Below the pieces are notes generated by a model that saw nothing but the letters and a program-made list of their open reading frames with translations, was not told the DNA's origin and did not search any database. The position numbers and the translations under genes are program-made. Shown piece after piece: positions 1 to 64,000 of a stretch of 64,000 bases of DNA (the first letter of the stretch is position 1; each line of letters begins with the position of its first letter). Location of the stretch: the NCBI GenBank assembly GCA_026936335.1, contig JAPMXV010000049.1, positions 496,001-560,000 on the forward strand, read 5' to 3'. This DNA is from Mantamonas sphyraenae STR306 (lineage: Eukaryota; Protista; CRuMs).

Positions 1-1031
1 TCCTTGATCCGCTTGCGTCCCTTTCCTTTGGACTTGCGTCGTGATGTAGGGAGTGATTGGGTGCGTTTGATGGCCGCCCCCCCAAGGGATCCGGCGGGAG
101 TGCCGCTTTCGTACCAAATCCGCCTTTTGGCCTTGTCCATGAGCCAGGAACCCTTGGAGTACACCTGCAACCAGTGGTCAAACAGGCCTGGCTTGCTTCC
201 GTGCAACAGAGACATCATCAGGGCCTCGTAGGGCACAGCAAAGCACAGCTCGAGGAAATCCGTGGTGTCAAAGCGAACCGTCTGAACAATGGCTTCGTTG
301 GCTTCGTCGTCCACACTATCGTCGTCTCTTTTGTAGCCTGTGGCATATCCATCAATAGTGCCCAGATTTTGTGCGTCCACCTTTGCCTCGAGAGCGTCAA
401 AGTGCGCCCTCATCTCTGAGATGTCGGGAACTTTGTCGTAGGCTTGCAGGACCTCGATGGTGGGAGTATATGGCGCAATACCTGCGCGATGGAGCACCTC
501 GGCACGGATGTAGTTGCCCACGCCGTTGAATAGGCTCTGGTCGAGCATCACCTCGCAGACGGGCTGCTGCAGAACTCTCCGCTCTTCCGTCTTGGCGTCG
601 AGCAGGTGTTGGACAAACTGTTCAAACTGGTGCACTGGGCACGGACTACGGTCTTCACTCCACGCGTCTGCATTGTCGACCTCCTCCCAGCGGCCAAATC
701 GACGTGTGTCGACGTGTGCGAGGATGGCACCGTCTTCGCGTTCCAGCTGCAGGTGGGCATGCTTGTGCACATCCTCCGGATCCTTGTAGAAGCGCCATGT
801 GCCACTCATACCCATTCCCATCAAAAGATGCTTGTTTGTTTCTCCCTTGGTCACAGGGAACATGGAGAGCATGAGCTGTTTGCCTCGACTCTTCGCGTCA
901 ACCACAAACGGTGTGGCCACCTCCACATCGGCACACTTGTGCACAGCGCTCTTGGAGATGCGCACAAACGGTTTGTCAGCAGCAGCGTTGATGATGCGTG
1001 CCATCCAGGCAAGTTCCCCGAGTTCAGGCAT
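1..1031 (-). CDS. NEIL1: Endonuclease VIII-like 1 (Fpg/Nei DNA glycosylase); 3' end runs off the window
   Basis: Hand translation from the ATG at 1031 gives MPELGEL (catalytic Pro2/Glu3), SRGKQL, MGMSG, VDTRRFGRW, the H2TH motif PVCEVMLDQSLFNGVGNYIRAEVL, DFLELCFAVP and WLQVY..MDKAKRRIWY. It is absent from the ORF track because there is no stop inside the window. Confidence 0.92.
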   Translation of the reverse strand, partial: MPELGELAWMARIINAAADKPFVRISKSAVHKCADVEVATPFVVDAKSRGKQLMLSMFPVTKGETNKHLLMGMGMSGTWRFYKDPEDVHKHAHLQLEREDGAILAHVDTRRFGRWEEVDNADAWSEDRSPCPVHQFEQFVQHLLDAKTEERRVLQQPVCEVMLDQSLFNGVGNYIRAEVLHRAGIAPYTPTIEVLQAYDKVPDISEMRAHFDALEAKVDAQNLGTIDGYATGYKRDDDSVDDEANEAIVQTVRFDTTDFLELCFAVPYEALMMSLLHGSKPGLFDHWLQVYSKGSWLMDKAKRRIWYESGTPAGSLGGAAIKRTQSLPTSRRKSKGKGRKRIK

Positions 1032-1102
1032 GGTTGTGTGGGTCGTGGGAAGGGAGTGTGGCTGCGCTGGCGCATGCAGGGCAAAATATCGAGGGGCTGA
1101 GA
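1032..1102. promoter_or_regulatory. Putative bidirectional promoter / 5' UTR region (71 bp between divergent ATGs)
   Basis: Position between the NEIL1 ATG (1031, -) and the ATG at 1103 (+). Confidence 0.5.
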
Positions 1103-2272
1103 ATGACCATTCAACGTGTGACGGTGAGCGACACGGAAAGTGGCATTCCACTGTTTGACCGCTCGTACCGCGTGTCGAACAAGTCTGCAGAGGCGACGGC
1201 GACACTCGTCAAGGCGCTGCAGCAGTTTGCCAGCACCATCGATGACGGCTCCGTACGCATGGTCACCTTTGGTGGACCGTCGTTCGAAGCGCGTCGCCAT
1301 CACCAGAAGAATCTGGGTGGTCTGCTGCGCACCAGCAACAAACCGGGCCGCAGTCCTCACCGCCGCTCGGGTTCATTATTGACACAGTCCCAACTGCAAC
1401 AGTACACGGACAAGGACGGTCGTATGTCCATGGTCTGCACCACATCCTCCAGTCACACCGTCTCGGTGTTTTTCAATCCCAGCAAGGTGTGTTTTGTGTC
1501 CTGTGTGGGCGTCCTCGTTGCTTGGCTCCCTCTCGCTTGCTTTCGCATCGCACTCTCTCTCGTTCACCTTGCCCATGGACCATCCTTCCCTTCCCCCCCA
1601 AACTGCTTATTGTTGTCGCCATCGCCACCTCACCCTTGCACTCACCCCACCCAATTCGCCTGGCGTCCCCATGTGCGGGGCTTTTGGACACAGGTGGAGA
1701 GCGAGCAGATGCAAGAGTTCAGCGACGGGGTGCACGCTGCGTTTGCCAGCGAGTTTGCAGAGCTGCTGGAAGAGATGACGACGCGGTGTGCAGGCGTGAA
1801 CCCAGACAAACCTGCGCCTGTGGAGTTGCAGGAGTGGATTGACGAAACCACGCGCAGCTTCGACAAAGAACTGGGCTCGCAGATCAAATCGGCGGGCATC
1901 ACCCTGAGCAAGGATCCCAAGGCCAGCACGTCGCAGTCCGAGGTGGTGCCGCTCATGGAGGCCGAAGAGTCAGAGTCCATTTCACGTGCAGACTCCATCA
2001 GTTCGTCCACGTCCACAGAACAGCTGCTCAAGGGAAAGCTAACGCACACCTCGGCGGCGTCGAAATCCGCAAACGACGACGATGGTGGCCCGCTGGACAT
2101 GCTCGACATCCAAGTGGAGGTGGCCAGCGACTCGGTGGGCGTTGGTGTGGGCAACGGCAAAACCCAAGCGAAAGGAGGCAAACTGCAGCCTCTGCGGGAG
2201 CAGGACGACAAAGACGAGGAGGAGGACGAGGAGGAGGAAGAGGAGGAAGACGACGAAGAGGAATTAATTTGA
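1103..2272 (+). CDS. Hypothetical protein with a possible N-terminal longin-like domain and an acidic C-terminal tail; intron 1487-1693
   Basis: MTIQRVTVSDTESGIPLFDRSY..TLVKALQQFASTIDDGSVRMVTF has a longin-like beta-beta-alpha-beta pattern. The intron is AAG|GTGTGT...CACAG|GTG. The protein ends in an E/D-rich tail. Confidence 0.65.
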   Translation: MTIQRVTVSDTESGIPLFDRSYRVSNKSAEATATLVKALQQFASTIDDGSVRMVTFGGPSFEARRHHQKNLGGLLRTSNKPGRSPHRRSGSLLTQSQLQQYTDKDGRMSMVCTTSSSHTVSVFFNPSKVCFVSCVGVLVAWLPLACFRIALSLVHLAHGPSFPSPPNCLLLSPSPPHPCTHPTQFAWRPHVRGFWTQVESEQMQEFSDGVHAAFASEFAELLEEMTTRCAGVNPDKPAPVELQEWIDETTRSFDKELGSQIKSAGITLSKDPKASTSQSEVVPLMEAEESESISRADSISSSTSTEQLLKGKLTHTSAASKSANDDDGGPLDMLDIQVEVASDSVGVGVGNGKTQAKGGKLQPLREQDDKDEEEDEEEEEEEDDEEELI

Positions 2273-2359
2273 GTCCATTGGACATGGAAGCGGCAGATGA
2301 TGGTTTGTGGGTGTTTAGTAGTGTGCCTGGCTCGTTGCTGCTGCTTGGGGCAACGGGAA

Positions 2360-4035
2360 TCATCGACGAGGGAGTGGGCCAGTGGTGCGTTTGCCGCTCC
2401 CTGGAGTGCTTCGCGCGGACGACGACGACGCTGGCGACGAGCGTCGTGGTGAGCCCCGTGACGAGGAGACGATGTAGAGGCAGAGGAGGCACGAGTCTTG
2501 CCGCTGGGCTTCTTGTTTGGATTCTGCAGCATGCGTACGGTGGTGTTGAGATCGTCGATCTTCTTGAGCAGATCTGCCTCGCGTGCCTTTGCCTTGCGAC
2601 TCTGGGAGGCCTTGCTACCCGTCATGACTTGCACCTCGCGGTGGCGTTGTTCCACCACCAGCTGTAGGTCGCTCAGCCCCTGGTTCTTCTCCTTCAGTTC
2701 TGCGCGCAGCAGGTAGATCTGCTTCTTCAGAAAGTCAAACAGTTCCACTGGCACTGTTTCGCCCGAGTAGGTACGAGAGGAGGACGAAGACAGTGACGAC
2801 GTTGACTTTTGGTCATCGTCTCCCTGCTGCTCGCCGTTCAGGAAGCTTTCGAGCAACTCGGCGTGGTTGTCCGCACTGCCTGCCTCCTCGTAGGCTGCAG
2901 AACCCTTGCGTTGGATGCTCTTGCGATAAGGAGTGCGCATGGCTTTGGCAAGAAAGTCCAGACGGCCCTTGAGTTGGTTGATGTGTGTGTGCTGCGCCTT
3001 GAGGCTTCCCTCCAGCTTGAGTTTGTCCTCCTTCAGACGCTTGTTCTCGGCCAGCAGGAACCGGTGGTCCTGGATGTTTGTCAGTGTGTTGTTGACACTC
3101 ACCACCTGCGTGCTCTGGTTCATCTCCAAGCGCTCCTCCAGTGCCTTGATGAGCTTGTCCTTTGTGCGCAACTTCTCCTTGAGCTTGTTGAGGTAGCGCT
3201 GGTCTGGGGTCAGACTCGAGTTGCGGATGCCATTGAGAATGCTCATCTGTGAATCGGCGTCGCTTCCACTGCCGCTGCCACTGCTGCTTTGGTTGTTGGC
3301 TTCGTACGCGGCCGTGCGCAGCTCGTCCACAAGCTCGTCCAACTTGGCAATGCGTCCATTCAACATCTTGCGTTCTTGTTCCCATGCCGCCTGCGATGCT
3401 TCTTGGCTCACCAATTTGCTGTCCACGTCCACCAGCCTCTCCATCGTCCTGCGCGCCTTTTCCAACTCCACTTCCAGCGCCCGCTTCTCGCGCGCGCTCG
3501 CCTCGGCCGCCTTTTCTGCGTCGCGCACCTTGTTTTCCAGCTCCGTCACAAGCTCTTTCTCGTTGCTGTCCTCAATGGACTCCAGCAGTTGCATGTGTGC
3601 TTTGTGCAGCTTGCTATGCGCCAGCTTGGCCGCCCGCAGCTCGTCTCGCACCTCCTCCGTTCGGTTGCGCTCCGCTGCAATCTCATCCTCCAGGCCCAAC
3701 AGTCCCACCTCGCTTTCCAGCAACAACTGGTTGGCTTGTTGCAATTGCTTGGCCTGCGCCACCAGTGCGTCGTCCTTGGCCCGCAGCGCCGTTTGCATCG
3801 CTTTCACTTCGTCCTCCGTTTCCTCCAGCAGCTTCTCCGTGTCTGCCAGCGTTGCCCGAGTTTGTCGCAGCGCGGCGTATGTGGCCGCACGCGTGCTTTC
3901 TGCCTCTGACTCCCACTTGTATCCCTCTGTCTCCTCCACCAGGGCTTCCACGAGCTCCAATTCCTGAAACACCTGCTCCAGCTCGGCCTTTTTCATGGCC
4001 AGAAGCTGCTGCGGGCTCACATCGTCACTGCTCAT
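2360..4035 (-). CDS. Coiled-coil protein with MAP70-like segments; one apparent 1-nt deletion near 2465
   Basis: Long heptad-rich ORF starting MSSDDVSPQQ. The segments QDHRFLLAENKRLKE and ETVPVELFDFLKKQIYLLRAELKEKNQGL resemble plant MAP70. The natural Ser/Arg-rich end (RGSPRRSSPASSSS..PLPRR*) lies in a shifted frame, with its stop at 2360-2362. Confidence 0.7.
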
Positions 4036-4185
4036 TGTTGGTTGTGTTGATGAACAGCAGAAAGGGGGAATGGGGGAGATGGGTGATGTGTGTGTCTGTG
4101 CGTGTGTGTTGGATGGGAAAAATTGGTTGTTTGTTGTGGCGTGCTGGTTCCTGCTGCTGCCATCCCACCATCCCACACACACTGT

Positions 4186-7100
4186 CTAACCGTGGATGCG
4201 TTTGCTCACCGTGGTGGGGTTGTTGATGTTGTGCGTGTGCAAGAGTCCGAGCACCTTCTTGAGCTGGTCACGGCTGACAACAGCGTCGGCTCCCTCAGTT
4301 GCGCTTGCAATAAAGTCGCGGAAACGAACACTCTCAAGGCTGTCGTTGCTGTCGGAGCTGGAACCCTTGGTGCTGTTTGTGGAGGCGCTGTTGTTCGGCG
4401 ACACTTTGCCGCTTGTGTCGCTTTCTCGCTGGATTTGTCGCCACGGCTGTCGTCGTCGTCGTTGGAGCGGTTGCCGTTCTTGAACGCCCGGCGCACCTCA
4501 TCCTCCATTTCTTCATCGTCTTCATCCTCCTCGCTGGAGCCTCGGTCGTTGCCGTTAAGGCCACGGTTGAAGTTGGCCAGTCGGGCACGGTTGAGTTCAC
4601 CACCCCGACCAGACTCTGGGCTGTTGCTGGATCCGCTGGAGTTGCTGGAGCGCGTGCTGCCCATGTTCTTGTACATGTGTAGTGTTTCGCTGCTTCCTGG
4701 CGTGTGCATGCCTGCACTGTCTCCCTCGAGCTCCATGCCCGAGTCGACGCTGGCGGCCTTGGATTTGAGCAGTGTTCCGTTGTGGTTGCCAACTGCGTGC
4801 ATGTGGGACTGCTCGTGCTGCTGACGCATCAGCTCCATGCTGATCATGGATGTGAGCGAGGGAAGGTTGCGAGACATCATCTGCAGTAGTGGTCGTTCCA
4901 GGCGCTGGTCCAGCTGACTGGGTTGTGTTTGCCCACATCTGCGGGTTGCCCGGCTGCCTGATTCCTGGCCTGTGCTTGGACCTCGGCCAGGCGGTTGTGG
5001 TCTTTGAGCAGATTGAGCAGAGCGCGTTGCTGCTCGGCCAGCTGGGCCACGTCCTCTGCAGAGATGCGCGGAAGAGCGTCGATGTTCATGGCATCCTTGT
5101 CGTTGCGCGGCATTTCTGAGCTCAGCTGCTGGTTCATGTGGCTGTCGGTGCCGTTGGCTGCGCGACCGGTCATGGGGCGTGTCGCAGAGCTGTGCGACGA
5201 CTGGGATGAGGAGGACACCGAGTCGGCCATGCTTTCCTCGGAGTGTGTGTTGGCCGCCTGCATCCCAGACTGGTGGGAGCGAGAGTGTGTGTTGGAGCTG
5301 TGGTTGCCGTTGTTGGTGCCGTTGTCGTGAGATGACGAGGCAGAAGAGGCCGAGGTGCGACGGTTCAGCTGTTGCGCCTGCGCCTGCGCCTGTGCCTGCG
5401 CCTGCTGCTGTTGCAGTTGTTGTTGTTGTTGCTCGTGCTGTACGATAAGTTTGGACAGATTGGCCATCATGACGTCGTTGTGGGAGGTGACGTCGACGAT
5501 GTCGGAGAGGTAGGGCCGGGTGACGAAAGGACTCATGAGTTGCTGAGAGGTTCCGGTCGCACTGCCATACCCCATGGCAGCTGCGGCCTGTGCAGCGGTC
5601 AACGAAGTGGGAAGCACGCTGACCGGGGTGTTGGACAAGCCAAGCAGGTTCTTGGCGCTATCATACATGGTTTGCTCGTCGTACGAGGACAGGCGCGTGG
5701 GCACAGAGGCGCTGGAGCCGACGGAGCTGCGTCTGAGGTGTTCCAGGGCAGCGTTGGGTTCCAAGCGTTGACGCTTGCCAGCAGGGGCCGATGCCCATGA
5801 CGACGAGGCCATGGCGTCGGTTGGAGAGTCTCGCGAGCGCTTGCTCTTGCTGTGGCGGCTCTTGTCAAACATACGTCGGGCGACGGCCGAGGGACGCATG
5901 TTGATCAGCGGTTCCTCGGTGGGTTGAGGGGTGCCATTCAGCGTGTACATGCCGTTGGCAGGAAACAAATCGTCCAGCGGCGTTTCGTGAAGGCGCAGGT
6001 GTAGGTACCACAGGTCCATGGGGTCAAAGGTGTACGTGTTGTACGTCTCCATGCCAAACTCGTGCAGGTCGTACAGGTAGTTTCGGAAGCCTGTGCGAGG
6101 GCGAGGTGAGTTTCAGAGATTTTCCGCGGACGAGTGATGGAAGCATTTCGTGCGTTTTACGTCGGTGCGTGGGTGGTCAACGAGGCCGTGTGAGCGATAA
6201 AGGATGAGTGGAACGTGGATGTGAGAGGTACGTGCACATCAGCTGCGTGCGATCAGGCGTTCTCAAGGCCCGAGTCGCAGGCAGTGGGGCTTGCTTGGTG
6301 ACAAGCCGAGCGAAAAAAAAAGCGGAAAAAATTTTGGGCAGAAAAATTGCGGTGGGCTCCCACAAGCCGACAAATGGTCCGACGCCATGGAGAGCATACA
6401 CGGACATCATGGATGGGTGTGCGGGGCATGCATGAGTGCAAACATCGATTCTGTAACGCTGGGCGAGCATGCACAAGGGCTGTGCGGGTATAGATCGACG
6501 CGCAGGAAGAAGGTTTTTGGGGGGTGCGTTCAGGAAGTAGCGTCCTGCGCTCGCAGGAAAAGGAAACTCGCCGGTTGACGCCTGTACAACGTACCATTGT
6601 AGGATCTGTTGAGGACCCAGTTGTCCTTACGCAGTCTGCGAAGGGCTTCGACGTTGTGGTCGCTGCCAGCGACCTCACGTGCACGTTCAGGCGACTCGTG
6701 GAGTTCGAGCTGGCGGACGTCAAGGTACACTCCGAGCCTGCCTGCCATGGAGCTGTTCTCTTCGCGCTTGGAGTTGATGATGATGAACGGAAAGGTGGTG
6801 GCAGTGCATAGTTGGACCCCATCCTTGCGCAGGGTCATCACAAGCTCAAATTTGAGCGGATTGCGTGTGGAGCCGCCCAGCGCCTTGCTCGTCGAGAACA
6901 GAGATGTTGACCACAGGAGCTTGTGGACGTCCTTTTTGGGATTGTTGGACTCCACTTCGTACTGTGTGCGCCGCAGCGGATGCGTTGTGTCAGTCGTGGG
7001 GGAGCGGAAACGGCGCTGCTGAAAAAAAAGTGAAAAAAAAGCTTCCACGGAAGCGTGGTGCCGAGGAGGCTTCAATGAGCTCGCTTACCACAATGTCATC

Positions 7101-7855
7101 ATCAGAAACGTCGTTGTACACGGGAGCGGAGCTTGTCTTGCGAAAGTAACGCAATTGGACGTAGAGAGACCCAATGTCTGAGACTTCGTCGCATGGAATT
7201 GCGTTCCCATTCTCACCGACGAGCTCAAAGAGAACGACGGAGCGTTGGTCCTGCAAAATGAAACCAACGGCCAGTTGGCGCCCAGAGTGTCAGTGGTCCT
7301 GTTTTCAAGCATCCTCAATGCTCACATGCAGTGTGCGCGGGCGCCCAGCGTTGTGCTTTCCGGCAGCCGTTCCAGAAGGATTTGGCTGCGGAGAGTTTCG
7401 TGCGGCAGAGAAAGCCATGAGGGGGCATGCAAAGAAGATGGCATGGTCACAAGGGATCATAGAGACGCTGTGCTGCTCCTCCGAGGTCGTTGGGCCCTAG
7501 TTCGAGCAGTGACAACGCGTGACGGTAGAACTTTCAAAAGTTTCGATTTTTTTCTCCCGCGAAATGTGCTTTTGGCCCTGTACACAGCATGATGCACAGG
7601 ATGGGGCAAACGAGCATGCACATGTGGCCCTATGCGCCATACAGCGAGTGGAGTGGCATGCAGGGGATGTATGCGCGGCGGACGCCGCGGTTGGGCAGTG
7701 GACACTTTGAAGAGAAGGAACGGCCCGAAGGAAACTCAAAAAGAAACTGAGCAGCGAACAGCAGCGAAGCAACATGGGCAAATGATGTTTACCTTGACAA
7801 AAACAGCATGGGGCGTGTACACAACTCGCAAATGCAAGTTGTTTCCTGAATCCAT
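4186..7855 (-). CDS. Multi-exon putative transcription factor: N-terminal beta-sandwich-like domain plus Q/S/N-rich low-complexity region; two apparent 1-nt deletions (~4423, ~4921)
   Basis: Exons read MDSGNNLHLRVVYTPHAVFVK, DQRSVVLFELVGENGNAIPC..., YEVESNNPKKDVHKLLWSTSLFSTSKALGG..FELVMTLRKDGVQLCTATTFPFIIINSKRE and G|FRNYLYDLHEFG. There is an NLS-like GKRQRL and polyQ. The exon structure between 7390 and 7790 is uncertain. Confidence 0.55.
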
Positions 7856-8005
7856 GCACGTTGAACTGTCCGGTTTTCGGGTGTGCGTTGGGGTTTGGTT
7901 GTTGGGGTGAGAGCGAGCGAGTCGTCGTCGGTCATTCACACTCAGCACGGGGTTGGTGGCAGCAGTCGCTGGTGGGCCATGGAATGCACCCCACGCGGAG
8001 AATGT

Positions 8006-9742
8006 TCACTTCCGTCTCCACTTGGGGAAGAACACGTCGCGCAGGTTGGCAACCATGCCTTTGTCGTAGCTGTTGACCACGGGCATGAAGCGAGCAGGAT
8101 CAATGCCCAGACCTTCTTCTTCAAGCAGGATGCGCACATCATCTGCAGCATAGCGCACGCGCACTTGCTCCTCGTTGCCTGAGGAGGAGGTGGCGGACGA
8201 GGCCGCTGTGGATCCGCTTCCAGCCGAGTTGGCTCCGTCCTGTGCCGAGCTGGTGTGTGTGCGCTGCACAGGCCTGCCAACGCTGACCTTGGCGCCGCTG
8301 GCAGTGGCCTGGGCCACGTCGACGGGCACGCCGACGGCAACGACAGGCTGTGCTTCCTTGGGTTTGCGTACGCCGGCGTCAAAGTCACGCTTGGTGCGCT
8401 TGAGAAAGGCGCGCACGCTGCTGTACTTGTATGTTTCGTTTGTGGTGGTGTTGGTGGCAGCTAGGTAGAGGTGGAAGCCGAGAAAGGCGACAATGACAAA
8501 GATGATGAGCACGCAGAAGATCTCAAACATAACCAGGTGTCCGTAGTACGCCATGAGCCAGCGGAAGGCAAACGAGTAGCCCACACTGATCTGCTGGCCG
8601 TCCTCGACGTAGTACATGTCAAACAGACGTTCCTTGGAGAGGATGCCGTTGATGAGGATGGCGGTCACGACAATGGCGTACAGGGTGAGCAACACGGTGG
8701 CAAACAGGAACAGAATGAAGTACCTGTGGTTGTTCTCACCCACGCAGGTGTTGAGCCAGCCGCAGTGGTGGTCAAACTTGGACACACAGCGCTTGCACAG
8801 GGAGCAGTGGTACGAGCGTGCAGGCCTGTCCAGCAGGCACGTCTCGCAGCTCTTTTCAAAGAAGATGCGCTTGTCGTAGGGATAGCGACGCTTGATTGCC
8901 TCGACGTTGTCCACCGTCACCGTGCCCGGGTCGGTTGTGCACGCCAGGTAGAAGCTGTACATGGTTGCTGCCACCGCCACAAACGCCGTGTATCTGTTGT
9001 GGGGCGAGATACATGCAAGCGCACAACAGCGTTGCAACACATGTCATGGGGGGAAGAATGTCCGTGCGACGTCGGTGTGAGTACACGTGTTCTGCCACCG
9101 CCAACGCGGTGTGCCGACATACAGCCCTTGGCGTTTCCACCCAAACCATCTCCTTCTGCACAGAACACAGTCATCATTGCCAGGGACGCCATGCCATTCG
9201 CTGCGAAGAGCTTCCCTGTGAAACCTACTTGTGGTATTCGCCAACGCCGTACTCGGGCGAGATGAACGGGTACGCGATCTTGATGTAGATGTACAACCCG
9301 CCCAAGATGATGGAACTGTAGAAGAGCTGCTCGCCACACACGACACCCCCTTTTGTCAGTCGTCGTCCCTGTCGTGGCAACAACAAAGCCACCTCCCGTT
9401 CCCTCTTTTTCTTTACCGCTCCTCCTCTTCGTCTCTCTCCTCCACCCCACGTCACGGGGAGCCTTTGGCGCTTCCCACGGCGCCCGCCTCCTGGTGACTT
9501 ACCTGCAGCAGCGGGTTGCGTGAGAAGCACAGCCAGCTCTCCAGTGCACGGATGCGCGCAAACATTGTCTCGCCGCACAGGCGACGCAGGCCTGCGTGGA
9601 TGCCTGTGGGAACGGTGGAGGTGATGAACGTGTGCACCTTGCCCACAAACCCGTCCCGGTGGTACGGCGACTCGCCGAAAAGCATCACATACACAAACGC
9701 CACAATGAACAGCACGTAGCACACAAGGAACCACAGCGTCAT
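8006..9742 (-). CDS. DHHC palmitoyl acyltransferase, ZDHHC4/Swf1 type (3 exons)
   Basis: [44 protein letters not shown], the TTNE motif and NSYDKG..NL. The N-terminal [12 protein letters not shown] and RNPLLQ are typical of Swf1/ZDHHC4. Donors are GTAAGT and GTAGGT. Confidence 0.92.
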
Positions 9743-9820
9743 TGTCAGCGCTCCCCCTGTGTTGCGTTGGCGGCCCTTGCGCCCCTGCGCACCGCCGCCC
9801 ACTCCAACAATCCATCCGAC
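9743..9820. promoter_or_regulatory. Putative bidirectional promoter (78 bp between divergent ATGs)
   Basis: Position between the DHHC ATG (9742, -) and the Myb ATG (9821, +). Confidence 0.45.
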
Positions 9821-11985
9821 ATGTCCACGCGCACCGCAAACCCAAACGGCAGCGCCAAGGGTCAAGCACATGTCAAGGACCGATCGTCTTCTGCTGCTGC
9901 TGAGCGTCGTGCTTGGCAGCCCGACGAGGATCGTACGTGTTTTTGCGGGAGTTGTCTCTTGTGGATTTTGCCGAGGGTGCGACCAGACTCACCACCTCAC
10001 GCCTTTTGCATCTTTGCACTGTTCTTCCCACCCCTCCATGTCTGCTCTCCAGGTGATCTCCTCTACTTTATGTCCAATGGCTACACGTATGCACAGGTGG
10101 CCCAACTCATGGTCAATCGCTCGGCCGAGTCTGTCAAGTGAGTTTTCCCGAGAGCGCATCCAAGACGGCGGGAAGGCCCCGCCAAAAAGCCTCGCCCCGT
10201 ACCACAAACACAGCTCACCCACATCATCCTCCTGTCACCCGCGGCACTACCTGGCACAGATATAGGTATTCGGTTCTGATCAACGTACGTGTGTGTGTCT
10301 CTCGTGCCCATTCGCCCATGCCCAGCCCGCTCATCGCTCACCTCCGGTCTCGCTGGGAACATTTTCCGTGTTTGCCCGCCCCTCTCCGCGTCCACATGCA
10401 GAAATCAGACACACACAAGAGCAACCACGCTCTATGGACGAGCACGGACGAGATGCGTATGATGGCCAGCCTCACCGCATGGTACCTCGTCCTCGGGCGC
10501 AGGCCAACCTGGAACCTGGTTGCCCTCTGTCTCCCCGAACGCAGCGTGCACTCCGTCAAGTACCGCATGCGCACCCTCCAGCAGCGATTTAACTTTGACA
10601 AGCGCTGGTTTCCCACAGAGTTTTTCCTCCTCCACGACGAAGACATCCATGCTCAGCTGCGTGAGCTCGCAAACAACGGCCAAGCTCGCCATCTCCTTGC
10701 CTTCTACCTGCGTGTCAACCGCATGGTCGAACCCATCTGCATCAACATCCTCGACAAACATGTCAACCAGCTGCCCAGGCGTCTCAAGCGCCTCAAAATC
10801 CCTCCTCTCCTCGACCTCCGCAAGCGAGTCCAGCGACGCGCTACCTGGCTCCAAACCGCTCACGACGCCTGCCTCAAGCTCAAGAACCCTCGCAAAGCTC
10901 TTTCTGTGTACAAAGACATGCCTGTGAATGCCTCCTCCTCCTCCTCGTCATCCTCGTCGGACAATCACCCCGAAGACGATCCTCCCACAGAATCCTGCAG
11001 CTCCTCTGCTCCCGAGGATTCCCTTCCATACCCCTCGACGTCGCGCAACGCACGCAGCATCCGTCGTGCACGTCGCTCACGCCGTGCCTCGTCCCTTGAC
11101 GACTCTGTTGATGAGGACGAGCCGCGGCAAGATCGTACAAACACCACTCACGATGTACAGAACGGAGACGGCAGCGAAGACGACGTTGACACTGACAACG
11201 AAAGTGAGAGCGACCGCTCAACCGTTGCTGCAAGCCCAGAAGACGACGGCAACGCTGCAGATCCGCTGGTCACTTCGGATCCAGAGTACCATTTCCAGAC
11301 CCAGGTGCCGCGATGGAACAACAGTCAGCTCAGGACAGGGCACACAGGTGCAAAGACTCCGCGCGCTGAGCTGTTTGTCGCCCAGCAGGCGCCAAACCCT
11401 GGTGTTCCTGCGCCCGCTTCGACACGCCTTATGCGCGTGGAGACCATCACCGCAGCTCCATCGGCCACAAACTCTCAGTCAGGTTCTCAGGAGCCCCAGA
11501 GCAGCCAGACTCTCGTTCTGGGCGCCCTTCCCTCCAAGTTCTCCTTCCACATCGACAAGGAGACACGCGACGCCGCAGCCGCCGGCTCCGCCGCCGACCA
11601 CAACGCCAACACCGCCTCGGCCTCGGCCAGCCCATCCATCTCTCGCAATTCATCCAACTCTAGCATTCGACCCCTCAAGTCGGTGCAGGAGTTTGTTCGC
11701 ATCGGCACAACACGCACAGACTCGGGCATGAGCTCAGCCTCTTCCGACAGCTCAAACGCCTTTCCCATGAGAGCGCCCTCCTTGAACAACACACAGTCGC
11801 GCGACTCATCTCCCCAACCTTCTCGCCTGCAATCTACCGCAAGCAAGCGCTCCTTCTCCGACATGCTCTACACCGAGTCGCAAGATCCCCAACAGATCGG
11901 CGAGGAGGCCCTTGTCATCGAAATTGTTCAACGCATCGACAGCGACGACCGATCCAAGCGCCAACGCGTCGATTCTCAAGAGTAG
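9821..11985 (+). CDS. Two-repeat Myb/SANT-domain protein with a long disordered C-terminus (introns 9933-10052, 10138-10259, 10285-10401)
   Basis: The spliced repeat 1 is AWQPDEDRDLLYFMSNGYTYAQVAQLMVNRSAESVKYRYSVL. Repeat 2 is WTSTDEMRMM..PTWNLVALCLPERSVHSVKYRMRTL. Intron phases are consistent, and there is a C-terminal NLS-like SKRQR. Confidence 0.75.
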
Positions 11986-12068
11986 GCGTTGGGTGACTGC
12001 TCTGGGAATTCAGTCACGACGAATGAAAAGCTGTTGCGGTGAGGCGCCGTCCGAGCCAATCAACAACC

Positions 12069-15042
12069 ATGTCCACCGTATTCTTGGCATGCACCGACTC
12101 AAACCAAGCCAGCGTGTGCGTGATCGTGCAGCATCGCGGCAGCAACACCGCATACTCCTTTGATGGCCGCTTCAACGAGAGCCAGGACACCGTCCGCTAC
12201 AACCACAGGCGCGCCCTCGGCCTCGCGACAGAGAACGACCCATCCAGCCTCGGCGACTGGGTCAACAAGTACACCAAGAAGAATGCTCGTGCCACTCCAG
12301 CCGAGTTTGCCGTCGACGCCGCCGCCCATCTCACGGGCAACGCCATTCCGGCCGACCACGCCGTCGAATACTGCAACTATGCCGTCACCCTTGCCATGGA
12401 CCCTGCAAAGTCCCCGTCCACCGCAGACGCCCTCACAAACACCGTACAGGTCCACCCCACCGACTATCTGCTCCTCAGTGGCGACAACACTGCCTATGTC
12501 ACTGTCAACGGCGTCGTCTTCACCCTCCTGTACGTTCTACCTACCACGCAAACCCCCTCCCTCTCTCCCCCTCTGCCTAGCACAGCCCCTTCCCCATGTC
12601 CACATGCTCTCTCCATGCCCTCTCCTTCTCCATCTCCCGCACTTTCTCCCGCTGCCTCCTCCCTCGCCCTCCTCCACCCCGTTTGTCAAGAGGGGAAATC
12701 CGAATTCCCCTTGGTTCTCCCCACTCCCACCACGCCTTCCATGCCTTGGTCCGCCGTCCCCCTGTGCACAATTTCCCATCGCCCGTTCCATGCGCCTGCC
12801 TCAACCCATGCCACACACTTACCCTCCCAATTGCCCTTCCCCCCACCCTTCCTTTCCCCATTCCCGCTCACAGGGCAACACGTCCATGGGCAAGGGCAAG
12901 ATCGGCTTCAACATGCTCCAGCGCCGTTATGCCAGCATTGGACTCGTCGACCCGGTCATTGTCAGCAGTGTGCAGCCCCAGGACAACTACGTCAGCCAGG
13001 TCACCTTTGCCATCGACTACTACAGCAACAAGAACGCCAACGACGGCCTTGTCTTTGACGACGGCGAACTCGAAAACCACGTCCAACAGTCCCTCGCCGG
13101 CCTCGCCCTCTCCATCGATCAGTCCCTCATGATTAAGAACCAGGACGTGTACGTCACCCTCGTTGTCCAGGATCTCGTCACACACTCTCTCAAAGATCTC
13201 AAGCGCAGCCTGAACATCAACGACGACGACACCGATCAGTCGTCCAGCTCCAGCTCCAGCAGCTCGTCCGCAGGCCCACCGTCCGTCTCTGTCGATTCGG
13301 GCAAGGCCCCTGCTGTCTCTGACGACGAGAAGCTTGACTGGGGCATGCTGCGCAAGGACTCGGCCTGCCTCTTCCAAAAGGCGCCCAACTCCCTCATCAA
13401 ACTCAACGCAGGCTCGGGTTCCTCCTCCACTGCTCCCCGCCAGCTGTTTTCTCCCGACTGGAACTTTGAGGACATGGGCATCGGTGGCCTCGACCGCGAG
13501 TTTTCAGACATCTTCCGTCGTGCCTTTGCCTCCCGTGTCTTTCCACTGTCCGTTGTCAAGAAACTGGGCATCAGCCACGTCAAGGGCATGCTGCTGTACG
13601 GCCCCCCGGGCACGGGCAAGACCCTCATTGCACGGAAGATCGGACACATGCTCAACGGCAAGGAACCCAAGGTGGTTGCCGGCCCGGAGATCCTCAACAA
13701 ATACGTGGGCGCCTCCGAGGAGAACGTGCGCGAGCTGTTTGCCGAAGCAGAGGCCGAGCAGAAGGAAATGGGCGACCAAAGTGACCTGCACATCATCATC
13801 CTCGACGAACTCGACGCCATTTGCAAGCAGCGCGGCTCACGCAACGACGGCACAGGCGTCGGCGACTCGGTCGTCAATCAGCTCCTCGCCAAAATCGACG
13901 GTGTGGAAGCCCTCAACAACATCCTGCTCATCGGCATGACCAACCGCAAGGACATGATCGACGACGCCCTCCTGCGCCCGGGCCGTCTCGAGGTCCACGT
14001 GGAAATCGGCCTCCCCGACGAAGCTGGCCGTGTGCAGATTCTCAACATCCACACACGCAAGATGCGCGAGGCCGAAATCATGTCCGAGGACGTCAGCATT
14101 GAGAAGCTCGCCGCAGAGACAAAGAACTTTAGTGGCGCGGAAATCGAGGGCCTCGTCAAGAGCGCAACCTCGTTTGCGCTCAACCGCCTCGTCAACGCAG
14201 GCAACATTGCAGAGCTCAAGGACAAGGACCTGGAAAATGACCTCGTGGTCAACATGGGTGACTTTGAGCACGCGCTGACAGAGGTCATTCCCGCCTTTGG
14301 TGTCGACGACGACATGTTTGAGGGCTGCGGCCACGAAAACATTGTCGTGTACAACGAGCAGTACGAGCGCCTCATTACTGCAGGCTCTTTGCTCACGCAG
14401 CAGGTCCAGTCCTCATCCGTGACCCCGCTCGTCAGCCTCCTCATCGAGGGAGACAAGAACACGGGCAAAAGCAGTCTCGCTGCGCGCATTGCCCTCAACT
14501 CAGACTACCCCTTTATCAAGCTCATCTCCCCCGAGCAGTACGTCGGCATGGCCGAGGCCAAAAAGACCCAGATGGTCGCCAAGGTGTTTGATGACGCCTA
14601 CAAGTCGCCCCTCAGCTGCATCATGATCGACGACCTCGAGCGTCTCCTTGGCTACGTGCCCATTGGTCCGCACTTCTCCAACCCCATGCTCCAGACGCTC
14701 CTTGTGCTCATCAATCGCACTCCGCCCAAGGGGCGCAAGCTCCTCATTGTCGCCACCACTTCTGACCGCCGTGTCATCGAAGCCCTCGGCCTCTACGATT
14801 CCTTCAGCACCTCCATCCATGTGCCTCGCCTGCCCGACGCAAATGCCGTCCAGCAGTGTCTTCTCCCGCTGCATGTCTTTTCCGAAAAGGACCTGCAACG
14901 CATCGATGACTCGGTGATCAAGGAGCCCATTGCCGTCGGCAAGCTCCTCATGCTCGTCGAAATGGCCCGTGCCGGCGAGCAGTACGTCGATTGGGACCGT
15001 TTCATGCAGGTTCTCCTTCTCCACGAGAGTGACTCGCTGTGA
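12069..15042 (+). CDS. NSF: Vesicle-fusing ATPase NSF/Sec18 with a ~105-aa N-terminal extension; intron 12530-12873
   Basis: MGIGGLDREFSDIFRRAFASR, Walker A GPPGTGKT, IILDELDAICKQRGS, the SRH MTNRKDMIDDALLRPGRLEV and D2 FDDAYKSPLS. The N domain starts PAKSPSTADALTN. The splice phase needs one extra G at 12874. Confidence 0.95.
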
Positions 15043-15135
15043 GTGGGAAACAGGTGGAAACAGTTTGAAACAAAAATCCGTCCTCCCTTCATTGCGTCAT
15101 GTCCTGCCGTCTGTGCATGCTCTTGCAACTTCCCC

Positions 15136-18100
15136 TCACATCTTCAGGTTGCCAAAATAGCTTCCTCGGCTGCTGCCAAACGATGATGTCGACGACGACG
15201 TGTTGTTCAACCCTGTCGAGGGCGGCGAGCTGCTCGACGACATGAAGCGTCGCGGCGACCCGCTTGTCTCGCCAAAGCTCGATGCACCCATGCTGCTGGC
15301 CGACGACGTGTTGTTTCGATCGCTCATGATCTTCTGGTGCTCCGTAATCTGCAGCTTGAAGCTGGCCTGTCGCAACTGCTCCTCCGACGAACGCAGCTGT
15401 TCGCGCAGATCTGCAACCTCCTTCGATGCCTCCTCGTATCGTGTGCGGTACAGCTGCACTTCATCCGTCAGTGTGCCGTTGTACGCCTCCAGCTTCGCCT
15501 TGGCCTCCTTCAGCTCCTCCAGCTTGCGGTTCAGTTCTCGGGTTTCCTGTGCATGCCTGTCCCGCGCGCTGTCCAGCTCCTCCTTGTGTGCCTGTCGGAT
15601 GTCCGACAGCGTACCCGAGCCCATCACACGCTCCAGCTTGTCTCGCAGCGTCTCTTCGATGTCCATCGCCACCTTCTTCTTCAGGAAGCTGATTTCGTCC
15701 TCGCTGCTCTTGCGCCATGCATCAAACTGCGCTCGGTTGATGCCCTCCTTCTGGAACATCGTTTGCAGCTCGTCGAATCGGTGCTCGAAGCTCTTGCTCA
15801 GCTCCTCTTGGCGCGCGCGGTTGCTCTTTTCGCTCTCCAGCGCCTTTTCCATTTGTCGCAGTTCCACCTCCAGCGCCACCTTGACGTTGTTCAGCTGCGA
15901 CAGCTTCTGCCGCTCATTCTGCAGTTCCACCTCCAGGTTGGCTTTGTCGTTCTCCAGCATCACACACCTCTCCTTGTACTCCTTCAGCGCCTCCTCTGTA
16001 CGCTGCTTGTCCGTGCCAATCAGCTCCCACTTGCGCAGCTCCGACGCCAGCTCGTGGCTCTTGGCCTCCAGCTCTTCGTAGTCCTGCTTCAGCGTGCTCA
16101 ACTGGCTCTCCAGCGTCGCACGTGCGTGCTTCTCTGCCTTCAGCGAGCTGCTCATCTCCAGCCTTGCCTTCATCTCGTCTCGCAGCTCGTTCTGCAGCTG
16201 CACCACCTTGGACTCCAGCGGTCCCTTGGCTGCGTTCAGATGGCTCTCAAAGTTGTCCTGCTTCTCCTGCATCACGCGGCGGTACTCCTCGATCGTTTCC
16301 AGATCGTTCTTGATTGCGCGCATGTCATGCTCCAGCGCACTCTTGGTCGCCTTGAACTCGTTCGCCAGCGTCTCCGAACGCATGGCCTCAGCTGCCTCCA
16401 AGCGCGCACGCCACTCCTCTTCCATCTGCGACATCACTTCGCTCTTGGACGCCTCCAACTCGCCCATGCGCTTCTGTGTTTGCTTGTGCTGCTCACGCTC
16501 AAACTCCAGCTTCTCGCTCAGCACCTTGTTCTTCACCTGCAACTGTGCCAGCTGTTCCTCTACGCCCATCTTGCTGCGCTGCAGCGCCTCGCTGTTGGAT
16601 CGTTCGCGCGACACCTGCAGCTTCAGCTCCTCCGACGCGCTCTTGCGCACTTCGTCCTGTTCTCCCTTGGCGTGCTTCACCTTCAGCTTCAGGTCTTCAA
16701 TCATCACCTGTGCATGCTTCAGACTCGACTGCAGCTCGCCAATCTCCGTTGCCAGTTCCGAGTTGTGCGCGGCCAATTCGCGCCTTTCCTCGTCCACTCC
16801 GGCCAGCTTGCTTTCGGTTTGTTCGGCTCGCTCCACCAGCGTGGCCACCTGCGCTTCCATCTTGGCCTTGGCCTCCGCCAGCTCCTTTGCGTATGCTGCG
16901 CTCTCTGCCAGCTCGTTCTTGGCGCTTGTCAGCTCGCTTGCCATCCCCTGCTTCGCCTCCATGGCTGCGTTCAGCTTCTCCGTCTGCGCCTTGAACTCTG
17001 CCAACAGGCCGCTGTACTGGTCGCCCACCGTCTTGACTTCCGAGTTGGCGTTGGCCAGCTGCACCTTGCTGGCTGCCGCAGACTCTTCCAACTTGCTGTT
17101 CTCCAGCGTCACCATGTCCAGCTTGTTTTCCAACTTGTCGATCACATTCTGCAGCTGTCCGTTGCGACTCAGCGCCTCTGCCAAATCCTGCTGCACCTTG
17201 TTCACCTGCATGTTCAGCTCCTCGTTCGCCTGGTTCATCTGCTCCAGTTCCTCCTCCATCTGGTCCTTCTCGCTCTGCTGCAGATCCATCTGCTGTTGGT
17301 TGATGCGCTGCTCCAGGGCCATGTCCTTGCGCAGCTTGTTCACCGTGTCGTTTGTCTCACGCTCCATGTTGGCTCGCGCCGTGTCCATCTCGCTTCGCAG
17401 CTTCTCCATGGCGTGTTCTGTGTCCCGTACACGGTTGCGTGCCTCTTCGATGTCCTTCAGCAGTGCTGCGTTGCTCTCCTCCAGGTTGCCAATCTGTCGC
17501 TTGGCCTCCCGGCGCTCTTCCTCCAGCGCCGCCTGAGTGCTCTTCAGCTCGCTTTCCATGTTGCTTGTCGACTGATCCAGCTTGAACGTGTGCATCTTCT
17601 CCTCGTCCAGCTTGGCCTTGGCTCGCTCACCTGCTCTCTCCAGCAGCTCCTTGGTCTCCTCCACGTGTGCAAACTTGTTCGACAGAACCTCGTACTTCTC
17701 GCTCAGCGCCACAAACTTTTCGTGGGCCGTCGCACGCTTGCTTTCCAGCTCTGCGTTGGTCGCCCACGTGGACTCCACCTTCTCCTCCAGCTCCTTGCGT
17801 GTCTGTTCCAGGCTGCGCAGCTGTTCCTCCAGCTGCCTGTTGCTGCCCTCCAGCTGCGACTTGGCCAGGTTCAAAAAGTCGATCTTTTGCTGCGCTGCGT
17901 CCAGTTCCATCTTTGCCTTTTCGCGTGCACCGCTCTCGGCCTTTGCCTTGGCGTCCACCAGCGAGCGCACCTCGCTGCTCTTTTCTTGCAGCTGCTTCTC
18001 AGCGTTGCGTTGCCATTCGCGGCTCTCTTGCTGCAGCTCCGACAGGGCGTTCTTGGTCTCGCCCAGTTCCTTCTCCGTGCGAGCCAGCTTCTCCAGAGCA

Positions 18101-21100
18101 GACTCCAGGCGTGCGCTCGCGCCCGACTTTTCGCTCATCAGCTCCGCGTTGCGCTGCGACAGCTCAAAGTTGTTGGCCTCCAGCTCCTTGCGTGTGGTGT
18201 GCAACTCGTCGGCGCGGTTCTTCAGGTCGCTGTGCACGCTCTCGCTGCGGTTCTTAAACATACGCAGGTCGCCGAGCTCATTCTCCATGCTCAGGATGCG
18301 CTGCTGGTCGACCTTGCGCTGCTGGTCGCTCTCCTGCAGCTTGGCCTCCATGTTCTTGATGCGTTCCTCCTGGGATGCGTTTGCGCCGTGCAGTTGTGTG
18401 CGCACACGCGACGCGTCCTCCAGCTTGCTCTGCGTGGCCTTCAACTGCTCTTCCGTGCTCTCCAGCAGCGCGCGCAGGTTGTTCACCTCGGCCTCCATGG
18501 TCACGGTGGTTGTGTGCAGCTCCGAACGTTCCGCTTCGCTGTTCTGCAGCTGCTTCTCCAGCGCCTCACGCTCCTCGCCCTCACGGTTCAGCTGTTCCGT
18601 GTATCGCTCCAGACGCTCCGTCTGTGCCGCCTTGTTGTTCTCCAGCAGCGACAGCTGTGCGTTGACCGCCTCGAACTTTTGCATGTAAAAGTCGGCGTTC
18701 TGCTGCGCGTGCTCCAGGTCGCTTGTGCTCTTGGCCAGCTGCGCCTCAAGGCCGTGTGTCTGCTCGCTGCTCTGGCTCAACTGATCGTTCAGCTCGCGGA
18801 TTGTGTTTTCGCTCTCGCGGAACTTGTCCTCGGACATCTGCAGCTTGTCTTCGGCTGCGCTCAGGCGCTCTTCAGCCACGCTGCGTGCACGGTCCGACTC
18901 GCGCACCTCCCGGTTCAGTTCGTCCACCTTGACCGAGTAGTTGCTCGTTTCCTCGCTCAGCTCACGCACACGCTCCTCCTTCTCCGCCACCTTGTTCTCC
19001 AACACCGCCTTTGTCTCGCGCAGGTCTGCTGCCTCGCGCTCCAGCGCCTCACGTCCCTGCTCCAGCTCGTTCTTCAGCGCCTCCATGTTTTCCATGCGGT
19101 CGCGCACAGACGCCAGGCGCTCCTCCACCGCGCTCTTCTGGCCCTTCAGGCCGTACAGCTCCGCCGCCTGCTCCTCGTACTTGTGGCGCAGTTCGTCGTA
19201 GTTGCCCTGCAGCATGTCCTGCTGCTTGGTCAGGTCGCTCACGTCCTTCTCCAGGATGGTCTTTGCGTGCACCGTCGTCTTGAGATCCGTGCTCACCTTG
19301 ACCTTTTCCTTCTCCAGCGCCTCCAGCTGGATTTCCGCCTGCTGCAGACGCGTTTCGGTCACCAGCAGCTTCTCCTCCAGCTTGTCCTTCTCTGCGTTGC
19401 TCCTTTGCAGCGCCACGGCGTTGTTGTCCGACACCTCGCGTGCGCTTGCCTCGCTTGCGCTGAGCTCGGTGATGCGTGCGCGGCACTCGGCCACAGTGGC
19501 TTCCAACGACGCACGCTCGCCACCCAGCTTCTTCAGTTCCTTGCTGGCAGCCTCCAGTTCCGCGGAAAGTTTCTCCACGCGTTGCTCGGCCTCTTCGGCA
19601 CGGTGCGTCAAGGCAGCCACTTCGGCTTCCAGACGCGACTTGTCGCTGGCCACGCTGGCGCCGCTCTTGACCTCGGCCTCCCACTTGTCGTAGTTTGTGT
19701 TGCGTTCCGTCTCCATCTCCTTGAGGCGAGAGGAAAGCAGTTCGAGCTGAGATGTGACGGTGAGCAGACGGTCGCTGTTCTTCTTTCCGTTCGCCTCGAG
19801 TTCGGCCTTGGCAAGCTGCAACGCCGCCTCGCTGTCGTTGACCTTGTTCAACTGCTCCACCGTCGTCTTGTGCTCCTGCACAAGCACAGCCAGCTCCTGG
19901 GCGGTGCTGGCCAGCTTGGCTTCACTCTTTTGCAGCGACACGGTGAGTTGCGAACGCGCCTCGTGTGCCTCGGCATACTTCTCCTCCACCTCTTCCAGAC
20001 GCTGGCGTGTGCTGGCAAGGCTGTCCTCGGCCACACGCAGCTTGTCCTGCAGTTCCTGCTTGGCGCGTTGGGTGTCCACCAGCTCCTCACTCTTGTCGGT
20101 CAACTGTGCGTTGAGGTAGGCCTGTTCCTGCCTGGCCATGGCCTGTTCCTTGTCATGTTCTCCCTGCGCCTTGGTCAGTGCCTCCAGCTGGCTCTGCAGT
20201 TGCTCGCACGTCTCCTGCAAGCGGGTTGCTGCTTCGCTCTTCTCCTCGGCGGTTGCCTCTGCGCGTGCCTTTGCCTCAAGCAGACGCCTGTTCTCGGCGT
20301 CCGCCTGAGCCTTGCCCGATTCCCACGAGTTGGAAGCACGCTGCGAAGTGTCCAGGGCCTGCTGCAGGCTCTGCACCTTTTCGGCGGCCTTTGCGGCTGC
20401 AGTCTGGGCGACAATGCGGCCCTTTTGCTCGTTGTCGTACTTGACTTGCATGGCCTTGAGTTCGTCCTCCAGATTGCCAAGGCGCGCCTTGTGCTCGGCC
20501 AGACTGGCTTCCAACTTGACGCGGTCCTCGCGGGTCTGCTGCAGCTCCTGCTTGGCGATGGCCAGGTCGTGCTCCAGCGTGCCCCTGTTCTCCTCCAGAC
20601 TCTTGCGCTTGTCCTCCAGGGCGGCAAAGCGTTCGTCGGCGCCCGCCTTGTATGCCTCGAGCACGTTGCGTTGCGAGCGTTCGTCCTCGTACAGGCGTGT
20701 GCGTTCGTCGAGCAGTTTGCTGGTGTGACGCAGCTTCTCCTCCGCCTCGGCCAGCTTCTCGCGCAGCTCGCTGGCATCTCGTTCCAGCCTGCCCGTGCGC
20801 TCGTCTTCCAGCGCACGCTTCTGCTCATCAAACTTGGCCTTCTGTTCCGCCTGGTTGTTGGCGTCCCGCAGCTTTGTCTTTTCCGCGCGCTCGCTCTCCA
20901 GCGCAGCACGCAGCTCGTCCAGCTCGCGTTCGTACTCCTGCTTGATGTCGGCTATGGTGGGACAGTGGACGCAATTGGTGTGGTGGTCGCGGTTGTGGCG
21001 GGTGGGAGGCGGTGTGAGTTCACAGTTGTGGACGGAGGTTTGGACGGGCGCCGCGAGCGAAGTAAGACACGGTGTCACGATCGTCGTGTGCACCCCAGGC

Positions 21101-22300
21101 ACGTACAAGGACGTGAAGGGTGACACACACGAGCCCATGGGCTGGATAACGATGTGGAGCATGCATGTGTGGATGTGCGGGAGGCGTGATGTGTGTACAG
21201 GGTGCATGGCGGCGTGGCGCGCAGTGACCGTTGACAAGTCGTGCGGCGGATGATTTCGAGTATTCCAGAGACGAGGCCCGAGCTGGACGCCCGACGACTC
21301 TCATGGCCAGCGCGCAGAACAGGGACGGTGGCACCTGCGCCCACACAGAGGTGGAATGCGAGAGGGCAAGGCAGAGGTGGAAGGAAGCAAGCGCTGGCAA
21401 AAAGGGAAAGGGGCCAATGGAAATTGGGGCCAAAAAGAGGGAACCCCAAAAAAAGCGTCGAGGCTCCCCCGGCACACACAATGTGGACTCACCCTCGGTT
21501 TTGGCGCTGTGCTGCACCTGGCTGAGCTTGCCTTGGAGCTCGCTGCGCTCCATCTGCAACTGGGAGATCTTCTCCTCCATGGCCTCCTTGCCCTGGAGCA
21601 GGGTTTCCTTCTGCTCGCGCTCCGAAGCAAGGGTCTGCTCCATCACCTTGCTGCGCACCTGCAGGTCTTGCAGCTGGCTCTGCTCAGACTCCAGGCGGCT
21701 GGCCACGGCAGACTTCTCCTCCTCCAGCTTGTGGTTGGCTGTACGCAGGTCTGAGTTGGCAGCCTCGAGCACACCGTTCTTCTTTTTCAAGTCGGCGGTG
21801 AGGTCGCTGTTGGTGCGCTGCTCCTCCAGCAACCTGTCCTTGAGTGTGGCGTTCTCACTCTTGGCATCCGTCAGCTGCTTCTCCAGCAACTCCTTGCGCT
21901 TGAACAGGGCGTCATATTGCTCGTGCAGCTGAGCCATCACCTCGTTCTGGGAGGCGTTCTTTTGCGCAAGCTCTTCGACATTGCTTTTGTACGTTGCTTT
22001 GCTCAGCTCCAGCTCGTTGCTCAGCCGTTCCATGGCCTTGTTGTTCTCCAGCAGCTTCTCTTGCAGCTGGGTCACTGACGACTCCATCTTGCGACTGTGG
22101 TCGTTCTGCTGGGCCAGAGACATCTCCTGGAGTGCTCCGGTGAGCTTGTCAAATGCAGCGGCAATCAGCTCGTTGCCGTCGTTGCCCACGTTGCCGTTGG
22201 GCGTGCTGTATGCTCCCGGTGTTCCGTACGTCGACTGTGGCGACTGAAACGGTGCCGAGGAGCTTCCTTTGTTGCTCGATGGCGAGTCGGTTTCGGACAT
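15136..22300 (-). CDS. Giant coiled-coil protein A (~2200 aa), paralogue of the protein at 31265-38705; intron 20952-21492
   Basis: Ser/Pro-rich head, ~2100 aa of continuous heptads and a Ser-rich tail. The phase-1 intron G|GTGAGT...ATAG|CC joins the 521-aa and 2033-aa ORFs. Confidence 0.88.
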
Positions 22301-22360
22301 CGGGCTGAAGGTCGGGGTTTTCCGTTGTTGGGCGCGGCGCTTCGTGCCCCGGCGAACCCA
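22301..22360. promoter_or_regulatory. Putative bidirectional promoter (60 bp between divergent ATGs)
   Basis: Position between the coiled-coil A ATG (22300, -) and the predicted OGT-like ATG (22361, +). Confidence 0.4.
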
Positions 22361-25204
22361 ATGTCCCCGCACAGACCACGAGCACCGGGCCACGTGCCTC
22401 TGGTGTATGTTTGTGCCCTCATCCTGCTCCTCCTTGGTGCCTGCGTGGAAGGCAAGCCGCGTGTCGGCCGCAAGGCACCACACACACACCGCAAACGGCC
22501 TGTACAGGGCGCACACGTGCACACAACCTCTGCAGCACGTTCCGATGCGCCCCATGTACCCGCAAAACATGTACAAACTTCCCACGTGGTCCGCTGCCCG
22601 TCAGCCGGTCGCAGTGTGGCGCAACTTGCGTACGTTGTGATTCAAACCCTGCGACGACGGCACTGAATGACTGACACAGCCGGGGACGGGTTCACAGAGC
22701 ACGTGTGCGTGATTCACTTCGCTCGCGCAAGCTTGCAGATGCTCTACTGTGTGCCGAGGACGCCACCAAGTTGGAACCGAGCAATGGACAAGGTGGGCAG
22801 CGTGTGTGTGTGTGCAGGGGGAGCGAGAGCCACACGGGAAGCAGATGGAACATCGAATTGACACAAACACACACACCGTACACATGGATGCGCTGCACAC
22901 ACAGCGTGGTTCCTGTTGGCCGTGGCGACAGCGAGCGGTGGTGGTGGCGGGTTGGTGGACTCGCTTGAGCTGTTTCGCAAATGCCACAGCGTGGACAAGA
23001 CGTTTGGGGCAGCATACGTGGAACACGGAAAGGTGTTGACGCAACTGCAGCGGATGCAAGAGGCACGCACGGTGTACAGGCAGTGCCTGGAGGTGACGGA
23101 GAAGCAGCCAAACTGCTTTCTGAATCTGGTCAAGGTGCTGAATGTGTTGGGCAAGGTTGACGAGGCACAGACGGTTCTGGAGCGCATGTTGGTGCTGTAC
23201 GACGACTTTGCACAGGGCCACCATATCCTGGCGATGATGTACCGGGAAAAAGGGAGGAACATGGCAGCGGCAGAGCAGTACAAGCGGGCTGTGGCGCAGG
23301 AGCCAGGCAACGCCGAGTTTGTAAACAACCTGGCCATCTTGCTGTGGGAGCTGGACGAGAAAAAGGCGGCCATCGACGCGCTGTTGGATGCGACACAGAA
23401 GCACGGGGTCAGCAGCCAGAACGTGCACAACAACCTGGGCAACATGTGGTTCAAGACAGGACAGTTTGAATGGGCCAAGCAACAGTTTGAACGTGCGCTG
23501 GCATACGATGGCACCGACGAGCGCGTGCGCATGAGCCTGGCACACAGCCACAAGAATCTGAAGCGTTGGGATCTGGCCAAGGAACAATTGGAGCAAGTGC
23601 TTGCGCTGAATGCGACGCACACAGAGGCACTTTACGAGCTAGGCAGCATCCTTAAAGCGGAGAAGCAGCATAGGGAGGCCATCCCTGTGCTGGAGCGTTT
23701 GATGGCGCTGGATCCAGAGTACAAGGACGTGCTTCATCACCTCTTTGAGTCCAACGGCTACCTGTGCAATTGGACACGATACGAAGAGCATATGGAGGAG
23801 CTGCAGCGAGTCCTGGAAAGGCAACTGGCGGCAGGGGATGGGGTGCATCCACACGTGACACCGTTCCAGGCATTGCTGTACCCGTTGACAGGGAAACATT
23901 CGCTGGACATCGGGGCAAGGTACGCAAACTCGTTCTTCAAGGCCTCAAAGGCATACAGACACGATTTGGCGAGTGGAGTGGCGCAACTGGGCACGGGACG
24001 GTTGCGCATTGCGTACGTGTCGGATTTTCTCGACAATCCGATCACGCAGACGATGAACCACGTGTATCGGCTGCACGACAGGTCACGCGTGGAGGTGTTT
24101 TGCTATGCGCTGCAGGAAGACAACGGACGGGCAAAGTACCGTGCGTCGGTGCAGAGTGGGTGTGAGCACTGGATCGACGTGAGCGGGATGGATGACGCAG
24201 CAGTGGCAGCTCGGATTGCAGCTGACAAGATGCACGTGCTGGTGGATTTGCACGGCTACGTTACGGGAGCGCGGCTGAGCATCCTTGCAGAGCGGCCTGC
24301 ACCTGTGATGTCCCACTACCAAGGGTTTCCGGGCACGCTGGGGGCACCATGGTGCGACTACATCATTGTAGACCGGCAGGTGGTGCCTGTGGAGATGGAG
24401 GCTGTGTACAGTGAAAAGATGGTGTATCTGCCGGACGCGTACTTGGTGGCGAACCACAAACTGGATCACGCAAAGCTGCTGCGCGTGAACCAGAGCCAGT
24501 ACCCTGCAGAACGCTTTGGATTGCCGTCGGACAAGTTCATCTTTTGCAGCTTCAACAGTTTGTACAAGATTTCGCCACGGATCTTTCGCGTGTGGATGCG
24601 TATTCTGTACCGGGTGCCCGGTTCTGTGCTCTGGCTGCAAAAATACCCGGAGGAGGCTGTGGACAACGTGCGAGAGAATGCAGCGCAGCTGCTGGCCGAG
24701 GTGATGCGGGAGAACGGCGAGACGGTGGATGTGGAGGCTGTGCGGAAGGAGTTGCGGGAGAGGTTGTTGTTCAGTCCGCCGTTTCCGGACGATGTGCACA
24801 TTTTGGTGAAGAGCAAGGGCAGCCTGTTCCTGGACAACCCTGTTTACAATGCCCACTCGACGGGTCTGGATATTCTGTGGGCGGGTGTGCCGATGCTAAG
24901 CTGGCCGCTGGAGCGGATGGCGTCGCGTGTGGCGTCGTCGCTGATGAAGGCGGCGCAGGTGGACAGGAACCCAGAGATGATTGTGCACAGTGCCGAGGAG
25001 TATGAAGAGCGGGCGGTGTGGCTGGCTACAGACGGACGTGGTGAGCTGGAGGCGTTGCGTGCCCGTCTTTGGACAGGACGTGCGACTGTGCCCTTGTTTG
25101 ACGTCGAACTGTGGGTTCACAATGTGGAACGTGCCTATGTGTTGATGGCCGAGGTGTGGGCGGCTGGGCGTGATCCCATGCACGTGGTGGTGTGGCGGGA
25201 GTGA
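22361..25204 (+). CDS. TPR-containing GT41 glycosyltransferase (OGT/SEC-like) with a predicted N-terminal signal peptide; introns 22452-22535 (GC-AG), 22630-22679, 22793-22904
   Basis: Multiple TPRs (NNLGNMW, LYELGSIL). Catalytic motifs LRIAYVSDF, EVFCYAL, LVDLHGY, RPAPV..YQGFPGTLGA, FNSLYKISP and YNAHSTGLDILWAGVP. The three upstream exons join in consistent phases. Confidence 0.88.
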
Positions 25205-25231
25205 ACGCAACAAAAAACACAAGTACAAACC

Positions 25232-26892
25232 ATGGCAGGAGGACGTGAGGTTGCTCTGTGCTGCATGTTTATGATCAGCGTGGCGTCCATCATCGCGGGC
25301 GCTGTGGTGCTGGCCACTGCACCGACGAACGGTAGGTTTGCCGGACATCAGATGGTGGTGAGAGTTTCCGGCGTCGGAAGAAACAGTCGCTAGAGACGCT
25401 GTGGGTCGTATGCATGCAAAACTACCGTGTGCCTGAGTATATTCTGATGCATCCGTTGCGGTGAGAGAATACACAAGGCGAGCCAGAGGCTATTGAGTGC
25501 ATGGTGGACGTGTCGGACCGGAACCAGTCGAGTTTGGCAATTTCTGTGCCGCGGAGCCGTCGCGCAGCTTCGTGCCCTCGCGACTGCTCCACACACCCGT
25601 GCGGTGCAGGCAACCTGGTGCATGTTCATACGTGTGTCCAACACATAGCATACAGCATGCGCGCATGTGCATAGTCGTGCTGTGGACACGTGCACACGCT
25701 CGAGGGAACCACCATGGGACGGCTCACTGAGCTCCCGTTTTTTTTTGGGAGCACCTCGAGTTTGTGCGCGGCGATTCCGCGCGATGAGCGCTGTGTGTGG
25801 CGATGTAGAATGGCGCAGAAGTGGAAATGGACAGCGAGTGTGCTGTGGGTCCACAGCGGGAAGCGAGAGGTGATGGATGGGACTTGTGTGTGCGCATGCC
25901 CGTTTTTTTGCCGCGCGGAGGGAAGTGGGAAGTTGGTGGAGCGAGCTGCAGAGACTGTGACTGACACATACAAACGTGCAGAAATCCCGATGTGGTACTC
26001 GGTGACGCTGTGTAAGGGCCCCGAGTCAAAGGCAACATACTACTCGTATGACGTGCCTTCGGGTCAGTCGTGCCCGGCTGTGCTGAACCTGGACTCGGCG
26101 GCCAAGACGACACAGACGTTCCAGGTGGAAAAGTCGCTGGTGGATGAGAAGCTGAAGTACAACCCGGTGACGATGCGTACGAGCGGCAAGGTGAACATCA
26201 AGTTCAACATCAAGGACAAGAACAGCAAGACGGTGTTCACAAAGTCTGGCACTCTGTCGCGTCGCCTGCTGAGCACGGAGGAGGATACCCCCGAGGTTGC
26301 GGACGACATGGACTACTATGACGACGTGGAGCAGCGCGATGAGACGGCAGCTTCGCGCAAGCTGCTGAAGGGCTCGAGCGGACGCGGTTCGCGCGCATCG
26401 AGCACCTCGGGCGGCAGCCGATCTCGCACTCGCTCGGGAGCCGACTCGCGTTACGGCAGTGCCACGAGCACGCGCAGCACGAGCTACGGCACGACGTCGC
26501 GCAACTCGGTGACCAGCAGCACGGTGGTGGTTGTGTACCGGCCCGGCCCGCGCTCGAGCTCCTCCAGCAGCAACTATGACCAGACGGAGGCTCACCCGAG
26601 CTGCACGGACAAGACCAAGGGCTGCGAGTACACAGTGCCCAGCAACCTGAACCGCGACGAGTACACAACGAACCCCATCGACCCGTCCAAGTACACTTGG
26701 CCGCTGCAGTGGTCGTTCACCAACACTTCGTTCGAGCCGACTTCCTCCACGCAGCAACCCGAGCTGTACGGCACGCTGTACACTGCCGAGACAAGCGAGG
26801 GGTACATTGTGGGTGCTATCGTCCTTTCGGTCGGTTGCTTCGTGTGCTGCATGGCCGCCTGCATCGGTGGCGCGATGATGAGCGACGATTAA
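25232..26892 (+). CDS. Membrane protein of unknown function: N- and C-terminal hydrophobic helices around a luminal domain; intron 25332-25981
   Basis: Exon 1 is MAGGREVALCCMFMISVASIIAGAVVLATAPTN, joined by a G|GTAGGT...GCAG|AA phase-1 intron. The C-terminal helix is YIVGAIVLSVGCFVCCMAACIGG. RRLL and RKLL sites are present. Confidence 0.7.
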
Positions 26893-27116
26893 AGCAATGG
26901 ATTCAACTTTCAAACACATTTCGAGTGACATGATGGATGAGCGTTGGTGGAAATCGGGAAATCGCCACGTGCAAAAACAAGGGCGAATTCGGCAGCGAAT
27001 TCGCGATTCCGGGCCGGGTTTGTGGAAACCCGTATTGAAAAGGGCAGCTCGTGCGCTGCCCTCTGCAAACAAACCCAACATCAACTGGCGTCAGCTCACC
27101 CTCACACAAGGAGGAC

Positions 27117-27144
27117 CACACACACACACACACACACACACACA
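27117..27144. repeat. (CA)14 microsatellite just upstream of the sirtuin ATG
   Basis: Directly visible. Confidence 0.9.
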
Positions 27145-27162
27145 CCGACAAAAACAAACACA

Positions 27163-28412
27163 ATGAGCAGTGACGACGCAGAAGTTGGATTTGCAGTGCA
27201 ATTCAAGCTGGACTGTCCGCACGTGGTGGACGCGTTCCAGATGACGCAAGATCAGTTTCCAAGCATCAAGGCATCGTGTGGGACGTGCGGCGATGCAGAG
27301 GAGAACTGGGTTTGCTTGACATGTGGCGAGGTCGGCTGCAGCCGGTATCGCCCAAACAAGTGCATGACGAAGCACGTGACGCTGGAGCACAACTGCGTGA
27401 TGTCTTTCAGCGACTTGAGCTGCTGGTGCACCGTGTGCGAGGAGTACGTGTTCAACGTGGTGCTGGAGGAGCTCAAAGCCACCTCTACCGGGAGAAGTTT
27501 GGGGAAGATCCACCCAACGCGCGCTACCTCAAGTCGAGTTTCCTGAACGACAACAACAAGCCTACGTCGGGCGACTTTGATCCGCGCGGCGTGCAGGAGG
27601 GCGAGGATGTCAACGAGTACGAAGAGGACGAAGAGCAGCTGCGCGAAAACGCACGCGCTACAGCCGAGCTCATTCGCAACACAGACAAGCTGGTGGTGTT
27701 CACCGGCGCAGGGATCTCCACATCAACGGGCATCCCGGACTATCGTGGTCCGAACGGTCTCTGGACGCTGCAGGCACAAGGCAAGGCGCCGAAGATGGAG
27801 AAGAAGATCTTCGAGTATGAGCCGTCGTTGACGCACATGGCCATTGCCGAGCTCGTGAAGCGTGGTCACTGCTCATCGGTGGTCAGCACCAACACAGACG
27901 GCATGCACCTGCGCTCGGGAGTGCCGCGCGAGAAGCTTGCCGAGATGCACGGAAACGCGTTCAAGCTGCGCTGCAAGGAGTGCGAGGAGGATCTCTTCAC
28001 AAATCTGCCTGTGCCCAAACATCGCAACGGCGTGCGAAACGCCACGGGCCTGCCCTGCCCCAAGTGCAACGCCTCGGACGCCATGCAGGGCACCATCATT
28101 GCCTTTGGCGAAAACCTGTACACAGACGTGCTGGAGAAGGCCATTGAGGACAGCGAACAGGCCGAGGTCAGCCTGGTGCTGGGAACATCGATGCGTGTCC
28201 AGCCTGCGTGCTCGCTGCCCACGTATGGCGACGCCATGGTGCTGGTCAACATGATGAAGACTCCGTATGACGACAAGGCCGCCGTGCGCTCGTTTTCACG
28301 ATGCGACGCCTTTATGCAGCTCGTCATGGAAGAGCTGGGCTACGACATCCCTGCATGGGAGGGGGACGATGCCGTGGAGTGGTACGACGCCAAGCTTCAA
28401 ATGGACCTGTGA
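27163..28412 (+). CDS. ZnF-UBP (HDAC6-type BUZ) domain fused to a class IV (SIRT6/7-like) sirtuin; apparent 1-nt deletion near 27480
   Basis: BUZ domain: CPH..CGTC..ENWVCLTCGEVGCSRY..H..SFSDLSCWCTVCEEYV..HLYREKFGE. Sirtuin: FTGAGISTSTGIPDYRGPNGLWT, PSLTHMAI, NTDGMHLRSG, EMHGN, CKEC/CPKC, LGTSMRVQPA. Confidence 0.88.
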
Positions 28413-28421
28413 TTGCCTCGT

Positions 28422-30024
28422 TCATTCGTCCTCCAAACGCACAACAAACACATCTGCGGGTTGCCAGTGGCGTTTCGAGTCTCGCACTCGAGTCCAACAC
28501 TTTCCTTGGTGCTGACAATGTAGGCCCAGACGCGCATTGCGTTCGTAAGGAACGCCGCAGTAAAAGCAAAACTCTGTGCTGCACATGTCGCATTTCATGT
28601 GTGCACATCCCTCGTCCATGGATATGAGCGACTTGCAACCAGGGCAGATCTGTGCGCTGGTTTCGATCAGTGCCTGGCTCTCTTTGTCCAGAACCGCTTT
28701 GCTTTCGATGTACTCCTGGCAACTCATGCCCGTGTGGTACGCTGCCTGGCAGCTGATGCAAATCTTTTGCTGGCAAAGTTGGCAGCGCACCCACGACTGC
28801 ATTTCGTCGTCTGTGGAAAGCGAGGTGACAAAGTAGCCCGTGCAAGTGCCTGTGGGGCAGTCGCAGACATTCTCGCGGCCAAAGACATCGATCATGACGT
28901 ACTTCTGGTACAGCCGTTCCACATCCTCGCTTGGTTTCAGCATGAGCAAGTCCACGTCCTGTAATTCCTCCCTACAACCACCCTGGATACAGCGCACGTG
29001 AGGGGCCTTCTGCACGTTGCGCTCGAGATGGATCAGCCAGCAATCCCGGCACGCCCTGTGTCCACACGCCCTCAAAGCCACAAGCTCGTCCACACTGTCG
29101 AAATCGTCTCTGCAAACTGTACACTCCACCGATTTTGATACACTCGAGCTGCTACTGCTGCTGCTACTGCTACTGCTGCTACTGCTACTGCCGTTGACCC
29201 CGCGGCTGCTGCTGCTGCTGCCTGGTCCATCGACGACCACCCACTCGTCACCACCGCTGTCATCGGAGGTCAAGGTCGTTTTGAGCTGTGATTCACGATA
29301 CTTTGTGCTGCGTGCGACGCTGAGCTTGCGGATTTCCTCTTCCACAACCTCGTAGTCAGCGTTGCCAACAACGCGAAGCACGCACAGCTGGCTCGTAGCT
29401 CGCATCATAAAGTTCAATGTGCTCATTCCTATCTCGGTAATCGCGTTTTGGTTCTGTGCACGTTGTGTGGGTGTCAGGGAGGACGTGCCAAGCAGCGCAC
29501 CCACATGGAGTTTGGCAGGCAATCGGCAAACTCACAAGGTGCAGCTCACGCAGCGTGGTGTTCTTCTCGACGGCACTGGCAAGCATGATGACACCATAAT
29601 CATCCACGTGGCTTGTGTTGAGAAAGAGAATCTCCAGCGCGCACTGCTCATGCTTCAGGAGAGACACCAAACTCCTCATTGTTTGTTTGCCCACTTCGTT
29701 CAGGCTGAGGTCGACCATGGACAGCTTGCTCACGTCCCCTTTGTTCACAAGCACATCCACGATCGAGGCACAGCTCTGGTCGTTCATTCCACACCCGCTG
29801 ACGTCCAACAGCTTCAGCTGCGGCCGTAGCGTGGCAAGGTTTTCCGTCAGCAGCGCAACATCCTGGCTCCGCAGCGGCGAGTGGGCAATCAGCTCTGTCT
29901 CATTCAAGTGTACATGCAGTTTGTCTTCTTTTGCCCCTTTGCCTGCGCTGCTGCTGCTGTTGCTCCTGCTGCTGCTGCTTCCAGATTTGCTTCGGAAGAG
30001 CTCCGCAAGCTGAGCAAACGACAT
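28422..30024 (-). CDS. Leucine-rich-repeat (RI-like) plus RBR E3 ubiquitin ligase; intron 29454-29535
   Basis: LRRs: LKLLDVSGCGM, LSMVDLSLNEV, LEILFLNTSHV, LRELHL|NQNAI. RING1: CTVC..CGHRACRDC. IBR: CPTGTC..CQLC..CISC..H..C. RING2: CPGC..EGCAHMKC..C..FCFYC, with the catalytic Cys retained. Confidence 0.88.
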
Positions 30025-30176
30025 CGGCTTGTTTGTGCCGGCGCACCTCCCACATCCTCGGACGGCGGTGGATTTGATCCTTTGTCGGCACTTGCCCTCT
30101 CTGCTGGTTCTGCCCGCCGTCCTCCACAAGTGACCAAAAGGCGCTGTGATTCTCGGTTCATTCGCTTCCCACCGCC

Positions 30177-31062
30177 CTACATCCCCATCTCGGCATTTCT
30201 GGCCCAGTCGCTTTGCAAGGCTTCGTACTCCAACACTAAAGACATTCGCCGCCTGGATGCATGCACCGCAAGTGGCTGTGCGAGCATCAGAGCCAGCTGG
30301 CCGAGAACCAGCAAGAAGAACGCAGCATTAAAGTGTCGGCAGTACTCCAGAATATCTTTGGAAGCAATTCAGTGCAAGGAAGTGTGTTCCCACGAATTGT
30401 CGTTGTGTGTGTGTGTCCGTGTGTCAGCCGCCGTGTACGGGAAACCAGACCCCGAGTCCGCCAAGCCTCTCACCACCCATCCGGACCTACCATTGCCGCA
30501 GTATGTAATGAGGTGTGGCGTTGTCTGGCAGGTCTCCTCCACAACAGTGTCTGGGTGCCTGCAACCGTCCATGGCGTCCAGAAATGTCAGGTTTGCCTGG
30601 AGCGAGCTGCCAAGCCCAAACAACAGGCACGAAATATTGATAGCCGCAAGCGTGCGGATCTGTGTGGGTGTACCAGTGCAGTGAAGTGTGTCAAATGGAG
30701 ACGTCAGCAACGAGGGAGTTTGGCGCACGTGTGTTTGTATCCGGGGCAACCGACCTTGCGTAGCAGCCACAGCTTTTGCCATACGCTGCCCAGGAACACG
30801 AGGACGCCCACCGCACCGCTACTTGCTATAATCACACTCAACACCACCAGTAGCACGTCGTTGCGCTCCAGTGCCGTTGTCACCACCTGCAGCCCCACCC
30901 CTGCAAACGCACTCGCAAACTGTCCGGCAAACGCGACGTCAGCCTCCCCTGCCCCTGCCACACGCGCATGTCACTCACGTGGACTCTCCAACTCACACCA
31001 CACATTAGAAGCACACTCGATGACACCGGATCGTCCACCACGGCGTCCATGAGCCACTCCAT
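30177..31062 (-). CDS. Small multi-pass membrane protein (4 exons; 5' end uncertain)
   Basis: Exons join in consistent phases across GTGAGT, GTCGGT and GTAGGT donors: MEWLMDAVV..LMC|GAGEADVAFAG..LLVVLSVIIASSGAVGVLVFLG..RK|IRTLAAINISCLLFGLG..YCGN|DILEYCRHFNAAFFLLVLGQLALML..GM*. Confidence 0.55.
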
Positions 31063-31264
31063 TGCGCTTCTTCCCCTCCAATTGTGTTGACGGAGCCGGG
31101 GCCTGCAGCCCCAGGTCCGCTGCCTCCAGGATGGGAACACACACGCACGCAACACTGCACACCAGAATGCACCCATTCATGTCCATACACACCGCACGCA
31201 AGCATGGACAAATCGGTGTTGACACTCGCGCCATTGCCCAGGCGCGGCCAACGGAAAAAACCTC

Positions 31265-34200
31265 ATGAGCGGCGCCGAGGGTGACAAGCCCACCACCCCC
31301 GCACTCACGGTTGACACAACCAACGACACGACGAGCAACAGCAACGTGGGCTCCAGCACGCCTGGAGGATCCTCTCGCGTGCCCATGTCCCCGTTGCTGA
31401 GTGCCACAAGCACAGGCACCGCTGCCAGCGAGTACTCGGTGGCGAGCCTTGTGCCGCCCGAAGAGAGACTGCAAGAGACCATCGCCCAGTTTGCCAGCTC
31501 GCTGCAGAGCGTCATCTCCTCCTTCTCCGGAATGGAGGGCAACCAGGTGTACCAAAACCGCTTTGAGCAGCTGGACCGCGACTTCAACGCCTTCAAGCAT
31601 GAGAAGGACGCCGAAACAAACGCGCTGCACGAGGAGCTGCGTGTGACAAAATCCTCGCTCACTGCAAAGGTGGACGAGCTTGTCAAGGAGCGTGATCTCG
31701 CCCACCAGACCCTTTTGCAGGACAAGACACGTGAAATCAACGGTCTCAAGGAGACCCGCGATCGCCTGAGCGACAAAGTCGACTCGCTCAATCTCAAGCT
31801 CGAAAGCCTCGTCAAGGAGTCCAGCGCCCAGCGCAGCTCAGATACAGCCGCCCTCGCTCGTCTCGAGGAGGAAAAGGCCCAATTGACCAACAAGCTTGAC
31901 AATGTGACCACCGAACGCGACCGTCACGAGGCCCGTTGCTTTGATCTCGAGGGAAAACTTCAAGAGGTACGTTGCAAAAAATTCGCGCGCCGTCTTTTCT
32001 TCGTCACCCCACAAAAAAACAAGCCCGCAGTGCGGGGGGCACCCTGACGTTGGAGCCCTCCACCTCTCCACCATAGATGCGCTCACACATATTACACCCC
32101 ACCCAACCTTGACTCGTCACGACCATGATGATGCCCGTGTACCCGTGCAGGCCAATGTGACCATTACGTCGACCGGACGAGACCTGGCCAACGCCACCAC
32201 TCGTGTCACCGAGCTCACCGACAGCTTGGAAAAGGCCAAGGCCATGACCCAACAGCTCGAAGCCGAGCTGAAGGACACGCGCCAGGCACGTGCGGAATTG
32301 CAGGGCGAGCTCACAACGCTGAAGAACACTCGCGACGGCAATGCAAGCTCCGTCGAGGGCCTCAACGCTCAGGTGCAGGAGCTGCGCGCAGAGCTGGAGC
32401 AAGTGCGTGAGGAACGCTCCGCTGCAAACACAGACAATGCCATTTTCAAGGAGAAGATGGCGTCGCTGCAGACGCAGCTGGCCGCCAGCCACACGGAAAT
32501 CCAGAAGCTGGAGGCGGGCATCGAGACGCACCTGGCGACGATTGCCGAACTGCGCCAGGAAGCAAAGGCAACAAGCGAACAGCAGAACGCCGTGCGTGAG
32601 CAGCTGGACAGCGAGCGTGTGGACAAGAGCCAGCTGGAAAAGGAGTTGGAGCTGCTTCGCGAACGCCTGCAGACTGCCCAGACCAAGGCACAGGAAGCCC
32701 AGGACGCAGCCAACGACGCCACACTGGCCCTTCGTAACGCAGAAGCCAATGCAAAGAAGTCGGTGTCGGCCAACGCGGCCAACGAGACACGTGTGGACGA
32801 ACTTCGACAGAAGCTGGAGGACCGCGAAGCCAGCCTGCAGAGCCTCAGCGACAAACTGGACGCAGCCAACAAGCAGGTCACAGAGTACGCCGCGCAGGCA
32901 GCCAAGTTGGAGGAAAAGGCACGCACCAACGGCGAAAAGGCCCAAGCCAACAGCGAGCAGCTGAACCGCGCGCGTCAGGAAAAGGCGTTTGCTGAGAAAG
33001 AGCTGCGCAAGGCACTGGAGCGCACCGCTAGCCTGGAGACGCAGAAGCTGGAGCTGAGCGATACCAAGGCACAGCTGCAGGAGCGCGTGGACACGCTGAG
33101 CGAGAAGCTGGAGGCCAAGAACGCCACAGTGCTCGAGCTCACGGGCACCAAGGCCAGCCTGGAAGAACGCCTGGAGCACCAAAAGGGCGAACTGGACATG
33201 CTGCGACGTGCACAGGACCAAAGCGACAGCAGCGGCGAACAGACGTCCGCTGAGCTGCTTGCACTGCGCCAGAACTATGCGGCTCTGGAAAGCAAACTGA
33301 AGGAGGTGGCTGCACAGAGCGACATGCGCCAGGTGACTGTCAATGCCCTGGAGAGCAAACTGGCAAGTGCGCAGCAGGAGAACACGCATCTGGAGGCCAA
33401 GTGTGCGGGTCTGCAGGAGAAGCTGGCCGCGCAGCAGGAGAAGTACGCCAGCGAGTCTGAGGCCTGGCAGGCACGCGCGCTGGAAATGCAGACGCTGCGT
33501 GACGAAAGCAACGGCGCAACAGAACGCAGGACAATTGCAGAAACCCAGCTGGCAGAGCTGCGCGAGCGATACACGGCACTGCAGGCCGACCGCCAGGAGC
33601 TGACAAGCACCATGGAGAAGCAGCTGAACGAGCTGACAGGCGTGCAGTCGCGCCAGGGCAAGTTGGAGGCAGAGATTGTGGCACTTCAGGAGAAGTGCGA
33701 GACGCTGGAAAGCCTGCGTGCCACGTCGGAGCAGGTGGCCAAGAGTGCACAGAGCGAGGCGCGCAAGGCACGCGAACAGAACGTGGCGTTGCAAAGCACC
33801 CTGGACCAGGTGAACGAGCAGCTGAGCAGCATGAAACAGGGCGAGGCTGGACTGGAGGCTGAGACACAGCAGCTGCGCGCACAGCTGGCCCAATTCAAGG
33901 ACAGCAACCGCAGGCTGGAGCAGCAGAACGCGGCCCTGGACAGCCGCGCACAGGCTCTTGGGGACGCACGCAGCCACGCGGAGCAACAGGCGAATGCACT
34001 GGATGCTGAACTCAAGGTGGCGTTGCAGCAGACGGGGTCGCTGGAGAAGGAGTGCACTCAGTTGCAACAGCGACTGGAGGTGACGCAGCAGCAGCTGAAG
34101 GAGGCACAGACGCGTCTGGAGGGCGAAAGCAAGGAGAAGAACAACGCAAGGAGCACAAACACGTCGCTGGAGGAGCGTCTGGCCAACGTGACGGCTCGTC

Positions 34201-37200
34201 TGAATGCAAGCGAACAGACGCGCAGCGCGCTGGAACGCAGCAAGGAGAGTGCAGAGGAGGAGCTGCGCAGCCTGCGGGAGCACAAGCCCGTGCTGGAAGC
34301 AAAGGTGACGGAGCTGCAGGGCAGGTTGGACATCCTGGCGGAGGACAAGGGCGTGCTGGAGACGCGCATGGAGAACGAGGTGCGCGTGCGTATCGAGCTG
34401 GAAAGCGCAAAGGCGACACTGGAGGAGTCCAATTCGAACCTGAAGGAGTCGTTGATCAACACCGAGGAGGAGCTGAACGCAAGCAAACGCCAGGTGAACT
34501 ATCTGGAGGAGGAGCTGAAGCAGTTGCGCACGAGTAGCAACGCCCTGGAAGTCAGTGCAAGCAAGTCGCACACCGAGTTCAACATGATGGAAAAGTCGGC
34601 CGAGGAGAACCGCAGCAAGGCGGAGAACCTGATGGCCGAGCTTCGCCAGGCGGAAACCGCAAAGGTGGGCCTGGAGACGGAGCTGGACGGTGTCAAGGAG
34701 GCGCTGGAGCTGGCGCTGCAGGACAAGAGCGCTCTGGAGCAGCAACGCAGCCTGTTGAACACAGACCTGGACGAGCGCAACCGGGCGTACGCAAGCCTGG
34801 ATTCGGAGGCAGCCAGTCTCAAGTCGCTGCTGGAATCGACCGAAGACCAGCGCAAGTCGCTGCAGGACAAGTTGGAATTGGAGGCACGGGAAAAGAACGA
34901 GCTGGCGTCGCTGAACGCCACCCTGGAGGAGCGTCTGCGCACGACGCAGGGCAAGCTGCACGAAGTGGAGCAGCAAATGCGCAACGAACAGGAAAAGTCG
35001 GCTGCCATGGGCCACACGCTGAACGACGTGCGCGAGGCACGCGCAAAGGCAGAGGCGCAGAACGGCGAGCTGAAGCGCCGCTCGGACGAGCTTCAGGAGC
35101 AGAACCGGGATCTGGACAGCAAATTGTACGCGCTGAACCAGGAAGTTGCGGAACTGCGCACGCTCAAGGCAGGCTTTGAGGACCGTTCGTCGTCGATGCG
35201 CGACAAGGTGAACATGACCGAGAAGCTGTTGGAGGATGCCAAGGCGGCGCTGGACGAGCGTGCTCAAGAGGCACGTGCGGCACAGCGTGAGGCAGACAAG
35301 GTGATCAACGAGCTGCGCAGCGACCTGAAGCTGGCGCAGGAGGGAGCATCCAAGAGCGAGGCGGCAGGACGTGCAGCACACGCGGCGGAGCTGGAGCAGT
35401 TGCAACAAAAGGTGGACATGCTGAGCAGCAACAAGACACAGCTGGAAGCGAGCAACGCACACCTGCAGGAGCAGCTGCGCATCAACGAGGACGCACGCAA
35501 GCAGATGGAACAGAAGCTGGAGGGAGCATGGTCGCTGCAAACCGAGGTGGAGAGCGCGCGCACTGGCATGCAAGAGAAGTACCAGGCACTGGTGGAGAAG
35601 CACGAATTGCAGACGGGCCAGTATAACCTGGTCCAGCACGCCAAGGCGGATCTGGAGCAGCGTCTGGACGAGCTGCGCTCGCAGCTGGACAGCACTCGCA
35701 CCGAACTGGTCAAGAGCGAGCAGCGACGCGTGTCGTTGGAAGCCGAGGTGACAGAAGCCAACAAGCGTGCGACGCAGGCCAGCAGCGAGCTGAACGCACG
35801 CATCGAAAAGCTGGAGAATGCGCGTGACGCCCTTCAGCTGGAAAAGGAGAACATGCGCACGCAGTACCTGACGGAGAAGCACAAGGGTGAGGTGCTGAGC
35901 AACGAACTGGAGTCGCAAAGGGCACAGCTGGAGTCGCAGATGAACGAGATGTTGGACAAGGCGGCAAAGAGCAGCAACCTGGAGATCCGGTTTGTGAAGG
36001 AGCAGCTGGAGGTGGCGGAGAACGAAAAGGCGGAGCTGGAGAATGAGGTGGCGCAGATGCACGAGCATGCACAGCGCACGCAGGACCAGCTGAGCAAGAT
36101 GCAGGGCGAGGTGCGCGACTATGTGGAGGCAAACCAGAACATGCGCAGCGTGGTGGACTCGTTGACGCACAAGAACGAGTCGCTGGGCAACGACCTGAAA
36201 AACAGGGAGATGTCCATCAACAAGCTGAGCGAACGCAACGACTCGCTGGAACAGAGCAAGCGCGATGTGGAGAAGCAGATGCAGATTGTGGCCAACGAAC
36301 GCGCCGTGCTGGAAGAGAAGCTGATGCTGAGCAACCAGGCACGCGAGCAGGTGGTGCAACAGTTCCAGGAGCTGGACAGGGACCGCAACGAGCAGCGCCG
36401 TGAGCTGGCGCAGGCTCGCAAGGAGGTCCAGTCGCTGGAGAGCCAAAAGACACTGTTTGAGGAAAAGTTTGCGCGTGCACACGAGCGACTGCAAACGCTG
36501 GAGCGCGACAACGAACGGCTGTCGAGCAGCGAAGGCGAGCTGAAGGAGCGCGTGCGGGAACTGAGCACGCAGTTGGATCGCTCGCTTGAGAACGGCGACG
36601 AACAAAAGGAGCGCATCGGGGCGTTGGAGCTGGAGCTGGAGACGGCGACGACGCGTCTGAACAACAAGTACAACGACACGGTGGCCAAGTACCAGGAACA
36701 GGTGCAGCGACTGACGGAAGACAAGCAGCTGCTTCAAGAGCAGGTGCGCAAGGCGGAGATTGACGTGCGTGTGTCGAGTGAAAGCACAAAGGCGACCAAG
36801 AAGCAGCTGGAGGAGGCGCGTGGACAGCGAGACGAAGCCGAAAAGGCGCTGAAGGATATGCGTGCAGACCTGGAGCGGGAGTGGAAGAACAGGATGGAGG
36901 CGCAGGACTCGCGACGCATCCAAGCGCTGCAGACGGAGCTGGATCAGGTGAAGAAGGCAGGGGACGAACAGGTGGAGACGCTGCGCAAGGAGCTGGAGAA
37001 GCTGGAACGCAGCAAGGACAAGATCCTGGAGGGCCAGACGTCGTGGGAGGAGCGCATTGCGGCGGAGAGCGCAGAGCAGTACAAGCACTTCAAGGCGGCT
37101 GTGGACGAACGTGTGTCGGGATTCCAGAGCAAGTACGAGCAAGAGGTGAAGAACAAGATGGAGGTGATGACGGAACTGCAGGGCACAAAGCAAAAGGCAG

Positions 37201-38705
37201 AGTTCCTGGAGCAGGAGCTGACGCGAGTGACAGGCGACTTCAAGGCAGCACAGCGCAGCATGGATGACATGCGTGAAACAATCCAGTTGCAAGAGAGCCA
37301 ACTGCGTGAGCACGAGCGATCGGCAGAGTACCTGCGAGTGCAGAAGAAGGCAAACGCAGACCTGACTGCGGAAAAGACGGCGGTGGAGCTGGAGCTGCAG
37401 AAGGAGCGCAAGGCGTTTGCAGAGCTGAACAACCACAAGACAGCTGTGGAGGTGGAGCTGCAACAGCTGGAGAAGCAGCTTGCGTTTGAGCGTGACTCGC
37501 GTGCGCGCCACGAGCAGCTCACGCGTGCATTTGACGCCAAGTTTGAGGAGCTGTTGACGCTGTTCCACAAGGAAGGCATCTCGCGTAGCATGTTTGACGA
37601 CTGGAAACAGACGCTTGACGACGAGCTGTCGTTCCTGAAGAAGAAGGTGGCAATCGACATCGACGAGAGCTTCCGGGACAAGATGGCCAAGTTTATCGGA
37701 GCGTCCGGGTCGCTGAGCGAGATTCGAGAGAGTCACAAGGTGGAGATGAACGCACAGCGTGAGAAGCACAACGCAGAGGTGAAGGAACTCAGCGGCAGGA
37801 TTACCGAGCTGCTGGAGGTCAAAGCCAAGCTGGAGACATGGAACAGGACCCTGAGCGACGAGGCGGAGCTGTACAAGAGCAAGTACGAGGAGACGTTCAA
37901 GGAGGTGTCTGAACTGCGCGAGCGCAATCGCTTCCTGGAGGAGGAGCTGAAGCAGCAGCAATTCAAACTGACGCTGCAGGAGCACCAAAAGAACATGAAC
38001 ATCCGCAGCGTGGCAAGCGCACAGCTGATGGGAAGCGGAATGGGCTCGGGAGCAGTGTCGATGCCTTTGCAACAGCACCACAGTGGCGGCGGCGGCGGCG
38101 GCGGTAGTGGAAGCGTTGCACGTGGCAGCGCCAGCATGGTGCGTGGAGGGACGAGCAGCGGCGGAGGCAGCGATACACGTGGGGCAAGCAGCAGCGGCGG
38201 ACGGGACTCGTCGAGCTCGCTGGCCAGCGAACACGAACAGCTGATGAACAAGCTGTCGTCACGTCTGCAACAGTTTGAGCAAAAGTTTGAAGGGATCATG
38301 GAGCCCGAACGCAGCGGAAGTGGAGGTGAAAGCAACCGCAGCCGGCTGATGTCCAGCAGTGGCGGACTGGGAGGTGGCGGTGGCAGCAGCAGCAGTAGCA
38401 GCAGCAGCAGCAGTGGCGGCTTGGCCATTTCGGATCTGGACGAAGGCGAGAGCGCAGCGGCTGTGGAGCGCAAGTTGCAGCAGTTTATGAGCGACCTGGA
38501 GCGAGAACAGCCCGGGGAAACGCAGGTGCCGTTCAAGCGCATGGAGGGTACAGGCAGCAAGGAGGCCCAGTACAGGTATGGAAGCAAGATTGTGAGCGTG
38601 CATCTGCGTGGCGGTCAGCTGATTGTCAAGGTTGGCACAGCGCTGATCCCCATTGCGGAGTTTGTGCATCGCTACCGCAGGTCACAGCTGCGCAAGCGCG
38701 AGTGA
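31265..38705 (+). CDS. Giant coiled-coil protein B (~2420 aa) with a C-terminal GAS2/GAR-like domain; intron 31967-32150
   Basis: Ser/Thr-rich head, ~2100 aa of heptads, a Gly/Ser-rich linker, then VPFKRMEG..QYRYGSKIVSVHLRGGQLIVKVGTALIPIAEFVHRY (GAR pattern). Confidence 0.88.
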
Positions 38706-38735
38706 GGTGGAGTTGTGAATGCAGGGCATTTCTGT

Positions 38736-40517
38736 TTACATTTGTTCGACCACGGGGATGCCCAGAAGCTCGAGGGCGTCGTGGAGGGTGTTTGCGGCGG
38801 CGTGTGCTAGGACGAGACGGTCGCGTTGATGGTGGGACGATGGGGCATGCAGAATGGGCTGTGCCTCGTAAAACGCATGTGCAGCGACGGCAATGCGGTG
38901 GACGTGCTCACACAGGCGATGCGGCATCAGCGACATTGCCGAATCCTCAATTGCGTCCTGGTACAAAGCCATGCGCAGAGCCAGGGCACGTGCAGATGGA
39001 TGCGCAAGTGTGTCTGGATGAAAAGGGCTGTGTGGATCATCGGCAGCGTGTTGGGCGGCCTGAGACAGCTGCGGATGGTGCGCCAGGCGTCGCAGACGCG
39101 CGTAGGCATAGAGCAGGTACACGGATGTGTTGCCTTTGAGCGATAGGACACGGTCAAAGTCAAACCGATAGGACTGGTCGCGCTGTGTGGCAAGGTCAAA
39201 GTAGCGTACAGCGCCGACTCCGATGCGGGAAGCCAGCTCCATCTGGGCCTGGGTGTCCAGTGTACGCCCATGTGCTCCTTGCTGGACCATAGGCAGGGCG
39301 CGTTCTGCGGCTTGGCTCAACAAATCGATCAGAAGGGTGGGCAGACCGCTGCGCGAGCCGAGTTTCTTGCCATCGGCACCGGTGACAAGACCGAGCTTGG
39401 CATGGGTGCAGGTCACATTCTCAGGCGAGTACAGGCCTGCACGTTGGCCCAGGGCAAACAGTGACTCGAAATGCAAACTCTGCGCGGTGTCCACAACGTA
39501 GACGAGCCAGTCGTAGCCATGGCGAACACGCTGGTCCAGAGCGCACAGATCGGTGGCCACATACCCAAAGGAACCATCATTCTTCTGCAGGACCAGTTGT
39601 TCGTGCGGCTCCGTAGCACACCAGCCACGCGGTGTCTCTTGCAACATGTCCATGTGTCGGAAGCGTTCCATCATGGCTGGGGCTCGTGGTAGATGTGCCG
39701 ACTCGCCACACTCGCGCAGATCGGCAATGCCCAGCGTGTCATACACACGTTGAAATCCCTGGCGGGACACATGACACACGCGATCCCATGTGTGGTCATG
39801 TTGCGGTTCTCCGTGGATGAGATGTTCCTGTAGTTGCTGTGTACGTGTGGCAACACGAGCGGCAAATTGTGCGTCCTCCTTCATGTCTGCCTTGCCTTGG
39901 GCGTACCATGCAGACACGTCTTCAGGTTGCCACCTGTCTGAAGTGTCCATGTGCACGTCTGCCTGTGCCAGAACAATTCCCATGGGCGTGCCGCAGTCGC
40001 CCACGTGTGAGACGGCCTCGACTTGGGCTCCGCAGCGCGTCAGCACATTGCACAGAGTGGAGCCCACCGCCAGAGTGCGCAGGTGGCCCACGTGAAACTG
40101 TTTGCCCATGTTGGGCGAACTATAATCGATCAAGACCTGTCGTCCGGCCTGTGTGTCCGGCTGCGGCGCCTGGCCTGTTGCCAACTCCGCCACCGCCCCT
40201 TGCAAGGCTGCATCGGCCAGTTTGATGTTGACGAATCCGTTTCCAGATACTTGCAACGACTCTACAAGATCGTGAGAAGTCTCATTGTGCCATTCGTCCA
40301 CCCATTCCTGCGCAACGACAGCCGGAGCCGCACGAGCGATCTTGGCCAGTGGAAAAGCGTTGGAACACTGCAAGTCGGCTTCTGCACTCGCATGACGTTG
40401 CATGCCCACGACAGGCTGCAGGGACGCCACGTAGCCTTCCCTGTGTTCCTCGGGTAGCCTCTTGCGCGCCCATGTATGCAGCGAGTCCTCCATGGCTCGT
40501 GCTACTCGGCTGCGCAT
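38736..40517 (-). CDS. Arginyl-tRNA synthetase (possibly organellar)
   Basis: ADLQCSNA, GNGFVNI, IDYSSPNMGKQFHVGHLRT (HIGH), LQKNDGSFGY..DL, KKLGSRSG (KMSKS-like), GNTSVYLLYAYAR and LLGIPVVEQM. Confidence 0.95.
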   Translation of the reverse strand: MRSRVARAMEDSLHTWARKRLPEEHREGYVASLQPVVGMQRHASAEADLQCSNAFPLAKIARAAPAVVAQEWVDEWHNETSHDLVESLQVSGNGFVNIKLADAALQGAVAELATGQAPQPDTQAGRQVLIDYSSPNMGKQFHVGHLRTLAVGSTLCNVLTRCGAQVEAVSHVGDCGTPMGIVLAQADVHMDTSDRWQPEDVSAWYAQGKADMKEDAQFAARVATRTQQLQEHLIHGEPQHDHTWDRVCHVSRQGFQRVYDTLGIADLRECGESAHLPRAPAMMERFRHMDMLQETPRGWCATEPHEQLVLQKNDGSFGYVATDLCALDQRVRHGYDWLVYVVDTAQSLHFESLFALGQRAGLYSPENVTCTHAKLGLVTGADGKKLGSRSGLPTLLIDLLSQAAERALPMVQQGAHGRTLDTQAQMELASRIGVGAVRYFDLATQRDQSYRFDFDRVLSLKGNTSVYLLYAYARLRRLAHHPQLSQAAQHAADDPHSPFHPDTLAHPSARALALRMALYQDAIEDSAMSLMPHRLCEHVHRIAVAAHAFYEAQPILHAPSSHHQRDRLVLAHAAANTLHDALELLGIPVVEQM

Positions 40518-40550
40518 CGTGACACAAGTGAACAGTTGAGCTGGCCCACC
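40518..40550. promoter_or_regulatory. Extremely short divergent intergenic region (33 bp)
   Basis: Position between the ArgRS ATG (40517, -) and the ATG at 40551 (+). The ArgRS start could instead be the Met at 40493. Confidence 0.35.
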
Positions 40551-41167
40551 ATGCGAGCCGTTCTGGCAACGCTGCTTCTGTGTGCAGTTGTCTGTTGGGT
40601 GCATGCTGCACCTGCACCTGTCGACTTGGTGAGTGCGCTGCCACCGGTGGTGAGCCAGGAGGATGGTTGACAAATGGGCGGTGAGTGCTGACGTCATTTT
40701 CCGCCCCCGCTTTTCACCCACCTGCAATAAAGAAACACACCCATGACCAGCACCTCATCATCGAACAGGGTGTTGCAGTGGCTCCGTACAACGATTCCCG
40801 GCTGAGCAAGGAGCTGCGCAATCTGGTGACCGAGTACCCGTGGCCCAACTTTTTCGAGGCGTACACTCCGATTTCGTACGACTCGCACACTGTGGTCACC
40901 AGTGGGGCCGAGCTGCTGGACCACGAGGTTGAATTCTCCGACGGATACTCGGTTGTGGGACCTAGCAACCATATTGGCCAGGGTGAACAGACGGGCTGGG
41001 TGTTGCGGTTCCACTGTGCGAAGCACGGGCACGTGTCCTACGCCACCACGTTTGTGTTTAAGCACCAGCACAGGACCAATCTCCAGTACGATCCAGTCAC
41101 CATCTACTACACCCACGAGTGCAACGACGAGACCATCCAGCACGAGCACGGCCATGACGAGCTCTGA
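40551..41167 (+). CDS. ER-lumen protein of unknown function (signal peptide plus HDEL), ~170 aa; intron 40629-40732
   Basis: Signal peptide MRAVLATLLLCAVVCWVHA, intron TTG|GTGAGT...AAAG|AAA, and C-terminus HEHGHDEL*. Confidence 0.8.
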
Positions 41168-41263
41168 CGCGAGCTCGTCCCACACACAGAATGAATGCAT
41201 GAACAGCGACGAGATAATAACCCAGTCCTCGCATGTCTACTTTCTGTACATTCCTCACTGCGC

Positions 41264-44200
41264 TCATGCATCTGCAAAAACCTTGACTTCTTGCGGCTCC
41301 GCCTTGGCTTCGCCTTCGTGGCGACACCAATCGGGATTCTGGCGGATAAGCGCGGCCAGCGTTGTGTAGAAGCCACCCGGAGGTGTCACAAGCTGCACCA
41401 CCGACGCACCCGCACCTTTGAAGTGCTTCTCGCTGTGGAAGTACACGTCCTTCTCGTCAAACAGGCGATCGACCATGTGGATCTCCCCAAGCGAACGCTG
41501 CAGAAGCCAGTAGTCCACAAGCTCCATGTCGCGCTGGAACCACATCACGTCGTTGCTGTTGCTGACAATGCCACCTGCGAGCGCTCAATGTCAGCCAGCG
41601 TCTCGTTGAGTTCGAGCTGTTCCCGGACCTCGGCCGCATTCAGCCTGCGCTTCTGTGTCTTTGCGTACTTGAGACGCATGCGAAGACGCGACTTGACCTG
41701 TGCCGCGTGTTCCTCGCGCACGGGTGGAAACAGACGCAGTTTCACAAACCCTGTGCCCGTGTACTCTTGCAGCTGCTCCTGCGCCTCCTGTTCCTCCAGA
41801 TCCTCGTCCGTTAGCATGGCCCGTGCGGCGCTATTCAAGTATCCAATGTCCAGCAGCTTCTCCCGAAGGATCCGTGTGGCCTCTGCATACACCCTGCCGT
41901 ACTGCAGCGAATCGGCCACAAGTTGCACGTCCGCGTCGAGTGCCTCCATGTCCAGTTCACACTTGTGCAAGTCGTCCATGACGTTGGCAGGATCCACAGC
42001 AGACGTGCCCGACGACGATGACGCTCGCTCTGGCATGGCCACGATGCCTTGGGTGCTTCGCAGCGCGTCAAGCACACGGTGCTTCGGTTGCAGCGCAAAC
42101 GACACGTCCATGCCGTATGGTAGCAGCTCGTTGTTGAACGTGTATGCAGATGCAATCGCTCCCCAAATTGCACTCTGGAAGCGATGCGGGATCTGTTCGC
42201 CACACTCGCTCGCGCAATAGCGGAAAAAGTCTTCGGTGACCGCGTATTCCACAGGCGACAGGCCTCGCCTGCCAATGCCCAGCAGGAAGCGCTCCATATG
42301 TGTGTCGATGGTCACCGATGTGGAACGGTACGGATGCACGAGGTTGTCCAGGAAGCTTCGGATTTTGTAGCCCGACGGACAGCCCATGGGACCGCTCATG
42401 AAGTTGAGCAGGTCGCTGTTGGGATAGCTGCCCCACTTGGGCCGGCAGGACTGCGAGAATGCACGGAAGTTCAGCAGGGCATTCGCCACGTTGCGCCGAA
42501 TGGAACTGTTGCGGCTCGATGTGGCCAACAAGGCCATAAAGAAGCGCAGCTCGCTTTCCTTGTTCATGCACAGCTCCAACACAAGCTCGTGGAACGACTG
42601 GTACCAGTTGTGGAAGCCTCCCTCCTTGCCCGTCTCGTATGCGGTGCGCATGGTGTCCAGGTCCGGCAGCGTGTGCTCGTCCACCACTTTCGATCCCAGG
42701 AATGCACGCGTGTAGAGAGCGGCGTCGCGGTAGTTTGTAAAGCCCGTGCGGTACTCGGGCACGTAGGCAGAGCTGACGCGGATGCACGATGAGCCGCGCA
42801 ACACGTCCTGGTACAGCGCAACTGAGTCCACGGGCGCATGCGCACCATAGCCCTTGTGCGTGCGCAGAACACACGTCGTTCGTCCACATACTCCCTGCGT
42901 GCACTCATGCCAATGGCCAGCGGGTTGTACCGGATGTACCGTTGCAGGGCGTTCTGCGCCACAGTCGTCTTGCGGAAGCGTTGGTCAGGCACAAACAGGT
43001 ACGAGTACGCCTCCACTGCGTCCAGATAGGCCTTGCGTGCAAACAGCTCAGGTGACAGTGCACTTGTCGAATTGTCCGGACGGATCCACAGCACAGAGCC
43101 CTCCGTGTCCTGCTGCGAGTCCTCTGCCAGCACCAGTTCGTTCTGTTGGATCGTATCCAGCTCGCTCTGGGTGACCCATGCTCCGTAATAGTGGATCAGC
43201 AGTTCCTCGACGTCGTCTTTGTCCTGTTGGCTTCTATCTGGTGTGTTGAACGCCTCGATCCCTGCATTCTGTGCATGCTCGTTCTTGCTGTCGCTGCCCA
43301 GCTGTTCAAACAGCTCTTCGTAGCCGCTCACCCGCGGGTCCTCCAGCAACAATTCCACCTTGCGTGCTTTCTTGCGCTCTTCTTTGTGCAGAGCTGCCAC
43401 GAAGCGCAGCTGATGGTTGTGCTTCTCCAGCTCCCTGTTGATGGTCTCCTTGTCCTGAGGACGCACGACTCCACCGCCCCGTTTGTAGATCGCCATGAGC
43501 ATTGTGGTCATGCGCACCGCGTGTTGCTCTGCAATGTGGTTGATCTGAGCCTTTTGCTGCTCCACCAGGTTGGCCATCTTGTCCTTGAGCAGCGCCCTTC
43601 GCTCTGCTACCTCCTCCGCACTCAGCACACGCTGTCGCTTTCGAGCTGGCTCGCTCTCCAACGAGGACATCAAATCGGCCAGTTCCTGGTCCATCACAAC
43701 CTGTCCCGGCGTGCCGTCCACTTCTGTATCTCCGCCGTGATCTTTGGCCGCTGCGTCGTCTTCACCGATATCCTCATCGTCTGCGCTCGAACTGGTGCTG
43801 CTGCTTGTTCCTGTGTCACCGCCGATATTGTTGCTCTTGTCTGCGTGATCAAGGGCACCGTCCTCCAGCTCCTCCAGCAAGGCATTCTCCATCTGTTCGT
43901 TCTGCGTGTCGTCAATCTGTCCGTCAAAGTGCTTCCACAGTGTTTGGGCATCCACAGGACTATCTTCCTGGGCGTCACTCGAAGCTGAGCTTGCAGCCTG
44001 CCGTTCTTGCTCTGCCAGCACCTCCATGGCCTTTCGTCGCTTCTCCTCGACTCGTTGCCGGCGTTGCTCCTCGCGAAAAATCCGCAGCCGCCGTTCCAAC
44101 ATCGACTCGCCCCCTCCCGACGACGACTCGATGCTCAGTGCTGATGCCAGAGCCAACGAGGCCGAAGCATGGGAGTTTTCTCCTTGTTTGCCCCTGGCGT

Positions 44201-44744
44201 TGGTGTCGACAGAAAGCTGTGCTGCGTGTTTCACCGCTGTGTTCAGGAACGCGTTGACGACGACTGCCCTCTCGGGACTTGCCGGTGCTGCGCTGACAGG
44301 TTCCGTCTGCATGTGGTCTGTGGCCTCCTCTGTTCGGTTTACCCTGCGTTCGGTAGGGAGCACGGGCTGGTGGAACACAGGCGGAGTGACACTGCGCTGC
44401 ACGTGTGTGGGCGGCGTCTCCTCGTCCGTCATCTCGTCCAGCTTGCGCTTTCGAACAAAAAGGTCCACCATCTGCTTGCCGTCGTCCTCGTTCTCTGCCT
44501 TTTCGGCATTGGCCATCAACACCTTGTTCATGCGCTCTTGTGCCAGCCGTTGCTGCCGACGCAGTGCTGCCAAGCGGTCGCTGGCAGACGATGCAGTGAC
44601 GGACTTTCGCTGACGAAACACGGTAGGAAGCCTGCCCGCCGCCTCAACTGACTTTACCCTGCCTGCTGCAGCCGCAGATGAGCTTCCATCCAAAGAGGCC
44701 ACCTGCTTGGGTTTCCGTCTGATTTTGAGAGCACTGAGATCCAT
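41264..44744 (-). CDS. ~1160-aa intronless protein: disordered/coiled N-terminal half plus a phage-type HhH DNA-glycosylase-fold domain; two apparent 1-nt deletions (~42869, ~41581)
   Basis: Three ORF-track pieces join seamlessly if one base is added at each junction (..ERRVF|LRTHKGYGAHAPVDSV.. and ..DIE|ALAGGIVSNSNDVMWFQ..). Domain motifs are HNWY, ALLATSS..RNVANA, SGYKIRSFLDNL, VTIDTHMER, EY..E..A..G..P..QSAIW. Confidence 0.72.
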
Positions 44745-44808
44745 GTTGTAGCGGGGCCACGGCTTGCACCGGCTCGGGCATTGCTTCTGCCAGCCCACTT
44801 GTCATCAC
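44745..44808. promoter_or_regulatory. Putative bidirectional promoter shared by the HhH-fold gene and FANCJ (64 bp)
   Basis: Position between the ATG at 44744 (-) and the ATG at 44809 (+). Confidence 0.45.
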
Positions 44809-47800
44809 ATGTCCAGTGTATGGAGTGGCTTCACCAGAGGGTGGGGCGACATGGAGGCATCGGTGAAGGGTGGGTTCGCAGCCGACGACGATGACGGCGA
44901 GCTGGAAGAGGCCACGCGGCCCAGCAAGATCAAGCCCAAGGAGGGGCATCCCTTTGTGGTCAGCGGTGTCACAGTGCAGTTCCCCTTTGAAACTCCGTAC
45001 AGTCCGCAACGTGCCCTTATGTTCAAAGTGATCCGAGCCCTGAATACGCACACCAATGCCCTGCTCGAGTCTCCGACGGGTGAGTGAATGTGGCGCGAGA
45101 AGCGCGCGCCAAGGGCTCTTTCCCGCCCCGCTACGCACACACAGGAAGCTTGAACCTCCCATCTCGCTGGCAATGTAATATATGCATGCATGCGAGTGCG
45201 CGAGTGTGTTTTGCGTGACGTCACCACCATTACCAACTGACTCATGCCAATGGATTCTCAGGAACCGGAAAGTCGGCCGCCTTGCTGTGCTCAGCGCTGG
45301 CTTGGCAGGCCCAGCAAAAGGAGCTGGCCAAGAACAACAACACAGAAGAGCAGCTGGAGGAAAAGGAACACCTGCTGGAGCAGTTGATGCTCGAATACTT
45401 TGAGGTGGTGACCAAAGGTGATCCGACGGACAAAGAGACCCTGCGCAAGGCCACCCAGCAATTGCACGCCATGGCCGCACCATCCGGTACCAAGCAGAAC
45501 AAGAACAAGGGCAAGGCAAAAGCAACTGTGGTGTCCTCGAGCAGCAGCAGCAGCAGCAGCAGCAGCAGTGGCGTGGAGACCGACGACTTTGACAGCGACG
45601 GGGTAGGCGCGGCACGAGCAGATGAGAGCATCCAATGGCGTCAATTGGTGGTGAACATGTCCATTCGGTACCAGCGAGGGGAGTTGGTCAAGCTGTCGTC
45701 TCTGGGAGACATCGGTGCAGATGAAGACGACATCGAAAACGACTCTATCAGCTCCCAGGAGGAGATGGCCATCGAGGTGGCTCCCCGTGCCAAGCCTGAG
45801 CCGGTTCAAATTGAGTACGAGACCGAGGAAGTGCCCGAGTCGCCTCAGGACCTGTTTGAGGACGCAGAGACGGACGGGGAAGATGAAGGCGACGACGACG
45901 ACGACGACGACGACTTTCAGCAGACGCCGCCAAACAAGACCAAGGAGAAGCGGCGCGCACAAGCAGCTTCCACAAAGAGGAGTGTTGCAGAACGTGCGCA
46001 CAGGCAGAAGCTGCTGCATCGAGACGTGATGAAACTGACGAGCCTGATCCGTGAAGAGATGCGCGCGGCGCAGCAGCTGCGTAGGCAGCAACAGCGTGGT
46101 GTGCCTGTGATCTACTACACATCACGCACGCACTCTCAGATCGAGCAGGTGATCAAAGAGCTTGCCACCACGCCATACAGGCCCACGATGAGTCTGCTCG
46201 GCAGCCGAAAACACTATTGCATCAACCCAAACGCACAGCGCGGTGCACGCGGTGCCAAGCTCGACGTCAACACAGAGTGCAGGAAACTGCTGGAGCACCA
46301 GTCGTGCAGGTACTTTGGCAAGTCCAAAAGCATTGCAAACAGCACGGGCTTTTCCCGGGACATGCCTCTCTTTGACATCGAGGAGCTGTCCGAGTATGGC
46401 TCACGCCACTCTGCGTGTCCCTATTACATCTCTCGTGAGCGAGCCAATGTGGCTGAGATTGTGTTCTGCCCATACAACTACGTTCTCGACCCGGGCATTC
46501 GCAGCTCCCTTGAGTTGGACATGAAGAACGCCGTGGTCATTCTGGACGAAGCGCATAACATCGAGGACGTGTGTCGCAGCTCTGCATCGGCTGAGCTGGA
46601 CATGGCGCTCGTCAGCTCGGTGCTCGTGCAGCTGCGTAGCGCGCGAAAGAACGCGGAGGAGGGCGAGGGGGCCGTGGGCGGAGACGACCTCGTCGACGTG
46701 TACAGCAAGGTGATCACCGTCATGGCTGCCATGGAACAGTGGTCCAACGGCCTGATGGAGCAGATGGACAATGGTAAGGGCACAGTGGAAGGCTCGGGCA
46801 ACTTTCGAACAGTGCGCTTCGAGTACAGCGGGAACCTGTTGCGTGACCTGGCTCGCTCCTGGACGGTGGACAATCACACCATTTCCATGCACAGCTCGGC
46901 TGCCAAGGATCTCCTGGACGCAAACAACGAGCTGGAGATGGAGTCGCCCCTGAAGCTTGACGCAGGTGCAACCAGCGTTGTCCAGAGCCTATTTATGGTG
47001 CTCAAGTACATGGTGGACGACAACTACAAGCATCTGCCGGACTACCGTCTCGTGTACGTGCAGTCGTCCAAGTACGACCGCAAGATCCAGGACAAGAGGC
47101 ACATGTATCACGCCAAGTTCTGGTGCATGAACCCGGCCGTCGTGTTTGCACCGTTGGCTGAACAGACGGGCAGTATTGTGCTTGCTTCGGGCACGTTGAG
47201 TCCAATGGAGTCGTTCCAGAGCGAGCTTGGCGTGCGCTTCGAGCAGCGACTGGAGGCCAACCACGTGATCAATCCAGACACGCAGGTGCTGGTACGCTCC
47301 GTGGCTACGGCCAACCGCATCCCACTCTTGGGCGTGTACAAACAGCAGAAGAATCTGCACTTTCAGGACGTGGTGGGCATGTCGCTCCTGTTCATCCTGC
47401 AAAACACACCGCACGGAGTGCTTTTCTTCCTGCCGTCCTACTCGTTGCTCAACACCCTCTACGAGAGATGGGAGCAGACGGGTGTGCTTGCAAAGATGCA
47501 GGCCGTCAAGCAGGTGTTTGTGGAGCCTCGTGCTGCAGATGCAGAGACGTTTGAAGAGGTCATCGCCGACTACTCGGCTGCGATCCGAGCCTCTGTGGCA
47601 GCGGAGCGCGCCAAGAGCATGCACGGCGACCTGGCCGAGTTGACATCCAGGAGCCGAGTGCGTCACAAGCCGCGCACAAGCGGCGCCCTGTTCATGGCAG
47701 TCATGCGCGGCAAAGCGTCAGAGGGCATTGACTTTTCCGACGAGCATGCGCGCGCCGTGGTCATCCTCAGCATCCCGTTCCCGAACTATATGGACCCACA

Positions 47801-48434
47801 GCTGCGTCTGAAGAAGGAGTACAACCGGATGCGGCACCGAGCAGACAGCAACATGCTTGACGGAGACGCGTGGTACAAACTGCAAGCTTTTCGGGCTCTG
47901 AATCAGGCCATCGGACGTTGTCTGCGCCACAGCCAAGACTATGGCGCCATCATTCTGCTCGATCAACGCTACGGCGAAGAGCACAATCAAGCTGGCATCT
48001 CGAAATGGGTGCGGCCGTGCATCCGACACAATCACACCGTCAACGAGACGCTGCAGGATCTGCACCAGTTCTTCTCCCGCCACAAGGAGCGCGAGCGGAA
48101 AGAGCGGTTGGCCATGGTGCAAGCGGCGACTTCTGCTTCAACAAAGGAGGAGCCCGAGACCGAGAGCCTCGTGGAGCTTGTGTACACCAAGCCCGAACCC
48201 GAGGTATCGACCAAGGTGGAGGAAGACAGGAGTGGCGAAGAGGATGACATGCAAAGGAGTGGTGAAGGGGACGACATGCGACAGTACTTTGCGCAAGGAC
48301 AGCAGAAACGCAAGCTGGAGCAGCTGGAGTCAGCCCGGCGCTTCCAAGAGGCCACACAGCGCGGTGGCGAGGGTAGTCCGCATCAGACGGGACGGACGGA
48401 TGGAAATGACGTGAAGCGATCGCGATTGTGTTGA
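44809..48434 (+). CDS. BRIP1: FANCJ/BRIP1-like Fe-S DEAH helicase (XPD family); intron 45080-45261
   Basis: VQFPFETPYSPQ (Q motif), ALLESPTG|TGKS..LLCSALAW, SRTHSQ, Fe-S cysteines, DEAHNIED, LASGTLSPM, LEANHVI, RGKASEGIDFSD and QAFRALNQAIGRCLRH. The motifs favour FANCJ over RTEL1, but a phylogeny is needed. Confidence 0.88.
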
Positions 48435-48500
48435 GGAACGAAGTCGGAAGAGGAAGATCTGCCGCGCGCGGGGCCCCAGCAAAACACATTCACCACCCCA

Positions 48501-49775
48501 ATGCTGTTTTACCTTGTCGTTTTTGTGGTTGTGGTTGTGGTCGCGGCCAACCTGTACATGCGCAAGCATGGGCCCAAGTCTGTGACGCTCAAGATGGACA
48601 GCATCGAGACGACGGTGTTTGAAAAGATGCCGCCCGTGTGGGCGATGTACTTGGAGGTGATCACCAGCAAGTACAACTTCACCAAACCCTCGTACCCGCC
48701 TGCAGATTCGCGCAAGGCGCACATTGAAACGCTTGTTCCGGTGCACAAGGTTGACAAGCAGCAGGTGGCCAACTTCCAGGAGCTGTGCGGCTATGGCGAC
48801 CGCGCTCTCATCCCGCCCGCGTATGCGTTTCCCCTGGGGTTTCATCTCATTGGCTACTCCCTCACCAGCAAGTTGTTCCCCATCAAGCCCTTTGCTTCGC
48901 TCGTGCACATCTCGCAGGAGATCGAGGCCTTGGAGCCGATTGGCGTGGACGACCAGCTTTCTGTGCGACGTAGGTGGACCCGCCCGCTTTCCCAGTGTGC
49001 ATGTGTGACTTTGTGTCCTTCCACGCAAGATTGCAGTGCCATGGTCCAGAACATGAGCGCAAGGGAGTGATGCCCAGTTGCCAGGAGCTGCTGCTGACAC
49101 AGGGACGAGCAAACGTTTGCGGCATGCATCCGCTTTTCTCGTGCTGCCGCGACGCATGGACACGGCAACGACGCGCGTGTGTATACAGTGCTGACCAAGA
49201 GCGTACAAGGCGAGAAGGGCACCGAGCTGCATCTGGTCACGTACGTGTACAAGCTGATGGGCGACGGAGCCGAACCCAACCTGGTGTGGAGGAGCGTCGG
49301 CATCGAGCTGGCCCCGTCGCCAAAGAAGAAGGGCAAGGGTGGCGCACGCAAGGAGTTTGCTGTCCACGAGTGGCCTGAAGAAGATGACAACACCGTAATC
49401 AACACATGGACGCTGGGCTGGGACGCAGGACGCAAGTATGCTGCCGCCTCCAGCGACTACAACCCGTGGCACATGGCCAAGATTCTGGGCCAGCTGTTTG
49501 GCCATCGCGCCGCCCTGTCCCAAGGCAACTATACTCTGTCCCAGGCGTGCGCAGATATCGAGAACGCCGGCTTCTGCCCGCCGTACCCGCTGCGCATCAA
49601 GGCAGAGTACAAGCGACCCGTAAACCTGCCTGCCAAGGTCAAATGCACGCTGACACGCGACGAGGATGCACAAACAGCTTCCTTTGACGTCTACAGCATG
49701 GATGGCAAGAGCCTGCATGCCGTCGGCAAGGTCGAGCACATCGACGACCTGTACCTCAGCGACGAACGACAGTGA
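48501..49775 (+). CDS. MaoC-like double hot-dog (R)-hydratase/dehydratase with an N-terminal membrane anchor; intron ~48970-49188
   Basis: N-terminal LFYLVVFVVVVVVA, then FQELCGY..IPPAY, LVHISQEI, the hydratase-2 motif YAAASSDYNPWH, and YKRPVNLP. Confidence 0.8.
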
Positions 49776-49876
49776 CGCGGTCAGAGAGCCATTTGAAGAA
49801 TGCAACATGCAACGTGTGTGGCCATATGTGTTGGAAAGAGTGTGTTGTTCATCGCATCAGCGTCTGCCACTGCCAA

Positions 49877-52219
49877 TCACGCCTCGTCTTCCTTGATCTT
49901 GATCACAACACCCGCGCACAGCGTCTCGCCGTTCTCTCGCAGCATGAAGCGGCCCAGCTGGCGGTATTGCGTGTACAGCTCCACACAGATGGGTTTCTCC
50001 AGCTTGATGTCAACAATGGCGGCCGAGTTGGCAGGTAGGAAGCGCGGCTTCTTGCGCAGAATTGCACCGGACTTCTTGTCCACCGTCTGAATCAGCTTGT
50101 TCACAATGACAGGCAGATGCAAGGTGTGCAGATGCAACAAGCTCTTGTGGCCCAGGCGAACGGGCGTATCCATCGTCAGGATGCGTGCGCGGAACTTGCT
50201 CGACACCGGTGCAGGGTGCATGGGGTCGCACAGCACATTGCCCACGCTCAGCACACTGATCTCCACCCCAGTCAGCACGACCTCCACGTTTTCTCCCGCT
50301 GCACCCCAGCCCATCTCCATCGGCGCCCCCTGGAACGAGGCGCTGCTGCTGGCGGCGCTCTCCGACATGCTGCTGATCACCGTCTTGACCACTGCCAGCT
50401 CCTTCTGCGGCGAAATCAGCACTCGGTCGCCCGGTGCAATGACGCCGGCCTCGATACGACCCACCACAACCACCGTGTTGCCAGCGCCCCGGTACAAATC
50501 AGAGATTGGCAGGCGCATGGGCTTGTCCAGCAGTCGCGGCGGCGCATTGAATGCATCGATGCGTTCAAGCAGCGACGGGCCGTCATACCATTCGATTTCC
50601 CCTTGGTGACGTTCCACCAAATTGATGCCCTCGAATCCACTGACCGGGATATACGAGAGATTCGACTCCTTGAAGCCAGCCGCGTTCAGGAACGCGCCCA
50701 CCTTGGACTTGATCTCCTCGAACCGCTCTTGCGACCATTCCACAAGATCCAGCTTGTTGACGGCCACCACCAGCTCCTTGACACCCAGCGAGCGCACAAG
50801 CATGGCGTGTTCCTTTGTTTGGCACCCGTCGCGGAATCCGGCCTCGAACTCGCCCTTGGCCGCGTTGACCACCAGCACCGCCACATCTGCCTGCGACGCA
50901 CCGCTGATCATGTTGGGAATAAAGTCGCGATGGCCTGGAGCGTCAAGCAGCGTGATGCGCTTGCTCTCCGTTTCAAAGCTCTGCACACCCACATCGATAG
51001 TCACGCCTCGCGAGCGCTCCTCCTCCTCTGCGTCCATGACCCATGCAAAGTGGAACGAGCTCTTGCCCATGTTTCGCGACTCTCGCTCAAACTTGCGCAG
51101 CTCGCTGCTGGCAACTGCCCCCAATTTGTACAGCAGATGCCCTGTGAGTGTGGACTTGCCTGCATCCACGTGGCCAATCACAACCATATTCACATGCTCC
51201 TTCTCCGCTCGGAAAGCGTCGATTTCGGCCTGCATGGCTTTGGATCGCTTCCCACTTTGCTCAACGAGCAATTTGTTGCGTGACCCAGGTGTGCCACTGC
51301 TGCTGCTACTGCTGCTGCTGCTGCTGCTGCCTGCGTTGCTGCTGCTTGTGTCCGTGTCACGCTCCTCCTCTTCTTTTTCCTCGTCCTTTGCATCGTTCTT
51401 CTTCGGCGTCACCTCGCCGGAGAGATCCAGCAGGTTCAAGGTCTTTTTCGGCCTGCTCTTGTCCATGGCCTTGGCCAGAAGCGAGCCCTTTTTGCGGTCA
51501 GCCTCACTCACTGCCACAAGAGTGGCCGCAGTGGCCTCCACGTCAAAGTTGTGGCCGCGCAGCGCCTGCACAAGGTCAACTTCCGTTTGGTCGGCTGCGT
51601 TGTTTTCCACCAACTTGGCATACAATGCGTCGACGGCCATGCTCACAAACTGTGCGTCCTCGCCTTCTTGCAGCTCACTCTCTGCGACGCCTGCACCTTC
51701 GCCTGTGTTGTCCACGCCCTCCATGGGGCCCCAGATTTCGTCGTCGCCGTCGTGGAACCCGTCGTCGTTGTTGTCTGGGTACACTTGCCCTTCGCCATAC
51801 TCGCCAGCCTGTTCCCCGTTTTCGGGCCACTCTTGCTCTTCGTCGTCGTAGTAGTGCCAGTCCCCATTTTGGTCGTAGTAGCCTTCAGCCTGAGTGTGCT
51901 GGTCGCCGTTGTACATGTACTGCGCCATGGACGGGGAACCGTACTGTCCTTCGTCGTAGTCATCATAATCGTCATAGTATTCATCATCTCCGTCTGTAGA
52001 GGTGTGTTTGCAAGAATGTCAGCGTCGTGCTGGTTGTGCAGGCGGCTTCCAAGTTGGGCCTTGCAGAATTCGCTCATTTCCCTCGCTCCGGCCTCCCCAC
52101 GCCACGCGCGCACACCATTCGCGCTGTTCACACACTGTGGTCACACACCCAACTCGCGCACTGTGATCATACGTACAGTCCTCTGTGGACAGGAAACGGA
52201 TGTTCCTGTGTCTGCTCAT
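49877..52219 (-). CDS. HBS1: HBS1-like translational GTPase (one intron near the 5' end)
   Basis: Exon 1 is MSRHRNIR (typical HBS1 start). GHVDAGKSTL, SFHFAWVMD..EERSRGVTID, DAPGHRDF, NKLD and LGRFMLR. Confidence 0.93.
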
Positions 52220-52350
52220 GCTCGTTGACGGAAAAGGCGTTTGGCTGGGCTGGGCAACGCATGCACGTACAAACACACACACACACACACTAAGACGAGC
52301 GAGCTGAGCCAATCCCCCTTTCATTTTGGTTTCTGTTGACTGGCAGACAA

Positions 52351-53579
52351 TCACAGCCGCGCAATTGTCTTGCTGGCGTTGACAATGGGAACCACCACTT
52401 TGCCGACGTTGGCGCCCTTGTACATGTGATCAATTGCACCGGCGATGCCCTCGACACCTGTGAAACCATGGTCGAGGTCCACACGGCTGACAATCTTTCC
52501 CTGGCGCAGCAAATCCTCTTGCGAGGCCACATACTTCTTCCACTCACGGATGAAGTGATTCAGGAAGAACCCGCGCAGCGAAGCACTCTTGCTGAGGAGT
52601 TTGAGCGAGATGGGAGTTTTGCTCTTGCGGGTACCCCACATATGCTCCTCGGTGTACGTGCTGATGGACCCGATGGTGATCAGACGCCCGCCCACCGCAA
52701 GGTTGTTCAAGGCGGCCTCAAACATGTCGCCTCCCACACACTCGTACACAACGTCCACACCATCGTCGTACTCGTCGCGCAGCACCGTGTGCAGATCCTC
52801 CTTCTTGTAGTCCACCACACGATCACATCCGATGCTCTTGAGAAAGTCGGCCTTGGCCTTGCTGGAGCACGTTCCGATCACATGACATCCTGCAAGCTTG
52901 CCGTACTGGACTGCAAACTGTCCTGTGCCGCCTGCCGCAGCAGTCACAAGCATGACGTCGCTCTTGGAATGCTGAAAGTCTGCCATTTTGTCCAGGGAGA
53001 TTGCCGCCGTGAGGCCACTGACCAGCAGAGGCAGCACATCCGGACTGCACTGCTGCACAGGGATCACACTGCGTTGATCCACGATTTGATACTCGGTGAA
53101 AGTACCTCCGGCTGACGACGAGTCGTTGGGAGGGGGGAGCAAAGTGGGCGACGAGAGGGTCGGGTCAGCAACGTGGCGTCCGGCAGCTACGACACTCACA
53201 AAGACAAAGAGGACACACGAAACACCCATTCTGAGTGCAAAGACGCAACTGCAAACGGCTCCCATTGGCTCATCGACCTACTCAGTGTGGCAACGGGTTG
53301 GCCCACAGAAACACGCGTGACGTCGTTGCCAACGGCTGCCACGATGCCTACGCTCTCGAAACCGCAGTCAAACGGTGGTTCCACACCCGGAGTGTAGCGT
53401 CCGGCTGTCCAGTTGCGGTCGGAGGCGTTGATGCCCACGTAGCGCGTTTCAACCACAACGTCGGTGCCGTCCACCTCCGGCATGTCCACCGTCTCCAGCA
53501 CGGTAGCTTCACGGAAGTTGGTGCTCAGCTTTTGCACAGTGAGCTTCTGGAAAGTTTTGGGCAAGAGGCGACGCGACAT
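52351..53579 (-). CDS. PTGR3: Prostaglandin reductase 3 / ZADH2-like MDR oxidoreductase with a PTS1 (-ARL); one intron
   Basis: KLSTNFREA, YVGINASD, PPFDCGFE, VSGLTA, TAAAGGTGQFAVQ, GVDVVYECVGG, LLSKSASLRGFFL and a C-terminal ARL*. Confidence 0.88.
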
Positions 53580-53624
53580 GCAGCGGTGAGAAGGAAAGTG
53601 GGCACGACGGCGCAGCTTCGTCAT

Positions 53625-55444
53625 TCAGATTGAGATTGGCATCGGCGTGGAGCCCGACGACCTCCCTTGCAGGTGTCTCCTGTCCTTCCCACGCTTCTTC
53701 TTCCGCTTCTTGGTTGTGGAATGCACTGCGCGTGCAGACGGGGTCGACACATCTTCGGTTTGCTGCGTGCCGATCTTGGGCGAAGCAATTCCCTGGATAT
53801 CCCAATAGTCGTCGGGAGGGCGCTCTGGCGAATGGTCTGCACGATGGCGGCTGCACTCGTTGCACAGCTCGGCTGCTTCCTGTGTGGAGTAGCCCATGCC
53901 ACGATAAAACTTGGCGCACTCTGTACACTCGTAGCCGCCCAGTTGCTCGCGTGCCGCCTTGCCACGCACCACCTCCTTTACACGTGTGGGTACCGTCCTC
54001 TCGGGTGCTGCGCTCGTTGCTGGATGGCCACCCAGCACGTCCTTGCCGCCTTTGCCGATTACAGGCGACGGCTGTGTGGCAGAGACCCCCGATCCTTGCG
54101 AGAGCACCAGATCGTCGTCTTCCAACCATCCGCTGTCCTTCAGCTCCTCTGCAAGCCTGTCTGCGCTTGCTTGGCTGCTTACCACGGCCTCTGTGTCCAT
54201 CTCTTCAAATAGATGGCGCTTCGAGTGCTTCCGCGCCAACTTGAACTTGCTGCTGCCCGCGGCGCTGCTGCTTGTACTCCCTACGCTTACACTGGGTGAT
54301 GGCCCACCTTGCACTGCGCGGCGTGGCCCCGTCCCTCCCACCACTCTGCTTTCCAGGATGGGGCTGGCTCGGCTCGCCTGCGAAAGAAACATCCTGTCTG
54401 CATCCTCATCCTCGTCGTCGTCTTCGCCTTCTCCCTCGTCTCGTGTGCCACGTCCGCTGATGCCACTCTTTCTTCCCTTGGTTGCAATGCGTGCGTCCCA
54501 TTCTGCCTCTGCCTCGTAGCTGTTGTCAAACTCGCTAAACCGGCTACCGTCTGCCACCTTGTGCCTCTGGTGTGCGTTTACCAGCGCAAGCAACTCTTCA
54601 TGCTCTCTGTCCTCCTCCTCGTCATCTTCCTCCTCCTCTTCCTTCGCCTCTTCCTCCGCCGCCCCGTCCTGGTCACGGGTTGTGTTGGCAACCACCCTCT
54701 GTCGCTTTGGCGGCGTCTCTGCAACTACCAACACGGCACTTGTCTGCGAGTCCCCTGCCTCTGCCACTGCCTTTTCAAAGCTGACGTGCTTCGTCGATGA
54801 CCCGTTGTTCGTGCTCTTGCCTTTTCCGTTCCCCTCCTCGTGATCCAGCTTGCGTTTCCGCGTGCCACTGCCATGTCGCTTGCGATGGCTGTTCTCACTG
54901 GTGCTTGTTGCAGGTGGAGGTGTGTTTCCAAACACCGCTGGCGAGAGCTGTACGGAGCGCTGAACTGGCGACGACGTCTCCTCGCCTCCTTCCTGCATGT
55001 CCTCCTCCTCCCTGTGTCGAGACTGCTCCCGCTCTAACCTGCGCTTGATTCGTGCGTACTTGTCTCTCCACCGTTGCACCTGCGCTTCCGCTTCGTGAAG
55101 CGCCGCGTGCAGGCGGTTTTGTTCTCCCAGCAAGCCCAGCAACCTGTTCGCCTGAGCCTTCTGCTCACCCACCTGACCCTTTAGCAGTTCGTTCTCCCTC
55201 CTCAGAGCTGCATGTATGTCGTGCCGAGTGTTTTGCATGTCGTTCGCCACGTGTGTCAGCCTCCTTGCCCGACATTGGATCCTTCTCAACACGGTTCCCG
55301 AGAACGCGCCAATCGCTCACCTGAGAGTTCCTGCGCCACTCCGTTCTCTACAGCCTGCTGCAGCGACGCCATCGCCCCACTCAGCCATCCATGTGTGGTG
55401 CCTCCCTCTGCACCACTCCCACGTGCACCCTGCTCATCTGCCAT
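53625..55444 (-). CDS. CtIP/Sae2/Com1 DNA end-resection factor (one intron near the 5' end)
   Basis: N-terminal coiled coil, a disordered middle, and the C-terminal EVVRGKAAREQLGGYECTECAKFY..CSRHR..PPDDYWDI (CxxC and RHR motifs). Confidence 0.88.
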
Positions 55445-55732
55445 GTCCCTCGGCGATTTGACCTGGGTAGGCCGGCGCAATGAGCGCCACCGGAATCAAA
55501 AGGTGAGGTTGCTTCCTGTGCCCTCAACCCATCCTCCCACGTTCACAGCGCACGCTGCGCTCCCCAGCTGTCGCATGCTCTGTGTTCCTCACACTTGCAT
55601 GGCTGTGCACGGCTTGCCCTCGACCCGCCATTTCCGCCCCCCAAGTTCCGCCCAGCGCGCTCACACACCCTACGCCGCACTGTCACACCCTCCACATGCG
55701 CATGAAATCCCTCCATGTGCGTGATAGACAGT

Positions 55733-56326
55733 ATGAGCGTAACCGAGGACGAGTTGAACGGCATCGAGACCGTGGAAACGGAGGAGGAAGAGGACGTTGG
55801 CGAGCCCATCAAACCGGGCCAGGAAATTGCAGACGAAGGCGTGCCTTTCATCTGGTCCCAGCGCCTCAAAGAGATCACCATCAAGGCCCCTGTCCCCGAG
55901 GGCACCCGTGCAAAGAACATGGACATCCAATGGACAAAGACGGGCCTCAAGGTCGGTCTCAAAGGCGAGGATCCCCTCATTGACGCCGAATGGTTCAACC
56001 CCGTGCGCTACAACGATCTCGAATGGCAGATGGCCGACGGCAACGTCGAAATCGAGGTGCCAAAGGCTTCCAAGATGTCCTGGTGGGCCCAGGTCCTCAA
56101 GGGTTTCCCAGAGATCAACACCCGCCGTCTGGAGCCCGAGACCTCCAAGCTCAGCGACCTGGATGACGACACCCAGTTTGTGGTTCGCAAAATGATGTTT
56201 GACCAGCACGCCAAGGAACACGGCGCACCCACTTCCGACATGCTCAAACAGGCCGAGGCCCTTGCCAAGTTCAAGGAGAAGCATCCGGACGTCAGCTTCT
56301 CCGGCGGTGCACCAGGTTTTGGATGA
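55733..56326 (+). CDS. NudC-family CS-domain co-chaperone
   Basis: WSQRLKEI..VP, LKVGLKG, WW..VLKG.PEINT..LEPETSKLSDLDDDTQFVVRKMMFDQ..PTSD. Confidence 0.9.
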   Translation: MSVTEDELNGIETVETEEEEDVGEPIKPGQEIADEGVPFIWSQRLKEITIKAPVPEGTRAKNMDIQWTKTGLKVGLKGEDPLIDAEWFNPVRYNDLEWQMADGNVEIEVPKASKMSWWAQVLKGFPEINTRRLEPETSKLSDLDDDTQFVVRKMMFDQHAKEHGAPTSDMLKQAEALAKFKEKHPDVSFSGGAPGFG

Positions 56327-56450
56327 CCAAGACCGACCGTGCGCGCACACACACCACGTCACACCACATCACACCCCAAACAACAACAAACGGGCCCTAA
56401 CAAACGCGACCTCTTTCCAAATCGATCCTTGATTTCTCTCCCACACAGCC

Positions 56451-59400
56451 TCAACGAATCGAAATGATGTCGTTCAACGACCCTGCGCCTGTGTTTCCAC
56501 CAAAGATCACTACTTTGTGCTCCAGGTCGTCTGTCGTGCTGATACCCTTGCCCTTGCCCTTGCCTTTGCCGTCTTCGCCCTCGCTTTCCAGCCCCTCCAC
56601 TCGGAACAGATCTTCGTTGACCATGATCGGCGCAAGACACGCTCCGTACCGTCCCGCAGGCTCCGTTCCAAACATCTGCACCTTGGTCGACCACGTCTTG
56701 CCCGGCACATCAAGAATGTGTACGTCGTGGAACGCGCTGACGCAATCCTTGGTGCCACCGTACACGAGCATCTGCTTGCCCAGAGCACACGCCACCGCTC
56801 CCTCCCGTTCAGACGGCCCATACCCGCCACCCCAGCTTGGGTTGGCTCCACACCGGTTTGTTCTCGTCTGGACTAAGATAGTACACGTCGTTGCACACTC
56901 CCTTTTTCGTTCGGCCGCCAAAAATGACCACCGTTCCGTCCACAACCACCATTGTGTGCCCCCGTCGTGCCGACGGCTTGGAGCCCTTTGGTTTGATCTT
57001 TCCCCACGCAAACTGGTTACATCGCAGCACGTGCAGGTCGTCCAACAGGCCGCTGTTGTTCTCGCCACCAAAGATGTACAAGTCGTTGCCCACCGTCACC
57101 GACGCATGGTGTGCACGCTCTGCCGGCATGTCCCCAGACGTACGCGGGCGCAGCCACATGCCCTCCAGCAGATTGAGCACAAACACGTCGTCGGCATACG
57201 TTGCGTCCTTGCTGTCCGACGCAAACCTCGTTTGTCCACCGTACACAATCAGCGTCCGCCCGCCTCCCAATGCATTGGCTGTATGAAAGGCACGAGGGGC
57301 AGGATAATCCCCTGTCGCTTCCAATTGGCTCGACCGCCATCCGTCGGTCTCCACAACAAATGCATCCTCGTAAAACACTGCCATCTCGTCAAACATGGGA
57401 TCCACCCCTCCAAACAGTAGGATCTCGCTGCCAAACGCGACCATGGATGCTCCCGTGCGCGCCTGTGGCACCAGGCCTTTTGTGGCGTGTGTATTCCAGA
57501 TGGCCGCCAGTGGCTTTTCCTTGGCCAAGCGAATGTTTGTGTTGGCCTTCTTCTTGCCACGTCCAAACAGCCGCGGTGACGATGTCGATGACGACGATGA
57601 CGATGACGACGATTCAGAAATCATGCTGTCCCTGTCAAACAGCCCTCGGAAGTTTTCTGGCTTTTCCATCACCGTCGATCTGCGCCCCATAGGCTGCTCC
57701 GACGACTCCCCATCCGAGAAACGCCTGGCTGTCAAGTTCTTCAACAGTTTCGCTTCCTGACTTGCCATGGTCGTCTCCTCGGAGGCACCGTCGTCATTGC
57801 CGTCACTTTGTGTTCCCTCCCCGCCCTCGCTCTTCGCGGCCACCTTGCTCGGCAGCTCACCCACCCGTTGGGACGTTGGGATCTCCTCTACAGGTGCAGC
57901 TGGCATTGTTGGCAAGTCGTCGCCACGGCCAAACAGTCGTGTCAGCCTGTTGCGTCGCGACTTGGCACGTGGAAACGCTGCCAGGACGTTCTCCTCGTTT
58001 GGCTTCTCCACTGCCTTGGCCAGCACCTCTTTCGTCTTTTCGTCCACCTGCATTTTGGTGTGAGCAACAGATGGACGCCTTCCGCGTGGCGCCGAACGCC
58101 CAAGTGTCGGGTGCTCCAGTTCTTTGCTGTCCGATAACGACGACGACGACGACGACGTTGACTTGACTGACTTGGGGCTGCCCATCCCAGGCATCATCAT
58201 CGACAGCTTCAATCCTCTCGAACGCTCTGCAATCGAAGGAGACTGTGTCTGCTGCTCCTTCGCCTTTGCCTCGGCTTCCGCCTCCGCTTCCGCTGCGGCG
58301 GCCTCCAGGACACCTTGAACGCGTTCGTCCACACTCATGGTTGTCTTCTTTGTTGGTGGCCTGCGCTTTGGCCTGCCTGCGCGACCTTTTGTTGGATGCG
58401 ACAGTTTCTTGGGTTCCACTGCCTTCTTAATGGGAGGTCCTCCACCTCCCATGCCTGGCATCATCATGGGCCCGCCCATTGGGATGGCAAGCCCTGCCGC
58501 ACGGTCTGCAATGGACTTGGAACGTGTGTGGCCTCCGTCGCTGCCTGGCGACCCCATGGGGATGGCAAGACCTGCAGCACGTTCTGCGATCGATTTCGTG
58601 CGATTGTGGCCGCCGTCACTACCTGGCGAGCCCATCGGGATGGTCAAGCCACCCATGCGTGCAGCCACACCCACGTTGGGACTCGAGCTACTGCTGCTGG
58701 AGCCTGTGTCTTCCACAGACACGGTCACAGAGGTTGCGATTTCCTCAACAGCCTTCTGTGCCTCGGCTTCCGCCGCGGATGCGTCCAGAATGCCCTTGAC
58801 GCGTTCGTCCACACTCATGGTTGTCTTCTTTGTTGGTGGCCTGCGCTTTGGCCTGCCTGCGCGACCCTTTGTCGGATGCGACAGCTTCTTGGGTTCCGTG
58901 GCCTTCTTCTTGATGGGAGGTCCTCCACCTCCCATGCCTGGCATCATCATGGGCCCACCCATTGGGATAGCAAGGCCTGCCGCACGGTCTGCAATGGACT
59001 TGGAACGTGTGTGTCCTCCGTCACTGCCAGGCGAACCCATGGGGATGGCAAGACCTGCAGCACGTTCTGCGATCGATTTCGTGCGATTGTGGCCTCCATC
59101 GCTGTCCATGTTGCTGTTGGGCGAGCTGTCGGACTCGGTTGCTGCTGGCGTTGTCGAAATCTTGGGTGGCGACTGTGCGCTGAGGGCGCCAAAGTTGCGC
59201 AGCTCGCCGAGATCCACGCGCTGGGATCGAGGACGCGCACGTCCACTCTTTACACGTTCGATGGCGCTGATGGCTTTCTTTGGCGCAAGTTTGGTCTTGA
59301 GGTCCGTATGAAGCTTGTTGAGGTGTTCTCCAAACAGCTCGGTCACGATTGCGTCAAAGGTGTCTGCCGGGGCGTCTTCGTCGTTCACCTTGAGCGTGGC

Positions 59401-62400
59401 TGCTGTGATCAATCCGTAGTCCAAATCCTCGAGGTACGCGTCGCCGTCGTCGTCCAAGTACGTCTCTGCAATCTGCATGGCCACGTCGTACCGATCTTCC
59501 GACTCTTCGTCTTCTGCGCAGATTTGACGGAATCGCGCGGCCAGCTCGAGCAACTCGAGCGGTTCCACGTCTGCGCTGTGGTCTTTGACGTACGTCCACA
59601 CGTCTGCCACTTTCAATGCGCTCACGACTGGGTCCTGCCACAGCGCAAGCAAAGGTCTCAGGGCCTCCAGCTCGGGATCCGGAGTGGCCTCGTCATCATC
59701 GTTGGTGTTGTCAGTTGCAACGCGATTATAGACGGGCACAGTCGACTCGGTGGCCTTTGTCGATTCCACACTCGGTTCAGGTTGGCTCTCGCTCTCCGCT
59801 GTGGCTGTGGCAGCCTGTGCTTGTGCAGCCGTGGCATCCAAGACGCTCTGGACACGCTCGTCGACGACGACTGTCTTCTTTTTCGTGGGCGGGCGGCGCT
59901 TGGGACGGCCTGCGCGTCGACCTTTGGTCGGATGCTCGAGTTTCTTGGGGGCGGCAGGTTTCTTCTTTGGAGGCGGCCCACCCATTCCTGGCAAACCCAT
60001 GGGGATGCTGAGGCCAGCTGCACGTTGTGCGACTGTGGAGCCGCGCGCACGCCCGCCTGCGGCGGGTGGCGACGATTCTGCGCCTCCAGGAACGCCCATG
60101 GGAATGTTGAGCCCTGCGGCTCGCTGTGAAATGGTGGCGCCACGTGTGCGTCCTCCAGACGTAGGTGGAGATGGAGAGCCACCCATGGCCATTCCCATGC
60201 CCCCGGGAGCTCCCATGGGGATGTTAAGACTTGCAAGGCGCGAAGCTACTGTCGAGCCGCGGCCGCGACGTGGAGGTCCACCGTCCTCCGTGTTCTCGTT
60301 CTTCTGTGCCGCTTCGGCGGCCTGGGCCACAGCCAAACTGGCCTTGATCTGGTCCAACTTTGAGGGCAGACGCTCACGCTTCGCGCCGTCGCCGGTGCTC
60401 GTTGTGCTCGTTGTGCTTGCTTCGTCGGAAGTGGCCGCATCTTTGCCGTCCTCGTTTCCCATCGTCCCCGTGGTCTCAGATGTGGACTCTTGGTCCAACG
60501 TTGCATGATCAGACGCGACAGATGGGGTGGATACAGGCGGTGAAGCTGACTGGCCGGGAAAGGGGATGTTCAAGCCGGCGCTGCGGTCGCCCACGCTCGA
60601 GGCGCCTCGCTTTCGGCCTCCCGAAGGTGGCGGAGGTGACGGACTTCCCATTGGGATGTTGAGGCCTGCAATGCGCGAGGCAACCGTGGAACCACGTCCA
60701 CGTTGTGGGCTGTTGTTGTCCCGTTCCCGGCTCTGAGCCTCCTGTGCAGCCTGTGCCACTGCAAGGTTGGCTTTGATTTGATCCAGTTTGGACTGCGAGC
60801 GCTGCTTGGGAGCATCTTCTTGCTTCTGTGTTGTCTCTGCCTCTTTGTCGTTGCCAGATGTGTTTGGTGTCGGCATGCTCTCCTGCGCTGCGGAGGCTGT
60901 GTCCACTTGCGCAACATCTGCAGTAGCTGCAGTAGCTGCAGTGGCTGCGGCCTTGCTGCTGGTGGATTCGTCGTCGGTGTTGCTCACGACTGCGCGGCGT
61001 TGCTGATTCAGCGAGCGTTGCAGGTTCAGCAAGCGTGGCATGTGTTTGCTCACTTGCTTCGTGTCCAGATCCAACTGGACGCCCAGGTTGCACATGTTGC
61101 TCTGTCTTCGGTTGCCTTTGCTCTGTTGCCACGCATCAACACGAGTGAACGGCCCTCGTACGTTCTGCACGTCGCCTTTCACCTGGTTCAGCCTTTCAAA
61201 CGCCTTTCCCGAGCCACTCTTTTTGGCAATCGACGTGGGGGCGTCCGAGTCGCCGTATTTGGCCGCCAGGCGCTCGATCTTGCTCGACGATGTCACCAGA
61301 GTGTGTGTCTCGTGACTGTACTCCGACAGCATCTGTTCCCACACCTTCCATCCTGTGCTTCGCGCAGCCTGTTCTTCCTCCTGCCTCTTCCTCTCTGCCT
61401 CTTCCTCCTGCCGCTTCCGCTCTGCCTCTTCCTCTTGCCGCTTCCTCTCCGCCTCTTCCTCCTGCCTCTTCCTCTCTGCCTCTTCCTCCTGCCGCTTCCG
61501 CTCCGCCTCTTCCTCTTGCCTCTTCCGCTCCGCCTCCTCCTCCTGCCTCTTCCGCTCCGCCTCCTCCTCCTGCCTCTTCCGCTCCGCCTCCTCCTCCTGC
61601 CTCTTCCGCTCCGCCTCCTCCTCCTGCCTCTTCCTCTCTGCCTCAGCTTCCGCTTGCATGGTCTTGTACACGGCACGGGCTGCACGACCGCGCTCAAGCC
61701 GTTGCAACAGCTGCACGGCTGCTCGCATGTTGCGAAACCCCTTGCGTTGAATGCGTCCTCGTACGATGCGCTGGATGTTGCGTGCACTACGCTGCTGCCG
61801 AGCCTGCTGCCGGCCTTGGTGCCCGCGCACGACGCGCTGCACCTGCATGGCTGCGTCTCGCTTGGCAACAAACGCGCGTCGTGCACACATACGCCGCACT
61901 GCACTTTGTACCACCACAGCTGCTGAAATACGCCGCTTCGCTTCGGCTCGCACAAGGAACCCGCGTGCAACTGCCTGCATCTTGACCACAGCGACGCGCA
62001 TCAACTTGAACCGCCGCCTCTGCAGGCACCCACGCAGCCAGCTTTGGATACGTGCAGCGACATCATGCAGAGCCTCTTTGCGCTTCTCGTCCATCACTGC
62101 GTACTTGTCCTCCTTCAGAAACACTTTGCTCTTGCCAAGCAAAAAGTCACCTTCCTCAAGTCCCGCCGTTTCCAACAGCAACGACACTGCTTGATCGAAT
62201 CCGTTGCTTGTGTCCAGCTGTTCGCGTCCGGCCACACAGCCATATCGCTCCAGGAACTCCAGGTAGTCTCGCCGCACGGGGAAGCCTGCCTTGCGGATGC
62301 GAATGGACTCCAGCATGCCTGCGTACCGCAGCTGCCTGAGCACAAGGTCGGCGTCAAACAAGCTTGCGCTTTTTTGCATGTTTGGCTTGATGCACCGGAT

Positions 62401-64000
62401 GTAGTGCGTCTCTGTCGCTGCCAGTGTCTTGATCAGCGTGCTCAGCTGTGACTTGAACTGTCCACCCACAGTCTGCACCTTCTTTCCGCCTGTGCTTCCT
62501 CGCTTGCTGCCCGACCTTCCACTATCTTCCGACTTGCTGTTGCTCGATTTGTCACCCAGCTCCTGCTGCTTGCGTTCCCACAGCGACAGCTTCTTGGCCG
62601 GCTTGGCTGCCTCCTTTGCGGCCGTGGCCTCCTCCTCCTTGCGCCTCGCCTCCTCCTCCGCTGCCTCTTTGTCCACAAACATGTCGCTAATGAGCGAGAG
62701 TTGCGAGGTGCGCATGAGCTTGAGCAGATCGTCTGGCACGCTGTCCTTATTCTTGTCCAGAAACCCGCGGTTGTGGTAGACCACCTCGCCGGCGTAATGA
62801 AGCACACCAAACGAGTCCTTTGACCCGTTGATCGAGTTGTAGTGTGGGTTTTCGCCGTGGTTTTGGTGCAGCTTTGCCACCAGTGTCTCGTCCGTGGCTT
62901 TGGGGAACCGCGACTCTTCGTCCAGGAGAGACAGCACGCCCATCTTGGATTCGATCATATGCAAACACTCGACGTTGTCCACAAAATCAATGTCCTGCCA
63001 AGTGATACCCTCGTCCTTGTACGCCTGTTGCTCCTGCTTGAAAATGTGGTTGTTGAACAACTGCTGCAACTTTTCGTTGGCGTAGTTGATGCACAGCTGT
63101 TCGAAGGAATTGACATCGAAGCTTTCAAAACCAAAGATGTCTAGGATGCCGATGAAGTTGGCATAGTCGTCATTGGCCATGACGAGGTTGATCTGCATGA
63201 TGAGCCAGTCAAACAGCTTGCCGTAGATGTCCTTGCTGAGGGCGTCGCGCGACTCGATAGCCTTGTCGACGCTGAGGGGGATGGTAAATACCTCGCCGCG
63301 CATGGTCATTTCGCGCTGTGTCAGGGCGGTGACGAGTTCGGCCGTGTCGACGCCCAACAGACTGCATGCTGCCTCGACGGCGTCCATGGCATTAATCTCG
63401 GCGCATTCGTTGTTCGACGCGTCCATACGGCCGTCAAAGGAGATGTTGCCCAGATGCAGGATGCCGGACAGGATCTGCCAAATTTGAATCTGCAGTTGCG
63501 TGTCGATGCCAAGAACGCCCATTGCCGTCTTGAGATCATGAAAATCCTGTGCGTCGTCCACGTTGTTGACATTGTAGCATTGGCTGCAGTTCAGATAGTG
63601 GTAGTCCTCGGGCTGGCCAAGCATGAGCTCCTTTCGCAGGGCAGCGTCTACGCCCCGCAGAAGCTGGTAGAACACATGGTAGTTGCGCTCACCCACAGCC
63701 TGGTAGACCAAACGTGACTTTTCGAGCAGGTAGTTGACTACGTTTGCGCCAACAATCTGGCCCGAGCGGTTGAAGAGCACCTTGATGAATTTGCCAAAGC
63801 GAGACGAGTTGTCATTGCGCAACGTTTTTGCGTTGCCAAACGCCTCGAGGACAGGATTGGCCTGGAGGATCTGATCCTGGACTGTGCTTTGGACACCCGA
63901 GCAGGCAGCCATGTACTGTAGGACAATCTTTGTGGCCTCGGTTTTGCCGGCTCCGCTTTCACCGCTAGGATGCACACGAGGATAGCGTATGGAAGAGTGT
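56451..64000 (-). CDS. Myosin (5' end outside the window): motor, IQ motifs, SAH, repeat-rich tail with an RGS domain and CPI motifs, C-terminal Kelch repeats; apparent 1-nt deletion near 56831
   Basis: GESGAGKT, LEAFGNAKT.RNDNSSRFGK, LDIFGFE, FEQLCINYANEKLQ and RCIKPN, followed by ~6 IQ motifs. Kelch GG repeats continue into the 56451-57071 frame. There is an acceptor CCTAG near 63966. Confidence 0.95.
58321..59098. repeat. Near-identical ~300-bp direct repeat (58321-58617 and 58801-59098) in the myosin tail
   Basis: The same sequence recurs at a 480-bp offset and encodes the GGHNRTKSIAERAAG..LSHPTKGRAGRPKRRPPTKKTTMSVDER module. Confidence 0.92.
61372..61641. repeat. 27-bp coding tandem repeat (~10 copies) encoding EEEAERKRQ, a predicted single alpha-helix
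   Basis: Directly visible in both the DNA and the translation. Confidence 0.92.

What the first reader, a model, noticed from the sequence alone, without database searches (positions are those of the whole stretch)
41264..44744. Phage-type HhH DNA-glycosylase-fold domain embedded in a large intronless nuclear-type protein
Seen: three separate ORFs join into one ~1160-aa frame after two single-base repairs. The segment ~42150-42700 has the ordered motifs WY, LLATSS..N..A, GYKIRSFLDNL, VTIDTHMER and Y..E..A..G..P..QSAIW. Known: G-x-K hairpin followed by VDTH..R is the core of HhH-GPD glycosylases (EndoIII/MutY/OGG1). As I recall, this particular motif set matches an uncharacterised tailed-phage/prophage family (DUF7178-like) rather than any standard eukaryotic glycosylase, and other phage HhH-fold proteins (aGPT-PPlases) act in base hypermodification. 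Inference: a virus-derived DNA repair or base-modifying domain domesticated by fusion to a eukaryote-style acidic/coiled N-terminus. That N-terminus carries NLS-like motifs (RKRK, RKRQR) and a degenerate PIP-degron-like MVDLFVRKRK. The putative catalytic Lys and Asp appear retained.
Basis: partly seen in the sequence, partly recalled or inferred. Interest (0 to 1): 0.82.

Follow-up and report, generated by a model that had tools for sequence, protein, structure and literature searches.

The report
Phage-type DNA glycosylase domain, eukaryotic gene
A roughly 1160-residue nuclear gene of the protist Mantamonas sphyraenae carries a DNA-repair-type (HhH-GPD glycosylase) core of a kind otherwise typical of bacteriophages, and it belongs to an unstudied protein family shared with ichthyosporeans and cyanidiophyte red algae.

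Summary
Three minus-strand open frames (41264-44744) are one gene of about 1160 codons, broken by two one-base deficits at 42856-42866 and 41573-41577. Continuous proteins from Mantamonas plastica and nine other eukaryotes bridge both breaks.

- **Organism:** the genome matches the published M. sphyraenae PacBio assembly.
- **Frame breaks:** they are more likely consensus errors than decay, but no reads could be obtained.
- **Core domain:** residues about 690-870 pass Pfam DUF7178 (33.9 bits, cut-off 27), a family dominated by tailed phages. An AlphaFold model (pLDDT 88) matches only HhH-GPD enzymes. The best match is Ogg2-type 8-oxoguanine glycosylase 3n0u (Z 11.3), and the top 23 rows all have this fold.
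- **Conserved residues:** a Lys (42364-42366) and an Asp (42304-42306) are invariant in 39 eukaryotic and phage sequences. The Asp aligns with the Asp-x-His motif of 3n0u.
this is not a Mantamonas oddity. It is a conserved, unnamed eukaryotic family of 816-1118 aa (Ichthyophonus, Chromosphaera, Galdieria, Cyanidium, Cyanidioschyzon CMB136C and metagenomic eukaryotes) with its own conserved flanking modules.
- **Phylogeny:** the eukaryotic sequences form one clade next to multidomain mobile-element forms.
- **Not supported:** the PIP-degron idea.
- **Function:** a glycosylase/lyase role is inferred, not shown.

The same locus was also noted from an overlapping window of this genome.

The parts
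41264..44744 (-). Whole gene, about 1160 codons, read as three frame pieces (A, B, C) with X at the two breaks. No intron is needed.
   Evidence: Continuous homologs P0003-P0011, P0069, P0002 and P0021 cover it collinearly.
43230..44744 (-). Poorly conserved N-terminal region of about 500 aa, rich in A, E, S and R. It carries basic clusters RKRK (44442-44453) and RKRQR (43629-43643) and one conserved coiled block, DKETINRELEKHNHQLRFVAALHKEERK (from 43454).
   Evidence: The coiled block aligns with Ichthyophonus, Chromosphaera, Galdieria and others. The ortholog model shows a long helical hairpin there.
42667..43202 (-). Conserved N-flank module (LLIHYYGAWV ... RKTTVAQNALQRYIRYNPLAIGMSARREYV ... 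YVPEYRTGF). It spans the first frame break.
   Evidence: 56% identity to M. plastica P0021 over 132 aa, E 3e-47. The equivalent part of the ortholog model is confident and packs on the core. Whole-model searches gave no PDB match, and the module was not folded on its own.
42856..42866 (-). Frame break 1. Eleven bases (TGCGCACGCAC on the coding strand) lie where homologs have four codons, so one base is missing.
42133..42666 (-). HhH-GPD-fold core, equal to the DUF7178 domain (Pfam match 42151-42612). Landmarks are WY at 42601-42606, the SRNSS/SPN motif with Ser at 42514-42516, the hairpin PSGYK with the invariant Lys at 42364-42366, VTIDTH with the invariant Asp at 42304-42306, and P..Q...W at 42163-42189.
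41267..42132 (-). Conserved C-flank module (LLDIGYL, LFPPVRE, R.R...A..Q.R.L, MWFQRD, DEKDVYFHSEKHF). It spans the second frame break.
   Evidence: The ortholog model shows an alpha/beta unit with pLDDT about 90. Whole-model searches gave no PDB match, and the module was not folded on its own.
41573..41577 (-). Frame break 2. Five bases (CAGGT) lie where M. plastica has two codons, so one base is missing.
44745..44808 (.). A 64-bp divergent spacer to the FANCJ-like helicase gene on the + strand. The helicase's first exon is 44809-45087, and the gene continues in the ORF that ends at 48434.
   Evidence: The coordinates of the two first ATGs were read from the ORF translations.

Best explanation
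The locus is one intron-free nuclear gene of Mantamonas sphyraenae encoding a protein of about 1160 aa. That protein belongs to an unnamed, conserved eukaryotic family.

Its central 180-residue core is a DUF7178 domain. This is an HhH-GPD-fold module nearest to Ogg2-type 8-oxoguanine glycosylase/lyases, with a helix-hairpin-helix carrying an invariant Lys and an invariant Asp 20 residues further on. The most likely mechanism is that of a bifunctional DNA glycosylase/AP lyase. The enzyme flips out a damaged or modified base. The Lys attacks C1' to form a Schiff base, the Asp assists, and the strand is nicked by beta-elimination. This mechanism is inferred and the substrate is unknown.

The conserved N- and C-flank modules pack on the core in the ortholog model. 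They probably supply targeting or partner binding.

The core was most likely taken once from a bacterial or phage mobile element, closest to the multidomain 'polyvalent' forms. It then spread or was inherited among eukaryotes.

The two one-base frame breaks are most likely PacBio consensus errors rather than decay (about 70:30).
For: **One gene.** Continuous homologs bridge both breaks.

**Organism and assembly.** The assembly has 25.06 Mb, 78 contigs and GC 59.19%, and was built from PacBio reads with FALCON, Racon and Pilon.

**A eukaryotic family.**
- Hits at E 1e-37 to 1e-60 include Ichthyophonus, Chromosphaera, Galdieria, Cyanidium and C. merolae CMB136C.
- Further members lie on metagenomic contigs that also carry histone, ENTH/ANTH and THOC5 genes.

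**Domain and fold.**
- The window's piece and eight full-length homologs that were scanned pass the DUF7178 cut-off.
- The AF2 model has pLDDT 88 and pTM 0.86.
- Foldseek's only hits with TM of 0.4 or more are Ogg2 enzymes.
- In VIA-align the top row is 3n0u (Z 11.3, 171 residues, rmsd 3.5), and the top 23 rows are all HhH-GPD-fold enzymes.
- The ortholog model gives the same result (Z 9.6).

**Catalytic pair.**
- K156 and D176 are invariant in 39 sequences.
- The family's VD.H aligns with LDKH of 3n0u.
- Phage relatives are annotated as N-glycosylase/DNA lyase by some depositors.

**Origin.**
- The eukaryotic clade has 100/100 support and groups at 97/91 with the multidomain forms.
- Some of those multidomain forms carry ddrB-ParB, PcfJ or DUF3293 domains.

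**No decay.**
- The window agrees at 84 of 93 family-conserved columns. Eight of the nine differences are shared with M. plastica.
- Another gene in the window has a Kelch propeller split between frames with no room for an intron.
- A first-stage note counts about eight one-base-missing breaks in this window.
Against: - No reads or transcripts of this species could be examined. Two breaks in one 3.5-kb gene, while ArgRS and FANCJ next door are intact, could be real lesions.
- The sequence-level link to solved glycosylases is not significant (3n0u at E 0.8), and PF00730 does not match. Homology to HhH-GPD therefore rests on a predicted structure and on motifs.
- The fold also houses non-DNA enzymes and transferases, such as QNG1/DUF2419 (Z 7.4) and the phage 5-PmdU glycinyltransferase (Z 4.6).
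- No member of DUF7178 has been assayed, and no paper mentions DUF7178 or CMB136C.
- The direction of transfer depends on an unrooted tree.
Confidence: 0.6

Rival explanations
1. The gene is a recently inactivated pseudogene, or a null allele, in M. sphyraenae. The two one-base deletions are real and the family is being lost in this species.
For: There are two breaks within 1.3 kb of one gene, while the flanking ArgRS and FANCJ-like genes are intact. The family is patchy among eukaryotes, so losses are common. The genome is diploid, and the primary contig shows one haplotype.
Against: There are no in-frame stops in 745, 479 and 106 open codons. No species-specific loss of conserved residues is seen. 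The assembly comes from PacBio CLR reads, and other frame breaks occur in intact genes of the same window. Both breaks are of the missing-base type.
Confidence: 0.28
2. The core is not a DNA glycosylase. It would use the HhH-GPD fold for something else: hydrolysis of a nucleoside or nucleotide (as QNG1 does with queuosine), transfer onto a modified base (as the phage aGPT-PPlase-type enzymes do), or non-catalytic binding of DNA.
For: QNG1/DUF2419 scores Z 7.4, like EndoIII, and a phage 5-PmdU glycinyltransferase is also found (Z 4.6). The phage members have no tested function, and their gene neighbourhoods are uninformative. Family-specific invariant residues (WY, S106, N114, Q219, W223) point to a pocket of its own.
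Against: The best match by a wide margin is a DNA glycosylase/lyase (Z 11.3 against 7.6 for the next row). The Lys-in-hairpin plus Asp pair typical of bifunctional DNA glycosylases is invariant. The multidomain relatives carry DNA-handling domains such as ParB-like and PcfJ.
Confidence: 0.2
3. The stretch is bacterial or phage contamination, or a very recent insertion, and not a eukaryotic gene.
For: The domain family is overwhelmingly viral.
Against: The stretch lies inside contig C49, at about 538 kb of the contig. That contig belongs to an assembly in which most contigs carry telomere repeats at both ends. The locus lies between ArgRS and an intron-containing FANCJ-like gene, and its GC (0.58-0.59) is the same as its surroundings. 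tblastn against 50,697 phage genomes finds nothing. The closest relatives are long eukaryotic proteins.
Confidence: 0.01

Closest known systems
Pfam DUF7178 (PF23802) and PHROG 3842: proteins of about 195 aa from tailed phages (actinophages, cyanophages, roseophage SIO1 gp9), and domains of multidomain mobile-element proteins
   Same: It passes the Pfam cut-off. It shares the same invariant set (WY, S, N, G.K..F..N, T.D, P...Q...W) and the same predicted fold.
   Different: It shares only 19-29% identity with these proteins. The eukaryotic clade sits on a long stem. The domain is embedded in a protein of 816-1160 aa with conserved eukaryote-specific flanks. tblastn of the window's own domain against the phage genomes finds nothing.
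Ogg2-type 8-oxoguanine DNA glycosylase/AP lyases (Thermotoga Tm1821 3n0u, M. jannaschii 3knt, S. solfataricus 3fhg)
   Same: These are the best structural matches (Z 11.3, TM 0.50-0.60). The domain size is similar. The Asp motif and the C-terminal P....W helix align. A Lys lies in the hairpin upstream of the Asp.
   Different: There is no significant sequence similarity (E 0.8). The Lys-to-Asp spacing is 20 residues here, against 18 in Ogg2 as I recall it. The pocket residues (WY, SPN, Q) are specific to this family. Recognition of 8-oxoG was not tested.
Canonical eukaryotic HhH-GPD glycosylases (NTH1, OGG1, MUTYH; Pfam PF00730)
   Same: They share the superfamily fold (Z 6-7.6) and, presumably, base-excision chemistry.
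   Different: PF00730 does not match this protein. M. sphyraenae has at least two separate PF00730 genes elsewhere, on C21 and C55, so this gene is an additional lineage and not a replacement. It has no Fe-S cluster motif.
Domains that eukaryotes took from phage or plasmid polyvalent proteins (ArdC-N in XPC/Rad4 and Tc38; PMC5512222)
   Same: The evolutionary pattern is the same. A DNA-handling domain of mobile-element multidomain proteins has been reused in a eukaryotic nuclear protein. The nearest prokaryotic relatives include proteins with ddrB-ParB, PcfJ or DUF3293 domains.
   Different: The domain is different. That paper lists no glycosylase or HhH-GPD domain. The eukaryotic distribution here is patchy rather than universal.

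Membership tests
Pfam DUF7178 (PF23802) | HMM score at or above the gathering cut-off of 27 bits | tested here: met
   Piece B scores 33.9 bits with E 4e-8, and the six-frame genome search gives 35.8 bits. Homologs P0002-P0011 and P0069 score 27.1-37.6 bits.
Pfam DUF7178 (PF23802) | The family's conserved residues are present | tested here: met
   W76, Y77, S106, K156, F160, D176, Q219 and W223 are invariant across 11 eukaryotic and 28 phage or bacterial sequences.
HhH-GPD superfamily | Two-lobed all-helical fold with a helix-hairpin-helix | tested here: met
   The AF2 model has pLDDT 88. In VIA-align, 3n0u scores Z 11.3 over 171 residues at rmsd 3.5, and the top 23 rows are all enzymes of this fold. 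Foldseek gives probability 1.00 for 3n0u. All of this rests on a predicted structure.
HhH-GPD superfamily | A hairpin followed by a loop and an invariant catalytic Asp, plus a Lys in the hairpin helix for bifunctional members | tested here: met
   PSGYK at 42364-42378 and VTIDTH with the Asp at 42304-42306 are both invariant. The Asp aligns with LDKH of 3n0u. Structural equivalence of the Lys is inferred from the helix pattern H141-146 / H155-165.
HhH-GPD superfamily | Match to the Pfam HhH-GPD model PF00730 | tested here: not met
   No PF00730 hit appears at E up to 1 or 10. The same model finds other genes in this genome.
HhH-GPD superfamily | N-glycosidic bond cleavage, or AP-lyase activity | not testable with these tools
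   This needs enzyme assays.
Ogg2 subfamily | Significant sequence similarity and the 8-oxoG recognition residues | tested here: not met
   The profile search against PDB sequences gives 3n0u at E 0.79, 9o00 at E 0.8 and 3fhf at E 2.2. The recognition residues were not examined. I do not file the protein as Ogg2.
Phage aGPT-PPlase-type base-modifying transferases | Closest structural or sequence kinship | tested here: not met
   8z2m (PaMx11 gp46) scores only Z 4.6 at rank 23, far below the glycosylases.
PIP box / PIP degron | Q-x-x-[LIVM]-x-x-[FY]-[FY], plus a basic residue at +4 for the degron. I am recalling this pattern from memory. | tested here: not met
   KQMVDLFVRKRK has D at the hydrophobic position and V-R at the aromatic pair. 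The segment is not alignable among homologs.

The most novel reading that the evidence does not exclude
This is an additional, ancient lineage of eukaryotic base-excision enzymes, captured once from a phage or plasmid multidomain protein. It would now work with eukaryote-specific flanking modules on a substrate that the canonical enzymes (NTH1, OGG1, MUTYH) do not handle. That substrate might be a modified or epigenetic base. The lineage survives only in a few deep branches: Mantamonas, ichthyosporeans, cyanidiophytes and some uncultured picoeukaryotes.
Probability: 0.2. Interest if true: 0.8.

Novelty: new variant of a known kind. Interest (0 to 1): 0.55.

Why it matters
Eukaryotic base-excision repair is thought to rely on a small, well-catalogued set of glycosylase families. 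This locus shows a further HhH-GPD-fold lineage of phage or mobile-element type. It is fixed as a large, conserved nuclear protein in three distant eukaryotic groups, and nobody has studied it.

The finding gives the phage family DUF7178 a fold and a testable catalytic pair. It adds a second example of eukaryotes reusing DNA-handling domains from mobile-element multidomain proteins. It also points to a tractable organism for testing function, because Cyanidioschyzon merolae (gene CMB136C) can be genetically manipulated.

The finding also warns that this Mantamonas assembly contains one-base frame breaks that hide long genes.

Tried and rejected
- **Reads.** Expression and the true sequence at the breaks remain open.
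- **Word-index search with piece A**. It found nothing, because its words come from the fast-evolving first 500 residues. The exhaustive search then found the family.
- **Other blank searches.** These were tblastn of the window's domain against 50,697 phage genomes, phmmer against PDB sequences, NCBIfam, and full-text searches for DUF7178 and CMB136C.
- **P0002 as a short 506-aa protein.** It starts at an M that is conserved in the window, which suggested a short protein and a separate upstream gene. I rejected this. Isoform i2 (P0021) and all other homologs continue upstream through that M.
- **Introns at the two joins.** I rejected this because the alignment is collinear and leaves no spare bases.
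- **Programmed frameshifting.** I rejected this because there is no slippery heptamer at either site.
- **Counting abutting open frames by sign across the window**. This was uninformative, because off-frames stay open in 59% GC DNA.
- **Fold searches with the 704-residue ortholog model**. They gave no match for the flanking modules. This is not evidence of new folds, because the modules were not folded alone.
- **Phage gene neighbourhoods**. They gave no functional hint.
- **Joined protein.** It was used only inside scripts, with X at the breaks.
Full report
**What is in the sequence**

On the minus strand, three stop-free stretches lie in three different frames.
- A runs 44801-42567, with its first ATG at 44744.
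- B runs 42984-41548.
- C runs 41584-41267, with the stop at 41264-41266.

The window lies at C49:496001-560000 of an assembly of 25,061,354 bases in 78 contigs, with GC about 0.58-0.59 around the locus. These figures match the published FALCON assembly of Mantamonas sphyraenae (25.06 Mb, 78 primary contigs, GC 59.19%). That assembly was built from PacBio reads and polished with Racon and Pilon (PMC10492846). The only close protein relatives are Trinity isoforms of Mantamonas plastica from EukProt.

**One gene or three**

The pieces belong to one gene.
- M. plastica isoform i7 (P0002, 506 aa) starts inside frame A (MSTRREYV against the window's MSARREYV). It continues through all of B at 65% identity and into C at 66% identity.
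- Isoform i2 (P0021) begins 120 residues further upstream. It is 56% identical to the tail of A (E 3e-47) and runs straight on into B.
- At the first join, the relative has four residues between a conserved F and K, where the window has 11 bases (42856-42866, TGCGCACGCAC).
- At the second join, the relative has two residues between a conserved S and G, where the window has 5 bases (41573-41577).

Each break is therefore a single missing base. There is no room for an intron and no slippery site. Nine further full-length eukaryotic proteins are continuous across both places. With X at the breaks, the model has 1160 residues.

**Are the breaks real**

Indirect evidence favours assembly error.
- All three pieces are free of stops.
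- The window agrees at 84 of 93 columns that are conserved in at least 8 of 9 other eukaryotic homologs. Eight of the nine differences are shared with M. plastica, so they belong to the lineage and are not decay.
- The assembly rests on PacBio CLR reads.
- In the same window, the Kelch propeller of a myosin gene is split between two frames with no gap.
- A first-stage note reports about eight one-base-missing breaks in this window. I verified only the Kelch case, and its sign differs.

Against this, two breaks fall in this one gene while its neighbours are intact. I put assembly error at about 70% and a real recent lesion or null allele at about 30%.

**The core domain**

Piece B passes Pfam DUF7178 (PF23802) with E 4e-8 and 33.9 bits against a cut-off of 27, over residues 74-227. 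It also hits PHROG 3842 weakly. All 30 nearest ESM Atlas clusters are DUF7178 proteins of about 195-215 aa labelled mostly Uroviricota.

A phage member (P0038) has relatives in 149 phage genomes, including actinophages, cyanophages and roseophage SIO1 gp9. Some depositors call them "N-glycosylase/DNA lyase" or "DNA glycosylase". Their neighbourhoods are small hypothetical genes and say nothing more.

**Fold**

An AlphaFold2 model of window:42112-42831:-, built with a 39-sequence alignment, has pLDDT 88.1 and pTM 0.86 and is all-helical.
- Foldseek against the PDB gives weak E-values. However, the only matches with TM of 0.4 or more are Ogg2-type 8-oxoguanine glycosylases: 3n0u (E 0.05, probability 1.00, TM 0.50/0.56), 3knt and 3fhg.
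- The Foldseek-independent search of 48,161 chains puts 3n0u first (Z 11.3, 171 residues, rmsd 3.5).
- Rows 2-23 of that search are all HhH-GPD-fold proteins: EndoIII, NTHL1, QNG1/DUF2419, OGG1, AGOG, MagIII, MutY, Mag1, AlkA, ROS1 and, last at Z 4.6, a phage 5-PmdU glycinyltransferase. Below them come only short partial matches.
- The tool warns that helical models often reach Z 7-8 by chance. Here the top match stands 3.7 units above the next row, and the list is uniform.
- A model of an ortholog gives the same answer (Z 9.6).

At sequence level the link is not significant (3n0u at E 0.79). The alignment nevertheless puts the family's VD.H on LDKH of 3n0u and matches the following helices. 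PF00730 itself does not match.

**Catalytic residues**

Across 11 eukaryotic and 28 phage or bacterial sequences, the invariant positions are W76, Y77, S106, K156, F160, D176, Q219 and W223. A103, N114, G154, N163, T174 and P215 are nearly invariant.

K156 (42364-42366) opens the second helix of a helix-hairpin-helix (H141-146, H155-165). D176 (42304-42306) caps the next helix. From established knowledge of EndoIII, OGG1 and Ogg2, that is the arrangement of the Schiff-base Lys and the catalytic Asp in bifunctional glycosylase/lyases. The mechanism I propose follows from this and is an inference. No DUF7178 protein has been assayed, as far as the searchable literature shows.

**A eukaryotic family**

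The exhaustive search found 66 proteins at E of 0.001 or better. Eleven were at E of 1e-30 or better. Ten of these share 41-49% identity with the query; nine are long (816-1118 aa) and carry the domain in the middle.

The named members are:
- Ichthyophonus hoferi
- Chromosphaera perkinsii
- Galdieria partita GJQ10904.1
- Cyanidium caldarium KAK4537271.1
- Cyanidioschyzon merolae CMB136C / XP_005535221.1

All are annotated "hypothetical". The unnamed members lie on contigs that also carry histone H2A, cyclophilin, ENTH/ANTH, THOC5 or Ccdc124 genes, so they are eukaryotic. DUF7178 is their only Pfam hit.

The alignment shows conserved blocks outside the core:
- a coiled block (HNHQLRFVAALHKEERK)
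- an N-flank module (LLIHYYGAWV ... RYIRYNPLAIGMSARREYV)
- a C-flank module (LLDIGYL, LFPPVRE, MWFQRD, DEKDVYFHSEKHF)

A model of P0003:144-847 (pLDDT 80.9, pTM 0.77) is confident from residue about 210 to the end. pTM is 0.77 and the flank segments reach the same pLDDT as the core, which I read as one folded unit; I did not inspect coordinates or PAE. The flanks found no PDB match in whole-model searches. This is not evidence of novelty. The first 500 residues of the Mantamonas protein are poorly conserved and rich in A, E, S and R.

**Origin**

In a maximum-likelihood tree of the core (230 columns), the 11 eukaryotic rows form one clade (100/100) on a long stem. Inside it, Mantamonas splits from the rest and the cyanidiophytes group together. 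The eukaryotic clade joins the multidomain bacterial or phage forms (97/91), and most of the short solo phage proteins (14 of 17) form a separate clade. Some of the multidomain forms carry ddrB-ParB, PcfJ or DUF3293 domains, which are typical of the "polyvalent proteins" of phages and conjugative elements. That paper does not list this domain (PMC5512222).

A single capture from a mobile element is the simplest reading. The tree is only midpoint-rooted, however, and three named lineages cannot separate ancient vertical descent with losses from transfer between eukaryotes. M. sphyraenae also keeps at least two ordinary PF00730 genes, so this gene is an extra.

- The protein is not a one-off fusion.
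- The aGPT-PPlase comparison is the weakest of the structural matches.
- MVDLFVRKRK does not fit a PIP box and lies in an unalignable region.
- The basic clusters exist, but localisation is untested.
- The head-to-head FANCJ-like neighbour, 64 bp away, is not conserved in the other loci seen. It adds little.

**Verdict**

The locus is a new variant of a known kind: an HhH-GPD-fold core of phage type in a conserved, unstudied eukaryotic protein. Interest is moderate (0.55). The homology and fold results are solid. The function, the substrate and the integrity of the gene in this species are open.

The joined model was used only in scripts, with X at the breaks.

Noticed in passing
window 56812-56836 (minus strand): The Kelch propeller at the end of the myosin gene continues from one frame (open to 56812) into another (56454-57095) with no gap between the Pfam matches. 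This is another frame break inside an otherwise intact gene. Its sign is the opposite of the two breaks studied here.
   Followed up: partly
window 44809-45087 and 45282-48434 (+ strand): The FANCJ/RTEL-like helicase gene starts 64 bp from the studied gene, head to head. Its first exon ends near ...LLESPTGE at 45087, and the gene resumes in the long ORF, so it has at least one intron.
   Followed up: no
window 44232-44255 (NAFLNTAV); P0003, P0006, P0008, P0010, P0069 N-termini: Several homologs share a short N-terminal motif, NPF(L/W)(K/Q)(R/A/V)(A/S), for example QNPFLKRA and ENPFLKAAKALGLE. The Mantamonas protein has a similar NAFLNTAV. This may be a short docking motif of unknown partner.
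   Followed up: no
P0001, P0002, P0021 (M. plastica TRINITY_DN5678_c0_g1 isoforms i6, i7, i2): The EukProt proteome of M. plastica holds this gene only as fragments of 392, 506 and 208 aa, each beginning at an internal Met. No full-length model of the Mantamonas protein was found in the searched collections.
   Followed up: partly
P0041, P0054, P0064, P0053 (bacterial or phage proteins of 767-2284 aa): In these multidomain mobile-element proteins, DUF7178 occurs alongside DUF3293/S-AdoMet-lyase-like, ddrB-ParB and PcfJ domains and a weak, sub-threshold GemA match. The polyvalent-protein survey (PMC5512222) does not mention a glycosylase-fold module.
   Followed up: partly
G000:C21:195516-195908 and G000:C55:374593-375112: Two canonical HhH-GPD (PF00730) genes occur elsewhere in the genome. 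The C55 gene is split into two matches, probably exons.
   Followed up: no

Follow-up and report, generated by a model that had tools for sequence, protein, structure and literature searches.

Does this locus, from the deep-branching marine flagellate Mantamonas sphyraenae, encode a myosin that takes hold of actin capping protein with its own tail? Capping protein sets actin filament length, and proteins with capping-protein-interaction (CPI) motifs set its place and the tightness of its capping. The CPI carriers named in the literature that we searched are adaptors or scaffolds, with no motor among them, and the statement of a sequence-only reading of this DNA, that no myosin with CPI motifs has been described, held throughout that literature. 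On the sequence evidence set out below, we lean towards the view that four peptides in the tail of this giant unconventional myosin, a tail that is probably disordered, are genuine CPI motifs; a motif already known would then probably be found here in a carrier of new architecture, and the motor may carry or regulate capping protein directly.

The window (the whole stretch of DNA that was analysed, 64,000 nucleotides of strain STR306, GCA_026936335.1 JAPMXV010000049.1:496001-560000) holds the main exon of the myosin gene (Table 1), its ORF lying in an open frame of 2401 aa; the exons for the N-terminal part of the motor fall outside the window, past its end. The motor signatures (P-loop GESGAGKT, switch I NDNSSRFGK and switch II DIFGFE) are all present, and the protein runs from motor to IQ region (net charge about +27 over aa 651-750), ER/K helix, long tail of low hydrophobicity and Kelch propeller; the propeller switches to another frame below ~56,830, with its last blades in an ORF at 56451-57071. 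The ER/K-rich repeat (Tandem Repeats Finder 61373-61644, period 27 nt, 10.1 copies) is probably a single alpha-helix (SAH) extending the lever. Between the first two CPI-like motifs lies an acidic stretch (net charge -22 over aa 1451-1550) which matches no Pfam family at E <= 0.1, an RGS-like domain included, and which is probably, from its composition, a folded domain. GC3 stands out less in the tail (0.62-0.66) than in the motor (0.74), and the ORF on the opposite strand gives similar values, so that codon-position GC leaves the frame undecided; the reading frame of the tail is settled because it runs continuously from the motor into the Kelch region.

Table 1. Features of the myosin locus, in window positions
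Feature	Position	Strand	Basis
Main exon and ORF of the myosin gene, 2388 aa	56809..63975	minus	ORF list
Myosin motor domain, partial	62113..63966	minus	Pfam Myosin_head, E 1.4e-210
IQ-type basic lever region	61660..62094	minus	Pfam IQ match, IQ-like matches, charge
ER/K-rich repeat, (EAERKRQEE) ~10x	61372..61659	minus	Tandem Repeats Finder and sequence
Second repeat, 11 copies, R-x-[RK]-[GS]-[ST]-[IV]-A-x-R-[AI]-A-G-L-x-I-P-M-G	58198..60702	minus	sequence
CPI-like motif 1, LEHPTKGRRAGRPKRRPPT, aa 1346-1364	59884..59940	minus	translation
Acidic, hydrophobic stretch between motifs 1 and 2, aa ~1432-1562	59290..59682	minus	composition
Internal duplication, units 58760-59103 and 58280-58620	58280..59103	minus	DNA comparison, Tandem Repeats Finder
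CPI-like motif 2, LSHPTKGRAGRPKRRPPT, aa 1698-1715	58831..58884	minus	translation
CPI-like motif 3, LSHPTKGRAGRPKRRPPT, aa 1858-1875, duplicate of motif 2	58351..58404	minus	translation
CPI-like motif 4, LEHPTLGRSAPRGRRPS, aa 1953-1969, most diverged copy	58069..58119	minus	translation
Four V-D-E-R/K boxes	59854-59865, 58801-58812, 58321-58332, 58036-58047	minus	sequence
Kelch beta-propeller, C-terminal	56451..57507	minus	Pfam Kelch families, aa 2157-2380

The four motifs share the form L-x-H-P-T-x-G-R...R-R-P, all read in a single frame of the minus-strand ORF, and stand within a few bases of where the sequence-only reading had placed them. That reading also noted a V-D-E-R/K box after each, and it is there in every case (VDER in three, VDEK in one), 24-25 residues after the motif Leu and opening a short Ala/Glu-rich stretch. 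Around the motifs the hydrophobic fraction is 0.12-0.20 and the net charge positive; these are composition measures only, with which a disordered motif-bearing tail would be compatible. One to three copies of the second repeat lie upstream of each motif (starts at aa 1092, 1122, 1237, 1276, 1309, 1629, 1655, 1764, 1790, 1816 and 1909), and we infer that it combines a basophilic kinase-site-like element with an amphipathic stretch. An internal duplication, as had been proposed, is evident: each of its two units comprises a CPI motif (copy 2 in one, copy 3 in the other) and two of these R-repeats, and over 340 nt their DNA is 92.6% identical. Contigs from the DNA runs of one study (four runs) speak to sequence, not to expression or copy number: those of three runs reproduce motifs 1 and 4 with zero differences from the window there, and all short-read contigs end within the duplication, so the confirmed sequence is that outside it.

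How closely do these peptides fit the known motif? The CPI consensus LxHxTxxRPK(6x)P and its carriers, named earlier as CARMIL, CD2AP, CapZIP and FAM21, agree with the published account (PMC2897767; PMC12803934), in which mutation of the central Arg8 abolishes binding to capping protein. Leu1, His3 and Thr5 are kept in all four tail copies, as is the critical Arg8; three copies fit L.H.T..R(8x)P exactly and so have Pro17, its counterpart in copy 4 being Pro16. Position 6 is basic (Lys) in copies 1-3 and Leu in copy 4; positions 6 and 8 are the equivalents of the residues changed in the CARMIL1 K987/R989 mutant (PMC3784379). The consensus is matched at these positions but not at Pro9-Lys10, which is absent from all four (R-A, A-G, A-G and S-A in copies 1-4), Pro9 being the point at which the bound CPI peptide bends (PMC2897767).

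Database searches gave weaker signals. A profile of the four copies, run against 177,635 PDB sequences, placed the CPI peptide of CKIP-1 at the top, weakly (E 0.17), and the capping-protein-binding region of CARMIL1 eighth; with a 34-column profile the CKIP-1 peptide came second (E 1.9), and neither a 26-column profile nor a single 47-aa motif peptide had a match in the PDB. The HMM similarity of the myosin motifs to solved CPI peptides (E 0.17-1.9) is not significant. For calibration, the CKIP-1 peptide, a true CPI motif, served as query, and at E <= 10 it brought up none of the other CPI peptides. The Pfam models of CPI-bearing regions, CARMIL_C (PF16000) and CAP-ZIP_m (PF15255), had no match genome-wide (E <= 1 and E <= 10) and none in the myosin ORF at E <= 0.1, both being long models and poor detectors of a 17-residue motif.

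The putative binding partner is encoded in the same genome, which has both the alpha and the beta subunit of capping protein; these genes have introns, and their exons were searched and aligned separately, unjoined. The beta subunit retains the equivalents of Arg15, Asp44, Asp63, Tyr64, Asp67 and Tyr79 in the groove that receives CPI peptides (roles of these residues in PMC4598739 and PMC2897767), with Ser41 replaced by Ala. The genome also encodes a CARMIL homologue, on contig C42, whose LRR region matches CARMIL1 (4k17) at E 1.7e-19 and in which no CPI motif was found. To the earlier proposal that the motor has taken over the function of the adaptor, this homologue lends circumstantial support.

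Could the resemblance have arisen by chance and then been copied? With the composition of the tail, 0.0047 matches to L.H.T..R are expected, and 3.6e-4 with Pro17 added; at least one match was found in 100 of 20,000 shuffled tails for the shorter pattern and in 12 of 20,000 with Pro17. The four copies are paralogous repeats and therefore not four independent chance events, and by a rough estimate some 2 chance matches to L.H.T..R(8x)P would be expected across the proteome. That estimate, the richness of the tail in repeats and the 92.6% identity of the duplicates that carry copies 2 and 3 all suit a reading in which a single chance resemblance was copied along as a low-complexity repeat multiplied recently, with no selection acting on the motifs as such. 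We regard this as improbable, since the diverged copies 1 and 4 retain every tested consensus position with synonymous codons, and the V-D-E box is retained at a fixed distance. Copies 4 and 1 are 31% identical over 52 residues; copy 4 agrees with copy 2 at 4 of 4 tested consensus positions as against 13 of 48 others (Fisher p = 0.009), and synonymous codon differences separate the motif copies at L, H, P, T, G and R. Across all four, L, H, P, T, G, R and RRP are invariant. Genome-wide, L.H.T..R(4-7x)RRP is matched in frame within coding sequence by the four tail motifs alone, and LxHxTxxR[PA][KR] has no coding match; among 120 related long myosins (270,630 residues) L.H.T..R has none. Conservation of the motif is that between paralogous copies only: searches of tail, motor and metagenomes, with length limits that exclude fragments, found no orthologue of the myosin. 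The tail word search (aa 1030-2130) found no relative, though it may have missed fragments because of low-complexity words and its length window; the motor word search found no protein above 48% identity and, among the matches listed, no Kelch-family tail domain; and of the 194 stretches that the motif profile matched in metagenomes, none was a relative.

If the peptides are under selection, they might still do something else, as a basic, proline-rich motif serving as an importin-type nuclear signal, a basic patch for membrane binding or a docking site for a kinase or an SH3-type domain, and this we consider unlikely though a serious competitor. The segments are net positive, with KKK or KRRPPTKK flanking the core, Pro9-Lys10 is missing, database similarity to CPI peptides is weak, and the adjacent R-x-[RK]-x-[ST] repeats resemble basophilic kinase sites, which suggests a phospho-regulated module. 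Against such a role, the invariant L, H, P, T, G, R and RRP are CPI positions, copy 4 has no lysine runs, and Leu-x-His-x-Thr is, to our knowledge, foreign to the usual nuclear-signal and SH3-ligand consensus; the carrier, moreover, is an actin motor and the groove of the partner is conserved. An AT-hook has the core R-G-R-P, which A-G-R-P-K-R-R in copies 1-3 resembles, so that the G-R-P core with its flanking Arg/Lys might be read as a nucleic-acid-binding element of that type; we find this hardly credible, as G-R-P is missing from copy 4, conservation falls on other residues and the carrier is a cytoskeletal motor. Caution towards our preferred reading, that of genuine CPI motifs, comes from yeast Inp51, a CPI candidate picked by sequence whose look-alike motif failed to bind capping protein (PMC10651396).

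If the tail peptides are CPI motifs, each would bind as an extended strand inside the beta-subunit groove of capping protein, its Arg8 pairing with beta Asp44, so that as many as four capping-protein heterodimers could sit on one heavy chain. The site that CPI motifs occupy does not overlap the actin-binding face of capping protein, and the myosin could therefore carry capping protein along filaments; alternatively it might bind capping protein already on a barbed end and weaken its grip, as CARMIL does. The capping-protein-binding module would thus sit on the motor here, and on the adaptor CARMIL in amoebae. A bolder version, which we put forward as distinctly doubtful, is that this lineage organises the regulation of capping protein otherwise than amoebae and animals do, that the CARMIL of this organism is without a capping-protein-binding region and that the four-CPI myosin is the main ligand of capping protein, hauling several dimers or gripping capped ends. 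Were this true, the motor could haul several capping-protein dimers toward barbed ends, or the tail could grip up to four capped barbed ends while the motor walked another filament, gathering and sorting filament ends by a principle undescribed for any myosin.

Direct, multivalent binding of capping protein, if real, would couple force generation and barbed-end control in one molecule and would add a further case in which a motif passed from one protein to another of its pathway. M. sphyraenae belongs to the CRuMs, which have been positioned at the base of Amorphea (PMC10492846). If a CPI system operates there, it would widen the known range of CPI regulation and help to date the gain or loss of the capping-protein-binding region of CARMIL.

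Among known systems, CKIP-1 (PLEKHO1; 3AA1 chain C) has LxHPT, Arg8 and RRPPT in common with the myosin motifs in the aligned peptides, and motif 1 equals its CPI peptide in length and spacing. Ala9 in place of Pro9 is found in CKIP-1 and in myosin copies 2 and 3 only, whereas Lys10, kept in CKIP-1, is replaced by Gly or Ala in the myosin copies. CKIP-1, a PH-domain adaptor, carries a single motif, and the heavy chain of the motor carries four. The CPI region of CARMIL is an extended peptide in an unstructured region with adjoining basic stretches, as the myosin motifs may be too, and its K987/R989 have equivalents at positions 6 and 8 of the myosin motifs (PMC3784379; PMC12803934), but the myosin has no match to the CSI motif, LRR, Carm_PH or CARMIL_C. 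The amoebozoan CARMIL-myosin I system (Dictyostelium, Acanthamoeba) also joins a myosin to capping protein (PMC12803934), but indirectly, from the SH3 domain of myosin I to the proline-rich tail of CARMIL and thence to capping protein, whereas here the motif is on the heavy chain. Fungal Bsp1, Aim21, the twinfilin tail, Legionella MavH and Samd14 are unrelated proteins that acquired CPI motifs independently, mostly in unstructured regions; no motor is among them, and none was found described with four copies.

The present motor is not of class I, its nearest relatives among the matches listed (identity <= 48%) being MyTH4-FERM myosins. Classes VII, X, XV and XXII of that group carry MyTH4 and FERM domains in the tail, whereas the Pfam domains beyond the motor here are IQ and Kelch only. 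MyTH4-FERM myosins deliver barbed-end regulators via adaptors, as in Myo15-Eps8 and Myo7a-twinfilin-2. Where these myosins (VII, X, XV) use adaptors, cargo binding here would be direct, through the CPI motifs; the idea that they would share is that of a barbed-end regulator carried to filament tips.

The tail of the myosin holds four matches to L.H.T..R, all in the myosin frame, and their peptides agree with those in which the sequence-only reading had recognised capping-protein-interaction (CPI) motifs; the V-D-E-R/K sequence that it had also described comes, as VDER or VDEK, 24-25 residues past the Leu of every copy. A tail of the same composition would be expected to give 0.0047 such matches by chance, or 3.6e-4 with Pro17 (consensus positions are numbered from Leu1). 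The internal duplication that it had proposed is borne out, with 92.6% DNA identity over 340 nt between the units holding copies 2 and 3; copies 1 and 4 are older than this pair. Around motifs 1 and 4, contigs from three DNA sequencing runs of one study are identical to the window, and all of these contigs break within the duplication. A low-depth contig (~6x) of one run, X4, covering 58632-59847, has copy-3-type letters and a 3-nt deletion beside CPI-2 (58867-58912), and may be a collapsed assembly of both duplicated units, or may reflect a strain with another copy number.

Features of the myosin gene and of neighbouring frames, in window coordinates
Feature	Residues	Window position	Strand	Basis or remark
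Myosin main ORF	2388 aa	56809-63975	minus	one frame
Myosin head	4-621			Pfam, E 1.4e-210
CPI-like copy 1	1346	59884-59940	minus	L.H.T..R match
Acidic stretch	1432-1562			composition; sole exception to hydrophobic-poor tail
CPI-like copy 2	1698	58831-58884	minus	L.H.T..R match
CPI-like copy 3	1858	58351-58404	minus	L.H.T..R match
CPI-like copy 4	1953	58069-58119	minus	L.H.T..R match
Kelch propeller families	2157-2380			Pfam
Eleven 18-residue repeats		58198-60702	minus	
Post-motif stretch, copy 4		58018-58060	minus	three sister copies
Frame opposite tail	604 aa	58315-60129	plus	open frame
Separate ORF	555 aa	53625-55292	minus	

The myosin frame is open for 2401 aa in the whole contig, and the first motor exons are located past the window end. 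P-loop, switch I and switch II of the motor are all intact, and Pfam finds IQ motifs in the ORF; C-terminal to these an ER/K repeat (EAERKRQEE, ~10x), whose source is a 27-nt tandem repeat, precedes a tail of ~1,280 residues that is low in hydrophobic residues. Because motor and Kelch propeller are joined by one unbroken frame, the tail is most simply coding sequence; codon-position GC gives this no added support. The open frame opposite the tail, whose codon-position GC is close to that of the tail frame, probably results from the GC-rich repeats and is no gene. The C-terminal Kelch blades run on in a different frame below ~56,830: at ~56,815-56,830 (minus strand) the main ORF ends with …KLGWRVWAV and a stop, and the Kelch repeat goes on in the other frame as …GGGYGPSEREGAV…. 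No GT-AG intron of at least 30 nt joining the main ORF to this continuation was found; the frame change is either an assembly indel in a G-run or a true frameshift. Tail search, motor search and metagenome scan gave no orthologue of the Kelch-tailed myosin, the best motor identities in the motor search being at most 48%, to MyTH4-FERM myosins. The separate 555-aa ORF has a C-terminus (C-x-x-C … N-E-C-S-R-H-R … P-P-D-D-Y-W) that, by eye, resembles the CtIP/Sae2 DNA-end-resection family.

The CPI consensus is LXHXTXXRPK(6X)P (PMC2897767; PMC12803934), and the proposal that the tail carries it holds in part: L1, H3, T5 and R8 are present in all four copies, Pro9-Lys10 in none. K6 is found in three of the four, as is an exact fit of Pro17. 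Mutation of the central Arg, which pairs with Asp44 of capping-protein beta, abolishes binding (PMC2897767), and K987 plus R989 of CARMIL1 (positions 6 and 8) form the standard binding-dead mutant (PMC3784379). Invariant columns over the four copies are K, L, H, P, T, G, R, RRP, V-D-E and one Leu. Copies 4 and 2 are identical at all four consensus positions tested versus 13 of 48 others (Fisher p = 0.009), and synonymous codon changes separate the copies at L, H, P, T, G and R; together these argue for selection acting on the peptide, beyond recent copying alone.

Among 177,635 PDB sequences the top match of a four-copy profile with flanks was the CKIP-1 CPI 23-mer (E 0.17), and the capping-protein-binding region of CARMIL1 ranked eighth (E 0.58), neither E-value being significant. 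LxHPT, Arg8, Ala9 and RRPPT are common to the aligned CKIP-1 peptide and myosin profile; CKIP-1 has Ala in place of Pro9, like copies 2 and 3. For calibration, a search was started from the genuine CKIP-1 peptide, and up to E <= 10 it retrieved none of the other CPI peptides, so HMMER is unable to link bona fide CPI motifs across families. The Pfam models containing CPI regions, CARMIL_C and CAP-ZIP_m, had no match in the genome.

The genome searched (25,061,354 bases, 78 contigs, ~59% GC; for Mantamonas sphyraenae the published figures are 25.06 Mb, 78 contigs and 59.19% GC, PMC10492846) encodes both capping protein alpha and beta, in genes with introns whose exons we treated singly, unjoined. 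Against database homologues, the beta exons retain the equivalents of Arg15, Asp44, Asp63, Tyr64, Asp67 and Tyr79, and that of Ser41 is Ala; these beta residues contact CPI peptides (PMC4598739; PMC2897767). We lean slightly towards the reading, made from sequence, that the myosin peptides bind the capping-protein beta groove like known CPI motifs. The main rival, that they are a basic linear motif serving another function, we consider rather unlikely; in its favour, Inp51, a yeast CPI candidate chosen by sequence, did not bind (PMC10651396). Given groove binding, the actin-binding face of capping protein stays free (PMC12803934), so that the tail could carry cappers or weaken barbed-end capping: its cargo might reach four capping-protein dimers, or it might instead bind capping protein on the barbed end and loosen capping. 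The eleven upstream repeats and the acidic domain would, speculatively, be candidates for regulation.

These repeats (R-x-[RK]-[GS]-[ST]-[IV]-A-x-R-[AI]-A-G-L-x-I-P-M-G), of which 1-3 copies lie upstream of each CPI-like motif, look like a basophilic kinase site with an amphipathic stretch after it, and are without the LKKV of WH2 domains. The stretch behind each motif (in copy 4 T-K-x-x-M-x-V-D-E-K-T-K-E-V-L) closely matches a talin F3 strand, TKDSVMRVDEKTKEVL; this likeness is chance-level (E ~0.4), and no FERM domain surrounds it.

Back-translated, L.H.T..R(4-7x)RRP had 27 matches in the genome, no more than the 28 of the reversed control, and the only in-frame coding matches were the four in the myosin; LxHxTxxR[PA][KR] had four genome matches, none coding. 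Across the 270,630 residues of 120 related long myosins, not even the minimal L.H.T..R occurred. A tandem repeat on two contigs (C69:312,492-314,058 and C77:5,356-10,110), whose copies for the most part begin at intervals of 152 nt or its multiples, matched the degenerate pattern, translated as LSHSTFCRLHVCRSRP; it is probably non-coding, since the matching frames vary.

A CARMIL homologue is encoded in the same assembly (G000) on contig C42, ~71,200-74,850, minus strand (locus L040, 3229-6844). Its Carm_PH-like exon gives a sub-threshold Carm_PH match (22.9 bits), its LRR exons match the CARMIL1 structure 4k17 (E 1.7e-19) far above other LRR proteins, and its last exon runs from LRRs through a long poly-proline tail to a stop codon. 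The last exon holds no LxHxT motif, and the homologue no CPI/CSI region and no CARMIL_C match.

A 2025 review names CARMIL, CD2AP/CIN85, CapZIP and FAM21 as CPI carriers (PMC12803934). Full-text literature searches gave no report of a myosin with a CPI motif, in keeping with the sequence-only reading, and Kelch goes unmentioned in two myosin classification papers. The CPI motif itself is known; what is new is that a myosin carries it, and in a fourfold arrangement. CARMIL of amoebae and animals has the motif, whereas in M. sphyraenae, where the homologue is without LxHxT, it is absent from its usual carrier while the myosin has four.
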